From an uncultured Candidatus Saccharibacteria bacterium (GTDB taxonomy: Bacteria; Patescibacteriota; Minisyncoccia; Minisyncoccales; GWA2-38-27), in the NCBI GenBank assembly GCA_964469955.1, contig CAYXZK010000005.1, positions 1 through 45,409 of the forward strand: DNA of 45,409 nt, read 5' to 3'. The notes beneath the pieces were generated by a model. That model saw only the letters and a list, made by a program, of their open reading frames with translations, was not told the DNA's origin and searched no databases. Both the position numbers and the translations under genes were made by a program. Each line of letters starts with the position of its first letter. Position 1 is the stretch's first letter. This document shows, one piece after another, positions 1-45,409 of the stretch.

Positions 1-141
1 AGGGCTATAATAAATTCTATAGCCATCCACCTGCTCTGTGTTAGCAGTCCAACTTACTATAAAACAAAAGGCTCTTTGTGTTACCAAAATAACACAAAAA
101 ATTAAAAAAATTATCAGAAAATTCTTTCTTGTCCTTTTCAT
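1..141 (-). CDS. Secreted fibronectin type III-like domain protein, 5' part (runs off window start)
   Basis: Not in ORF track. Manual translation from ATG at 141 gives MKRTRKNFLIIFLIFCVILVTQRAFCFIVSWTANTEQVDGYRIYYSP: a signal peptide followed by an FN3-like 'SW...GYRIYY' pattern. Strong SD AAAGGAGGAGGT upstream. Confidence 0.75.
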   Translation of the reverse strand, partial: MKRTRKNFLIIFLIFCVILVTQRAFCFIVSWTANTEQVDGYRIYYSP

Positions 142-265
142 TTACATCACCTCCTCCTTTGTCTTTTTAGGTTATTTTTATATTTTTATATATTCTTTTC
201 TATCTATTATTTACTTTTTAATGTGCTTATATTTTCTAAAACATTTATTAAATAAAGTCAAGCTT

Positions 266-320
266 TATTGATTATTTATCATTGATTATTGATTACTGAT
301 TATTGATAATTGATTATTAA
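266..320. repeat. Degenerate heptamer tandem repeat
   Basis: TATTGAT TATTTAT CATTGAT TATTGAT TACTGAT TATTGAT AATTGAT TATTAA. Confidence 0.85.
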
Positions 321-322
321 AC

Positions 323-358
323 AAAAATTGCCCTATGTTTATTTTTTAGGCAATTTTT
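323..358 (-). terminator. Intrinsic terminator downstream of the HtrA gene
   Basis: Inverted repeat AAAAATTGCC...GGCAATTTTT with T tails. Confidence 0.6.
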
Positions 359-395
359 AAAAACCTATATGTATGTAATAATATAATTTTGAAAA

Positions 396-1772
396 TCACT
401 CATCTCGCTTGCCAAGAACTACCTCAATGTTTATTTCTTCTTCTCCTCTTAATATTTTTAAAACAATTTTATCTTCTGGACTGTATCCCATAATAATTTT
501 TGCCAAAGAGTTTTTTAAATTAATTTTTTGATTATCAAATTCTAGAACTATATCCCCTTCTTTCAAACCAGCTTTTTCAGCCGCGGAACCAGAAGTAATA
601 GCTGGTTCTCCTTCTCCGCCAACTATCAAAGCTCCGTAGTCAACGCTTAAATCTCGTTCTTTTTTAATTTCAGGATTAACGAGCTGATAACGAATCCCTA
701 AAAAGGGATAAACGATTTCACCTAAAGTCTTAATCTGCTCAATGTCTCTTTTGGCTTTATTAATTGGAATCGCAAAGCCAATATTCTCGCCTTCAACACT
801 CATAGCCGTATTAATTCCAATCACCTCGCCTTTCAAGTTTAAAAGAGGCCCGCCTGAATTTCCTTTATTAATAGCCGCGTCTGTCTGAATAACGTCTTCT
901 AAGGTTTCATAAAAACTCCCTCCTGAAGCGTTAATAGTTCTACCCAAGCCCGAAACAATTCCAACAGAAACAGTGTTTTGAAATTCTCCCAAAGCGTTTC
1001 CGATAGTAATAACAGTTTGACCGATTTGAAGATTGTCTGAATCGCCAAATTTAACAACTGAAAATTTTTCCGAAACAAACTCGCCTTGTTCTCCTATTCC
1101 TTGTTCCTGTTCAATTTTTAAAATTGCCAAATCTTGGAGCGGATCTTTAGCTAAAATTTTTGCCGGAAAACTCAAACCTTGGTTTGTGAGAACAGTGTAT
1201 TCAACATCTTCTTCTAAAACCACATGTTTATTTGTTAAAATCATTCCGTCTTCAGATATAATAAAACCAGTTCCTCCTCCAACTTGTTTTTTTTCAGTGC
1301 CTTTTTGGCGATACTGCGGAATCTTAAATTGAAAATCGTTAAATGGATCAAAAAAGTTTTCAAAAGGATCTGAATAGTATTCCTCATAAACCGGTAAGTC
1401 TTTAGAGACAATAATGCTTACCACAGCTGGGGAAAATTCTTCCACAACTTTAATTACTGCTTGTTCTTGCGGAATGTTTGAAATGTATTTTTCGGGAATT
1501 TCTTGATTTCCTTTATCATAAACAGAAAGAGGCAAATTAAAATCAAAACTATTTAACCAATCTTTAATTTCCAAATAAAAATAAGTCGCGCTAAAAGCGC
1601 CAGCCCAAAAACCGCAAATACTTGATATGAAAATTATCAAAATAAGTGTATGCCTAAAATTTTTCTTTTCTTGAACAGCGTTGTTTTTGCGCTGGCCTGT
1701 TAAAAATTTAGGCATTTTAAAATTAGGCAACTTTTTTGATAATTTAATTTTAGGCAATTGCAATAGTTTCAT
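396..1772 (-). CDS. htrA: HtrA/DegP-family trypsin-like serine protease with C-terminal PDZ and N-terminal membrane anchor
   Basis: Motifs TNKHVV, DLAILK, QTDAAINKGNSGGPL; PDZ segment 'GSAAEKAGLKEGDIV'. Confidence 0.93.
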   Translation of the reverse strand: MKLLQLPKIKLSKKLPNFKMPKFLTGQRKNNAVQEKKNFRHTLILIIFISSICGFWAGAFSATYFYLEIKDWLNSFDFNLPLSVYDKGNQEIPEKYISNIPQEQAVIKVVEEFSPAVVSIIVSKDLPVYEEYYSDPFENFFDPFNDFQFKIPQYRQKGTEKKQVGGGTGFIISEDGMILTNKHVVLEEDVEYTVLTNQGLSFPAKILAKDPLQDLAILKIEQEQGIGEQGEFVSEKFSVVKFGDSDNLQIGQTVITIGNALGEFQNTVSVGIVSGLGRTINASGGSFYETLEDVIQTDAAINKGNSGGPLLNLKGEVIGINTAMSVEGENIGFAIPINKAKRDIEQIKTLGEIVYPFLGIRYQLVNPEIKKERDLSVDYGALIVGGEGEPAITSGSAAEKAGLKEGDIVLEFDNQKINLKNSLAKIIMGYSPEDKIVLKILRGEEEINIEVVLGKRDE

Positions 1773-1843
1773 TATTATAAATTATACTTTTTATTTTAAA
1801 TCTGTAAACCTGATTATGGTTCTATTGCTTATTTAAAAAACAT

Positions 1844-2560
1844 CTATTCTTTTTTTTTGTTTTTTAAGTAATGCCCGAATTTATATTTAAAAATATCTGA
1901 TTTGATCGGACCAATAAAAATCATATGCCCCTCGCAAAGCAAATATTTGGAATAAGTTTTAGTCCAGCCATCCCGTCTGAACCTTCTATCGGAAACAAAT
2001 AACTTTGACGACTTCAGAATACCATATTTACCCAGTTTACCCGCTCTTCTAGTCAAATCATGGTCTTCTGCTAAAGTAATTTTTTCGTTAAATCCTTTTA
2101 GTTCTTGAAAGAGTTTTTTCTCTATTAAGATCCCCATTGCGGCGTGCGGTAAAATTTTCTCTAAAATTTTAATCGGAACATTGTAAAAAATGGTAAAAAC
2201 AGACTTGGCAATTTTGCTTTTGCTTGAAGGTAATAAACAAAATCCAGCAATTTTTAACTTTCTTTTTTCAAATTCTCGCAAAATCTTGCCTAAAATATTT
2301 TTGGGCAAAACAACGTCAGCGTCTAAAAAGAAAAGCAAATCTCCTTTAGCTATTTCAGCGCCTTGATTTTTTCCTTTGGCAGGCAGGCCACCGGGAACGA
2401 TTCTACAGTTATGCTTACGGGCAATTTCTAGGGTTCTATCTTTAGAACCAGCATCAGCCACGATAATTTCATAATCTTTAGAATCCTGGTTTTTAATTGA
2501 ATTCAAAAGTTTTATTAAATTCTTTTCTTCATTCAAAGTTGGGATTATGATTGAAAGCAT
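1844..2560 (-). CDS. Glycosyltransferase family 2 (GT-A fold)
   Basis: SIIIPTLNEE, VADAGSKD, FLDAD (DxD), AEDHDL. Confidence 0.92.
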   Translation of the reverse strand: MLSIIIPTLNEEKNLIKLLNSIKNQDSKDYEIIVADAGSKDRTLEIARKHNCRIVPGGLPAKGKNQGAEIAKGDLLFFLDADVVLPKNILGKILREFEKRKLKIAGFCLLPSSKSKIAKSVFTIFYNVPIKILEKILPHAAMGILIEKKLFQELKGFNEKITLAEDHDLTRRAGKLGKYGILKSSKLFVSDRRFRRDGWTKTYSKYLLCEGHMIFIGPIKSDIFKYKFGHYLKNKKKE

Positions 2561-2564
2561 ATTT

Positions 2565-3563
2565 TTAAAATAATTTTTTAGCTTGGTCCCAGATTTCTGG
2601 TTTGTTTTGTTCCTCCTTTAACCAATACCACCACTCTGCTCCCCAGAGATAAAATTCATCTAATCCAGTTTTTTGGGCAAATTGGATATTTTTTTGAAAT
2701 TGTTCTAAATTCATTGTTTTTTCTTGTTCTTCTAAAGGCAAAGCGTATGTTAAGACAGGACCCCATGGTTCAGCTTGAAGCTCAACGCAAATTACTTCTT
2801 TGTTAAAAAATTTCTCAATAATTTGAGCTTTTCTCCAATAAAAAACAGGCGGATAAAATAAATCAAAATAACTTTTAAACTCGGGCGACCATACTTTTCT
2901 ATATAAAGTTGATCCAATTATATCTCCAAATTTAGCAGGGTTAAACCATAACGATAATTCTCCGGTATCCGAAATTATTATTTCTCTTTTCTGAGAATCA
3001 AGAGATTTTACTAAATCAATTTCTTGCTTAAGAAATTTTTTATCTTTCCAAGGACATTTTCCGAAAGAAAAAAATGGCTCATTCTCAACTTGCCAGTATA
3101 AAATAGAGCTATTGTTTTCGTATTTTAAAACAATTTTTTCAATCAATTCAAGCACTTTTTTCTGTTGTTGGTCTTTATTTAGATTGACTGCCCAATCAGG
3201 AATATGGCATTCTGGCCAGCGGCCAGTCTTGATCCCTATGACTAAGATTAAATTAGATTTTCTCTTTTGGGCTTGTTCAATTTGCCAATCTAAATCACTA
3301 AAATTATATTCACCTGGAAGCGGTTCCATTAAATCCCAGTGAGTGATTATTTTTAAATCACGCGCTTTTAGATCGTCTAAGATGGCTAAATAATTTTCTC
3401 TCCAATCTAAGCCTAAAGCTTCGGAATATTTTTGAGAAAAATTAACCCCCCATTTAATTTCCGAAGCTTGTTTAGTTTTTCCAACAAAAAAATAACCAAA
3501 AAAGACTATCAATACAAGCAATAACGCCGCTAAAATTATTTTTATAATTTTTTTTAAATTCAT
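2565..3563 (-). CDS. Membrane-anchored clan GH-A glycoside hydrolase (GH5/GH42-like TIM barrel)
   Basis: N-terminal TM helix; 'HWDLMEPLPGEYNFSDLD', acid/base 'WQVENEP', candidate nucleophile 'ELQAEPW'. Confidence 0.75.
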   Translation of the reverse strand: MNLKKIIKIILAALLLVLIVFFGYFFVGKTKQASEIKWGVNFSQKYSEALGLDWRENYLAILDDLKARDLKIITHWDLMEPLPGEYNFSDLDWQIEQAQKRKSNLILVIGIKTGRWPECHIPDWAVNLNKDQQQKKVLELIEKIVLKYENNSSILYWQVENEPFFSFGKCPWKDKKFLKQEIDLVKSLDSQKREIIISDTGELSLWFNPAKFGDIIGSTLYRKVWSPEFKSYFDLFYPPVFYWRKAQIIEKFFNKEVICVELQAEPWGPVLTYALPLEEQEKTMNLEQFQKNIQFAQKTGLDEFYLWGAEWWYWLKEEQNKPEIWDQAKKLF

Positions 3564-4739
3564 TAAATTTTTTGCTTTAGATCAATAATTTTTAGAACCG
3601 ATTGATTTATTCTTTCTTCTGAAATTTCTTTATTTTCCACAGCTTTTCGGAAAACCTTGATTCCATTAACAACAGAAGTTCTCCAACCCGAGAAAATCAA
3701 TAAATCCATTCCAGCTTGAATAGGCAAAATGACAATTTCTTCTAATGAAAAATTTTTTAATAAAGAATATTGCGCGAGATCATCGGAAACTATTAAATAA
3801 TTTCCATCTATTGTTTCCCTTAAAAATTTAATACCTGTTTGAGAAAAACTGAAAGGAATTTTTTCTTCTATGTCCCTATACACAACATTTGAGACCATTA
3901 TCATTTCTGGGAAAGCTTGATATGCTTTTTGAAATTGAGAAATATCTGGGATTTTATCTAAATAAGCTAATTCATTTTCAGGATTAAAAGAAATTTCCCC
4001 ATATTCGGGAAAATGTTTTAACGCGCTAAAAATCCCTGACTGTTTTTGCCCATAAATTAAACCCTCTGCCAATTCTCCTGTTTTAAGATAGTCTTTTTGA
4101 AAAGATCTTTCGAAAATAAAATCATTTTTAAAAACTTTATCAACAAGTGGAGCGAAATTAAGATTAATGCCCAATTGTTTGAGTTCCTCTCCTCGCTTTG
4201 CGCCAATTTCCCTTGCCTGGACCACAGTCTTGATTTCAGATTGAGCTGTTTTGTTTATCCAATTAATTCGAGAAATTAATCCGCCTTCTTGGTCAACCGC
4301 TATAAACAAAGGCAAGCCAGTGTCTTGGAGAGCAATTTCTTGAAGAGAATTAATTAATTCTTTTAACTGAACCTCATCTTCAATATTTTTGTCCAACAAC
4401 AAAATACCACCCGGATGAATTTCTTTAATTAAATTTTCGGTTTCTTCAGATATTATTTTACCGTTAAATCCAATTATAAACAACTGTCCGATTTTTTTGT
4501 TCTAAGCTTAAACAATTTAGTTTTTCTTCTATTTGTTTTTTGAAAAATAGATTGTTGGAAAATTTTTCTTTTTCAAGACAGGCTTTATTAAAAATTTGTT
4601 CATTTTGAGCACCTTTGTCTTTTTGATAGATTAAAAAAGAATACACGCCAAACACTAACGCAAAAATTAAAATAAAAACTAATAAAATTATTTTTACGCT
4701 TTTAAACATTTTATTAATATTTTGCTTTTGTTCTTTCAA
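3563..4739 (-). pseudogene. GH3 N-terminal-domain glycosidase with N-terminal TM anchor, split by a 1-nt frameshift (ORFs 4464..4739 and 3563..4483)
   Basis: GH3 motifs IAVDQEGG, GINLNFAP, KHFP, VSDDL. Removing one T from the T7 run at 4492-4498 joins both ORFs as LSLEQKIGQLFIIGF, a canonical GH3 start. Confidence 0.85.
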
Positions 4740-4759
4740 AATTACTTATTCTATTTACT

Positions 4760-5659
4760 CTAACGTAAAATAAACAACCCTGCGCTGATAATTAAAACAG
4801 CTACAATTTTTTGAAAAAGAACTTTTTTGGAAAAATCTTCCTTAAGTCTTTTGGGAAATTTTAAAGAAGCCAAAATCGTAAGAATAAACAAGAAAGCATA
4901 CTGAACTCCCTGCAAGGCGCTTATCAAAGAAAGATAAACAAAACCGGCTAAAGCAATTGCCCAATTTTGTAAAATAGACGCAATAGCTCCAATCGCTTGA
5001 TTGAAAATAAAGAGAAGGCTTGTTTTTTTGTTAAAAGTAAATTTTCCTCCGAAAATCTCCTCTCTAACTTCTTTAAAAAAAATAAAAAATAGAGCTGTCG
5101 CGAAAGCTCCAATTCTTATCCAAATAAAGCCGGTCCAAAACGGAAGCAGAATATAAACATACTTAGTTAGAACAAAAGAAAAAGCAAAGAGGAAAGAGGT
5201 TAGAACCGATATTTTAAGACTTTTTAACGAAATATTAGCAGTTGGATTATAAGTAATTAGAATTCCTCCAAAAATAAGCAAGATAAGCGCAAATATTTCC
5301 TTGCTGCCTAAAACATCTTTTCCTCCAGAAAAAAGAAAAATTAATGCAAAAATAAATAATGGAGAAATCGCTCCAATGGCAGGAATTACGCGTGACGCCT
5401 CAAATCTTTCCAATCCTTCAAAAAGTCCTAAAATAGCAAAAACAAAAATAGCGCCTGATAATAAGCATAGCAGGGTCTGATAAAAATTAGGAACCGAAAA
5501 ACCAACAAAAGGAATTAGAATTATCGTTAAACCTGATAAAATTCCAACGTAAAAAGAATAGCTTTTAGGTTCGGGAGGTCCTGCTAAAATAAATTTATTA
5601 ACTAAATTTGTGGCTGCGAATAGAAGATAGGCCAAAATTATAATTATAAACCAAAGCAT
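4760..5659 (-). CDS. EamA/DMT-family membrane transporter
   Basis: About 10 TM helices in two repeats; 'EASRVIP' EamA-like segment; overlaps upstream GT gene. Confidence 0.8.
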   Translation of the reverse strand: MLWFIIIILAYLLFAATNLVNKFILAGPPEPKSYSFYVGILSGLTIILIPFVGFSVPNFYQTLLCLLSGAIFVFAILGLFEGLERFEASRVIPAIGAISPLFIFALIFLFSGGKDVLGSKEIFALILLIFGGILITYNPTANISLKSLKISVLTSFLFAFSFVLTKYVYILLPFWTGFIWIRIGAFATALFFIFFKEVREEIFGGKFTFNKKTSLLFIFNQAIGAIASILQNWAIALAGFVYLSLISALQGVQYAFLFILTILASLKFPKRLKEDFSKKVLFQKIVAVLIISAGLFILR

Positions 5660-6978
5660 ATCTTTGCAATATTATAAGTTCCCGAACTTCCTGCTTCTAA
5701 AAATCCTTGCATTGCGGCTTCTGCGAATCTTCCGCTTTCCAAAAAATCAAGAAGCCATTGGTGCGCATAATTAGAATTTTCTTCTAAGATTCCTGAACCC
5801 AAGCTAAGCAGCCATTTCCTGTTAAAATCTTCTTGCGAGCCAATCGAAGGAGCGATAATAAGCGGCAAGCCTAACCCAGAGTAAAAAGAAAGTTCGCTTG
5901 GTTTTGTCCACAAAATATCTGTTTTTCTCAATTTTTGATTAAATTCTTTAAAATAAGAGCCTGTGTTTTGAGAAAAAATTATTTCTATTCCATCCCCCAG
6001 TCTTTTTTTAAGCCCAATTTTCTTAATGCTTTTAACAAAATAATCTTTAACAACTTGTTTGTTCCCTGCGGATAAAATAATCTTAATTTCTTTAGATTCA
6101 ATTTTTTTAAACAAACTTTTAACAAATTTAATTACAAGTTCTTTCTGCGCGCCAGCCCCGCCGATAGAAAACATTAAGGTTAAAGGATGATTTGGTTTAA
6201 TGGGCAAAGTTCCAAGATATTTATCAATCAATGGTTTATATGTTTTTTGGTATTCTCCGGTGATATCTAAATTCAAAATCCTATATTTCAAATCTTCTTT
6301 TAAGTTTTCTTTTTTTTCTGTTCCGATATTTTCTAAAGGCAAAGGATATCCTGTTAAAAAAATATTTTCCTTTTTTACTCCGTAAAACCTAAGTCTTTCA
6401 ACTACCCAAGAATTAGGCGCGAAATATTTAATTCTGCTTTGAGCAGGATCTAAAGTAACCCAATTTCTTGAAATATCCGCATCGCAGATAATACAAAAAA
6501 TTTCTCCGGGATAATTAAAAATCTCTGCCATAAAGGCAGGGATAAAAAAAGTCGTAACAAAAGGACGCGCGTTTTTTTCTCGCAATCTTGAAATTAAATC
6601 CCGACCCCATCCTTTTTTAATTAAATAAAATAATACCTTTAAAGAAAAATTGGGTTTAGATAAATCTCGATGAGGATAAAAATTAGGAATTTCTTGAAAC
6701 TTATCGTAAAGAGAAAAAAAGAAATTACCAACTAATGGAATTTTTTTTATATTTGAAATAGTTTCGTAAAATTTTCGGGACATCTCCCAGATACATCTAT
6801 CTTTAGCTGGAATTTCTTTATAATCATTGGCTATAATAACTTTTTTCTCAAAGGGGTTGTCTATTTTGCTCTCGATAGTTTTAGGCAAAGAAGAAAAATC
6901 TTTTAAAGGGTAAGCTGTTCTCTGATGCCCATAACCCATATTAACCGCGACCATCCATATTTTTTTTTGAATATCCAT
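5644..6978 (-). CDS. GT-B glycosyltransferase, MGDG synthase/UgtP (GT28)-like
   Basis: N-terminal MGYGHQR; C-terminal 'WTKPSELS...PLIIAPSIGSQEDFN'. Confidence 0.65.
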   Translation of the reverse strand: MDIQKKIWMVAVNMGYGHQRTAYPLKDFSSLPKTIESKIDNPFEKKVIIANDYKEIPAKDRCIWEMSRKFYETISNIKKIPLVGNFFFSLYDKFQEIPNFYPHRDLSKPNFSLKVLFYLIKKGWGRDLISRLREKNARPFVTTFFIPAFMAEIFNYPGEIFCIICDADISRNWVTLDPAQSRIKYFAPNSWVVERLRFYGVKKENIFLTGYPLPLENIGTEKKENLKEDLKYRILNLDITGEYQKTYKPLIDKYLGTLPIKPNHPLTLMFSIGGAGAQKELVIKFVKSLFKKIESKEIKIILSAGNKQVVKDYFVKSIKKIGLKKRLGDGIEIIFSQNTGSYFKEFNQKLRKTDILWTKPSELSFYSGLGLPLIIAPSIGSQEDFNRKWLLSLGSGILEENSNYAHQWLLDFLESGRFAEAAMQGFLEAGSSGTYNIAKICFGL

Positions 6979-7115
6979 AAATCAAATAATTAATTAATGT
7001 TCACAACAGATTATTAAATAAAATATTATTTATAATTATATCTTAAATCTATAAAAACTTCCATATCCTTGTTTGGTTTAAAAGCAACAAGTAATTAATG
7101 ATTAAAACTAAATAA

Positions 7116-8648
7116 TTAGTAATTTAAAAAACTAGCTTCTCTGTTTTTATTTAGTTTCCAAACAATAATCCCTAAAACTAAATATAAAACCAGAAGCCAA
7201 AGCCAATGGACGTCTTTAATAACCTTGATAGCCCATTCTTGTGAAAGAAAATTTAAAATTTTTATAAGATAAGTAAGTAAAAACCAGCAAGGCAAAGATA
7301 AAATCCAAGCCAATGTTTGTGAAAAGATTCCCGTAAAAGCGAATAAAAATCCAGACCCAAGAATATACGGCAAAAGAGGAACTATCAAGATGTTGCTAAT
7401 CGGCGCAATTAAAGAAATATAACCAAAATTATAAATTAAAATAGGCAGAGTAAAAATCTGGGCCGCTAAAGTCATTGCTAAAACATTTCTAAATTGAAAA
7501 ATATTAGGAATTCTCCTAAACCATTTTTGAAAAACAGGCGCGAAATAAATTATGCCGATTATTGCTAAAAATGACAATTGGAAACCAATATCGTTTACTA
7601 AAAGCAAAGGGTTTAACGCGAGCATTATTGTTGCCGCGGTTATTATAGCGCGAGAGCTAAAAGATTTTCGACCAAAATTTTGTCCAATGAGAAACAATAT
7701 ACCCATTATTCCAGCGCGAACCGCGGAAGCCTGAAACCCAATCATTCCAATAAACAAAATAATTAAAATTGAGGTAAGATAAAAAGCAAATTGCCTCCAT
7801 AACCCTAGCCCAATCAGAAGACTCATTAAAATTGTGGTTAAAATAGCAATATGCATTCCAGACACGCAAGTAATATGCCTTAATCCAACAATATTTAGCT
7901 TGTTTTTCAATTCATCCGAGAGCCTGCTTTTATCTCCAAAAAGCATAGCTCCTAAAATTGAACTTTGCGGAGGAGAAAGATTGCTGTAAACGATTTCTCT
8001 TAATCTTGCCTTAAAATCTAAAATTTTTCTACGGATTAATAGTGTTATTCTCTGAGAATTCGCTTCTTCCAATAATTCAATCTGGGGCTGGCGAACAATA
8101 GAATAAATCCCTTTCTTGCTTAAGAAATTTTTATAGTTAAAATCTTCAAAAACAGGAGGGTTTTCTAAACTTCCTTTAACTTTTAATTTATCTCCATAAC
8201 GATATTCAGGGTAACGGTTAGTAAAAAGTAAAACATTTCCAATTTTATCTTTGTTTTCAGAATAACTAAAGTCAACCCCATCAATGCTATTAACCCTAAA
8301 AACTATTTGAACGCTATTTTCTCTAACATCAGGTTCTGCAACTATTGTTCCTGTTAAAACAAAGCTGTTTTTTGAATTATTGTATTGCCTTAACGCATTC
8401 TCAATAATTCTTGATTCAGCCGAACTATGTAACCATATCCCGGAAGATAAAAAAATTAAACAAAATCCGATTAAAACTATTTTTTTCTGCTTCCCAAAAA
8501 CAGAAATTAAAATTATTGCCGAGATAAATCCAAAAACCACAAACAAAAAACCCAGTCTTAATAACTGGGCGTTTATGATTATTGAATTTAAAAAAATCCC
8601 AAAAATAAATGAAAAGCAAAAATAAAAAAAAATTTTGGATTTTGACAT
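7116..8648 (-). CDS. comEC: ComEC/Rec2 competence DNA-uptake channel (no beta-lactamase-like domain)
   Basis: HITCVSGMH, SAVRAGIM, LNPLLLVNDIGFQLSFLA. Confidence 0.93.
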   Translation of the reverse strand: MSKSKIFFYFCFSFIFGIFLNSIIINAQLLRLGFLFVVFGFISAIILISVFGKQKKIVLIGFCLIFLSSGIWLHSSAESRIIENALRQYNNSKNSFVLTGTIVAEPDVRENSVQIVFRVNSIDGVDFSYSENKDKIGNVLLFTNRYPEYRYGDKLKVKGSLENPPVFEDFNYKNFLSKKGIYSIVRQPQIELLEEANSQRITLLIRRKILDFKARLREIVYSNLSPPQSSILGAMLFGDKSRLSDELKNKLNIVGLRHITCVSGMHIAILTTILMSLLIGLGLWRQFAFYLTSILIILFIGMIGFQASAVRAGIMGILFLIGQNFGRKSFSSRAIITAATIMLALNPLLLVNDIGFQLSFLAIIGIIYFAPVFQKWFRRIPNIFQFRNVLAMTLAAQIFTLPILIYNFGYISLIAPISNILIVPLLPYILGSGFLFAFTGIFSQTLAWILSLPCWFLLTYLIKILNFLSQEWAIKVIKDVHWLWLLVLYLVLGIIVWKLNKNREASFLNY

Positions 8649-8651
8649 TTC

Positions 8652-9575
8652 TTAAAACCCAGTAGCGATAACAGTTACTTTAATCTCTCCTTTTTTTAAT
8701 TTTTCGTTTTGAATCGCTCCAAAAATTATTTTTGCGGCTAAAGAAACTTCTTCTGTAATAATTTTTGCGACTTCATCCACTTCAGAGAGACTGACGTCTT
8801 CATTTCCAGAAACATTAAACAAAATACCTTTCGCGCCCTTGCAAGAGATATCAAGTAAAGGAGAATTAAGAGCCATTTTGGCGGCTATTTTAGCTCGTTC
8901 AGGACCACTGGCTTTTCCTATTCCAAACAAAGCAGAACCTGAATTTTTCATAATTGCCTTAACATCCGCAAAATCAATATTTATTATTCCCGGTAAAATA
9001 ATTAAATCGGAAATTCCTTGCACGGCTTGTCTTAATATTTCATCGCAAAGCCAAAAGGCTTCCAAAACAGTAATTTTTTCTTCTGCGATCGAGAGTAGTT
9101 TGTCGTTTGAAATAGCAATTAAGGTATCAACCTTTGCTTTTAGTTTCTTCTCGCTACTTCCAGCGATTTCGGCTCTCTGAATTCCTTCAAAGGAAAAAGG
9201 CTTTGTTACCACAGCAATCGTTAAAGCGCCTAAACTTTTGGCAATCTGCGCGACAACCGGAGACGCCCCTGAACCGCATCCGCCACCCAATCCACAAGCA
9301 ATAAAAATCATATCCGCTCCTTTTAAGGCTTCTTTGATTTCGTCTTTTTGTTCTTCTGCCGCCTCCCTGCCAACTTCAGGATCCATGCCTGTGCCCAAAC
9401 CTTTTGTCAGTTTTTTCCCAATTTGGATTATTTTATGAGCCTTGGTTGGCTGTAAGTCCTGAATATCAGCGTTTAAAGCAATTAATTCAACTCCTTTAAT
9501 ATTACATTTCATCATCCGAGAAATAGCGTTTGTTCCAGAACCGCCTATTCCAACAACTTTTATTTTTGTATCCAT
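8652..9575 (-). CDS. ftsZ: Cell division GTPase FtsZ (lacks C-terminal tail)
   Basis: KIKVVGIGGSG, GLGGGCGSG, INIDFADV, VTVIATGF. Confidence 0.96.
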   Translation of the reverse strand: MDTKIKVVGIGGSGTNAISRMMKCNIKGVELIALNADIQDLQPTKAHKIIQIGKKLTKGLGTGMDPEVGREAAEEQKDEIKEALKGADMIFIACGLGGGCGSGASPVVAQIAKSLGALTIAVVTKPFSFEGIQRAEIAGSSEKKLKAKVDTLIAISNDKLLSIAEEKITVLEAFWLCDEILRQAVQGISDLIILPGIINIDFADVKAIMKNSGSALFGIGKASGPERAKIAAKMALNSPLLDISCKGAKGILFNVSGNEDVSLSEVDEVAKIITEEVSLAAKIIFGAIQNEKLKKGEIKVTVIATGF

Positions 9576-9617
9576 AATATTTATTATATCTAATAATTGC
9601 CACGGAAATAAACCGAC

Positions 9618-10865
9618 CTAAGGAATAAAAACCCTTAAAACTCTTTTAAGCTTGTCTTTTATGCCCCCCGGAGCCCAGACTGACCCTTCTTCGCCTTCTA
9701 TTTCGTCCGCTTCTAAAACTAAACCATAAAGCGTTGACAACGCTGGATCCTCTTGAAACGCAGGGATTTCTTTTGAAATTCCTATTCTGCAAGGTAATTT
9801 TAGTTCTTTTTTCGTTAGTCCTATAATTCCCGGCATTTTTGCGCCGCCGCCTGTTAAAATTATACCTGCTGGGAGCAATCCTTGACGCGCTATTTTTTTT
9901 AAATCTTTATTCGCTAAATCAAAAATATCAGATACCCTAGCTTCAATAATTTCGGTTAATTTTTTGGTTGAAAGAACAAGTTCTTCATTTTCGTCCCCTA
10001 TTTCAATCTCTTTACGAAAAGGTTTAATTTTTATTTTTTTATCAATTCTTTTAGTTTTGCCCAAAGCGTTAAAACAGCTTCCAAATTCTATTTTAATCTT
10101 TTCGGCAGTATCAATGTCTGTCTTAAGGCAAGTGGCCAAATCGTCCGTAATATGGCCGGAACCAATTGGAAAAACAGATGAATGAATCAACATTCCTTCT
10201 TCAAACACAGCCATATCAGTAGTTCTGGCCCCAATATCTAAAACGCAAACCCCTAATTCCCCTTCTCTGGCAGAGATTACCGCGCGCGAACTCGCTAACG
10301 GAGACGGAATTAATTTGTGAAATTTAACACCCGTATCTGCAATTGCTTGAGTAGAATTTCTTAAATAAGGTGCAAATCCACACAAAACCAAGATAGACGC
10401 TTCTAACCTTACGCCATGCATACCAACAGCGTCTTTGACTCCTCCTTCTCCGTCAATAATAAATTCTTTCGGAAAAATATCTATGATTTGTTTATTCGGA
10501 GGCAAAGAAAATGTTTCTGCGGCTCGCAACGCTCTATCAACATCTTCTTCTGAAATGTTTTGATCCGCGCGCGAAACAGAAATCAATCCCCTAGAGGATG
10601 TGCAAAATATGTGACTTCCTCCAACGCTTGCGTAAATCTCGTTTATTTTTTTTCCTGATCCTTCTTCAGCTTTTTTAATTAAAGATGAAACAATTTCTGA
10701 AACTTTTAAAATATCGACAACAACCCCTTTTCTAACACCGAAAGAGGGTTCCGCGCCTTGCCATAAAATTTCAAAACCCGAACCATTGGTTTTTTTAAGA
10801 ACAGAAAGAATTTTTATAGATCCTGAACCAATATCCAAAACAGTAATAATTTTAGATTTTGACAT
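9618..10865 (-). CDS. ftsA: Cell division protein FtsA
   Basis: LDIGSGSI, GVRKGVV, LDIGARTT, LTGGGAKMPG; C-terminal amphipathic helix; upstream of ftsZ. Confidence 0.95.
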   Translation of the reverse strand: MSKSKIITVLDIGSGSIKILSVLKKTNGSGFEILWQGAEPSFGVRKGVVVDILKVSEIVSSLIKKAEEGSGKKINEIYASVGGSHIFCTSSRGLISVSRADQNISEEDVDRALRAAETFSLPPNKQIIDIFPKEFIIDGEGGVKDAVGMHGVRLEASILVLCGFAPYLRNSTQAIADTGVKFHKLIPSPLASSRAVISAREGELGVCVLDIGARTTDMAVFEEGMLIHSSVFPIGSGHITDDLATCLKTDIDTAEKIKIEFGSCFNALGKTKRIDKKIKIKPFRKEIEIGDENEELVLSTKKLTEIIEARVSDIFDLANKDLKKIARQGLLPAGIILTGGGAKMPGIIGLTKKELKLPCRIGISKEIPAFQEDPALSTLYGLVLEADEIEGEEGSVWAPGGIKDKLKRVLRVFIP

Positions 10866-10899
10866 ATTTATAGTTTAAGGATAATCGCTAGTTAATAAG

Positions 10900-10962
10900 C
10901 ATTAATCAGTGGCCAGTAATTAGTGATCAGTGATTATTAATCATTGACCAGTGACCAATAAG
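10900..10962. repeat. Degenerate heptamer tandem repeat
   Basis: CATTAAT CAGTGGC CAGTAAT TAGTGAT CAGTGAT TATTAAT CATTGAC CAGTGAC CAATAAG. Confidence 0.85.
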
Positions 10963-10985
10963 CGCTAATTAAGGCTGAAAATATT

Positions 10986-11420
10986 TTAAATTGAAGAAAG
11001 ATAAAATTGTTCTTTTTCTCTCATTTTTTCCGCTTCAGCTTCTGATTCCTCGTGAACATATCCCAAAAGATGCAAAACTCCATGTATTAAAACCCAAGAC
11101 AGTTCTTTTTTGAATTCTAAATTATTTCTTTTCGCGTTTTTTTTAACTTCTCTCAAGCAAATAACTATTTCTCCTAATTCTTCTTGAGCGCTAATTTTTT
11201 GCGCAAAATCAATTTGCGGATTTTTGCCAAAAGAAAGAACATCTGTAGCTCGATTTTTATTACGATATTTCTTATTTAATTTCCTAATTCTTGCTTTTCC
11301 AACCAGAACGATAGATAGATAAAAATCTTTCTTATTTTCTCCTTTAAGAACGATTTCCGCGACATTTTTCAAAAATTCTTCGTCAACAGAATTTGTGGTT
11401 AGGTTGTTAATTTCAATCAT
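10986..11420 (-). CDS. ybeY: rRNA maturation metalloprotein YbeY
   Basis: LNKKYRNKNRATDVLSF, LGEIVI, HGVLHLLGYVH. Confidence 0.95.
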   Translation of the reverse strand: MIEINNLTTNSVDEEFLKNVAEIVLKGENKKDFYLSIVLVGKARIRKLNKKYRNKNRATDVLSFGKNPQIDFAQKISAQEELGEIVICLREVKKNAKRNNLEFKKELSWVLIHGVLHLLGYVHEESEAEAEKMREKEQFYLSSI

Positions 11421-11447
11421 TTTTTTCGGTTCACTAAAAACAAACCG

Positions 11448-12230
11448 TTATAATACTGCTTCTGTTTTAGGTTCTTCTCTGTTTTCTACGTTTATTTCTT
11501 TTAACTTTTCGTAGATTAAAAAGTAAAAAACTAAATTAAAGGGAACAATAAGCATATTAAGAAATATTCCGAAAAAAGGAATAACTCCAAGAATCAATGT
11601 CGCTGTTAAGATAATAACATTAAAAACAAAAAATTTCCAAAAAACAGACCACCAGCGCCCTTTTACTAACTGCTTGCTTCTTGCTAAAGCTTTTTTTCCT
11701 TTCTTATCTTCTGAAATAAAAACAATCAGCGCTAAGCTAAACCAAACACTCATAATTATCCCGGGGATTATAAAAAGTATAAATCCGCCAAGGGTAATTA
11801 CGCCCACCAAGAAAGAAATCCAGAGATAAGAGAGGATCTTATGCCTTGCCAGCGCGAACAATTCTTTAACTTTAATTTGCGTTTCTCTTTCTTTGATTGC
11901 AATAAGCAAAGAAACGTTAATCAACAAATTAACAATAAGTATAGCAAGAAAAGAGAGAATAAAAATTAAAAGCAATCCAATTATAAAAGAAACAGATAAA
12001 GAGCTTAATAAGTCGTCGCCTAAAGATAAAAAACTTAAACCCAAAACAGAAAGGATTAAGGGGAAACCCATTGCAACCAAAGGAACAAATAAAAGAATAA
12101 GCGTTAAGACAAGAAAGGTTTTTATTTTATTCTTATAAATCGAAAGAGCTTCTTTCAGCAAGCTCCAGACACTTGGTAAAGAATAAGCATTCTGTGTAGA
12201 AGGGAATTGCGTTAATTTTTCGTCATTCAT
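11448..12230 (-). CDS. Polytopic membrane protein (DUF975/GDPD membrane domain-like)
   Basis: Several TM helices; 'LFIIPGII...ALARSKQLVKGRWW' pattern. Confidence 0.65.
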   Translation of the reverse strand: MNDEKLTQFPSTQNAYSLPSVWSLLKEALSIYKNKIKTFLVLTLILLFVPLVAMGFPLILSVLGLSFLSLGDDLLSSLSVSFIIGLLLIFILSFLAILIVNLLINVSLLIAIKERETQIKVKELFALARHKILSYLWISFLVGVITLGGFILFIIPGIIMSVWFSLALIVFISEDKKGKKALARSKQLVKGRWWSVFWKFFVFNVIILTATLILGVIPFFGIFLNMLIVPFNLVFYFLIYEKLKEINVENREEPKTEAVL

Positions 12231-12237
12231 ATTAAAT

Positions 12238-12293
12238 TAATGATTAGTGATAATTGATAATTGATAATTGATTAATAATTAATGCTAATTGAT
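12238..12293. repeat. Degenerate heptamer tandem repeat
   Basis: TAATGAT TAGTGAT AATTGAT AATTGAT AATTGAT TAATAAT TAATGCT AATTGAT. Confidence 0.85.
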
Positions 12294-12297
12294 TAGT

Positions 12298-12798
12298 TCA
12301 CTGGCGTGACAACAAGTCTTTGGCTATTCTGCCTACAATCCCTGCTTCAGCTTTTCCAGCGACTTCTGCCATTGTTTTTTTAATAACAAGACCAATATCT
12401 TTAAGCGTATTGGCATTGGTTTCTATTATTTTCTGTGTAACGACCCTTTTAATCTCTTCTTCAGAAATTTGTTCTGGTAAATATTTCTCTAAAATTTTAA
12501 CTTCGTTTTCTTCTTGCGTTGCCAATTCTGGGCGATTGCCTTTTTTAAATTCTAAAACCGCTTCTTTCCTTTTTTTAATTTCATAAAAAAGAAGTTGAAT
12601 TATCTCTTGGTCGCTCAAAGCAAACTTCTCTTTTAGCTCCTCTTCGCTCACGTTAGGTTCCATTTTAATAATTTTGTATCTTTTCTCTTTCTCTTTGTTT
12701 AAAATAGACGCCAAAACAAGCCTTAAAACAGAACGCTCTTCTCCGTTCTTTCCTTTAATGGCTTTATTAAGATCTTCTTGAATTTCTTGTTTTAGCAT
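12298..12798 (-). CDS. yqeY: GatB/YqeY domain protein
   Basis: 'EIKKRKEAV..F.KGNRPELA..E..E..IL.KYLPEQ'; follows rpsU. Confidence 0.92.
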   Translation of the reverse strand: MLKQEIQEDLNKAIKGKNGEERSVLRLVLASILNKEKEKRYKIIKMEPNVSEEELKEKFALSDQEIIQLLFYEIKKRKEAVLEFKKGNRPELATQEENEVKILEKYLPEQISEEEIKRVVTQKIIETNANTLKDIGLVIKKTMAEVAGKAEAGIVGRIAKDLLSRQ

Positions 12799-13021
12799 AC
12801 TCTTGTTTTATTTTTCCTGTTTTCTCAAGTTCTTTGTATTTTTGCGTTAATTCTTCTCTTCTTAAAGCAGTTCTTTTTTTCATTTGGTTGCTTTCTGGTC
12901 TCTTCTTGTAACGGATTTTTCTGGCTTGCAATAAAATTCCACTTCGTTTTATTCTTTTCGAAAAACGGCGGATTAAATTTTGAGATGTTTCTTTGTCTTG
13001 TTTTTGAATTTCGAGTGCCAT
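12767..13021 (-). CDS. rpsU: 30S ribosomal protein bS21
   Basis: Small basic protein 'ETSQNLIRRFSKRIKRSGIL'; conserved HIT-rpsU-yqeY order. Confidence 0.8.
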   Translation of the reverse strand: MALEIQKQDKETSQNLIRRFSKRIKRSGILLQARKIRYKKRPESNQMKKRTALRREELTQKYKELEKTGKIKQEYAKTRNSRRS

Positions 13022-13038
13022 AAATTGTATTTAACAAA

Positions 13039-13107
13039 CATTGAACAATGAACGACAGAAATGAACAATGAACAATGATTGGTCGTTAATGGTTAATAAT
13101 TAATGGT
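13039..13107. repeat. Degenerate heptamer tandem repeat
   Basis: CATTGAA CAATGAA ... CAATGAA CAATGAT TGGTCGT TAATGGT TAATAAT TAATGGT. Confidence 0.75.
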
Positions 13108-13429
13108 TTGGTTTTTTGCTAATTAAGTGCAAATGCAAATGATCTATTATCTGCCCCCCTCCTCTTCCAACATTAATTGTCAGTTTATAGTTCTGCTGTA
13201 TTTTCTTTTCCTTTGCTATTTTCTTGGCAACTAAAAACATTTCTCCGATTAATTCTTTATCCTGATCTTCAAGATGATCTATTGAAGCAATGTGTTTCTT
13301 GGGAATAATCAAAATATGAATTGAAGCCATTGGGGCAATGTCTTTAAAAGCAAGAATAGTATCATCCTCATAAACGATATGAGCGCTTTTTTCTTTTTTC
13401 GCAATTTCACAAAAAATACAATTCTCCAT
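13100..13429 (-). CDS. Histidine triad (HIT) nucleotide-binding protein
   Basis: CIFCEI, HILIIPKKH, GQIIDHLHLHLI; ATG at 13429 preferred. Confidence 0.95.
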   Translation of the reverse strand: MENCIFCEIAKKEKSAHIVYEDDTILAFKDIAPMASIHILIIPKKHIASIDHLEDQDKELIGEMFLVAKKIAKEKKIQQNYKLTINVGRGGGQIIDHLHLHLISKKPNH

Positions 13430-13452
13430 AGTGTTCAAATATTATTTATATA

Positions 13453-14736
13453 TTATAACGACGATTTTCTAATTTTTTTCTTCATCTCTTTCGCAACTTC
13501 GCTTAATTCCGTTGTTTCCTGCTTGCCCGTATCCATATTTCTAATTATAATCTTGTCCTGAACAGCTTCCTGTTGACCAAGAATCAAGGTATATTTCGCC
13601 CCAATCCTGTTGGCTCTATTTAATTGAACCTTTAAAGAATCCTTGCCAAAAGACTCTGCGACTTTTAAACCTGTCTTTCTAAAATCCTCAAGTAGTTTTA
13701 AGCTTTTTTTCTTCGCTAAGGCACCTAATTGAGATAAAAATATATCTGGTTGAGAAGAACCAGAAAGTTTTATCTCTTGAGTTTTCATCAAATTTACGAT
13801 TCTTTCTACTCCAGCAGCTCCACCGCAAGCGGGAGTATCTTTTCCTCTCAAAAGTTTTACCAAATTATCATATCTTCCTCCTCCCAGCAAAGAGTTTTTA
13901 GAACCTTGGCTGTTTTCAAAAATTTCAAAAACAGTCCTAGTATAGTAATCCAAACCTCTTACCAGATAAGGATTAAGACTATATGGTATTTCAATTTCGT
14001 CCATAAACTCTAAAACCTCTTTAAAGTGTTTATGACATTCTTCGCAAAGATGGTCAATGATTTGCGGAGATTCTTTTATGATTTCTTGACATTTTTCTTT
14101 TTTGCAATCCAAAACCCTAAGAACGTTTTCTTTAATTCTTTTTTTACAATCGGCACACAAAAAATTTTTCTTCGGTTTTAAGTAATTTCTTAAAAGTTTT
14201 TTATAATACGAACGACATTTTTCATCTCCGATGCTATTAACTTCTACTGTTAAATCTTTTAACTTAAGCTCCTTTAAAACATTATAGAAAATTTGAATAA
14301 TTTGAGCGTCTATTACAGCGCTTTTTTCTCCGAAAATTTCAAATCCAAATTGCCAAAACTGCCTATATCTATCTGCTTGAGGATGTTCATAGCGAAAAAA
14401 TGGACCAAAATACCAAAGTTTTAATGGTTGCGGCCTGACATTCATCCCGTTTTCGATATAAGCCCTAACGACCGACGCTGTCCCCTCTGGCCTAAGACAG
14501 AGATTATCTCCTCCTTTTGTTTTGAAACTATACATTTGTTTCTGCACAATATCTGTTGCCAAGCCAACTCCTCCAGAAAAAAGTTCTTGATCTTCAAGAA
14601 TCGGAGTATCAATTTTTCCAAATCCATAAAAATCAGCAATATCTGAAACTACGGCATAAATTTTCTTAAAGTATTTTTGATTTTCTGGTAAAATATCATG
14701 CATTCCTGTAGGAGCCTGAAATTTAGGTTTTTTCAT
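13453..14736 (-). CDS. hisS: Histidine--tRNA ligase
   Basis: LRPEGTA, FRYEHPQADRYRQF, LVRGLDYY, GGGRYD. Confidence 0.98.
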   Translation of the reverse strand: MKKPKFQAPTGMHDILPENQKYFKKIYAVVSDIADFYGFGKIDTPILEDQELFSGGVGLATDIVQKQMYSFKTKGGDNLCLRPEGTASVVRAYIENGMNVRPQPLKLWYFGPFFRYEHPQADRYRQFWQFGFEIFGEKSAVIDAQIIQIFYNVLKELKLKDLTVEVNSIGDEKCRSYYKKLLRNYLKPKKNFLCADCKKRIKENVLRVLDCKKEKCQEIIKESPQIIDHLCEECHKHFKEVLEFMDEIEIPYSLNPYLVRGLDYYTRTVFEIFENSQGSKNSLLGGGRYDNLVKLLRGKDTPACGGAAGVERIVNLMKTQEIKLSGSSQPDIFLSQLGALAKKKSLKLLEDFRKTGLKVAESFGKDSLKVQLNRANRIGAKYTLILGQQEAVQDKIIIRNMDTGKQETTELSEVAKEMKKKIRKSSL

Positions 14737-14768
14737 ATATAATATAAAAATAATTAGCCAATTTGTTA

Positions 14769-15329
14769 TTAATAAGACGGCGTTTCAAACTTTTTTATGT
14801 CGTTTATGGGCCAAGCCCTTAAGAAAACCTTGCCAATAATCTCTTCTTCGTTTAAAACCCCGAACACCCTAGAATCTTTAGAAAAAGACCGGTTATCTCC
14901 TAAAACAAAATATTCGCCTTTATTAAGAGTTACCGAAATATCTCCAGATGTTCTCAAGAAAAGGGAGAGATAATCAGATTCGTCTAAAATTTGTTTTTGG
15001 CCATCTTTATAAATTGTAATTTTTCCTTCTTTGATTTCAATCGTTTCTTCGGGCAAACCAATAATTCTTTTGATTAAACGGCTTTTAGCAAATCCGCTAA
15101 TAGATTTTTCTGTATGGTTAAAAACGACAATATCTCCTCTCGCAGGACTTTTAAAACGATAAGAAAGCTCGTCAACAATTAAATAATCACCATCTTCAAA
15201 ATTAGGACTCATTGATTCGCCTTTAACTAAAAATGGCTGGAATAAAAAATATCTAATCGGAATTACGATTGCTAAAGCTATAACAGCTATTTTAAAAATC
15301 TCCCAAGTAAAAAATAATATTTTTTTCAT
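14769..15329 (-). CDS. lepB: Signal peptidase I
   Basis: GESMSP, LIKRIIGLP, GDNRSFSKDSR. Confidence 0.96.
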   Translation of the reverse strand: MKKILFFTWEIFKIAVIALAIVIPIRYFLFQPFLVKGESMSPNFEDGDYLIVDELSYRFKSPARGDIVVFNHTEKSISGFAKSRLIKRIIGLPEETIEIKEGKITIYKDGQKQILDESDYLSLFLRTSGDISVTLNKGEYFVLGDNRSFSKDSRVFGVLNEEEIIGKVFLRAWPINDIKKFETPSY

Positions 15330-15376
15330 AATATTTCGTATATTCTAACAAGTTTTTTCTCTTTTAGCAAGAGAAG

Positions 15377-15385
15377 TGATATAAT
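15377..15385 (+). promoter_or_regulatory. Extended -10 sigma70 promoter upstream of the candidate ncRNA
   Basis: TG-A-TATAAT at 15377-15385. Confidence 0.6.
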
Positions 15386-15420
15386 AAATTAACGAACAAT
15401 GAACAATAAAAAATCTTTAT

Positions 15421-15604
15421 ATGTTTAAATACTGATATGTATGGTAAGCAATGTTTTCAGATAACTTTCGCTTAGTAACTAAGCATGGTTCCCGCCCTAT
15501 GGCGGGATTAGTCGCCAAAAATGTAGCTAATCAAACCGCGCAGGGGTTTGAACTAGCAACAGCTGAAAATATTGTTTACCACATATGTATAAATATTTAA
15601 ATGT
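15421..15604 (+). ncRNA. Candidate structured non-coding RNA of unknown family (6S-like size)
   Basis: 19-bp closing stem 15442-15460/15563-15581, several internal hairpins and a perfect 4-way junction; the wobble pairs are G-U only on the + strand. Confidence 0.65.
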
Positions 15605-15619
15605 TAATATAATTATATT

Positions 15620-16216
15620 ATGATTTTAATTGTTGGACTCGGTAATCCGGGTGAAAAATACAAAAAAACAAGACATAATATTGGATTTCAAGTTATTGAT
15701 GAGTTTTCAAAAAGGAATAACTTCCCTGAATTTGAAACGTCTCAAAAATTTCAAGCTTTGTTTTCTGAAAAAGCGCTTTTCCGCAAAAAAACAATAATTG
15801 TAAAGCCGCAAACATTTATGAATGAATCTGGAAAAGCAATTAGGAAAATAATCAGCTTTAAATTGCCAGTCGTTAACAAAGCCGCGATTAATAAATTTTC
15901 AAACGAAAACCTAATAATTATCCATGACGATATAGATATTTCGCTTGGCAAAATCCGAATTGCGCAAGACAGGAATTCCGCTGGACACAAAGGCATAGAA
16001 TCTATCATAAAAGAGATTGGAACAAAAAATTTCACAAGATTTAGGGTTGGCATTCGCCCCGAAGCTGTTAGCGACTTCGGAGTTGAAAAATTCGTTATCC
16101 AAAAATTTAACGAAAATGAAAAAGAAATTATAGAAGGCGTGATCAAAAAAACAATTGACGCATTAGAGACATATTTAAAACAAGGAATTGAAAAGGCAAT
16201 GGATAAATATAATTAA
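15620..16216 (+). CDS. pth: Peptidyl-tRNA hydrolase
   Basis: IVGLGNPG, TRHNIG, KPQTFMNESG, HDDID, SAGHKG. Confidence 0.97.
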   Translation: MILIVGLGNPGEKYKKTRHNIGFQVIDEFSKRNNFPEFETSQKFQALFSEKALFRKKTIIVKPQTFMNESGKAIRKIISFKLPVVNKAAINKFSNENLIIIHDDIDISLGKIRIAQDRNSAGHKGIESIIKEIGTKNFTRFRVGIRPEAVSDFGVEKFVIQKFNENEKEIIEGVIKKTIDALETYLKQGIEKAMDKYN

Positions 16217-16229
16217 AGATTAAAGGAGG

Positions 16230-17114
16230 ATGCAGGCAGACATAAACAGAATAACAATAGAAAATAATAATTATCCAAAATTATTAAAGAAAATAAAAAA
16301 AGCGCCCCAAACGCTTTATTTTAAAGGAAAAATATATCCAAACGAAACCTGCTTCGCAATTGTTGGCACAAGAAGATTCTCTGCTTATGGTAAAGAAACA
16401 ACCATAAAAATAACTCAAGGATTATTAAAGTCTAATCTCACTATTGTGAGCGGCTTAGCTCCAGGAATTGATACTTACGCGCATACGACAGCGGTTAAAG
16501 AAAAAAAAAGAACAATCGCGGTTCTTGGAACCGGTTTAGACAAAAAAAGCATCTATCCAAAAGAAAATATCCAACTATCTGAAGAAATACTCAAAACAGG
16601 CGGCTGTCTTATGTCAGAATACCCTCCCGGAACCTCTGGCACGCGCTTTACTTTTCCTGAAAGAAATCGTATCATTTCAGGGTTATCACAAGGAGTTTTA
16701 GTAGTTGAAGCTAAAATTAAAAGTGGTTCTTTAATCACAGCCAATTATGGATTTTCTCAAAACAGAAAAATATTTGCGATACCAGGCTCTATTTACGCCT
16801 TAAATTCTCAAGGCCCTCATTTTCTAATCAAAAAAGGGGCTAAATTAGTTGACAACGCTAATGATATTTTGCAAGAATTAAACCTACCAAGCTTAGAACG
16901 AATTCAAAGCGAGACGCAAAAAGCCGAAAACCTTGAGCAAAGATTGATATTAAATGCCTTGCAACAAGAAGCATTAGAGATTGATAAGATTATTGAAAAA
17001 ACAAAATTAAGTCCAGCCACAACGGCAAGCGCGCTTATAGTTTTAGAAATGAAGGGAAAAATTAAAAATCTAGGCGGAAATACATACACGCTCTGGCAAA
17101 GTAATGAACAATGA
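16230..17114 (+). CDS. dprA: DNA-processing protein DprA
   Basis: AIVGTR, VSGLAPGID, FPERNRIISGLS, VVEA..KSGSLITA; C-terminal winged helix. Confidence 0.96.
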   Translation: MQADINRITIENNNYPKLLKKIKKAPQTLYFKGKIYPNETCFAIVGTRRFSAYGKETTIKITQGLLKSNLTIVSGLAPGIDTYAHTTAVKEKKRTIAVLGTGLDKKSIYPKENIQLSEEILKTGGCLMSEYPPGTSGTRFTFPERNRIISGLSQGVLVVEAKIKSGSLITANYGFSQNRKIFAIPGSIYALNSQGPHFLIKKGAKLVDNANDILQELNLPSLERIQSETQKAENLEQRLILNALQQEALEIDKIIEKTKLSPATTASALIVLEMKGKIKNLGGNTYTLWQSNEQ

Positions 17115-17143
17115 ACAATGAACAATGAATAATGATCAGTTAT
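17102..17143. repeat. Heptamer tandem repeat overlapping the dprA stop
   Basis: TAATGAA CAATGAA CAATGAA CAATGAA TAATGAT CAGTTAT. Confidence 0.85.
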
Positions 17144-17207
17144 CCCGTCTTCGCTCCGCCAAAGCCCTGGCAAAGACGAGCTTTGCTAAAGCTACGGCGT
17201 GGCAAGC
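17144..17207. mobile_element. GC-rich palindromic miniature element flanked by an 11-bp direct repeat
   Basis: Imperfect inverted repeat CGCCAAAGCCCTGGCAAAG / CTTTGCTAAAGCTACGGCG; AATGATCAGTT at 17131-17141 and 17208-17218. Confidence 0.55.
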
Positions 17208-17217
17208 AATGATCAGT

Positions 17218-17325
17218 TCTGTAAGAATCTGTAAGAGTCAGAATCTGTAGGAGTCAGACTCCTACAGAGACAATTCCCCTCTTAAAAACCTTGTGTAGGA
17301 GTCAGACTCCTACAAAACTCCTACA
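17218..17325. repeat. GTAG-type REP-like palindromes
   Basis: TGTAGGAGTCAGACTCCTACA at 17246-17266 and 17294-17314, plus partial copies. Confidence 0.8.
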
Positions 17326-17349
17326 AAATGTTAAAAATTATACATAATT

Positions 17350-19461
17350 ATGAAACTCATTATAGTGGAAAGCCCAACAAAATCTAAAACAATTGAAAAA
17401 TTTTTAGGTTCGGAATATTCAGTGCTTTCGTCTTTTGGGCATACACGCGATTTACCTAAAAGTGAGATTGGAATTGATTTTGAAAATAACCTTAAGCCAA
17501 AATACATTATTCCTCTAAAAGCAAGAAAAACCGTACGCGCGTTAAAAGAAAAAGCCCAAAAAGCCGAAACCATTATACTCGCAAGCGATGAAGATAGAGA
17601 GGGAGAAGCAATTGCCTGGCATCTTGTTCAATCTTTAGAATTAGATAAAACCAAAAAAGGAAATAAAAAAAGTAAAAATTATGAAAGAATCGCTTTTCAT
17701 GAGATTACCAAAACAGCCATTGAACAAGCTCTTAAAAATCCCAGAGAAATTAATCAGAATTTAGTTGACGCGCAACAAGCGCGCCGAATTTTAGATAGAA
17801 TTGTCGGATACAAACTTTCCCCATTTCTGTGGAAAAAGGTCGCACGAAATCTGTCGGCCGGAAGAGTTCAGTCTATTGTTGTTAAATTAGTTGTTGACAG
17901 AGAAAAAGAAATTAAAGATTTCAGACCAATAGAATATTGGAGCATTGAAGCTTTGCTTAAAAAACAAGATGGCGCTCAAGTTAAAATTAATGATGTTGAG
18001 TTTAACTCCTTGCTTATCAAGAAAAACAATAAAGCCATATCAAAATTTGATATTAAAGATAAAAAACAAGCAGATAAAATTTTAGAAGATTTACGAAATT
18101 CCAGATACGCAATTAAAAAAATAGAAAAAAAAGAAATAAGAAGAAGTCCTTTGCCACCTTTTACGACAAGCACGCTCCAACAAGAAGCTTGGAAAAGATT
18201 AAGATTTCCCGCAAAATTTACAATGGGAGTCGCTCAAAAATTATACGAGAAAGGATTCATCACTTACCATAGAACAGATTCCCTGAACCTTTCCCAACAA
18301 TCTTTATTTGCCGTAAAAAAATTTATAGAAAAAGATTTTGGTAAAAAATATTGGGCTGGCTTCTTCAGGAAATATAAAGCAAAATCAAGAGCCCAAGAAG
18401 CCCATGAAGCAATCAGGCCAACTTTTCCAGATAAAACCCCAGATGGATTAAAAGACAAGGCAAAACTAGACAACAATCAAAACAAACTCTATGATCTTAT
18501 CTGGCGTAGATTCACCGCGTCTCAAATGGCTCAAGCTATTTTTGATTCTACGAGCGTAGAAATTGAAGCAACAAATATTGAAAAAAAATCAACCAATAAA
18601 TACATTTTTAAAGTCAATGGACAAATGTTAAAATTTAATGGATTTTTGAAAGTTTACCCTATTAAATTTAAAGAAAATGAGCTACCATCATTAGGGGAAA
18701 AGGAAGTTTTAAGATTAATAAAACTTTCATCTTTAGAACACTTTACGCAACCACCTGCTAGGTACAATGAAGCAACCTTAATTAAAGCTTTGGAAGAAAA
18801 CGGAATTGGCAGACCATCAACTTACGCTCCAGTATTATCAACAGTTCAAGCAAGAAATTATATTGAAAAAGACGAACAAAAAAAATTCAAGCCAACTGAA
18901 ATAGGATTGATAGTTAATGATATGCTTGTAAAGCATTTCCCTAACATTGTAGATATTAAATTTACAGCTAATATGGAAGAAGATTTAGATAAAATCGCTT
19001 CGGGTGAACAAAAATGGGTAAAAGTTTGCGAAACTTTCTATAGACCATTTGAAAAAAACCTTGCGGAAAAATACAAAGAAGTTGAGAAAAAAGATATCAC
19101 AGACAAACCAACTAACAAAAAATGCCCTAAGTGCGGAGCGCCTTTATTGATTAAATTAGGCAAGTTTGGAAAATTTTACGCTTGCTCTAAATTTCCTAAA
19201 TGTAGATACACTGAATCACTCAAAGAAAATTCTTTAAAAATAAAATGCCCAAAATGCAATAAAGGTAATATTGTTGAAAAAAGAACCAAAAAGGGAAAAA
19301 TATTTTACGGATGCGATCAATTTCCAAAATGTGATTTTGCTTTATGGGATAAGCCAACAGGAGAAAAATGCCCTGAATGCGGTTCTCTCTTGATTCAAAA
19401 AGGGAAAAAAATAAAATGCTCTAACAAAAATTGTCTTTTTGAAAAAAATGTGACAAAGTGA
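17350..19461 (+). CDS. topA: DNA topoisomerase I (type IA) with C-terminal zinc ribbons
   Basis: IVESPTK, ASDEDREGE, SAGRVQS, ITYHRTDS, AHEAIRP; CxxC ribbons. Confidence 0.98.
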   Translation: MKLIIVESPTKSKTIEKFLGSEYSVLSSFGHTRDLPKSEIGIDFENNLKPKYIIPLKARKTVRALKEKAQKAETIILASDEDREGEAIAWHLVQSLELDKTKKGNKKSKNYERIAFHEITKTAIEQALKNPREINQNLVDAQQARRILDRIVGYKLSPFLWKKVARNLSAGRVQSIVVKLVVDREKEIKDFRPIEYWSIEALLKKQDGAQVKINDVEFNSLLIKKNNKAISKFDIKDKKQADKILEDLRNSRYAIKKIEKKEIRRSPLPPFTTSTLQQEAWKRLRFPAKFTMGVAQKLYEKGFITYHRTDSLNLSQQSLFAVKKFIEKDFGKKYWAGFFRKYKAKSRAQEAHEAIRPTFPDKTPDGLKDKAKLDNNQNKLYDLIWRRFTASQMAQAIFDSTSVEIEATNIEKKSTNKYIFKVNGQMLKFNGFLKVYPIKFKENELPSLGEKEVLRLIKLSSLEHFTQPPARYNEATLIKALEENGIGRPSTYAPVLSTVQARNYIEKDEQKKFKPTEIGLIVNDMLVKHFPNIVDIKFTANMEEDLDKIASGEQKWVKVCETFYRPFEKNLAEKYKEVEKKDITDKPTNKKCPKCGAPLLIKLGKFGKFYACSKFPKCRYTESLKENSLKIKCPKCNKGNIVEKRTKKGKIFYGCDQFPKCDFALWDKPTGEKCPECGSLLIQKGKKIKCSNKNCLFEKNVTK

Positions 19462-19490
19462 TCAATGCATATAGTTATCTCGGCAACTAT

Positions 19491-19575
19491 GCCGGAGTGG
19501 TGAAACTTGGTAAACACGCGGCACTCAAAATGCCGTGGGCGTAAGCCCTTGAGGGTTCAAATCCCTCTTCCGGCA
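19491..19575 (+). tRNA. tRNA-Leu(CAA)
   Basis: Acceptor GCCGGAG/TTCCGGC-A, anticodon arm CGGCA-CTCAAAA-TGCCG, long variable arm GGGC-GTAA-GCCC, T arm GAGGG-TTCAAAT-CCCTC; CCA not encoded. Confidence 0.97.
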
Positions 19576-19576
19576 C

Positions 19577-19909
19577 ATGCAAGGATATTTTCATGTTACT
19601 CGTCTTAATAAAAATAAAAATCTGCAATCATATATTATAGGGTTGGCTATTGGTGATGGCAATCTTTCCAACTCAAACGGCAAAGCAACTCGCTTAAGGA
19701 TTACTTGTGATACAAAATACCCTTTACTTATCCAAAAAATTATTAATAATTTAAAATTATTACTACCCGACAATAAAGTAAGTATCGTTGAACGCAAAGA
19801 CGCTTGTATCGATATCAGTGTCTTTTCAAATCATTTAGAAAAACTGCTTGGCTGGAAAGCTAAAAATGTATCAAAATTTTTAGATTTAATATGCCCAGAA
19901 AAGAAATAA
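19577..19909 (+). CDS. LAGLIDADG homing-endonuclease-like protein, single motif, probably truncated
   Basis: 'SYIIGLAIGDGNL' LAGLIDADG helix followed by 'RLRITCD'; starts 1 nt after the tRNA; only 110 aa. Confidence 0.7.
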   Translation: MQGYFHVTRLNKNKNLQSYIIGLAIGDGNLSNSNGKATRLRITCDTKYPLLIQKIINNLKLLLPDNKVSIVERKDACIDISVFSNHLEKLLGWKAKNVSKFLDLICPEKK

Positions 19910-19984
19910 AATTTTCTGTGGTATTATTTACATTATTAAAAATTTACATGGATCCCCTCCTCACCCGATAAAATGAGACAATAG

Positions 19985-20001
19985 GTCCCACCCGCGGCAC
20001 A
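19985..20001 (+). other. Probable 3'-end remnant of a tRNA (Leu-like)
   Basis: GTCCCACCCGCGGCAC reads as T-arm 3' strand plus acceptor strand; shares CGGCACAT with the tRNA-Leu end at 19571-19578. Confidence 0.5.
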
Positions 20002-20036
20002 TATATTTTTAAAAAAATTTTACAGATTATTTTTTT

Positions 20037-20070
20037 ACAGAAATTCTTTGGGATTTCTGTTTTTATTTTT
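20037..20070 (+). terminator. Intrinsic terminator
   Basis: ACAGAAATTC-TTTG-GGATTTCTGT followed by TTTTATTTTT. Confidence 0.7.
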
Positions 20071-20175
20071 GCGCAAATTGACTTTTTTAAGAATTATGGC
20101 AATATAAAAATCAGCTAAAAGAATAACACAATGTTATTTTTTGTTAAAAATTTAATAAAAAAAGGAGGTATTGTT

Positions 20176-21261
20176 ATGGAACATTCAAATCGTTTTAATT
20201 CTTATAAAAATAGCGAAGGTAGAACCGGAAAAAATCAGATAGTAGAATTCACTCATCCTATTGATGTAAACGCAGAGCAGGTTAAAGATTTTTTACAGAC
20301 GAATATCCGCACGATTAATATTCCAACTACCAAACAAGTGAATGTGGGTCATGGCGCTTATAGCCAATATAGCCGTTATGAAATCACGCAACACGATTAT
20401 GCTGGCGGTATGACGGGCTATATTGAACTTTTAGAAATCAAGAATCCACCCGATAATCGCTGTGGCATTATTATTAATGAATATATGGACAACTTTACTG
20501 AATGGGAAACGCTTGAAAATGCTCGCGCCGCTTTTAAGAAATATTGGGCATGGCGTAGTACTAATTCTTACAAGCTTCTTGGTTTTAAACGCCAAGTTGT
20601 CTGCGAAGCTCTTACTCCATGGTTTTATGCTATTGGAGACGAAGAACTCATTGGCGATTATGTTCTTCCCAAAAATCTGCAAGATGACCCAGTATATCGT
20701 CTTGGAAAAAAATTTGTTGTTTTTGACAATGATTTACCAGTAATAAAAACCTGTATAGGCACATGCCTAAGAAGGGAAGAGCGGTCCTATTATCCTCATG
20801 AAGAATACGAATATCGCACTGTTTATTGGGATGATGGCAGCGTTTGGAAAGAAGAGCTTACTTCTGGCAAAGCTCTGCCCCGACCCTTAGAACAAGGTGA
20901 AATGTGGATAACGGAAGCAATCCAGCAATTCAAGCAATTGCTTGCTGGTAAAAGAACAGAATTTAATATTAATTTTACCAACAATAATAAATTTGTTGGC
21001 AAATTAGTAACAAACAAGAAAATGTTCCTTTGCGCAGAGGGCGATTATCTTTTAGTTGTCAAACTTAAGGTTGAGAAAAACCCTTTAGAGGGATGGGTTA
21101 CTGATTTTAATCCCACGCAGGAAGCTCCTAATGTCATACAGTATGTTACTCAACGCTTCGCGCAAAACGAAAAAGAAGTTGAGTGGATTAAGGTCAAACA
21201 ACGGAAGGTAAAAAAGGGAGGCAAGAAATGGTCAGGTGTCTTTCTCTATTCCTCTCCTTAA
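20176..21261 (+). CDS. Hypothetical cytoplasmic protein (~361 aa)
   Basis: Long ORF; SD AAAGGAGGT before ATG at 20176; own terminator; no recognised motif. Confidence 0.8.
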   Translation: MEHSNRFNSYKNSEGRTGKNQIVEFTHPIDVNAEQVKDFLQTNIRTINIPTTKQVNVGHGAYSQYSRYEITQHDYAGGMTGYIELLEIKNPPDNRCGIIINEYMDNFTEWETLENARAAFKKYWAWRSTNSYKLLGFKRQVVCEALTPWFYAIGDEELIGDYVLPKNLQDDPVYRLGKKFVVFDNDLPVIKTCIGTCLRREERSYYPHEEYEYRTVYWDDGSVWKEELTSGKALPRPLEQGEMWITEAIQQFKQLLAGKRTEFNINFTNNNKFVGKLVTNKKMFLCAEGDYLLVVKLKVEKNPLEGWVTDFNPTQEAPNVIQYVTQRFAQNEKEVEWIKVKQRKVKKGGKKWSGVFLYSSP

Positions 21262-21278
21262 TTCAAAATAAGTAATTC

Positions 21279-21323
21279 AGCCACGAATAGTTTTTACACT
21301 AAAAACTATCCGTGGCTTTTTTT
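21279..21323 (+). terminator. Intrinsic terminator
   Basis: AGCCACGAATAGTTTTTA-CAC-TAAAAACTATCCGTGGCT followed by a T run. Confidence 0.8.
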
Positions 21324-21409
21324 ATAAAAACAATAAAAAATTTAATATCAAATTTAAAAATTTTGTTTGTAAAATTTATTGTAATTAGTTAATATTAATT
21401 AATAGAAAA

Positions 21410-22102
21410 ATGAAGCGAAAAAAATTCTCTAATATCGTATTCGTCCTTTTCGTGATTGCGATTATTGGCACAATCTTTTATTTAAACTTAAATCAAGAAG
21501 AAAAAGAACCTCTTGGCAAGCAAGCGCAAAACTCCTTTTTTACAGAAGAGGAAGAAGAAAATTCGAAGATAGCTAATATTGATTGGGAAGACTTAATTCC
21601 AGAGATTCAAATAATTATTGACGAACAATTACACAAAGGAATGAAGATTGAAACAATGCGACCCATTAGGATTGCTGAAGAAAAAGATATCACTGGAAAC
21701 GGATTGCCAGAAGCGCTTGTTTATTTAGGCACAGGTGGAGCCGCGACAGATTCTTTTACTTTAGTTAGAATTGAAAAAAATAAACCAGTTATAGCAGAAT
21801 TTAGAGAAAGAAATGGCAATGTTTCTTTTCTTACTTTTTTGTCAGGCACTGGTGGTTCTGGAAGATATGGATTAGACGTCGCAATGATTGAAAAAGAAAA
21901 CGCAATTTGTTCAACCAGTTTTCTGGCCTATCAAAACGAAAGCGACTATTGCCGCGCCGAAGCATATCAATGGAATCCGCAGACTAAAATTTTTGAATTC
22001 AATCCGGATTTAAGTACTGAAATTGAAAAAGAGTATTGTTCAAATCTTTGCGCCAGTATACCATCAGGTTTAGAAGAATACTTTCAAAAGGTTTGCAAGT
22101 AA
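21410..22102 (+). CDS. Membrane-anchored extracytoplasmic hypothetical protein
   Basis: N-terminal TM helix; 'DITGNGLPEALV' resembles a Dx[DN]xDG calcium loop; five C-terminal Cys. Confidence 0.75.
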   Translation: MKRKKFSNIVFVLFVIAIIGTIFYLNLNQEEKEPLGKQAQNSFFTEEEEENSKIANIDWEDLIPEIQIIIDEQLHKGMKIETMRPIRIAEEKDITGNGLPEALVYLGTGGAATDSFTLVRIEKNKPVIAEFRERNGNVSFLTFLSGTGGSGRYGLDVAMIEKENAICSTSFLAYQNESDYCRAEAYQWNPQTKIFEFNPDLSTEIEKEYCSNLCASIPSGLEEYFQKVCK

Positions 22103-22132
22103 ACGATAAAAACATATAAGACAGACCAAAAC

Positions 22133-22159
22133 AAAAATGCCTCAAATGAGGCATTTTTT
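22133..22159. terminator. Bidirectional intrinsic terminator between convergent genes
   Basis: AAAAATGCCTCA-AA-TGAGGCATTTTTT. Confidence 0.8.
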
Positions 22160-22235
22160 GTTAATTTACGCTAATTTTCTAGATGTTATGAAATATAAAA
22201 AATGACGAATTTAGAATATAAAAAATTAAAAAAAA

Positions 22236-22805
22236 TTATGGAATTATCGTTCTTGCTATTTCCGCAAAAATTGCCCTCATACTACCTTTTTTTAATTCAT
22301 GAACGAACTCGTCCATTTTTATAGAGGGATTTTTATTAAAAATTATATTAACTATAGCTGTTAAATCTTTTTTCGAAAAGGGGGTAATATTAATTTTAAA
22401 CGGATCTCGAGAAAATTTTTCATTATTGTATAACGCTAAAAATAAATTCTCTTTTCTTACTGGCCCATTTGGATTATGTATTACTGTCTTCATTTCCGTT
22501 ATATCTGAAATCGAAAATACTCTGTTCCGGAAAAAATGATTATAAAAAATTGTATCTTCCATAACAATAATCTCGTATGAATTAATATATCGATACATAA
22601 AAACCAGTATAAGAACCGTCACAATAATTATAACAATAGATGACCCAAAACTAAATGAACCTCCTGGATTAAGGTCATAATGAATAAATATAATTGCCTC
22701 ACCAACAACAGGCAAAGTCATTAAAAAGATAAGTAACTTTAACCTAAATTTTCCTCTAGCAATATACGGCAATGAATAATTTTCTTCGCTATTTTGGTAT
22801 TTCAT
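22236..22805 (-). CDS. Hypothetical membrane protein (2 TM plus possible bacterial PH-like domain)
   Basis: Two hydrophobic helices, then a 'YEIIV.EDTIFY..FF...FSISDI' beta-rich region. Confidence 0.6.
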   Translation of the reverse strand: MKYQNSEENYSLPYIARGKFRLKLLIFLMTLPVVGEAIIFIHYDLNPGGSFSFGSSIVIIIVTVLILVFMYRYINSYEIIVMEDTIFYNHFFRNRVFSISDITEMKTVIHNPNGPVRKENLFLALYNNEKFSRDPFKINITPFSKKDLTAIVNIIFNKNPSIKMDEFVHELKKGSMRAIFAEIARTIIP

Positions 22806-22814
22806 CTTGGTTTC

Positions 22815-23327
22815 TTAAAATCGAGTTTTGAGTATTTTCCAGATTTTATTTATTAATAAGCCCGAAAGGATTCCGATAATTGCTCCTGCTAAGATATCTA
22901 ACGGCCAATGGATGCCACAGAAAATTCTGGCTAAAGAAATTAAAAGCGCGAATACAAAAAAGAAAATACCTGTTTTCTTGTTATATAAAAAAACAAGCGT
23001 AGCTATGGCGAAAAAGAAAGCGGCGTGACCAGAAGGAAAAGAAGCCGCGTCATGGGTGATAAGCAAATTAACATTATTATTAACAAATGGTCTTGGCCTT
23101 GCCCAAAACCAACGAATGGCTTCTACAACAATCAGTCTTGAAAAAAAGGCAGACCCAAGCGCAAGAATAACCATTTGCCAATATTTATGAAATTTTATAA
23201 ACAAAAATACAAACAAAGAAGCAACTACGATATATTGAAAATATTCAGCTAGAAAAATGGCTAAATTGTCTAACAAAGACCATTTTAAAGCAAATTTATT
23301 AATCAGTGTGAAAAAATACAAATCCAT
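22815..23327 (-). CDS. PAP2-family phosphatase (BcrC-like undecaprenyl-diphosphatase)
   Basis: RPRPF, SFPSGH, ARIFCGIHWPLDI. Confidence 0.92.
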   Translation of the reverse strand: MDLYFFTLINKFALKWSLLDNLAIFLAEYFQYIVVASLFVFLFIKFHKYWQMVILALGSAFFSRLIVVEAIRWFWARPRPFVNNNVNLLITHDAASFPSGHAAFFFAIATLVFLYNKKTGIFFFVFALLISLARIFCGIHWPLDILAGAIIGILSGLLINKIWKILKTRF

Positions 23328-23336
23328 TGCCTTAGA

Positions 23337-24170
23337 TTAAAAACTATTCAATGTTACTAAGTTTTGAAGCAGAGAAGCGACTGTCATAGGCCCAACTCCA
23401 CCTGGGACCGGAGCTATAAAACTAGCTTTTTTAGAAACGCTTTTAATATCAATATCCCCTATTAATTTATCACCTTGCTGACAAGTTCCAGCATCAATCA
23501 AAATTGCTCCTTTTTTTATCATTTTACCTGTAATAAGATTGGGTTTGCCTGTTCCAGAAATTATGATATCGGCATTTTTAGTAAAAAAAGAAATATTCTT
23601 AACAAACTTATCAACAACTATTACTGCAGACTTTTCTCTTAATAACCAAACAGTAGCAGGATATCCAACTAGCCTGCCTGCTCCAACCACAACAACATTT
23701 TTACCCCGTAATGTTACTTTATACTCTTTTAAAAGATTGCTAATACCTTGAACAGTTGGAGGCAGAATAGGCGAAACCCCACTATAAAATTTACCTATGC
23801 CTATTTCAGAGAGAACATCTATGTCTTTTTTAAAAGATATCAAGTTAAAAACCTCTTGAGAATCTAAGCGTTGTGGTAAAGGAAGCTGAAGAACTATTCC
23901 GGAAATAGAATGATTCCTATCAATTTTTTTGATTTCTCTTTTAAGCTCTATTAACTTGGTCTTTGCGGTAAAGTTGAATAATTGAAAATCAATTCCTGTC
24001 TTTTCGCACGCTTTCTGTTTTTCACGCGCAAAGATTTCAGAAACTTTATTATTTCCAACTAAAACTACTCCTAATTTTAATCTTAGTTTTTTTGCTTTTA
24101 TTTTGTTTTCAAGATTTCTTAGAATCTTTTTAGATAATTTTTTACCATCTAAAAATTGCATACTCTTCAT
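23337..24170 (-). CDS. folD: Methylenetetrahydrofolate dehydrogenase/cyclohydrolase
   Basis: GIVLQLPLP, KDIDV, VGAGRLVG, PVPGGVGPMTV. Confidence 0.95.
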   Translation of the reverse strand: MKSMQFLDGKKLSKKILRNLENKIKAKKLRLKLGVVLVGNNKVSEIFAREKQKACEKTGIDFQLFNFTAKTKLIELKREIKKIDRNHSISGIVLQLPLPQRLDSQEVFNLISFKKDIDVLSEIGIGKFYSGVSPILPPTVQGISNLLKEYKVTLRGKNVVVVGAGRLVGYPATVWLLREKSAVIVVDKFVKNISFFTKNADIIISGTGKPNLITGKMIKKGAILIDAGTCQQGDKLIGDIDIKSVSKKASFIAPVPGGVGPMTVASLLQNLVTLNSF

Positions 24171-25414
24171 TATTTAGGTAAAGAAAATTTTTTACAAAGT
24201 TCCTCAACCTCTTTTTTAACTTTTAGATAAGATTTCGGCTTAGCGATAACTCTATTGATAAAAGAAGCAATAGTTTTCATTTCTTTTTCCTTCATTCCTC
24301 TAGTTGTTAAGGCAGGTGTTCCTAATCTAATACCAGAAGGGTTAAAGGCAGAATTAGTATCAAATGGAATCGTGTTTTTATTAACCGTAATACCTGCTTT
24401 TTCCAATCTATCTTGAGCTTCTTGGCCTGAAACCTTTTTGTTTCTTAAATCAATTAAAATTAAATGATTTTCAGTTCCGCCTGTTACTAAATTAAAGCCA
24501 TATTTTAAAAGTTCTGAAGCTAATATCGCGGAATTCTTAACAACTTGTTTCCCATATTTTTTAAAATCAGGTTGAGACGCTTCTTGCAAGCAAACTGCTA
24601 TGGCGGCAATATTGTTTTCATGCGGCCCTCCTTGCAAACCCGGAAAAACAGCTTGGTCAATTTTTTTAATAAGATTTGCGTCTTTTTGGATCCCCTTTTT
24701 TGTAATCATTATTATCCCACCCCTAGGTCCCCGTAGAGTTTTATGAGTAGTGGTTGAAATTATATGGACGTAAGGCGCAGGACTCGGATGAACCCCAGCA
24801 ACAATTAAACCAGCGATGTGGGAAATATCAGCAGCCAAATAAGCTTCAACAGATTCGGCAATCTTAGCTAATTTCTCCCAATCAAAAATCCGCGGATAAG
24901 CAGTTGCCCCAATCCAGATAAGCTTTGGTTTTGCTTTTTGGGCTAATGCTTCTATGTCTTTATAATTAAAAAGATTTGTTTTTTGGTCAAGGCCATATTG
25001 CATTGAATTATAGTATTTAGCAGAAAAATTTACTTTCCACCCATGCGTCAGGTGTCCTCCATCTAAAAGAGACATTCCCATTACAGTATCTCTTGGATTG
25101 CAAACGGCGAAATAAACCGCTTGATTAGCAGGCGAACCAGAATAAGGCTGAACATTCGCGTAAGAAACTTTAAATAATTTCTTGGCTCGTTGTTGGCAAA
25201 GAGTTTCTATTCTATCGTAAAATTCCAACCCAGCGTAATATCTTTTGCCGGGATAGCCTTCAGCGTATTTATCGGTTAAAACTGAACTCAAAACAGACCT
25301 AACCGCTGAAGACGTATGGTTTTCAGAAGGAATCATTTCCAAAGTTGTTTTTTGCCTTTTTTCTTCTTTTTCTATTAATTCCGCGATTTTAGGATCAATT
25401 TTTTGAATATTCAT
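24170..25414 (-). CDS. glyA: Serine hydroxymethyltransferase
   Basis: PSENH, KYAEGYPGKRYY, GGHLTHG, TTTHKTLRGPRGG. Confidence 0.98.
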   Translation of the reverse strand: MNIQKIDPKIAELIEKEEKRQKTTLEMIPSENHTSSAVRSVLSSVLTDKYAEGYPGKRYYAGLEFYDRIETLCQQRAKKLFKVSYANVQPYSGSPANQAVYFAVCNPRDTVMGMSLLDGGHLTHGWKVNFSAKYYNSMQYGLDQKTNLFNYKDIEALAQKAKPKLIWIGATAYPRIFDWEKLAKIAESVEAYLAADISHIAGLIVAGVHPSPAPYVHIISTTTHKTLRGPRGGIIMITKKGIQKDANLIKKIDQAVFPGLQGGPHENNIAAIAVCLQEASQPDFKKYGKQVVKNSAILASELLKYGFNLVTGGTENHLILIDLRNKKVSGQEAQDRLEKAGITVNKNTIPFDTNSAFNPSGIRLGTPALTTRGMKEKEMKTIASFINRVIAKPKSYLKVKKEVEELCKKFSLPK

Positions 25415-25483
25415 TGTTTCTTAGTTTAAAATTATATATTTTTAGATAAGAACGAATTAAAACTTTGAAATGTGAACATCTTC

Positions 25484-26881
25484 TTATTTTCTTAAAATTT
25501 TTGGTTTTTTCTCGCTAAAATCAATAATAGTTGAAGGAAGATTTTCTGGTAGATTTCCAGCGTCTAACACCAAATCCGGTTTTATTTCCTGTTCTTCAAA
25601 TTGTTTTAAAATATCCTCGATTTTTGTTGAAGAATTCTTGCCAGAAACATTAGCAGAGGTTCCGATTAATGGTTTATTGATTTTTTCAATTATTTGAAGA
25701 ATCAATTTGTGGTTCGGAATTCTTAAGGCAACTGTTTTCTTTTTGCCAAATAATAACTTAGACAAACCAGATTTCTCTTTTTTGTTCAAAACCAGTGTTA
25801 TTTTTCCAGGCCAAATCTCTCTTAAAAGTTTTTCTATCTTCTTATCTATCTTAGCTATTCTTTTCGCCATTTCTATATCTTTTACGAAAACAGGCATTGC
25901 CTTTCTCTTGTCTCTCTGTTTTATTTCATAAATTTTTTCAACAGCTTTGTCGTTTCCAGCGTCCGCCAAAAGACCATAAACAGTATCTGTTGGAGAAACT
26001 ACAACCTGTCCTCTTTCTAAGAATTTTGCTGCTCTTTCGACAGAGTCCCTAGCCCTAAAAGAAATAGTTTCAAAACGTTTTTGTTTCCAGAAAAAATTTT
26101 TAAATTTTTTAAAAGACTTTAAAAAATAAGAAATCCTAATAACATCAGCTGGATTGCCAAAATCCAACCAATAATCTTTTATGGTTTTAATTTTAACTTT
26201 TTTTTCTTTGGCTAAAAGATTAATCGCATCCGTAATTTCATACTCTCCTCTGGAGGATTTCTGGATTTTTTCTAATTTCTCAAATATTTCATATGTAAAT
26301 TTATAGAGACCAACATTGATTAAATTTCCAACAAAATCTTTTGGCTTTTCTACGATTTTTTTTAAAAGGTCTTTATCACGTACAAGAACACCGTATTTTT
26401 CAGGGTTCTTATTGTAAACACCCGCTAAATAGTTGTACTTTCCATTTGTGTTAATTGCTTTTAGGTCTCGGGCAGAATAAAGATTATCTCCGCAAAGATA
26501 AACAAATTGGCTTTTTCCCACAATTTCTTCTTTGTTGTTGTTTTTAAAAGGACTCACGCACATTAAAGGACAAGCAGTGCCATATATTTTATTTTTAGGA
26601 CCCAAAATTTCATACTGACTAACTATTCTAATTCTGTATTGGCTTTTTCGTAAACTTTTAAGAGGTGGTTTATATTTTGCCAAGAAATCTTTTATTAATT
26701 CTTGTTTATAACCAACAATTAAAGTCAAGTCTCTGTATCCAGCTAGAAAAAGATTGTCTAATAAATACGCCAAGAACGGCCTTTTCTTCACATTAATAAG
26801 GTGTTTTGGTTTGCCGTTGGTAAGGTGCAACATACGGGTTCCTTCTCCAGCCGCAGCTATCACAACTTTTTTTATTTTCAT
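25484..26881 (-). CDS. tsaC: Fusion of sugar-phosphate nucleotidyltransferase (N-terminal) and TsaC/YrdC threonylcarbamoyl-AMP synthase (C-terminal)
   Basis: N half: AAAGEGTRM..KPK, GDN, VEKP, RGEYEITD, WLDFG. C half: PTDTVYGL, IYEIKQR, VALRIP, TSANVSG, PSTIID. Confidence 0.88.
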   Translation of the reverse strand: MKIKKVVIAAAGEGTRMLHLTNGKPKHLINVKKRPFLAYLLDNLFLAGYRDLTLIVGYKQELIKDFLAKYKPPLKSLRKSQYRIRIVSQYEILGPKNKIYGTACPLMCVSPFKNNNKEEIVGKSQFVYLCGDNLYSARDLKAINTNGKYNYLAGVYNKNPEKYGVLVRDKDLLKKIVEKPKDFVGNLINVGLYKFTYEIFEKLEKIQKSSRGEYEITDAINLLAKEKKVKIKTIKDYWLDFGNPADVIRISYFLKSFKKFKNFFWKQKRFETISFRARDSVERAAKFLERGQVVVSPTDTVYGLLADAGNDKAVEKIYEIKQRDKRKAMPVFVKDIEMAKRIAKIDKKIEKLLREIWPGKITLVLNKKEKSGLSKLLFGKKKTVALRIPNHKLILQIIEKINKPLIGTSANVSGKNSSTKIEDILKQFEEQEIKPDLVLDAGNLPENLPSTIIDFSEKKPKILRK

Positions 26882-29358
26882 ATTACAAAATTGATTATTT
26901 TTCCTGGAACAAAAATTGTTTTTTTAATCTCTCTTTTTCCGATGAATCGTATTATTTTCTCTTGGGATAAAACACTTTTTTCAACTTCTTCTTTAGAAAC
27001 GCCTTCTTCTATTTCTATTGTAGCGCGGACTTTTCCGTTAATCTGAACAGCCAAAATTGAATTTCTCTCTTTTGTTAATTCTAGACTGTATTCAGGCCAT
27101 TTCTGTTTATGAATGCTTCCCTTATAACCGCTTTTGTTCCAAATTTCCTCCGCAATATGCGGCGCAAAAGGAGTTAGTATCTTTAAGAATGATTTAAAAT
27201 CTTTTTCGCTTAAAGCACTTATGTCTTCTTGCCAAATATTGGAAAATTCCATTAAGGAACTAATGGCTGTATTAAGCTTTAAGTTTTCAATGTTTTCTGA
27301 AACTTTTTTAATTGTTCTGTGAAGTAATTTTTCCAATTTAACAGAACTCTTCTTCTTATTTTCTTTTTTAATAAAAAATTCAGAACATATCTTCCAAATT
27401 TTATTTAAAAATCTTTCTATCCCTTTTATGCCTTTTGTGTCCCAAGGAATCATTTGTTCAAAAGGTCCCATAAACATTTCATAAATTCTCATAGCATCAG
27501 CCCCATAACTTTCCAAAACCTCGTTTGGGTTAATCACATTGCCTTTTGATTTTGACATTTTAATGCCTCCTTGTCCCAGAATTATTCCGTGCGAAGTTCT
27601 CTTCTTATAAGGTTCAGGTCCTATTGATTTTGGAACTAATCCAATGTCCCACAGAAATTTGTAAATAAAACGAGAATAAAGCAAATGCAAGGTGGTGTGC
27701 TCCATTCCTCCATTGTACCAATCAACAGGCATCCATTGTTTCAATAATTTTTGAGAAGCTAAATTTTTGTCGTTATTGGGATCGCAAAAACGAATATAAT
27801 ACCAATTAGAACCAGCCCAATTAGGCATAACATCGGTTTCTCTTTGAGCGTCTCCGCCACATCGCGGACATTTAACTTTAACCCAATTCTGGATTTTTGA
27901 AAGAGGTGATTCGCCTGAATCTGCTGGTTTATACTCTCTAACTTTAGGCAACTTAACTGGCAAATCTTTTTCTGGAACAGGCACCCAGCCACACCGCGCG
28001 CATTTAATCATGGGAATTGGCTCTCCCCAATAGCGTTGCCTTGAAAAAACCCAATCTCTTAATTTATAATTCACGCTTTTTTGAGCTAAACCCTTTTTTT
28101 CTAACCAATCTTGGATCCTCTGACGAGCATTTTTAGAATCTAAACCGCTAAAATTCCCAGAATTTATTAAGCTTCCTTCTCCTGCGTAAACTTTTTTAAA
28201 ATTGTTTTTTGGGATTGTTTTCGAAACTTCTCTTCTGAACTCATCTTCTCCTTGGTATGGCTTGATAACTTCAAGAATGGGAAGATTTTGCTTTTGAGCG
28301 AAATCAAAATCTCTTTGATCGTGCGCAGGCACAGCCATAATTGCGCCTGTACCGTAATGGATCAGAACATAGTCAGCTATAAAAATGGGAACTTCTTTGT
28401 TATTAACAGGATTAATGGCTTTAACTCCTCTTAATTCTATGCCTTGCTTCTCCTTATTAAGACTAAGTCTATCTTTTTCTGTTCTCTCTTTTGCTTTTTT
28501 AATATAATCTTGAACATTTTTGTAGTTTTTAATTTGCTTTCCAATTTTTTCTATTAAAGGATGTTCTGGCGCCAGAACAAGATAAGTGCATCCAAACAAA
28601 GTGTCTGGCCTTGTTGTAAAGACAGAAAGCGTTAAATCCAAATTCAAGATTGAAAATTTTATTTCCACTCCTTGGCTCTTGCCAATCCATTCTTTTTGAG
28701 AGACCTTAACTCTTTCCGGATAATCAACTTTATCCAAATCTTTAATTAATCTTTCGGCGTATTTCGTTATCTTTAACATCCATTGCTCTTTTTCTTTTCT
28801 AACTACTTGCGCGCCGCAACGTTCGCAGCAACCGCTGATAACCTCTTCATTAGCTAAACCGATTTTACAAGAAGGGCACCAATTTATCGCTATTTTGGAT
28901 TTATACGCCAAGCCTTTTTTAAAAAGCTGTAAAAATATAAATTGAGTCCATTTATAATAAGATGGATCTGTTGTATTGATTTCTCTACTCCAATCAAAAG
29001 AAAGGCCCAGTTTTTCCTGCTGTTTCTTGAAATTAACGCTATTTTTACGCGTAACAATGCTAGGATGAATACCTGTTTTAACAGCAAAATTTTCCGTCGG
29101 TAAACCAAAAGCGTCCCAACCCATAGGAAATAAAACATTCAGCCTTTGCATTCTTTTTTGGCGCGCCAATATATCTAAAGCCACGTAACTACGGCAATGG
29201 CCAACATGCAGGCCTTCGCCCGAAGGATAAGGAAATTCAACTAAGATATAATATTTTTTCTTTTTAGATTCGTTTGACGCTTGAAAAATTTTTTGTTTTT
29301 TCCAAAATTTTTGCCACTTTGGCTCAATTTTTTGTGGATTATATTTTTTGAAAATCAT
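26878..29358 (-). CDS. leuS: Leucine--tRNA ligase
   Basis: FPYPSGEGLHVGH, FTTRPDT, SRQRYWGEP, KMSKS; ATG at 29358 preferred. Confidence 0.98.
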   Translation of the reverse strand: MIFKKYNPQKIEPKWQKFWKKQKIFQASNESKKKKYYILVEFPYPSGEGLHVGHCRSYVALDILARQKRMQRLNVLFPMGWDAFGLPTENFAVKTGIHPSIVTRKNSVNFKKQQEKLGLSFDWSREINTTDPSYYKWTQFIFLQLFKKGLAYKSKIAINWCPSCKIGLANEEVISGCCERCGAQVVRKEKEQWMLKITKYAERLIKDLDKVDYPERVKVSQKEWIGKSQGVEIKFSILNLDLTLSVFTTRPDTLFGCTYLVLAPEHPLIEKIGKQIKNYKNVQDYIKKAKERTEKDRLSLNKEKQGIELRGVKAINPVNNKEVPIFIADYVLIHYGTGAIMAVPAHDQRDFDFAQKQNLPILEVIKPYQGEDEFRREVSKTIPKNNFKKVYAGEGSLINSGNFSGLDSKNARQRIQDWLEKKGLAQKSVNYKLRDWVFSRQRYWGEPIPMIKCARCGWVPVPEKDLPVKLPKVREYKPADSGESPLSKIQNWVKVKCPRCGGDAQRETDVMPNWAGSNWYYIRFCDPNNDKNLASQKLLKQWMPVDWYNGGMEHTTLHLLYSRFIYKFLWDIGLVPKSIGPEPYKKRTSHGIILGQGGIKMSKSKGNVINPNEVLESYGADAMRIYEMFMGPFEQMIPWDTKGIKGIERFLNKIWKICSEFFIKKENKKKSSVKLEKLLHRTIKKVSENIENLKLNTAISSLMEFSNIWQEDISALSEKDFKSFLKILTPFAPHIAEEIWNKSGYKGSIHKQKWPEYSLELTKERNSILAVQINGKVRATIEIEEGVSKEEVEKSVLSQEKIIRFIGKREIKKTIFVPGKIINFVI

Positions 29359-29577
29359 ATAGTTGCGCGTGTCTAATTTATTATAATAACACAATTAAAA
29401 CTTTTTAAAAAGCTGAATTCTTTCTAATCTAACATTCGCGTGGTTTATGTTTACGCCCAGCAGCCCATGTCCACTGGTAAATTCCGAATCTTTGCGAGTT
29501 GCCATTTAATAGATAATTTCTTATACTAAATGCCACAAAAAGCTATTTAACAAAAAAATAAAAGGAAAGGAGGATAA

Positions 29578-30078
29578 ATGAACGATTTTAAGGAAAATTT
29601 GAAATTATTTCTTAGTAAAGCTAAAAATTTAGACACAGGGTTATACGCTAAAATCTCTGACCCCAAACAATTATATAAAATTTGGAAAAAAGCTTGTCCT
29701 GGAAGCAAACGAGAAAAAAGAATTGAGGATATATTGGTAGAAATATATTCTAAAATATCTAATGCTAAGCAATTGATAAAACTTTGGAGAGACGTTTCTG
29801 CCGAGGATAAACTCAGAGAAATCATTGAAGATAGATTAGTAGAAGTATGCTTTGAAATTTTTGATCCCGAAAAACTAAATGAACTTTGGGGGGAAACTTC
29901 TGCTAAAACTAAACCAGAAAAAATAATTAACAACAGGACAATAGAAGTAATTAGAGCTATTCCGCCCGATAATGCTCCAAAATGGTTTAAAGAAATTATT
30001 CTTGGCAAAAGGAAAATTCTCAAGTTCGCGCAAAACGAAATTGAAGAAAAAGCTCAAGAAATATATGAAAAAATATAA
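29578..30078 (+). CDS. Hypothetical protein with three 34-aa helical repeats
   Basis: SD AAAGGAGG; internal repeats; own terminator. Confidence 0.8.
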   Translation: MNDFKENLKLFLSKAKNLDTGLYAKISDPKQLYKIWKKACPGSKREKRIEDILVEIYSKISNAKQLIKLWRDVSAEDKLREIIEDRLVEVCFEIFDPEKLNELWGETSAKTKPEKIINNRTIEVIRAIPPDNAPKWFKEIILGKRKILKFAQNEIEEKAQEIYEKI

Positions 30079-30107
30079 TTCTTGAGCAGAAACTAAAGCT
30101 AAAACCA

Positions 30108-30139
30108 AGCTGTGAATATTATATATTCCACGGCTTTTT
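30108..30139 (+). terminator. Intrinsic terminator
   Basis: AAGCTGTG-AATATTATATATTC-CACGGCTT followed by TTT. Confidence 0.65.
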
Positions 30140-30163
30140 CTTTACTAATTTAACTATTCAATA

Positions 30164-30235
30164 ATCTGTAGATTTGTAGATTTGTAAAGGATCGCACCCT
30201 TGCAAACTATTGTCGGCTATTGCATAGCCGACAAT
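30164..30235. repeat. REP-like palindrome pair with 8-mer stutter
   Basis: ATCTGTAG ATTTGTAG A; TTTGTAAAGG-ATCGCA-CCCTTGCAAA (30181-30206); perfect ATTGTCGGCTAT-TGC-ATAGCCGACAAT (30209-30235). Confidence 0.65.
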
Positions 30236-30265
30236 TATTCAACAACCTATTTAAGGTTATAAAAT

Positions 30266-30294
30266 TTGACAAATAACCCATTTTATATTATATT
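30266..30294 (+). promoter_or_regulatory. Sigma70 promoter of the receiver-domain pair
   Basis: TTGACA (30266-30271), 17-bp spacer, TATATT (30289-30294). Confidence 0.7.
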
Positions 30295-30336
30295 ACAAAA
30301 AGTTGTTTAACAAATAAAAAAAGAAAGGAGAAGCAA

Positions 30337-30711
30337 ATGAATGAAACAGAAAAAATAAAGATTTTAATTCTTGAAGAAAAAGAACAGAATGGCAAGAATT
30401 TGTCGAATAATCTCTTTGCTGAGTTTTCAGGACGAGAAATTTCGGCCACTCAAGATACGGGAACAGTGGTTGATATGATTTCAAATTCCGAGATAGATCT
30501 AATAATTGCCGATGTTGATAAATTGGAATTATTAAGAATAGAAGAAAACTTCGATCTAATTAACTGGGTAAAGGATTATGCGCCGAAAAAAATTCCGATT
30601 GTTCTAATTGGCGATAGAGAGAACCCACCTGTGAAACATTTAGGAGAGATTTTTTTACAAAAACCTATTGATATGGATGAATTAGAAGGGTTAATAGAAC
30701 ACCTAATTTAA
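30337..30711 (+). CDS. Atypical stand-alone response-regulator receiver domain
   Basis: KILILEE, DLIIAD, PIVLIG, FLQKPID. Confidence 0.75.
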   Translation: MNETEKIKILILEEKEQNGKNLSNNLFAEFSGREISATQDTGTVVDMISNSEIDLIIADVDKLELLRIEENFDLINWVKDYAPKKIPIVLIGDRENPPVKHLGEIFLQKPIDMDELEGLIEHLI

Positions 30712-30727
30712 ATTAAAGGGAGGAGAA

Positions 30728-31072
30728 ATGAAAATCTTAGTGGTTGACGATGAAAAAGCCGTTAGAATACTTCTGGCGGAATATCTTAAAATGCAGGATT
30801 TCCCCTGCATTACGGCAAAGAACGGAAATGAAGCTGTAGAAAGTATTAAGCTTCATTCCTCTTTGGGATTCCCCTTTACGCTAGTCATTACAAATACTAA
30901 AATGCCCAAAATGGAAGGGGTTGAACTCGTAGAATGGATAAAAGACAATTATTCAATCCCAGTTATTTTAATGAGTGGTAATCCAGAGCCAAGGCATCGA
31001 GCAGATGCCTTCATTGGCAAACCTTTTGATTTTAAAGTGGTTAAGGCTTTAATTAAAACCTTAACCACATAA
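30728..31072 (+). CDS. CheY-like stand-alone receiver domain (phosphoacceptor Asp replaced by Asn)
   Basis: KILVVDDE, LVITNTKMPKMEG, PVILMSG, FIGKPF. Confidence 0.9.
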   Translation: MKILVVDDEKAVRILLAEYLKMQDFPCITAKNGNEAVESIKLHSSLGFPFTLVITNTKMPKMEGVELVEWIKDNYSIPVILMSGNPEPRHRADAFIGKPFDFKVVKALIKTLTT

Positions 31073-31077
31073 CGCAA

Positions 31078-31107
31078 AAAGCCAGATAAAAATAAATATC
31101 TGGCTTT
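31078..31107. terminator. Terminator hairpin between convergent genes
   Basis: AAAGCCAGATA...TATCTGGCTTT. Confidence 0.7.
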
Positions 31108-31114
31108 GCTATTT

Positions 31115-31960
31115 TTAGATTTGAAAAAGATTGCGCGCGTTTTGCGTAGTAATTTCAGCTATTTCGTTATAATCAACTCCTTTAATTTTAGCAATTTTTT
31201 CAGCTACATATTTAACAAACAAAGGCTCGTTCCGTTCTACGCCTGCTTCTGGAGGCGTTAAATAAGGAGCATCGGTTTCAATTAAAATTCTTTCCAAGGG
31301 CGTCTTTTGAATAACTTTATCTAAATTTAATTTAAAAATTATACCATTAAAACCGAGAAAAAATCCCATTTCTAAATACTTCTGCGCTTCACGCCATTTG
31401 CCTGTAAAACAATGGATTACACCTCTTTTCCCAAAACTGCTAGCAGCTTCAGGACGAAAATCTTTGAGAATTTTGATTAAATCTTGATGCGCTTTTCTGC
31501 AATGAAAAATTATTGGCAAATCCAGTTCTTGGGCAAGCTCTATTTGTTCTAAAAGGACCTGTTTTTGTTTTATTTTTAATAATTCTAATTCTTTTTCTGA
31601 TTCAGGCGCGTAATAGTAATCAAGCCCTATTTCTCCAACAGCTTTAACTTTTTTTGATTGAGCTAATTGCCTATATTTCTCCTTATTGAAATCCTCTCCA
31701 TTAATAACAAAATCACCTTCTTCGGGATCTGTCTTGAATTTAATAAATCCATTTTTTAAATGGATTGGATGTAAACCGATTGCTGAATAAATACCTGTTT
31801 TATATTGTTCAGCAATTTCTATTGTTTTTTTTGATGTTTGGTAATTCGTGCCAACATTTATTATTTCTAAATTGTTTTGTAAAGATTTTTGAATAACTTG
31901 ATCCCAATCTTTATTAAACGCTTTGAAATTTAAATGAGCATGCGTGTCAATTAATCTCAT
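31115..31960 (-). CDS. tatD: TatD-family nuclease
   Basis: IDTHAHL, GLHP, GEIGLDY, HCR, HCF, ETDAPYL. Confidence 0.95.
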   Translation of the reverse strand: MRLIDTHAHLNFKAFNKDWDQVIQKSLQNNLEIINVGTNYQTSKKTIEIAEQYKTGIYSAIGLHPIHLKNGFIKFKTDPEEGDFVINGEDFNKEKYRQLAQSKKVKAVGEIGLDYYYAPESEKELELLKIKQKQVLLEQIELAQELDLPIIFHCRKAHQDLIKILKDFRPEAASSFGKRGVIHCFTGKWREAQKYLEMGFFLGFNGIIFKLNLDKVIQKTPLERILIETDAPYLTPPEAGVERNEPLFVKYVAEKIAKIKGVDYNEIAEITTQNARNLFQI

Positions 31961-33390
31961 ATCCTGGGAAATAAAACTTTACTTTTTTTGTTTTTAATTT
32001 GTTGAATTATTTGCATTGATGTTTGAGGTAAAAAGGGTTCAAGCATTTGAGAGATATTGGTTAAAGCAATTAATAAATCATTGATAATTAGTAATTTGTT
32101 TTTTGTATCCTCCCAAGGCCTTTGTTCTTCAATATATTTATCGCAAAAACTGATTAATTTCCATATTTCAATTAACGCCTCGTTAAACTTAAAATTATCT
32201 AATGCTTTTTTATAATTTTTCCAAATTGTTTTAATTTCTTTGTTCATTAAATTTTGCGCTTTAACTTTTGGCGTTTTGGTTTTACTTGCCATTGTTATTA
32301 CTCTTGCCACTAAATTTCCTAAGCCTGAAGCCAAATCCGCGTTATACCTTGCTTCAAATTTTTCATAAGTAAAATCGCCATCTTCTGTAGATAGAATTTC
32401 TCGCAAAAGATAATATCTAATTGGATCAGTCCCATATTTTCTATTTAATTCAAAAGGATCAATCACATTGCCTAACGATTTTGACATTTTCTGATGAGCA
32501 ACGTTCACAAAACCATGTACTAAGATTTTCTTGGGCAACTTCAACCCAAGAGATAAAAGTAACGCAGGCCAAATCAAGGCATGGAACCTTAATATGTCTT
32601 TACCAATACAATGAACGTCAACTGGCCAATATTTTTCAAATTTATGGTTGTTTTCAGGGTAGCCAAGAGCTGAAATATAGTTTAAAAGAGCGTCTGCCCA
32701 AACATAAATTGTTTGAGTCGAATCTTCCGGGACCATTATGCCCCATTCCAATTTTGACCTTGTTCTTGAAAAACTTACATCTGTCAAACCTTGTTTGATC
32801 AAGCTCAAGATTTCGTTTTTTCTTGTTTCTGGAATAATTTTAAGCTTATCTTTTTCTATAAGATTTTTAAGTTTCTCGGAATACTTAGAAAGTTTAAAAA
32901 AATAATTTTCTTCTGCGATTATTTCTGGTTTTTTAGAATGAAGAGAGCATTTGCCATCTATTAAATCTTTTTCTAAAATAAAAGCTTCGCATCCCACGCA
33001 ATACAAGCCCGTATATTTCCGCTTATAAATGGCCCGATTCTTTTCTAATTTTAGCCAAATTTTTTTAACGCAAGGCCAATGCCTTTTTTTGTCAGTTGTC
33101 CTAATAAAATCATCGTTTGACAAATTAAAAACTTTTTTTAATTCTTTGTATTTTTGCGTAATCTCGTTAACGAATTCCTGCGGTTTTTTATTAATCTCCT
33201 TAGCCTTCCGCGCGATTTTCAAGCCATGTTCGTCTGTGCCTGTTAAGAAAAAAACATCATCGCCTAAGATACGATGATAACGAGCCAGAACATCAGCTTG
33301 CACAGATTCTAAAACAAACCCTAAATGAGGAAAAGCATTGGTATAAGCAATGCTGGTTGTGATATAAAATTTTCTTTTTACCGCGCTCAT
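31957..33390 (-). CDS. metG: Methionine--tRNA ligase (short form)
   Basis: YITTSIAY..PHLGF, GTDEHG, YVWADAL, GKDILRFH, KMSKS. Confidence 0.97.
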   Translation of the reverse strand: MSAVKRKFYITTSIAYTNAFPHLGFVLESVQADVLARYHRILGDDVFFLTGTDEHGLKIARKAKEINKKPQEFVNEITQKYKELKKVFNLSNDDFIRTTDKKRHWPCVKKIWLKLEKNRAIYKRKYTGLYCVGCEAFILEKDLIDGKCSLHSKKPEIIAEENYFFKLSKYSEKLKNLIEKDKLKIIPETRKNEILSLIKQGLTDVSFSRTRSKLEWGIMVPEDSTQTIYVWADALLNYISALGYPENNHKFEKYWPVDVHCIGKDILRFHALIWPALLLSLGLKLPKKILVHGFVNVAHQKMSKSLGNVIDPFELNRKYGTDPIRYYLLREILSTEDGDFTYEKFEARYNADLASGLGNLVARVITMASKTKTPKVKAQNLMNKEIKTIWKNYKKALDNFKFNEALIEIWKLISFCDKYIEEQRPWEDTKNKLLIINDLLIALTNISQMLEPFLPQTSMQIIQQIKNKKSKVLFPRI

Positions 33391-33417
33391 AGTTATCACC
33401 TACTGCCTATTACTTAT

Positions 33418-33494
33418 CATTAATAATTGATTATTGATAATTGATCAGTGATTATTGATTATTAATTAGTGGTTGCTGATCGTTGACCAACGAC
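33418..33494. repeat. Degenerate heptamer tandem repeat (11 units), extending into the AI-2E C-terminus
   Basis: CATTAAT AATTGAT TATTGAT AATTGAT CAGTGAT TATTGAT TATTAAT TAGTGGT TGCTGAT CGTTGAC CAACGAC. Confidence 0.85.
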
Positions 33495-34522
33495 TCTTCT
33501 TCCTTGGTTTCTCTTTCTTTTTTCTTCTGGAGAAACTCTTTAAGGAATTCAAACAATATACCCGCCAAAGGAATTGCCAAAAACGCGCCCAAGATGCCCC
33601 AAAGACTAGCTCCAATAATTAAAGCAATCACAACTAAAACAGGCGGAATACCGATAATCCTTTTCATCAATAAAGGCGACAACACATTAGCGTCAATTTG
33701 TTGAATTAAGAAAAACACGATTAAAACAAATATCGCTTTTAACATTTCGGTAGGAAAAATAATAAAGAAAAGCAATATCATTGTAAAAAACGGACCGATA
33801 TAAGGAATAAAATTAAACGCTCCCGCGAACAACGCTAAAACAAAAGGATATTCAACGTTAAAAATTAAAAATGTTATATAAGAAGCTAAACCTACAAATA
33901 AAGAAGCAATTACCCTAGCTCCAAACCAACCAGCAACCTTTTTTTGACATTTGTTCCAAATGCCCAAAATATTATTTTCGTGTTTCTTGGGAAAAAGAAG
34001 AATCAGCGCTTTTTGAATTGCTTTTTCTTCAAGCGAAAGGAAAACCGCTATAGTAATTATTCCTAAAAACGAGAAAATACCGCCAAAAAGAACAAACAAA
34101 ACACTAAAGATACTGCCGGACATTTTTTCCAAGGTAGTGCTAATGCTTTTTATAAAACTCTCCATACTTTCAAATGCTTGAAATCCAAGCCCTTGCAAAG
34201 GAGGAGATATTTTTTCAAAATATTCTGGGAACGAAGATAAAAAGACGCCAACTTCAGAAGCAATTAAAGGAATAATTAAATAAACCAACACAACAAATAT
34301 CCCAAAAAAACCAAAATACACGAATGTAATGCCAACAATGCGAGGAATTTTTTTCTTTTGGAGAAAATCAATAGCAGGATCAAATAAAATTGAGATCACT
34401 AACGCAAAAATAAACCAGACAATTATATCCTTGATAGCGTAAATAAGATAAATCCCAATAACAGATAAAGAAATCTTTATAATTGTCTTCCACGATATAT
34501 CTAATATTTTTTCATTATTCAT
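33452..34522 (-). CDS. AI-2E family transporter
   Basis: FNFIPYIGP, QQIDANVLSP, WGILGAFLAIP. Confidence 0.92.
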   Translation of the reverse strand: MNNEKILDISWKTIIKISLSVIGIYLIYAIKDIIVWFIFALVISILFDPAIDFLQKKKIPRIVGITFVYFGFFGIFVVLVYLIIPLIASEVGVFLSSFPEYFEKISPPLQGLGFQAFESMESFIKSISTTLEKMSGSIFSVLFVLFGGIFSFLGIITIAVFLSLEEKAIQKALILLFPKKHENNILGIWNKCQKKVAGWFGARVIASLFVGLASYITFLIFNVEYPFVLALFAGAFNFIPYIGPFFTMILLFFIIFPTEMLKAIFVLIVFFLIQQIDANVLSPLLMKRIIGIPPVLVVIALIIGASLWGILGAFLAIPLAGILFEFLKEFLQKKKERETKEEESLVNDQQPLINNQ

Positions 34523-34571
34523 AAATATTTTATACAGATTACGAATCCTCGCGGGTCGGCGAATCCCCGTG

Positions 34572-34628
34572 AATTGGTTCTTTTTAGATCGTCCAAGTCC
34601 AACCCAAACAACCTGAAAAAGAGCAATT
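34572..34628 (-). other. Long G-U-rich RNA hairpin immediately after the M16 peptidase stop
   Basis: On the - strand AGGUUGUUUGGGU pairs fully with ACUUGGACGAUCU (6 G-U pairs), extended by UUUUU/AAAAA and AAUUG/CAAUU. Confidence 0.6.
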
Positions 34629-34630
34629 TA

Positions 34631-35899
34631 TTAGAACTTAAGCGCTCTCTTAAGTTTATCTTTGTCTTTAAACGGTCCGATTAACGCTAAATTTAATTTC
34701 TCTGGACGAAAAATATCCTGTGCGGCATCAAGGACATCCGTGGATGAAACTTTGTCAATTTCAGCACAAATTTCTTTAGGACTTAAAATCTTTTTTTCTG
34801 TTACTTCTTGTCCACCGTAAAAAAATGCTTGTGCTTCAGATGTTTCTAATTTCAGACTAAGCTTACCCCTGAAATACTCTTTAACTTTATTTAATTCTTC
34901 TTGCGGTATTTGTCTTTGAGATATCTTTTTGTATTCTTTTAAAACCGCGGAAATAGCTTTTTCAACTTTAGTATTGTCAACTCCGGCCTGGGTAACCAAA
35001 TAACCATTCTCGGGATAAGACGAAACGCTTGTTTTAACGTAATAAGCTAAACCCAATTCTTCTCTAATTTTAACAAATAAACGCGAACTCATCATCCCAC
35101 CTAAAGCCAAAGCTAAAACTTCTTGAACATATTTCTTGGGATGAAATGAATCATATGCTCTAACGCCTAAGCAAAAATGAGTTTGGTCTGTTTTCTTTTC
35201 TTTTAGAATGAATCTTGGTTCTTTTTGTTCTTCTATTACCGGATATTTCTCAATAATCTTTTTAGTTTCTATGCCAGAAAAATGTTTTTTTATTTTATCA
35301 ATAACTTGTTCGCTACTTGGAATATTGCCGGCAACGCAAACAATTGTATTTAGGGAACTGTATTGCGTCTTCATATAGTCAAAAAGTTGTTTTCTGGAAA
35401 AGCTTAGAACGCTCTCTTTTGTTCCAATTATGTCTCTGCCAGCAGGTTGGTCTCCATAAAGAACTTTATTCCATAAATTTTGGACATAAGAAATAGGATT
35501 GTCAAAATACATATTCATCTCCTCAATAACCACGCCCTTTTCTTTTTTTATCTCTTTTGGGTCTAATTTAGAATTTAAATAAATATCAGAAATAATGTCT
35601 AAAGCCAAATCAAAATTCGTTGAACCAACTTTGGCAAAGTAGCCAGTGTATTCCTCCCCAGTAAAAGCATTATAATATCCACCAATTCTATCTAAAGGCT
35701 CAGAAATAGCAATTTTATCAGGTCTTTTAACCGTTCCCTTAAAAAGAAGATGTTCTAAGAGATGAGAAATTCCGTTTATTTTTTTATCCTCGTATTTTGA
35801 ACCTGTTGCCGCTAAAACCAATACCGTTACTGTTTTTGTTCCTTTTTGCGGAACAGTAATTATCCTCAAACCATTTCTAAGAATTGTTTTTTTAAACAT
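34631..35899 (-). CDS. M16-family zinc metallopeptidase
   Basis: HLLEHLLFKG (HxxEH), NAFT, SSRLF..IREELGLAY. Confidence 0.95.
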   Translation of the reverse strand: MFKKTILRNGLRIITVPQKGTKTVTVLVLAATGSKYEDKKINGISHLLEHLLFKGTVKRPDKIAISEPLDRIGGYYNAFTGEEYTGYFAKVGSTNFDLALDIISDIYLNSKLDPKEIKKEKGVVIEEMNMYFDNPISYVQNLWNKVLYGDQPAGRDIIGTKESVLSFSRKQLFDYMKTQYSSLNTIVCVAGNIPSSEQVIDKIKKHFSGIETKKIIEKYPVIEEQKEPRFILKEKKTDQTHFCLGVRAYDSFHPKKYVQEVLALALGGMMSSRLFVKIREELGLAYYVKTSVSSYPENGYLVTQAGVDNTKVEKAISAVLKEYKKISQRQIPQEELNKVKEYFRGKLSLKLETSEAQAFFYGGQEVTEKKILSPKEICAEIDKVSSTDVLDAAQDIFRPEKLNLALIGPFKDKDKLKRALKF

Positions 35900-35901
35900 A
35901 T

Positions 35902-36564
35902 TTAATTAAAGTCTTTTCTGTTTATTAATATTGAAAACCTAATTTTAATAATTTGACAGATCATTTTAATTCTATTTGAGAATCCTTTTAAAAACCCCCA
36001 TTTTTTTTCTTTTATTATTATATCAAGTCCTTTTAAGTCAATATAACTAACAGGAAATTTTTTAAGTTTACAATAATAATTAAGAGCTGTTTCTACCGCA
36101 AATCCTTGTATAAACTTCTCTGGTATATTTTGGAAAACAGAACGTTTCATAGCACGCTCGCCTCCAATAGCCAACAGAGGATCAAGTTTGACAAAAATTT
36201 TTGGCAATCCTTTTTTGCGCCCCCTTAATCCAATTGACATCATCGCTTTATTTTCTAAAACCGGCTTAAGCAACAAAGAAATATGTTCAACGGTTAAACC
36301 AATTAAGTCAGCGTCAATAAAAACTATTGTTTCGAAAACAGCTCTCTCAACCCCAATCTTCATCGCGTTTCCCTTGCCTTTGTTTTGAGGCAATCTGCTT
36401 ACTTTTGCTCCTAATTTTAACGCGACTTCAGAAGTCTCATCTTCTGAACCATCGTCAACAACAATAACCTCTCCTATTTCTGTTGAGTTTAAAAGGACTT
36501 TTAAAACCCTCTGAATATTTTTTTCTTCATTAAACGCGCAAACAATAGCGCTCGCTTTGTTCAT
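35902..36564 (-). CDS. Glycosyltransferase family 2
   Basis: AFNEE, VDDGSED, NKGKGNA, FIDADL. Confidence 0.9.
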   Translation of the reverse strand: MNKASAIVCAFNEEKNIQRVLKVLLNSTEIGEVIVVDDGSEDETSEVALKLGAKVSRLPQNKGKGNAMKIGVERAVFETIVFIDADLIGLTVEHISLLLKPVLENKAMMSIGLRGRKKGLPKIFVKLDPLLAIGGERAMKRSVFQNIPEKFIQGFAVETALNYYCKLKKFPVSYIDLKGLDIIIKEKKWGFLKGFSNRIKMICQIIKIRFSILINRKDFN

Positions 36565-37922
36565 TTTAATTTTTCTGTTAAAAAAGGAATCATCTCTTTA
36601 ATCTTAATTCTTTCTTGCAGCATAGTATCCCGCTCTCGAATAGTTATATCTTGGTTTTCTAAACTTTCAAAATCTACTGTTAAGGCAAAAGGAGTGCCAA
36701 TTTCGTCTTGTCTGCGGTATCTCCTACCAATTGAACCATTTTCGTCATATTGACACATAAAATACGGTTTTAAAATTCCATAGACTTCTTTTGCTTTTTT
36801 AGTTAGTTCGGGCTTATTTTTTACTAAAGGAAGAATCGCAATCTTAATAGGGGCTATTTTTCTATTTATTTTTAATAAAATCTCTTTCTCCTTAACGGAT
36901 TTCGTGGTTTTAGTTCTGCCATTTTCAACTTCTTGAAATCCATTTACCAAAAGAGCTAAAAGAGCTCTGTCAATACCCATAGTTGGCTCAATTACATAAG
37001 GCCGATAGTTTTCATCTTTTTCGCTGTCAAAATATTTCAAGTTCCTGCCAGAAAATTCTTCGTGCTTTTTCAAATCATAATCCATTCTATTCGCCACTCC
37101 TCCTAATTCCGACCAGCCAAAAGGAAATTTGTACTCAATATCTACGGTTCTTTTTGAATAATGCGCCAAACTACTTTTAGGATGTTCAAAACGACGCAAT
37201 TTCTTTTTTTCCAAACCTAAATCTAAATAGAATTTTTCTAATTTATCAATCCAAAAATCAAACCATTTTTCGTCTTCTCCTTTTTTAACGAAAAATTCAA
37301 TTTCAGCAATATCAAATTCTCTTGAACGAAAAGTAAAATCGCTTAAAGTAATCTCGTTTCTAAAAGATTTTCCTAATTGAGCAATTCCAAAAGGAATTTT
37401 TACTCGCATAGAATCTAAAATATTTTGGAAATTCGTAAACATTGACTGCGCTGTTTCAGGACGCAAATATGTCTGGTGAGTCTTGTCTTCAAGCGGACCC
37501 AAAAAAGTTTTAAACATTAGATTAAACATCTTCGGCTCTGTAAAATCTTTACTCCCGCATCCAGGACATTGGTTTTTTTCTCGCGCTTGCCCCTGCCCAA
37601 CGAATTTACCCGCTTCTAAATGGTCAGCGCGGAACCTAAGATTACACTTTTTACATTCTTTTAAAGCGTCTGTAAAATTATCTATATGGCCTGACGCTTG
37701 CCAAACTTTAGGATTCATTAAAATTGTCCCTTCAATTAAAAAAACAGCCTCTTCTTGAAAAACAAAAGTATCCAACCAAAAATTTTTTAGATTATTTTTT
37801 AGCAAAGCGCCCAATGGTCCATAGTCCCAAAGTCCCGCGGCTCCGCCGTAAATTTCCGAAGAAGGGAAAATAAACCCCCTTCTTTTTGAAAAAGATACTA
37901 TTTTTTGCATTAAATCTTCCAT
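36561..37922 (-). CDS. glyQS: Glycine--tRNA ligase, alpha2 type
   Basis: SSEIYGG, YLRPETAQ, GKSFRNEI, VIEP, SIGRRYRRQDEIGTP. Confidence 0.97.
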   Translation of the reverse strand: MEDLMQKIVSFSKRRGFIFPSSEIYGGAAGLWDYGPLGALLKNNLKNFWLDTFVFQEEAVFLIEGTILMNPKVWQASGHIDNFTDALKECKKCNLRFRADHLEAGKFVGQGQAREKNQCPGCGSKDFTEPKMFNLMFKTFLGPLEDKTHQTYLRPETAQSMFTNFQNILDSMRVKIPFGIAQLGKSFRNEITLSDFTFRSREFDIAEIEFFVKKGEDEKWFDFWIDKLEKFYLDLGLEKKKLRRFEHPKSSLAHYSKRTVDIEYKFPFGWSELGGVANRMDYDLKKHEEFSGRNLKYFDSEKDENYRPYVIEPTMGIDRALLALLVNGFQEVENGRTKTTKSVKEKEILLKINRKIAPIKIAILPLVKNKPELTKKAKEVYGILKPYFMCQYDENGSIGRRYRRQDEIGTPFALTVDFESLENQDITIRERDTMLQERIKIKEMIPFLTEKLK

Positions 37923-39628
37923 TATTGAATAACCCGACCCATCTGCGTTTCAACGCTTGAATCGTCAGGTAATGTGGTGTCAATTTCAGAATCGTTAGAA
38001 CCAACAATTTTTTCTGTCCATTGGTCTTCTCCACTGATTTTTACTTCTTTTATAATCGGTAAAACCATATTAGTATGCTCAGAAGACGGAGTTAAGGCAA
38101 CTTGAAAAGCTATATTAGGAGCTTGGTCTGAAACGCCTGTTCCAGCCTTCATCTCGTTTATCGTCCAGACAATTTCTCTGCTATTGCTATCATAAGTGAA
38201 TCCCGACTTTTCCTGTTCAGGGAAAATTTTACCGGTTAATTTTACGTAAGCAGGCAAAAGCGCTTTAACTCTTACATTTTTGACATTGTTAAAATAGTTT
38301 TGCGCCTGCCAAATAACAGTATAGGTTGTGGTCTCTCCAATTTTAGGAGGTAAGGGTCCTGAATTTCCAAAAACTTCTTCGTTATAATATCCTTTTTGAG
38401 AAATAGCTAATTTTGAATTTACTTTTATCTCAAATTCTTCTTTTATCTGCGAAATTAAAACCGTATTTTTTAAAATAGCATTTCTGCTTTCGGAATTATT
38501 AATTTTCCATTCATCTTTTAAGTTTATCCAAAATTCAACTTTTCCTTCTTCACCTTGATCCAAATAACGCAATTTACTATTATCGCGCCAATCCCACACA
38601 ATAGAATTATCGCCTTTATTAAATTGCCCTGAACTAAACTTGATGCTGTCGTAATCAAAACCTTCGCCATCTAACCTTGAAACTAAAAATAAATCATTGA
38701 ATGGGTCTTCTCCAACATTTCTAAAATAAATTTCGTAATGAAGCAAATCTCCAGAATTTGCAAAATATTGATTTTCGTTGTTAATTCTTTGAAACACAGA
38801 AAGATGCGGCTTGGTAATTTCTATTCCCCTTGAAATATCTTTTATTTCAATAAACTCATTCTCTATCCAAAGTCCCATAATTGCTCTAAAAATTTTCTGC
38901 TCTTTTAATTCTCCTGAAAGTTTTCCGCTAATTTCAATCCTTCCGCCTTCTGCTTTATTTAAAAGAGGAATTTCCCATTCTGTTTTGTCCAATGTTTTAG
39001 GATTGCTTTTTAAAAATTCAAATGAGGACGGATATTCAACTTTTAAGCCGAAATTAATTAAAGGATAATCTAAATTTGAGAAATAATTTAAAGAAAAGTC
39101 AAAATCTCTATCGCTTTCTATCTTTGAAGGAAGATCAAATTCAAGCGTTAACGGAACAGATTTTACCAAAGTGCTAAAAGTGGTTGAAGATTCATAACGC
39201 GGTTTTAAATTTTTAGGCTTATAGCTTATTTGAACTTTAGCTGTTTTCAGTTGGTTTTCTTTTCCGAAAAGCCGTCCCTTGAAATATAAAGTTTTTTCTT
39301 CTCCCGGATAGATATCTCCTAATTCCTCTGGCCCTATTTCTTGTCTTGTGGAAAAATTCTCTTGCCCTTCTTCGTTATCAGCGTTATCAGCAGATAAAAT
39401 AGTATATTCTGGAAATTCAAAAATAAGCCTTGGTTCTTCCAATCTTACGTTGCCATTGTTTTTATATTTCACAACATATTCAACTTCCTGAAAAAGAGAA
39501 ACTTCCGCGGGACCAAAAATCTCCAACCTTAAAACATCTTTTGAATATGGGTTTCTTTGCCAATACCAATAGCCCGCTATTGCTAAAACTAACCCTAAAA
39601 TTATAATTGAGAAAATAATTTTTTTCAT
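37922..39628 (-). CDS. Membrane-anchored extracellular protein with multiple Ig-like/DUF11-like beta domains
   Basis: N-terminal TM helix; repeated 'Y.V.Y.N.G' strands; 'GPLPPKIGETTTYTV.W'. Confidence 0.7.
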   Translation of the reverse strand: MKKIIFSIIILGLVLAIAGYWYWQRNPYSKDVLRLEIFGPAEVSLFQEVEYVVKYKNNGNVRLEEPRLIFEFPEYTILSADNADNEEGQENFSTRQEIGPEELGDIYPGEEKTLYFKGRLFGKENQLKTAKVQISYKPKNLKPRYESSTTFSTLVKSVPLTLEFDLPSKIESDRDFDFSLNYFSNLDYPLINFGLKVEYPSSFEFLKSNPKTLDKTEWEIPLLNKAEGGRIEISGKLSGELKEQKIFRAIMGLWIENEFIEIKDISRGIEITKPHLSVFQRINNENQYFANSGDLLHYEIYFRNVGEDPFNDLFLVSRLDGEGFDYDSIKFSSGQFNKGDNSIVWDWRDNSKLRYLDQGEEGKVEFWINLKDEWKINNSESRNAILKNTVLISQIKEEFEIKVNSKLAISQKGYYNEEVFGNSGPLPPKIGETTTYTVIWQAQNYFNNVKNVRVKALLPAYVKLTGKIFPEQEKSGFTYDSNSREIVWTINEMKAGTGVSDQAPNIAFQVALTPSSEHTNMVLPIIKEVKISGEDQWTEKIVGSNDSEIDTTLPDDSSVETQMGRVIQ

Positions 39629-39720
39629 AATCCAAACAGATTTAACCTTTAAATTTGTTTTTTGATTATACTACATTATTCTTAAATCGCAAAATAAACT
39701 GTATGCCTAAAATTTTTATC

Positions 39721-40440
39721 TTAAAAAGAATTAAGATAATTTTCAGATATTGTTTTAAGCAGGTTTTCGCTAGAATCAGTTATTTTAATTTTAGACAACA
39801 CTTTAATTTCTTTTTTTAAAAAAAGTCGCAAAATTTTAACAGTTTCAATTGAAATTTTTTGCTCTTGATTTTCTTTTTTATGGCAATTTTGACAAATTAT
39901 ACCTTTCTTTAAAAAATTAAAATAAAGTTTTTCAGGAAGAAGTTTTTTTTTGCAGGACGCGCATTGATACAAATTAATTTGATAACCTAAAAGCGAGACA
40001 AGGTTCCAAAAATAATAGTAATAATAAATTCCAATTCTGTAATTTTTGTTTTCTATTTTAGTTTGATCTAATTCTTGAAAAACTTGATTTAATAAATACC
40101 AGATATTAGCGTCTTTCTCTTGTCCCTTAACGAGATTATCCGTGATTGAATTAATTTTTTGAGCAATTTCTGCTTTTTCTAAATTTTTTCTTATATCCTT
40201 GAAACTTTTAACCACAACCGCGTCAGTTAAGGTTTTGCCTATTCTGCCTTGAATAAATTCAATCTCTAAAACACAAAACAATTCCACGCCCGCTCTTAAT
40301 TTTGATTTAATTTTCCTTATGGCTTTTCCTAAAATATCCAATTTCCCGAAATCTTTCGTATAAATAGTTAAAATTTGATCGGCTTCAAACCAATTTTTCT
40401 TTTTTAAAACAAAACCTTTTGTCTGGTAGTAAGTCGCCAT
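39721..40440 (-). CDS. recO: DNA repair protein RecO
   Basis: 'EADQILTIYTKDFGK..KAIRK.KSKL'; CASC...CQNC zinc finger. Confidence 0.92.
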   Translation of the reverse strand: MATYYQTKGFVLKKKNWFEADQILTIYTKDFGKLDILGKAIRKIKSKLRAGVELFCVLEIEFIQGRIGKTLTDAVVVKSFKDIRKNLEKAEIAQKINSITDNLVKGQEKDANIWYLLNQVFQELDQTKIENKNYRIGIYYYYYFWNLVSLLGYQINLYQCASCKKKLLPEKLYFNFLKKGIICQNCHKKENQEQKISIETVKILRLFLKKEIKVLSKIKITDSSENLLKTISENYLNSF

Positions 40441-40575
40441 ATTATCTTAAGTCCCATTTTTTTTAGAAAAATCAACTCTTGGAATTGATTTTCTCTGTCG
40501 AAAATTTCCATAAATTTAATTTATTGAAATTAGTTGTTTGTTGTTTAGCAGCGATTATTGGGAAATGGTCAACTG

Positions 40576-43455
40576 TCAATTTTTAACTATTTTTATTCCA
40601 ATGAGCAAGTTCTCTTTGTCAATCTTTGTTTCTTTTTTAATTTCAAATTCTGCGCTTAATTCGGTCGTTGTTTTAAAATCTTCGGCCACAACATTATCTA
40701 ATATAAAAATCTTTTTTGCCTCTAAAATCTTATTCAAATCGCCTGACCCGCTTGTCTCAATCAAAATCTTATCTTGTCTTTTCAGTCCTGCTTTCTTTCG
40801 CAGAGACTGAATCTGCCGCATAACTTCTCTAACAACTCCTTCTTCTCTTAGTTCTTGAGTAATTTTAGCATCCAACTCAATTTCTTTCTTGATTCTGTTG
40901 TCAAATACAATTTCTTTAACATTAATCTCTTCTTTTATAAGCTCTAATAATTCTTTCTCAATATTTTCTAATTTCTGATTTTTAATTATTAATTTTGTTA
41001 ACGGTTGCCTAACTTTTATGCCTAACTCCGCTCTTAAACTCAATCCCTTTGTCACAATCCCTCTTATTTCTTCCATTTTATTCTCTAATTCTTGATTTAT
41101 CTTTTCTTTATTAATTTTAGGCCAAGTGTTTAAATGAATTGATTCAGGCATTTTCTGTGTTTTTATTCTTGAATACATTTCTTCAGAGAAAAAGGGAACA
41201 ATAGGCGACATAACTTTTAATAAATTTAAAAGAACATAGTAAAGCGTTTGAATAGCTTGTTTGCTTTCATTAAATCCTTGAGCAAATCTTTTACGCGACC
41301 TTCTAACATACCAAAGCGATAAATCTTTAATAAAAAATTCTTCAATAGATAATGTTACCGTAGCTACATTGTATTTATCTAAATTGGAACTTACTTTCTT
41401 AACCAAAGAGCTAAAACGAGAAATAATCCATTTATCCAAAATATTATCTGTTTCCGGTAAACTATCTTTCAATGCTTCTCTTGCATCAATATAATTATTT
41501 AAAAAGGAAAATATGTTATATAAAGTTAACAGCTTTCTTTTTATTTCTTCAACCATACTATAACCGAAATTCAGATTATAGGCAGGATTTTGGCGTGAAT
41601 ACATCCATCTCATAGGATCTGCTCCAAGATCCTCTATAGCGTCATCAAGCCAAATAGCATTGCCTGCTGACTTATGCATTTCTTCACCTTTTTCGTCACG
41701 CACTAAAGCATAAGCAAAAACTGTTTTTGTTGGATTTGTATCTTCTAAAACCGCGCTCATCACAATCATAGAATAAAACCAATTTTTAAATTGTCCTGGA
41801 AATGATTCAGAGATTAAGTCTGCTGGAAACCATTTTTTCCAAAATTCTTTATCTTCGTAATATTTCATTGTTGAGAAAGAAACAATTCCAGCATCAAGCC
41901 AAGGATTGCCAACATCGGGAATTCGGGAAACAATTTCTCCGCATTTAGAACATCTGATCTTTACTTTATCTATCCACGGCTTGTGTGGAGAATTACCCTC
42001 AAATTCTTCCCAACCAGAGACAGCTCTTTCTTTTAATTCTTTTTTTGAACCAATAACTTCAAAATTACCACATTGAGGACACTCGTAAATTGGTAAAGCC
42101 AATCCCCAATAACGTTTTTTTGAAATTAACCAATCTTGCATATTTTTTAACCAATCAAGCTCTCTATCCAATCCAAAAGCAGGAATCCATTCTATTTGCG
42201 TAGTTGTCTTTATCAAAAGTTCTCTCAATTTATCCATTGAAATATACCATTCATCAACTAAACGAAAAATTAATTCTGATTTACAACGCCAACAAGTGGG
42301 ATAACGATGCGTGTAGTTTTCAATTTTGAAAACTAATCCCTTTTTTTCTAAATCCTCAAAAATACTATCTGCTGCTTCGCTTACCAATTTACCTTCTAAA
42401 AACCCAAAGCCTTTTTGGTATCTAGTTTCGTCATCTGTTGGATTAAGCACGCTTAATTTATTTTCTCGACTCAATTGAAAATCTTCTTGGCCGCAACCCG
42501 GAGCAATATGCACTATACCCGTACCTTCATCATCCACAACATCCTCCCATAGAATCACTCTATAATCATTTCCTTTTATTCCGTTCTTAACTGACTCAAG
42601 TTCGTTAAACATACCTTGATACTTTAATCCTTCTAATTTTTTACCGAAAAATTCTTCTATCACTTTTCCATTAGACACTAAATCAGCCTTATTTTTTAAA
42701 CAAATAAAAATATTTTTCTGTTCATCTTCAATTTTTACATAAATCAGTTTTGGGTTCACTGCTAAGGCAACATTAGCCGGCAATGTCCACGGAGTTGTTG
42801 TCCACACCAAAAAAAATGTTTGTTTTTCGTTTTTAAGCGGTAATTTTACAAAAATTGATTTATGCGTAATTTCTTTATATTCCTCTGTTAAAATCTCGTG
42901 CTGAGAAATAGCGGTTCCGCAACGCGGACACCACGGCACAACATCTCTGCCTTTGTACAAATATCCTTTTTCATTACATTTTTTAAGAAAACCCCAAATA
43001 GCATAATTATTCTCGTCAGACATTGTGTAATAAGAATTTTCCCAATCCATCCATTGCCCTAAACGAATTGACTGGTCTGTCTGAATTTTAGAATATTTTA
43101 AAACTCTATCTTTGCAGGCCTGCACAAAAGGAGCTACTCCAAACTTTTCAATATCCTTTTTCGTTTTAAAGCCCATCTCCTTTTCCACTTCCACTTCAAC
43201 CCAGAGGCCTTGGCAGTCAAAACCAGCTTGATATCTCGCGTCAAAACCTTGCAACGCTTTATATCTATGAAACAAATCTTTGTATGTTCGCCCCCAAGCA
43301 TGATGAACCCCCATTGGATTGTTAGCCGTTATAGGTCCATCTATAAAAGACCAGTTCTTTTTGCCCTGGTTTTTTTCTTTCAGTTTCTTAAAAATCTTTT
43401 TATCCTCCCAAAATTTTAGAATCTCTCTTTCTTTTTTCGCAAAATCAAAATTCAT
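40576..43455 (-). CDS. ileS: Isoleucine--tRNA ligase, type 2
   Basis: DGPITAN.PMGVHH, WTTTPWTLPAN, GTGIVHIAP, DWLISKKRYWG, EMHKSAGN, KVRQPL. Confidence 0.96.
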   Translation of the reverse strand: MNFDFAKKEREILKFWEDKKIFKKLKEKNQGKKNWSFIDGPITANNPMGVHHAWGRTYKDLFHRYKALQGFDARYQAGFDCQGLWVEVEVEKEMGFKTKKDIEKFGVAPFVQACKDRVLKYSKIQTDQSIRLGQWMDWENSYYTMSDENNYAIWGFLKKCNEKGYLYKGRDVVPWCPRCGTAISQHEILTEEYKEITHKSIFVKLPLKNEKQTFFLVWTTTPWTLPANVALAVNPKLIYVKIEDEQKNIFICLKNKADLVSNGKVIEEFFGKKLEGLKYQGMFNELESVKNGIKGNDYRVILWEDVVDDEGTGIVHIAPGCGQEDFQLSRENKLSVLNPTDDETRYQKGFGFLEGKLVSEAADSIFEDLEKKGLVFKIENYTHRYPTCWRCKSELIFRLVDEWYISMDKLRELLIKTTTQIEWIPAFGLDRELDWLKNMQDWLISKKRYWGLALPIYECPQCGNFEVIGSKKELKERAVSGWEEFEGNSPHKPWIDKVKIRCSKCGEIVSRIPDVGNPWLDAGIVSFSTMKYYEDKEFWKKWFPADLISESFPGQFKNWFYSMIVMSAVLEDTNPTKTVFAYALVRDEKGEEMHKSAGNAIWLDDAIEDLGADPMRWMYSRQNPAYNLNFGYSMVEEIKRKLLTLYNIFSFLNNYIDAREALKDSLPETDNILDKWIISRFSSLVKKVSSNLDKYNVATVTLSIEEFFIKDLSLWYVRRSRKRFAQGFNESKQAIQTLYYVLLNLLKVMSPIVPFFSEEMYSRIKTQKMPESIHLNTWPKINKEKINQELENKMEEIRGIVTKGLSLRAELGIKVRQPLTKLIIKNQKLENIEKELLELIKEEINVKEIVFDNRIKKEIELDAKITQELREEGVVREVMRQIQSLRKKAGLKRQDKILIETSGSGDLNKILEAKKIFILDNVVAEDFKTTTELSAEFEIKKETKIDKENLLIGIKIVKN

Positions 43456-43470
43456 ACTTTTTAACGCGTT

Positions 43471-44043
43471 TTATTTAATTGAATCAAGTTTATTAAATTT
43501 ACCTGTGCCAAAACGTTTACTTCCGAAATATTTATCGAAAAAATCTTTATTAGAAATTTTATTTACTTTTGCTTCAAGCAACATTAAATTAACTTGATGA
43601 CTAACTATTAAGATAGTTTTATTAGAGTATTTACTGTCTATTTCTCGCAGAAAAGAAAACATTCTTTTTTTTAAATCTTGATATGTTTCTCCTTTAGGCG
43701 GCTTTATTTTAAACCTATCCTGTTTTTGGGGCAAAAAATCTCTGAATTCTTGAATTGGCCTACTGTTAAAAATTCCAACATTGTATTCACGCAATCTTTT
43801 GTCGTGTTTCGGTTTGATGTTTATTTCTTTTCCAACAATTTCAGCTGTTTGACGAGTTCTTAAAACATCTGAAGCAAAAATTAAATCAATTTTCTTTGTC
43901 TTTAATTTTTGAGCCACATCTTTTATTTGCTGTTTCCCTTTTGATGTAAGAGGATTATGAAATTTTTCAGGCCAGCAAGAAATAATTTCTTTTACATTTG
44001 AACGAGCTTGACCGTGGCGTAAAATATAATATTGATTCCGCAT
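43471..44043 (-). CDS. Histidine phosphatase (phosphoglycerate mutase superfamily)
   Basis: LRHGQ, SDVLRTRQTA, RLRE, VSH. Confidence 0.92.
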   Translation of the reverse strand: MRNQYYILRHGQARSNVKEIISCWPEKFHNPLTSKGKQQIKDVAQKLKTKKIDLIFASDVLRTRQTAEIVGKEINIKPKHDKRLREYNVGIFNSRPIQEFRDFLPQKQDRFKIKPPKGETYQDLKKRMFSFLREIDSKYSNKTILIVSHQVNLMLLEAKVNKISNKDFFDKYFGSKRFGTGKFNKLDSIK

Positions 44044-44113
44044 AATTTTTCAGAATAAATCAGAATAAAATAGTTGTTAAAATTCTTAAAACGTTATGAT
44101 AATATCATTTAAA

Positions 44114-45409
44114 CTACATTCTTTCAAGAACATTGATGCCTAAAAGCTCTAATCCGTTTTTGATTACTTGAGCAAATGCTTGAACTAAAGCTAAACGCAT
44201 TGATCTTAAATTCTCGTCTTTTTCTTTTAAAACAGGTGTTGTTTCGTAAAAAGAATTAAAATCTTGCGCCAAATCAAAAATATAACTGCAAATTAAATTA
44301 GGCTTATAGCTTTCGGCCGCGTTTTCTATAATTGCAGGAAACCTAATTAATTGCTTTAAAAGTTGTATTTCGCTTATTTGTTTAAACTTTTGTTGGCTTA
44401 ATTTTATTTTTTTTATTTTTGATTTTCTAAGAATGCTCTTGGCTCTTGTGTAAGCATATTGCAAATAAGGACCGCTATTGCCTTCTAAATTAAGAGCATC
44501 TTCCCATTTAAAAATAACATTTGTCGCGGGCTTCATACGCAAACCATTGTATTTGACAGCTCCAATTCCAATAACTTGCGCTATTTTTTCTTTTTCCTTT
44601 GTTTTAAATTTTGAATTTTTTTGATCTATTATTTTTTTGGCTTTCACAAACGCTTCTTTGAGTATTTCTTCTAAAAGAATTGTTTCTCCTTTTCTTGTTC
44701 TCATTTTGCCTGTTTCTAAGCGGAGCATTCCGTGCGCAACATGAATATAGTCATCTCTCTTTCCCCATCCCAAAAATTCAGCTGCCCAGAATAATTGTTT
44801 AAAATATAATATTTGGTCAACGCCAACTTCGTAAATAATTTTATATGGCTTAAATTGCGCGCGCCTGTATTTTATTGTAGCTAAATCACGTGTCGCATAA
44901 AGAGTAGCTCCATCTGACTTCCTAATCATAAGGGGAGGCAAAGAGTCTTTAGTATAACGAATAATAACAGCTCCTTGGCTTTTTTCCGCCACTTTCTTAT
45001 CCAAAGCTTCTTTAATAACGCTTTTTAGCATTGGTTCATAAAAACTTTCTCCTAAAGCAAGATCTATTTTCACGCCTAAGATTCTGTAAACTTTATTAAA
45101 TTCTTTTAAACTCCACCTCACGCATTTCTTCCACAATCTTTTTGCCTCTGGATTGCCTCGCTCAAGCTCTTTAAACCATTTTCTGGCTTCTTCTTCTATC
45201 TCTGGGTTTTTCTCTGCTTGTTTGTGAAATTTCACATAAAGGGCAACTAGACTTTTAATTGGTTCTTTGGCAATTTCTTTCTCGTTTCCCCATCTTTTAA
45301 TAGCGTATATTAGTTTTCCAAATTGTGTTCCCCAATCCCCAATATGGTTATCTCCAATTGTTTTATATCCTAAAAAAGAGTATAAATTGTAAAGCGCTTG
45401 GCCAATAAT
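44114..45409 (-). CDS. argS: Arginine--tRNA ligase, 3' part (runs off window end)
   Basis: Frame open to the window end: DNHIGDWGTQFG, GESFY, KSDGATLYATRDLA, KMRTRKG, GPYLQYAYTR, LERM. Confidence 0.97.
   Translation of the reverse strand: MIGQALYNLYSFLGYKTIGDNHIGDWGTQFGKLIYAIKRWGNEKEIAKEPIKSLVALYVKFHKQAEKNPEIEEEARKWFKELERGNPEAKRLWKKCVRWSLKEFNKVYRILGVKIDLALGESFYEPMLKSVIKEALDKKVAEKSQGAVIIRYTKDSLPPLMIRKSDGATLYATRDLATIKYRRAQFKPYKIIYEVGVDQILYFKQLFWAAEFLGWGKRDDYIHVAHGMLRLETGKMRTRKGETILLEEILKEAFVKAKKIIDQKNSKFKTKEKEKIAQVIGIGAVKYNGLRMKPATNVIFKWEDALNLEGNSGPYLQYAYTRAKSILRKSKIKKIKLSQQKFKQISEIQLLKQLIRFPAIIENAAESYKPNLICSYIFDLAQDFNSFYETTPVLKEKDENLRSMRLALVQAFAQVIKNGLELLGINVLERM

Follow-up and report, generated by a model that had tools for sequence, protein, structure and literature searches.

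A strongly structured, noncoding element of 148 nt lies between lepB and pth in the window, by which we mean the whole 45,409-nt stretch of uncultured Candidatus Saccharibacteria DNA that was analyzed. On balance, positions 15438 to 15585 probably represent one copy of a nonautonomous element that is mobile or duplicative and, as part of the same reading, this genus has its own amplified and AT-enriched subfamily of a much wider, mainly saccharibacterial family. The existence of many copies, of orthologous sites that are filled in one genome and empty in another, and of decayed and tandem copies points to a mobile or duplicative element. The parts of the locus are listed below.

14769..15329, - strand: lepB (signal peptidase I), left flank; Pfam Peptidase_S26, E = 1.3e-42
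15378..15387, + strand: TG-extended -10 box (GTGATATAAT), outside the element; identical in the empty spacer of the sister species G001
15388..15437, + strand: 5' flank found only in the filled site; not alignable to the ~21-nt G001 spacer
15424..15430, + strand: TTTAAAT motif within the 5' flank; pairs with the 3' tail
15438..15585, + strand: core structured element, 148 nt; full-length match to covariance models (157.3 bits with R1, 143.7 bits with R2)
15438..15459, + strand: P1, 5' strand; pairs with 15564-15585 in the consensus fold
15466..15470, + strand: P2a, 5' strand TTTCG; pairs with 15516-15520, with one C.A mismatch in the window copy
15475..15482, + strand: P2b, 5' strand GTAACTAA; pairs with TTAGTCGC at 15508-15515
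15483..15489, + strand: conserved unpaired bulge GCATGGT; conservation of 90% or more in 51 sequences of the order
15490..15507, + strand: P2c hairpin TCCCGCC/GGCGGGA with loop CTAT; 6 of 6 pairs change on both sides
15526..15557, + strand: P3 arm, GCTA/TAGC plus TCAAACC/GGTTTGA, with the conserved loop GCGCAGG
15564..15585, + strand: P1, 3' strand; evidence as for the 5' strand
15586..15601, + strand: 3' tail ending in AAATATTTAAA (15591-15601); a motif also seen after several other copies
15608..15613, + strand: TATAAT, separated by 6 nt from the pth ATG (15620); part of a stretch with no alignment to the empty G001 spacer
15620..16216, + strand: pth (peptidyl-tRNA hydrolase), right flank; Pfam Pept_tRNA_hydro, E = 6.9e-57
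16230..17114: dprA, downstream of pth; Pfam DNA_processg_A, E = 3.3e-73

The Pfam matches bear out the names given to lepB, pth, and dprA in a first-pass annotation of this DNA, which had proposed a candidate structured RNA for the spacer. The element is not a single-copy RNA gene; the 148-nt core was found at 17 to 18 places in the 588-kb genome (G000), the number reached when 19 matches on the model strand are reduced by joining halves at contig ends. In DNA run X2 the core was read at about 15 times the unique depth (about 1470 to 1750, versus about 103 for the flanks), and the window core is 75 to 94% identical to the other copies in the genome. Every copy is intergenic and a conserved ORF is absent; a 49-amino-acid ORF at 15451 to 15600 is not retained in other copies. 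The flanking genes are unrelated housekeeping genes, and copies occupy intercistronic spacers of highly expressed operons, including rplM-rpsI, rpsG-fusA, rplO-secY, rpsH-rplF, and glyA-folD. Degraded copies are present at C33:12004, C9:22969, and C9:8876, five copies lie at contig ends, and a head-to-tail pair at the end of contig C33 recurs with an identical joint in a DNA contig of X5.

The lepB-pth site is filled in G000 and empty in G001, a sister species of the same genus, showing that the window copy arrived after the two species split, landing downstream of the pth promoter and ahead of the start codon. The upstream box (TGATATAAT at 15379 to 15387 by direct reading) had been taken for the RNA's own promoter, but in the empty G001 spacer it directly precedes pth, about 22 nt upstream of the ATG. 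Judged from this position and from its match to the promoter consensus, the extended -10 at 15378 to 15387 is best regarded as the putative ancestral pth promoter and not as part of the element. The TATAAT at 15608 to 15613 is possibly a replacement promoter for pth. A promoter scan of positions 15000 to 16000 returned 5 promoter-like sites, compared with 4.9 in shuffled sequence, and no terminator.

As the insertion lies in sense orientation between the old pth promoter and pth, the pth mRNA may carry the element as a by-product of the insertion. To that extent the earlier suggestion of a pth-dprA leader holds; a dedicated leader does not fit the empty G001 site or the other copies, which stand beside unrelated genes. 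The copy at lepB-pth would have no dedicated host function, and its side effect would be a pth leader about 200 nt longer or a replaced pth promoter.

Filled and empty sites were also found elsewhere. The sites in G001 contigs C11 and C17 are filled while their counterparts in G000 contigs C9 and C31 are empty, and in another genus two sites are filled in G175 and empty in G067, one of the empty sites being a 4-nt spacer. One insertion supplied the downstream gene with a 24-nt leader containing GGAGG. Five pairs of filled and empty sites showed no consistent target site duplication; a TG beside the window copy is possible from a single pair. No fixed terminal sequence was found among the copies compared. 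The base flanking the element was A upstream in 36 of 49 copies and downstream in 29 of 49. The AAATATTTAAA end motif of the window copy also closes the inserted DNA in the pair formed by G001 C11 (filled) and G000 C9 (empty), and TTTAAA-like motifs recur 10 to 25 nt outside the core of other copies.

Folding of positions 15421 to 15604 confirmed the strong structure that had been claimed for the + strand, with a free energy of -70.6 kcal/mol against -37.4 +/- 3.8 kcal/mol in 200 dinucleotide shuffles (z = -8.79), none of which reached the native value; the - strand of the same segment folds at -56.7 kcal/mol. The long closing stem, its extension to 15421/15604, and the CCGCC/GGCGG and AAACC/GGUUU hairpins described earlier were all recovered, and the closing stem and both hairpins are retained in all intact copies. 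The perfect four-way junction proposed with them is not the conserved fold. Its GCUUAG/CUAAGC side hairpin (15470 to 15484), which competes with P2b in the window copy, can form in only 6 of 19 same-genus copies (alignment columns 38/48). Across 31 sequences the three helices specific to the four-way fold are 79, 84, and 70% paired, whereas the competing helices of a three-way junction are 93 to 95% paired, with 7 of 7 and 10 of 12 pairs changing on both sides; these pairing percentages come from an alignment fitted to the three-way model and so favor the three-way fold.

Covariation, a check that the first-pass annotation had called for, is abundant and supports the three-way junction. In an alignment of 51 sequences, 45 of 51 pairs change on both sides, including 21 of 21 in P1, with 7 of 7 in P2b and 10 of 12 in P3 across the family; 91.1% of cells are paired, compared with 67.5% in shuffled and 29 to 47% in slid alignments. 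The same is visible within the genus, where the outer 12 pairs of P1 covary, P2c occurs as CCCGC/GCGGG or TTTGC/GCAAA, and the P3 column pair 94/123 is C-G in six copies and A-U in six. P2a contains a conserved U.G (30 U-G and 14 C-G among 50 sequences). The family also shows a conserved tandem G.A, the GCAUGGU bulge, and a CUCGCUGG loop, which is the P3 loop sequence in other genera where the window copy has GCGCAGG. The bulge is retained as GCATGGT in records titled Uhrbacteria and Yanofskybacteria, and outside the genus the termini carry conserved AGCGAGG and CCGAGCG, which contain a G.A/A.G mismatch. A candidate pairing of the 5' end with the P3 loop (AGCGAG with CUCGCU) was noted by eye; both partners are too conserved for a covariation test. 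Unpaired motifs conserved at 90% or more across an order, a conserved tandem G.A, and GNRA-like loops are features seen more in functional RNAs than in miniature inverted-repeat transposable elements (MITEs), and they count against the mobile-element reading.

A predominance of G-U over A-C mismatches had been offered as a sign of selection on RNA. In the lepB-pth copy this excess is small (4 G-U versus 2 A-C), but the family-wide strand asymmetry is clear, with 22 G-U against 7 A-C and with the + strand more stable in 46 of 50 copies under RNA parameters and 45 of 50 under DNA parameters. Together with the covariation, this asymmetry supports the earlier claim of selection on + strand structure. 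One strand of the element, that on the + strand of the window, is shown to be under selection to fold as a three-way junction with conserved unpaired motifs.

The element was also compared with known RNAs. The Rfam search that had been suggested earlier found no family for the window copy in Rfam 15 at gathering or permissive thresholds; with ten GC-richer relatives at E of at most 1, only two tRNAs and one chance snoRNA match were returned, elsewhere in the loci. 6S RNA has a rod-like fold with a large central bubble and is normally encoded by one or two genes per genome. The element resembles it in size and in a long closing stem formed from both ends, but its model (RF00013) gave no gathering-score match in the window, none at E of at most 10 in positions 15300 to 15680, and none at E of at most 0.01 in five of five genomes, and the element is a three-way junction that is multicopy and insertion polymorphic. 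Models of small and large signal recognition particle (SRP) RNA likewise had no match in five genomes, so that elimination does not lead to a known RNA either. Copy number rules out SRP or 6S RNA.

It is highly improbable that the locus is what was first proposed, namely, a single-locus novel noncoding RNA, a divergent 6S RNA, or a dedicated pth-dprA leader transcribed from the extended -10. The strong fold, the real -10 box, and the failure to find 6S RNA elsewhere in the genome with RF00013 speak for it; the 17 to 18 copies, the empty sister-species site that keeps its -10 directly before pth, the lack of a 6S match, and the three-way junction speak against it. Many dispersed copies had been named at the outset among the findings that would count against the proposal, and copy number and the empty orthologous site together refute it.

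A covariance model identified full-length, GC-richer relatives in 55 of the 151 genomes sampled from the order, at one to seven copies per genome outside G000; a few further relatives occur elsewhere in Patescibacteria. Copy number ranges from 0 to about 17 among related genomes. Scans of genome contigs with a 16-nt motif and a gapped motif gave many chance matches, of which only those confirmed by the model were used; none of the seven viral contigs with the 16-nt motif matched the covariance model, and these were regarded as chance. A GC-rich relative had no BLAST match in phage and plasmid collections. A full-text literature search returned no description of the element, and the family is apparently undescribed, having neither an Rfam 15 match nor a literature record that could be found. 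The TIGR-Tas system (PMC12045711), which concerns 36-nt tandem guide arrays, was set aside as unrelated.

Copies in the same spacer are intact and carry compensatory changes at glyA-folD in three genomes and at rpsG-fusA in G007, G000, and G175, identified by Pfam or ORF calls; two more loci, L071 and L072, are added by flank likeness only. Such intact copies in several genera may reflect selection in place, and their retention with compensatory changes is an observation that runs against the mobile-element reading.

The orientation of the element is close to fixed. At all 17 places in G000, as judged by GC skew within +/-12 kb, the strand that folds better is on the lagging strand, and the same is true of 7 of 7 copies in the complete genome G067. 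One G000 copy is sense to its neighbors, in an island of minority-strand genes inside a replichore of opposite skew, and this single informative copy favors replication over transcription as the cause of the rule. Of 50 copies outside the genus, 35 run antisense to the genes on both sides and 3 run sense to both. Among three sense copies from other genera, two violate the replication rule and the transcription rule alike, and the third is ambiguous. Exceptions to the orientation rule outside the genus number two or three, which sits poorly with the mobile-element reading. The 3' end of the element lies within 6 nt of the stop codon of a convergent gene in 26 of 43 cases (median, 4 nt versus 42 nt on the 5' side).

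This placement invites the explanation that the host has adopted the element in cis, as an insulator, processing site, or 3'-end protector of operon mRNA or as a polar DNA site for pausing, priming, or recombination; in the mRNA version the operon transcript carries the reverse complement of the element. In highly expressed operons the element fits exactly into the spacers between cistrons and begins directly after the stop codon of the upstream gene, its orientation is tied to the replichore, and one insertion brought the GGAGG-containing leader. We nevertheless judge a cis role unlikely. The strand that would be present in the mRNA, or exposed on the lagging-strand template, is the poorer folder and lacks the G.A and U.G pairs; close relatives have these spacers empty and show no apparent effect; and related genomes carry anything from 0 to about 17 copies.

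A family of trans-acting small RNA genes deserves more weight than a cis role but is still doubtful. The + strand would give rise to a stable RNA of about 145 nt, for example from AT-rich divergent promoters near the 5' end, that acts with an unlinked protein or as a ribozyme; its genes would duplicate and spread, and the set in the window's genus would be expanded and partly decaying. The compensatory changes, conserved single-stranded motifs, tandem G.A, and conserved U.G are consistent with such a family, as are the persistence of intact copies at the same spacers in several genera and the pairing of the 5' and 3' ends, as in stable RNAs. The folded strand is purine rich with more G than C, though the surrounding strand is C rich. 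TANNNT occurs 8 to 11 nt upstream of the 5' end (offsets -11, -9, and -8) in 15 of 49 copies against 7 of 49 on the control side, a modest excess, and copies are present in metatranscriptome contigs. Two metatranscriptome runs share 10% of the query words, with contigs spanning hisS-side, lepB, and pth pieces, and three other copies were found joined to their own flanks at a depth of 2 to 6, the same low depth as neighboring genes; these contigs carry neither strand information nor ends and give no indication of a discrete, abundant RNA, although a small RNA would not show up in contigs in any case. Against a small-RNA family, the RNA contigs run from copies into their own flanks at this low depth, and sequence conservation ends at the core, so that no promoter is shared, and no T-run follows the closing stem in relatives. 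Many copies stand within 10 nt of a neighboring start or stop codon, the distribution is patchy with decayed copies, and a head-on, lagging-strand position in ribosomal protein operons would be unusual for an expressed gene.

No partner gene was found with the element. Self-BLAST of G000 returned 20 rows of at least 200 nt, with no transposase-sized repeat and no IS-like multicopy gene, and no autonomous IS with the same ends was seen in self-BLAST of G000 or G067, assemblies that may miss unassembled repeats. No transposase, reverse transcriptase, or integrase lies beside the copies. Of the 55 genomes with the element, 36 have genes for Y1 HUH transposases, as do 39 of the 96 that lack it (hand tally), a weak co-occurrence, and three genomes with five to six copies have none. 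The Y1 gene of G067 has its own repeats of about 30 nt. A reverse transcriptase was rejected as mobilizer, as RVT_1 shows no co-occurrence, being present in 12 of the 55 genomes that carry the element and 26 of the 96 that lack it. The absence of a linked mobility gene, the weak Y1 co-occurrence, and the lack of consistent duplications or termini all weigh against mobility.

The element has some features of a MITE, being short, noncoding, and dispersed in many copies with presence or absence at orthologous sites; for fixed terminal inverted repeats the picture is mixed, as the ends pair (P1) but the outer 12 pairs covary, and conserved termini are seen outside the genus. In general features, as opposed to sequence, it resembles ERIC/IRU, the Correia/NEMIS elements of Neisseria, and pneumococcal RUP and BOX, which are likewise noncoding and multicopy at 100 to 200 nt, have long imperfect inverted ends that fold as a hairpin, occupy intergenic spacers within operons, vary in presence among relatives, and lack their own transposase. 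Unlike these, it branches internally into a three-way junction whose unpaired motifs are conserved throughout the order and beyond, and its outer stem covaries where a terminal inverted repeat would be fixed. Neither a TA nor any other duplication could be found, the orientation to replication and flanking genes is near-fixed, and no matching full-length IS was seen.

PATEs, which derive from IS200/IS605, and REP/BIME sequences are moved by Y1 HUH transposases (TnpA, RAYT), whose gene the repeats typically flank. REPs are simple hairpins of 20 to 40 nt, and PATEs have separate left and right hairpins. Mobility as a folded single strand would explain an element that is defined by structure, lacks a duplication, and has an orientation linked to replication, and G000 does encode one RAYT-like Y1 gene (C24). 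That gene adjoins no copy, however, and the co-occurrence cited above is weak. In known single-stranded DNA transposons (IS200/IS605) the active strand is on the lagging-strand template, whereas the better-folding strand of the element is on the leading-strand template (17/17 in G000, 7/7 in G067), opposite to what an IS200/IS605 model predicts.

Integron attC sites carry R''/R' boxes (RYYYAAC...GTTRRRY), occur in cassette arrays, and are acted on by an integrase; in sedentary integrons the folded attC strand is on the leading-strand template. Like attC sites, which reach about 140 nt, the element is an imperfect palindrome defined by structure, the strand that folds runs antisense to the ORF before it, with the site opening at the stop codon of that ORF, and the inner ends of P1 (GCAAC...GTTGC) contain the AAC/GTT of the R boxes. 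It differs in matching only AAC/GTT of the R-box consensus, in occurring as single units between syntenic housekeeping genes and not in cassette arrays, and in having a branched, conserved interior in place of a simple stem with extrahelical bases.

For a mobile or duplicative element, the fold would be a substrate recognized in single-stranded form (DNA or RNA) by unlinked machinery, and the orientation rule would arise if insertion, excision, or survival were coupled to the replication fork. Somewhat more speculative than a small-RNA family is a reading in which the element would be a mobile, self-contained functional RNA, a three-way junction of about 145 nt (a ribozyme or a protein-recruiting scaffold) spreading in Patescibacteria without a linked protein gene and so disruptive in sense transcripts that only antisense, lagging-strand copies survive.

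The family is common in the order (55 of the 151 genomes sampled) and has a very clear covariation signal, yet it has no Rfam 15 match. As at lepB-pth, a copy can be mistaken for a locus-specific noncoding RNA, and the element breaks assemblies, as the five contig-end copies in G000 illustrate. The near-absolute orientation to replication, with a start at the stop codon, points to a mechanism of mobility or survival for which no known class of element accounts in full. The genomes of Saccharibacteria and other Patescibacteria are tiny and streamlined and are usually regarded as poor in mobile DNA, yet about 17 copies are carried here in 588 kb, several of them inside ribosomal protein operons.

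The first-pass annotation had placed a candidate structured RNA in the spacer between lepB and pth in the window, which is arranged as follows.

14769-15329, minus strand: lepB (Peptidase_S26, E 1.3e-42)
15330-15619: lepB-pth spacer
15620-16216, plus strand: pth (Pept_tRNA_hydro, E 6.9e-57), with dprA next downstream

The exceptional fold claimed for this spacer was borne out, as the plus strand of 15421-15604 folds at -70.6 kcal/mol compared with -37.4 +/- 3.8 kcal/mol for dinucleotide shuffles (z -8.79; none of 200 as stable), and its minus strand at -56.7 kcal/mol. At the gathering level, the sole Rfam match in the 45-kb window was a tRNA at 19491-19575, with none at the element; at E<=10, three matches were found within 15300-15680, scoring 9 to 16 bits against thresholds of 47 to 60, and none overlapped the element core (15438-15585, 148 nt). 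Ten relatives of the element searched against Rfam at E<=1 likewise gave no match at the element. A 49-aa ATG ORF lies wholly within the element (15451-15600, plus strand); it is broken or missing in other copies and is therefore most likely not a gene.

Using BLAST, many strong matches to 15377-15604 were found in its own assembly (G000; 588 kb, 35 contigs). A covariance model derived from the copies gave 19 matches in this assembly on the modelled strand (plus in the window), 13 of them scoring at least 122 bits; three copies are degraded (C9:8876, C33:12004, and C9:22969), and three of the 19 matches are truncated at contig ends. Synteny with the same-genus sister genome G001 identified the end of contig C31 and the start of C12 as halves of one copy, and the element occupies 17 to 18 places after contig-end halves are joined. 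In a DNA run with G000 at ~103x, the depth of the core was ~1,470 to 1,750, equivalent to 14 to 17 copies. All copies in G000 are intergenic, and five are located at contig ends, so the element breaks the assembly. Two units stand head to tail at the end of C33; a DNA contig of run X5 has this joint too, its units separated by 24 nt. A transposase-sized repeat was not found by self-BLAST of the assembly. Many dispersed copies are the outcome that the first-pass annotation had itself named as refuting its reading, which rules out an RNA specific to this locus, a 6S RNA, and a leader of pth.

Comparison with G001, in which lepB and pth share 82% and 77% aligned identity, respectively, with those of G000, revealed a lepB-pth spacer of only ~45 nt. 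The two spacers are identical up to and including GTGATATAAT, a box located ~22 nt upstream of the pth ATG in G001. As it directly precedes pth where the element is lacking, this extended -10 is, to judge by its consensus, the ancestral promoter of pth and not, as first proposed, the promoter of the RNA itself. The G000 spacer has gained ~210 nt between this promoter and pth, consisting of the 148-nt core and AT-rich flanks. The window copy is thus an insertion, which puts ~230 nt between pth and its old promoter. The pth mRNA would either start at ~15388, carrying the folded element in sense, or start from the TATAAT at 15608-15613, itself part of the inserted DNA. The window copy and a copy on contig C15 each lie between divergent genes in the same orientation as the downstream gene.

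Insertion polymorphism was also identified at other sites. The sites of the G001 copies on C11 and C17 are empty in G000 (C9 near 18340 and C31 5853-5929, respectively), while two further G001 copies share sites with G000 copies, flanking rpsI on both sides. As the same sites around rpsI are filled in both genomes, some copies predate their split. Within another genus, G175 has the element at two sites where G067, a Saccharibacteria genome of one contig, lacks it; one empty G067 spacer reads TAA-AAAT-ATG, and its G175 counterpart has the element together with 24 nt in which GGAGG occurs. In the window genus, additional AT-rich DNA follows the element 3' and ends in AAATATTTAAA; in G175 such DNA precedes it on the 5' side. 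Flanks diverge fast in these filled/empty comparisons, from which no exact ends or target duplication were definable.

A first covariance model (R1), built from 19 same-genus copies, matched at full length in 12 of the 39 family genomes searched, at one or two places per genome outside the window genus; these relatives have 40 to 63% G+C within loci of ~35 to 40%. Adding them gave a second model (R2), with matches in 55 of the 151 genomes in a sample of the order (50 of 121 genera; one to seven matches each outside G000) and in 8 of 151 in a phylum sample, five of them outside the order. Model-confirmed copies were found in records titled Azambacteria, Uhrbacteria, Yanofskybacteria, Wolfebacteria, Peregrinibacteria, and Minisyncoccia; the few in metagenome-assembled genomes (MAGs) titled WOR-3, Stahlbacteria, Actinobacteria, and Gammaproteobacteria could be mis-binned contigs. 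The exact core of the window genus was present in only four contigs of genome_contigs, from one MAG titled uncultured Candidatus Saccharibacteria. Viral contigs, phage records, and plasmids gave no match to the element.

The consensus of the copies is a three-way junction, composed of the following helices.

P1: closing stem, ~21 pairs
P2: long arm in which a 2-nt bulge separates P2a (TTTCG/CGAGA-like) from the 8-pair P2b, and a conserved bulge of 7 nt (GCAUGGU) separates P2b from the P2c hairpin
P3: arm whose 7-nt loop is conserved (CGCAGG-like in the window genus, CUCGCUGG elsewhere)

Covariation among relatives was abundant: in an alignment of 51 sequences from ~40 genomes, whose fitting to the model leaves its figures somewhat inflated, 45 of 51 pairs changed on both sides and 91.1% of cells were paired, compared with 67.5% when shuffled and 29 to 47% with the partner slid by one to three columns. 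Several pairs show all four Watson-Crick types in comparable numbers. In a MAFFT alignment of the 19 same-genus copies, 18 of 51 pairs covaried, with 93.6% pairing. Both the three-way fold and the four-way junction of the first-pass annotation are possible for the window copy. The latter shares P1 and two hairpins with the three-way fold, but its three specific helices were paired in 79%, 84%, and 70% of cases (31 sequences) compared with 93 to 95% for the competing three-way helices, and its side hairpin occurs in 6 of 19 same-genus copies. Outside the window genus, the conserved termini AGCGAGG and CCGAGCG form two pairs, a tandem G.A/A.G (nonstandard in 44 and 43 of 50), and then the stem, and a U.G in P2a is kept (30 U-G and 14 C-G of 50 sequences). 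The conserved unpaired motifs and the tandem G.A favor the main rival explanation, a family of real small-RNA genes, as do intact copies that are long-lived at fixed spacers.

Outside the genus, 46 of 50 copies are more stably folded on the modelled strand than on the complementary one under RNA parameters (mean difference, -7.8 kcal/mol), as are 45 of 50 under DNA parameters (-3.1). G-U outnumbers A-C by 22 to 7 in eleven relatives and by 72 to 31 in the window genus, the latter largely in inherited columns. The modelled strand is also purine-rich (G 2,123, C 1,619, A 1,863, and T 1,574), while the surrounding DNA is C-rich on the same strand. Selection thus acts on a single strand of plus polarity, which may work either as RNA or as single-stranded DNA.

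GC skew over +/-12 kb is opposite in sign to the element strand at 17 of 17 places in G000, which locates the folded strand on the lagging strand (the leading-strand template). Cumulative skew in G067, with which its genes agree, gives an origin near 300 kb and a terminus near 30 kb; three copies at 107 to 246 kb are on the plus strand and four at 467 to 539 kb on the minus strand, so that all seven are on the lagging strand. The copy spanning C31/C12 is sense to both neighbors, a short island of minority-strand genes, and still obeys the replication rule, as the surrounding replichore has the opposite skew. Coding-strand skew in G000 is -0.03 for minority-strand and +0.16 for majority genes; thus, the skew mainly reflects replication. 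A record titled Wolfebacteria (L290) has copies at 3102-3244 (minus) and 3256-3406 (plus) head to head, 11 nt apart, which, given the replichore rule, might mark a switch in replication direction.

Among the 50 copies classified by flanks outside the genus (one row duplicating a G067 place was dropped), 35 were antisense to both flanks, three sense to both, five between convergent genes, and one between divergent genes, and six had one flank missing; these copies are non-independent, several sharing a genome or orthologous site. Two of the three sense copies violate both rules; the third is ambiguous. Replication direction looks like the better predictor of orientation, with replication and transcription not cleanly separated. 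No more than 6 nt separate the 3' end from the convergent neighbor's stop codon in 26 of 43 copies (median, 4 nt), and the median distance from the 5' side to the next start codon is 42 nt. Such cramped positions argue against small-RNA genes, as do the patchy distribution, the decayed copies, and the lack of a conserved promoter or terminator. The RNA evidence consisted of contigs lacking strand information and weighs on neither side.

Sites occupied in G000 are rplM-rpsI, after rpsI, rpsG-fusA, rplO-secY, after secY, and before rpsM; others are murA-like/mreB, pfkB kinase/PEP-utilising enzyme, tsaE/type II/IV secretion ATPase, and lepB-pth. In other genera, copies occur at glyA-folD (three genomes), rpsH-rplF, rpsG-fusA, rmuC-rplU, nifU-MPG, and secD-DUF1614. 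The rpsG-fusA spacer is filled, by differing subtypes, in G000, G175, and another Saccharibacteria genome, G007 (and, by flank likeness, in the genomes of loci L071 and L072), and empty in G067, which suggests that the element either inserted there more than once or spread through recombination between conserved flanks. At L110, L064, L067, L071, and L077 (five genomes, four families), three to four TACGAAT-like repeats occupy the 40 to 50 nt between the 5' end and the neighboring start codon; they may belong to a longer version of the element or represent regulatory sequence conserved upstream of a single orthologous gene. A Cas4/PD-(D/E)XK nuclease-like gene (G000:C33:11288-11974, minus) adjoins the degraded copy downstream of rpsI.

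Reverse transcriptase was rejected as the mobiliser, as RVT_1 did not co-occur with the element (12 of 55 genomes with it and 26 of 96 without, by hand tally). Two RVT_1 genes of ~340 to 350 aa lie on short contigs in G000 (C19:1007-1639 and C26:796-1419), unlinked to the element. Co-occurrence with Y1 HUH (PF01797) was weak (36 of 55 with the element and 39 of 96 without), and three genomes with five to six copies had no Y1 match. The single Y1 HUH gene of G000 (C24:152-832, on a 3.4-kb contig) adjoins no copy; it has a perfect hairpin-forming repeat upstream, and its 226-aa product is IS200-like/RAYT-like, with the motifs NHFHFV (HUH-like) and GRYKS. The homologous Y1 gene of G067 has repeats of its own on its flanks (27 to 35 nt), which recur at three other places in that genome; gene and short repeats look like a small REP/RAYT-type system. 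A second, unrelated repeat family of ~120 to 140 nt in G067, with several short hairpins and 80 to 93% identity (C1:116727-116867, 220499-220639, 140045-140182, 522065-522204, and 578685-578804), was not matched by the element model. Searches at E<=0.01 for 6S (RF00013) and small and large SRP RNA (RF00169 and RF01854) gave no match in G000, G001, G007, G067, and a further Saccharibacteria genome, G011, while matching most control genomes, so that the absence reflects strong divergence or a miss by the first-look filter.

The element is dispersed, insertion-polymorphic, structure-constrained, and strand-locked. It is best read as a nonautonomous element, mobile or duplicative, with a conserved fold that unlinked machinery would recognize in single-stranded form, and its orientation rule may stem from coupling to the replication fork; we infer both the single-stranded intermediate and this coupling. 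In known single-strand transposons the active strand lies on the lagging-strand template, whereas the folding asymmetry of the element points to the opposite strand, the leading-strand template. The folded strand of attC sites in sedentary integrons is reported to be on the leading-strand template, a position of rare exposure that keeps the site stable; a similar survivor effect would fit the orientation of the element, and we can only speculate that it applies. The family is widespread, well structured, and apparently undescribed, with an unusual strand rule. It belongs, as a variant, with the structured intergenic repeats/MITEs already known, and that it constitutes a new class of mobile functional RNA is unlikely but a real possibility. 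As the two families in G067 show, structured repeats in these small genomes are of more than one kind.
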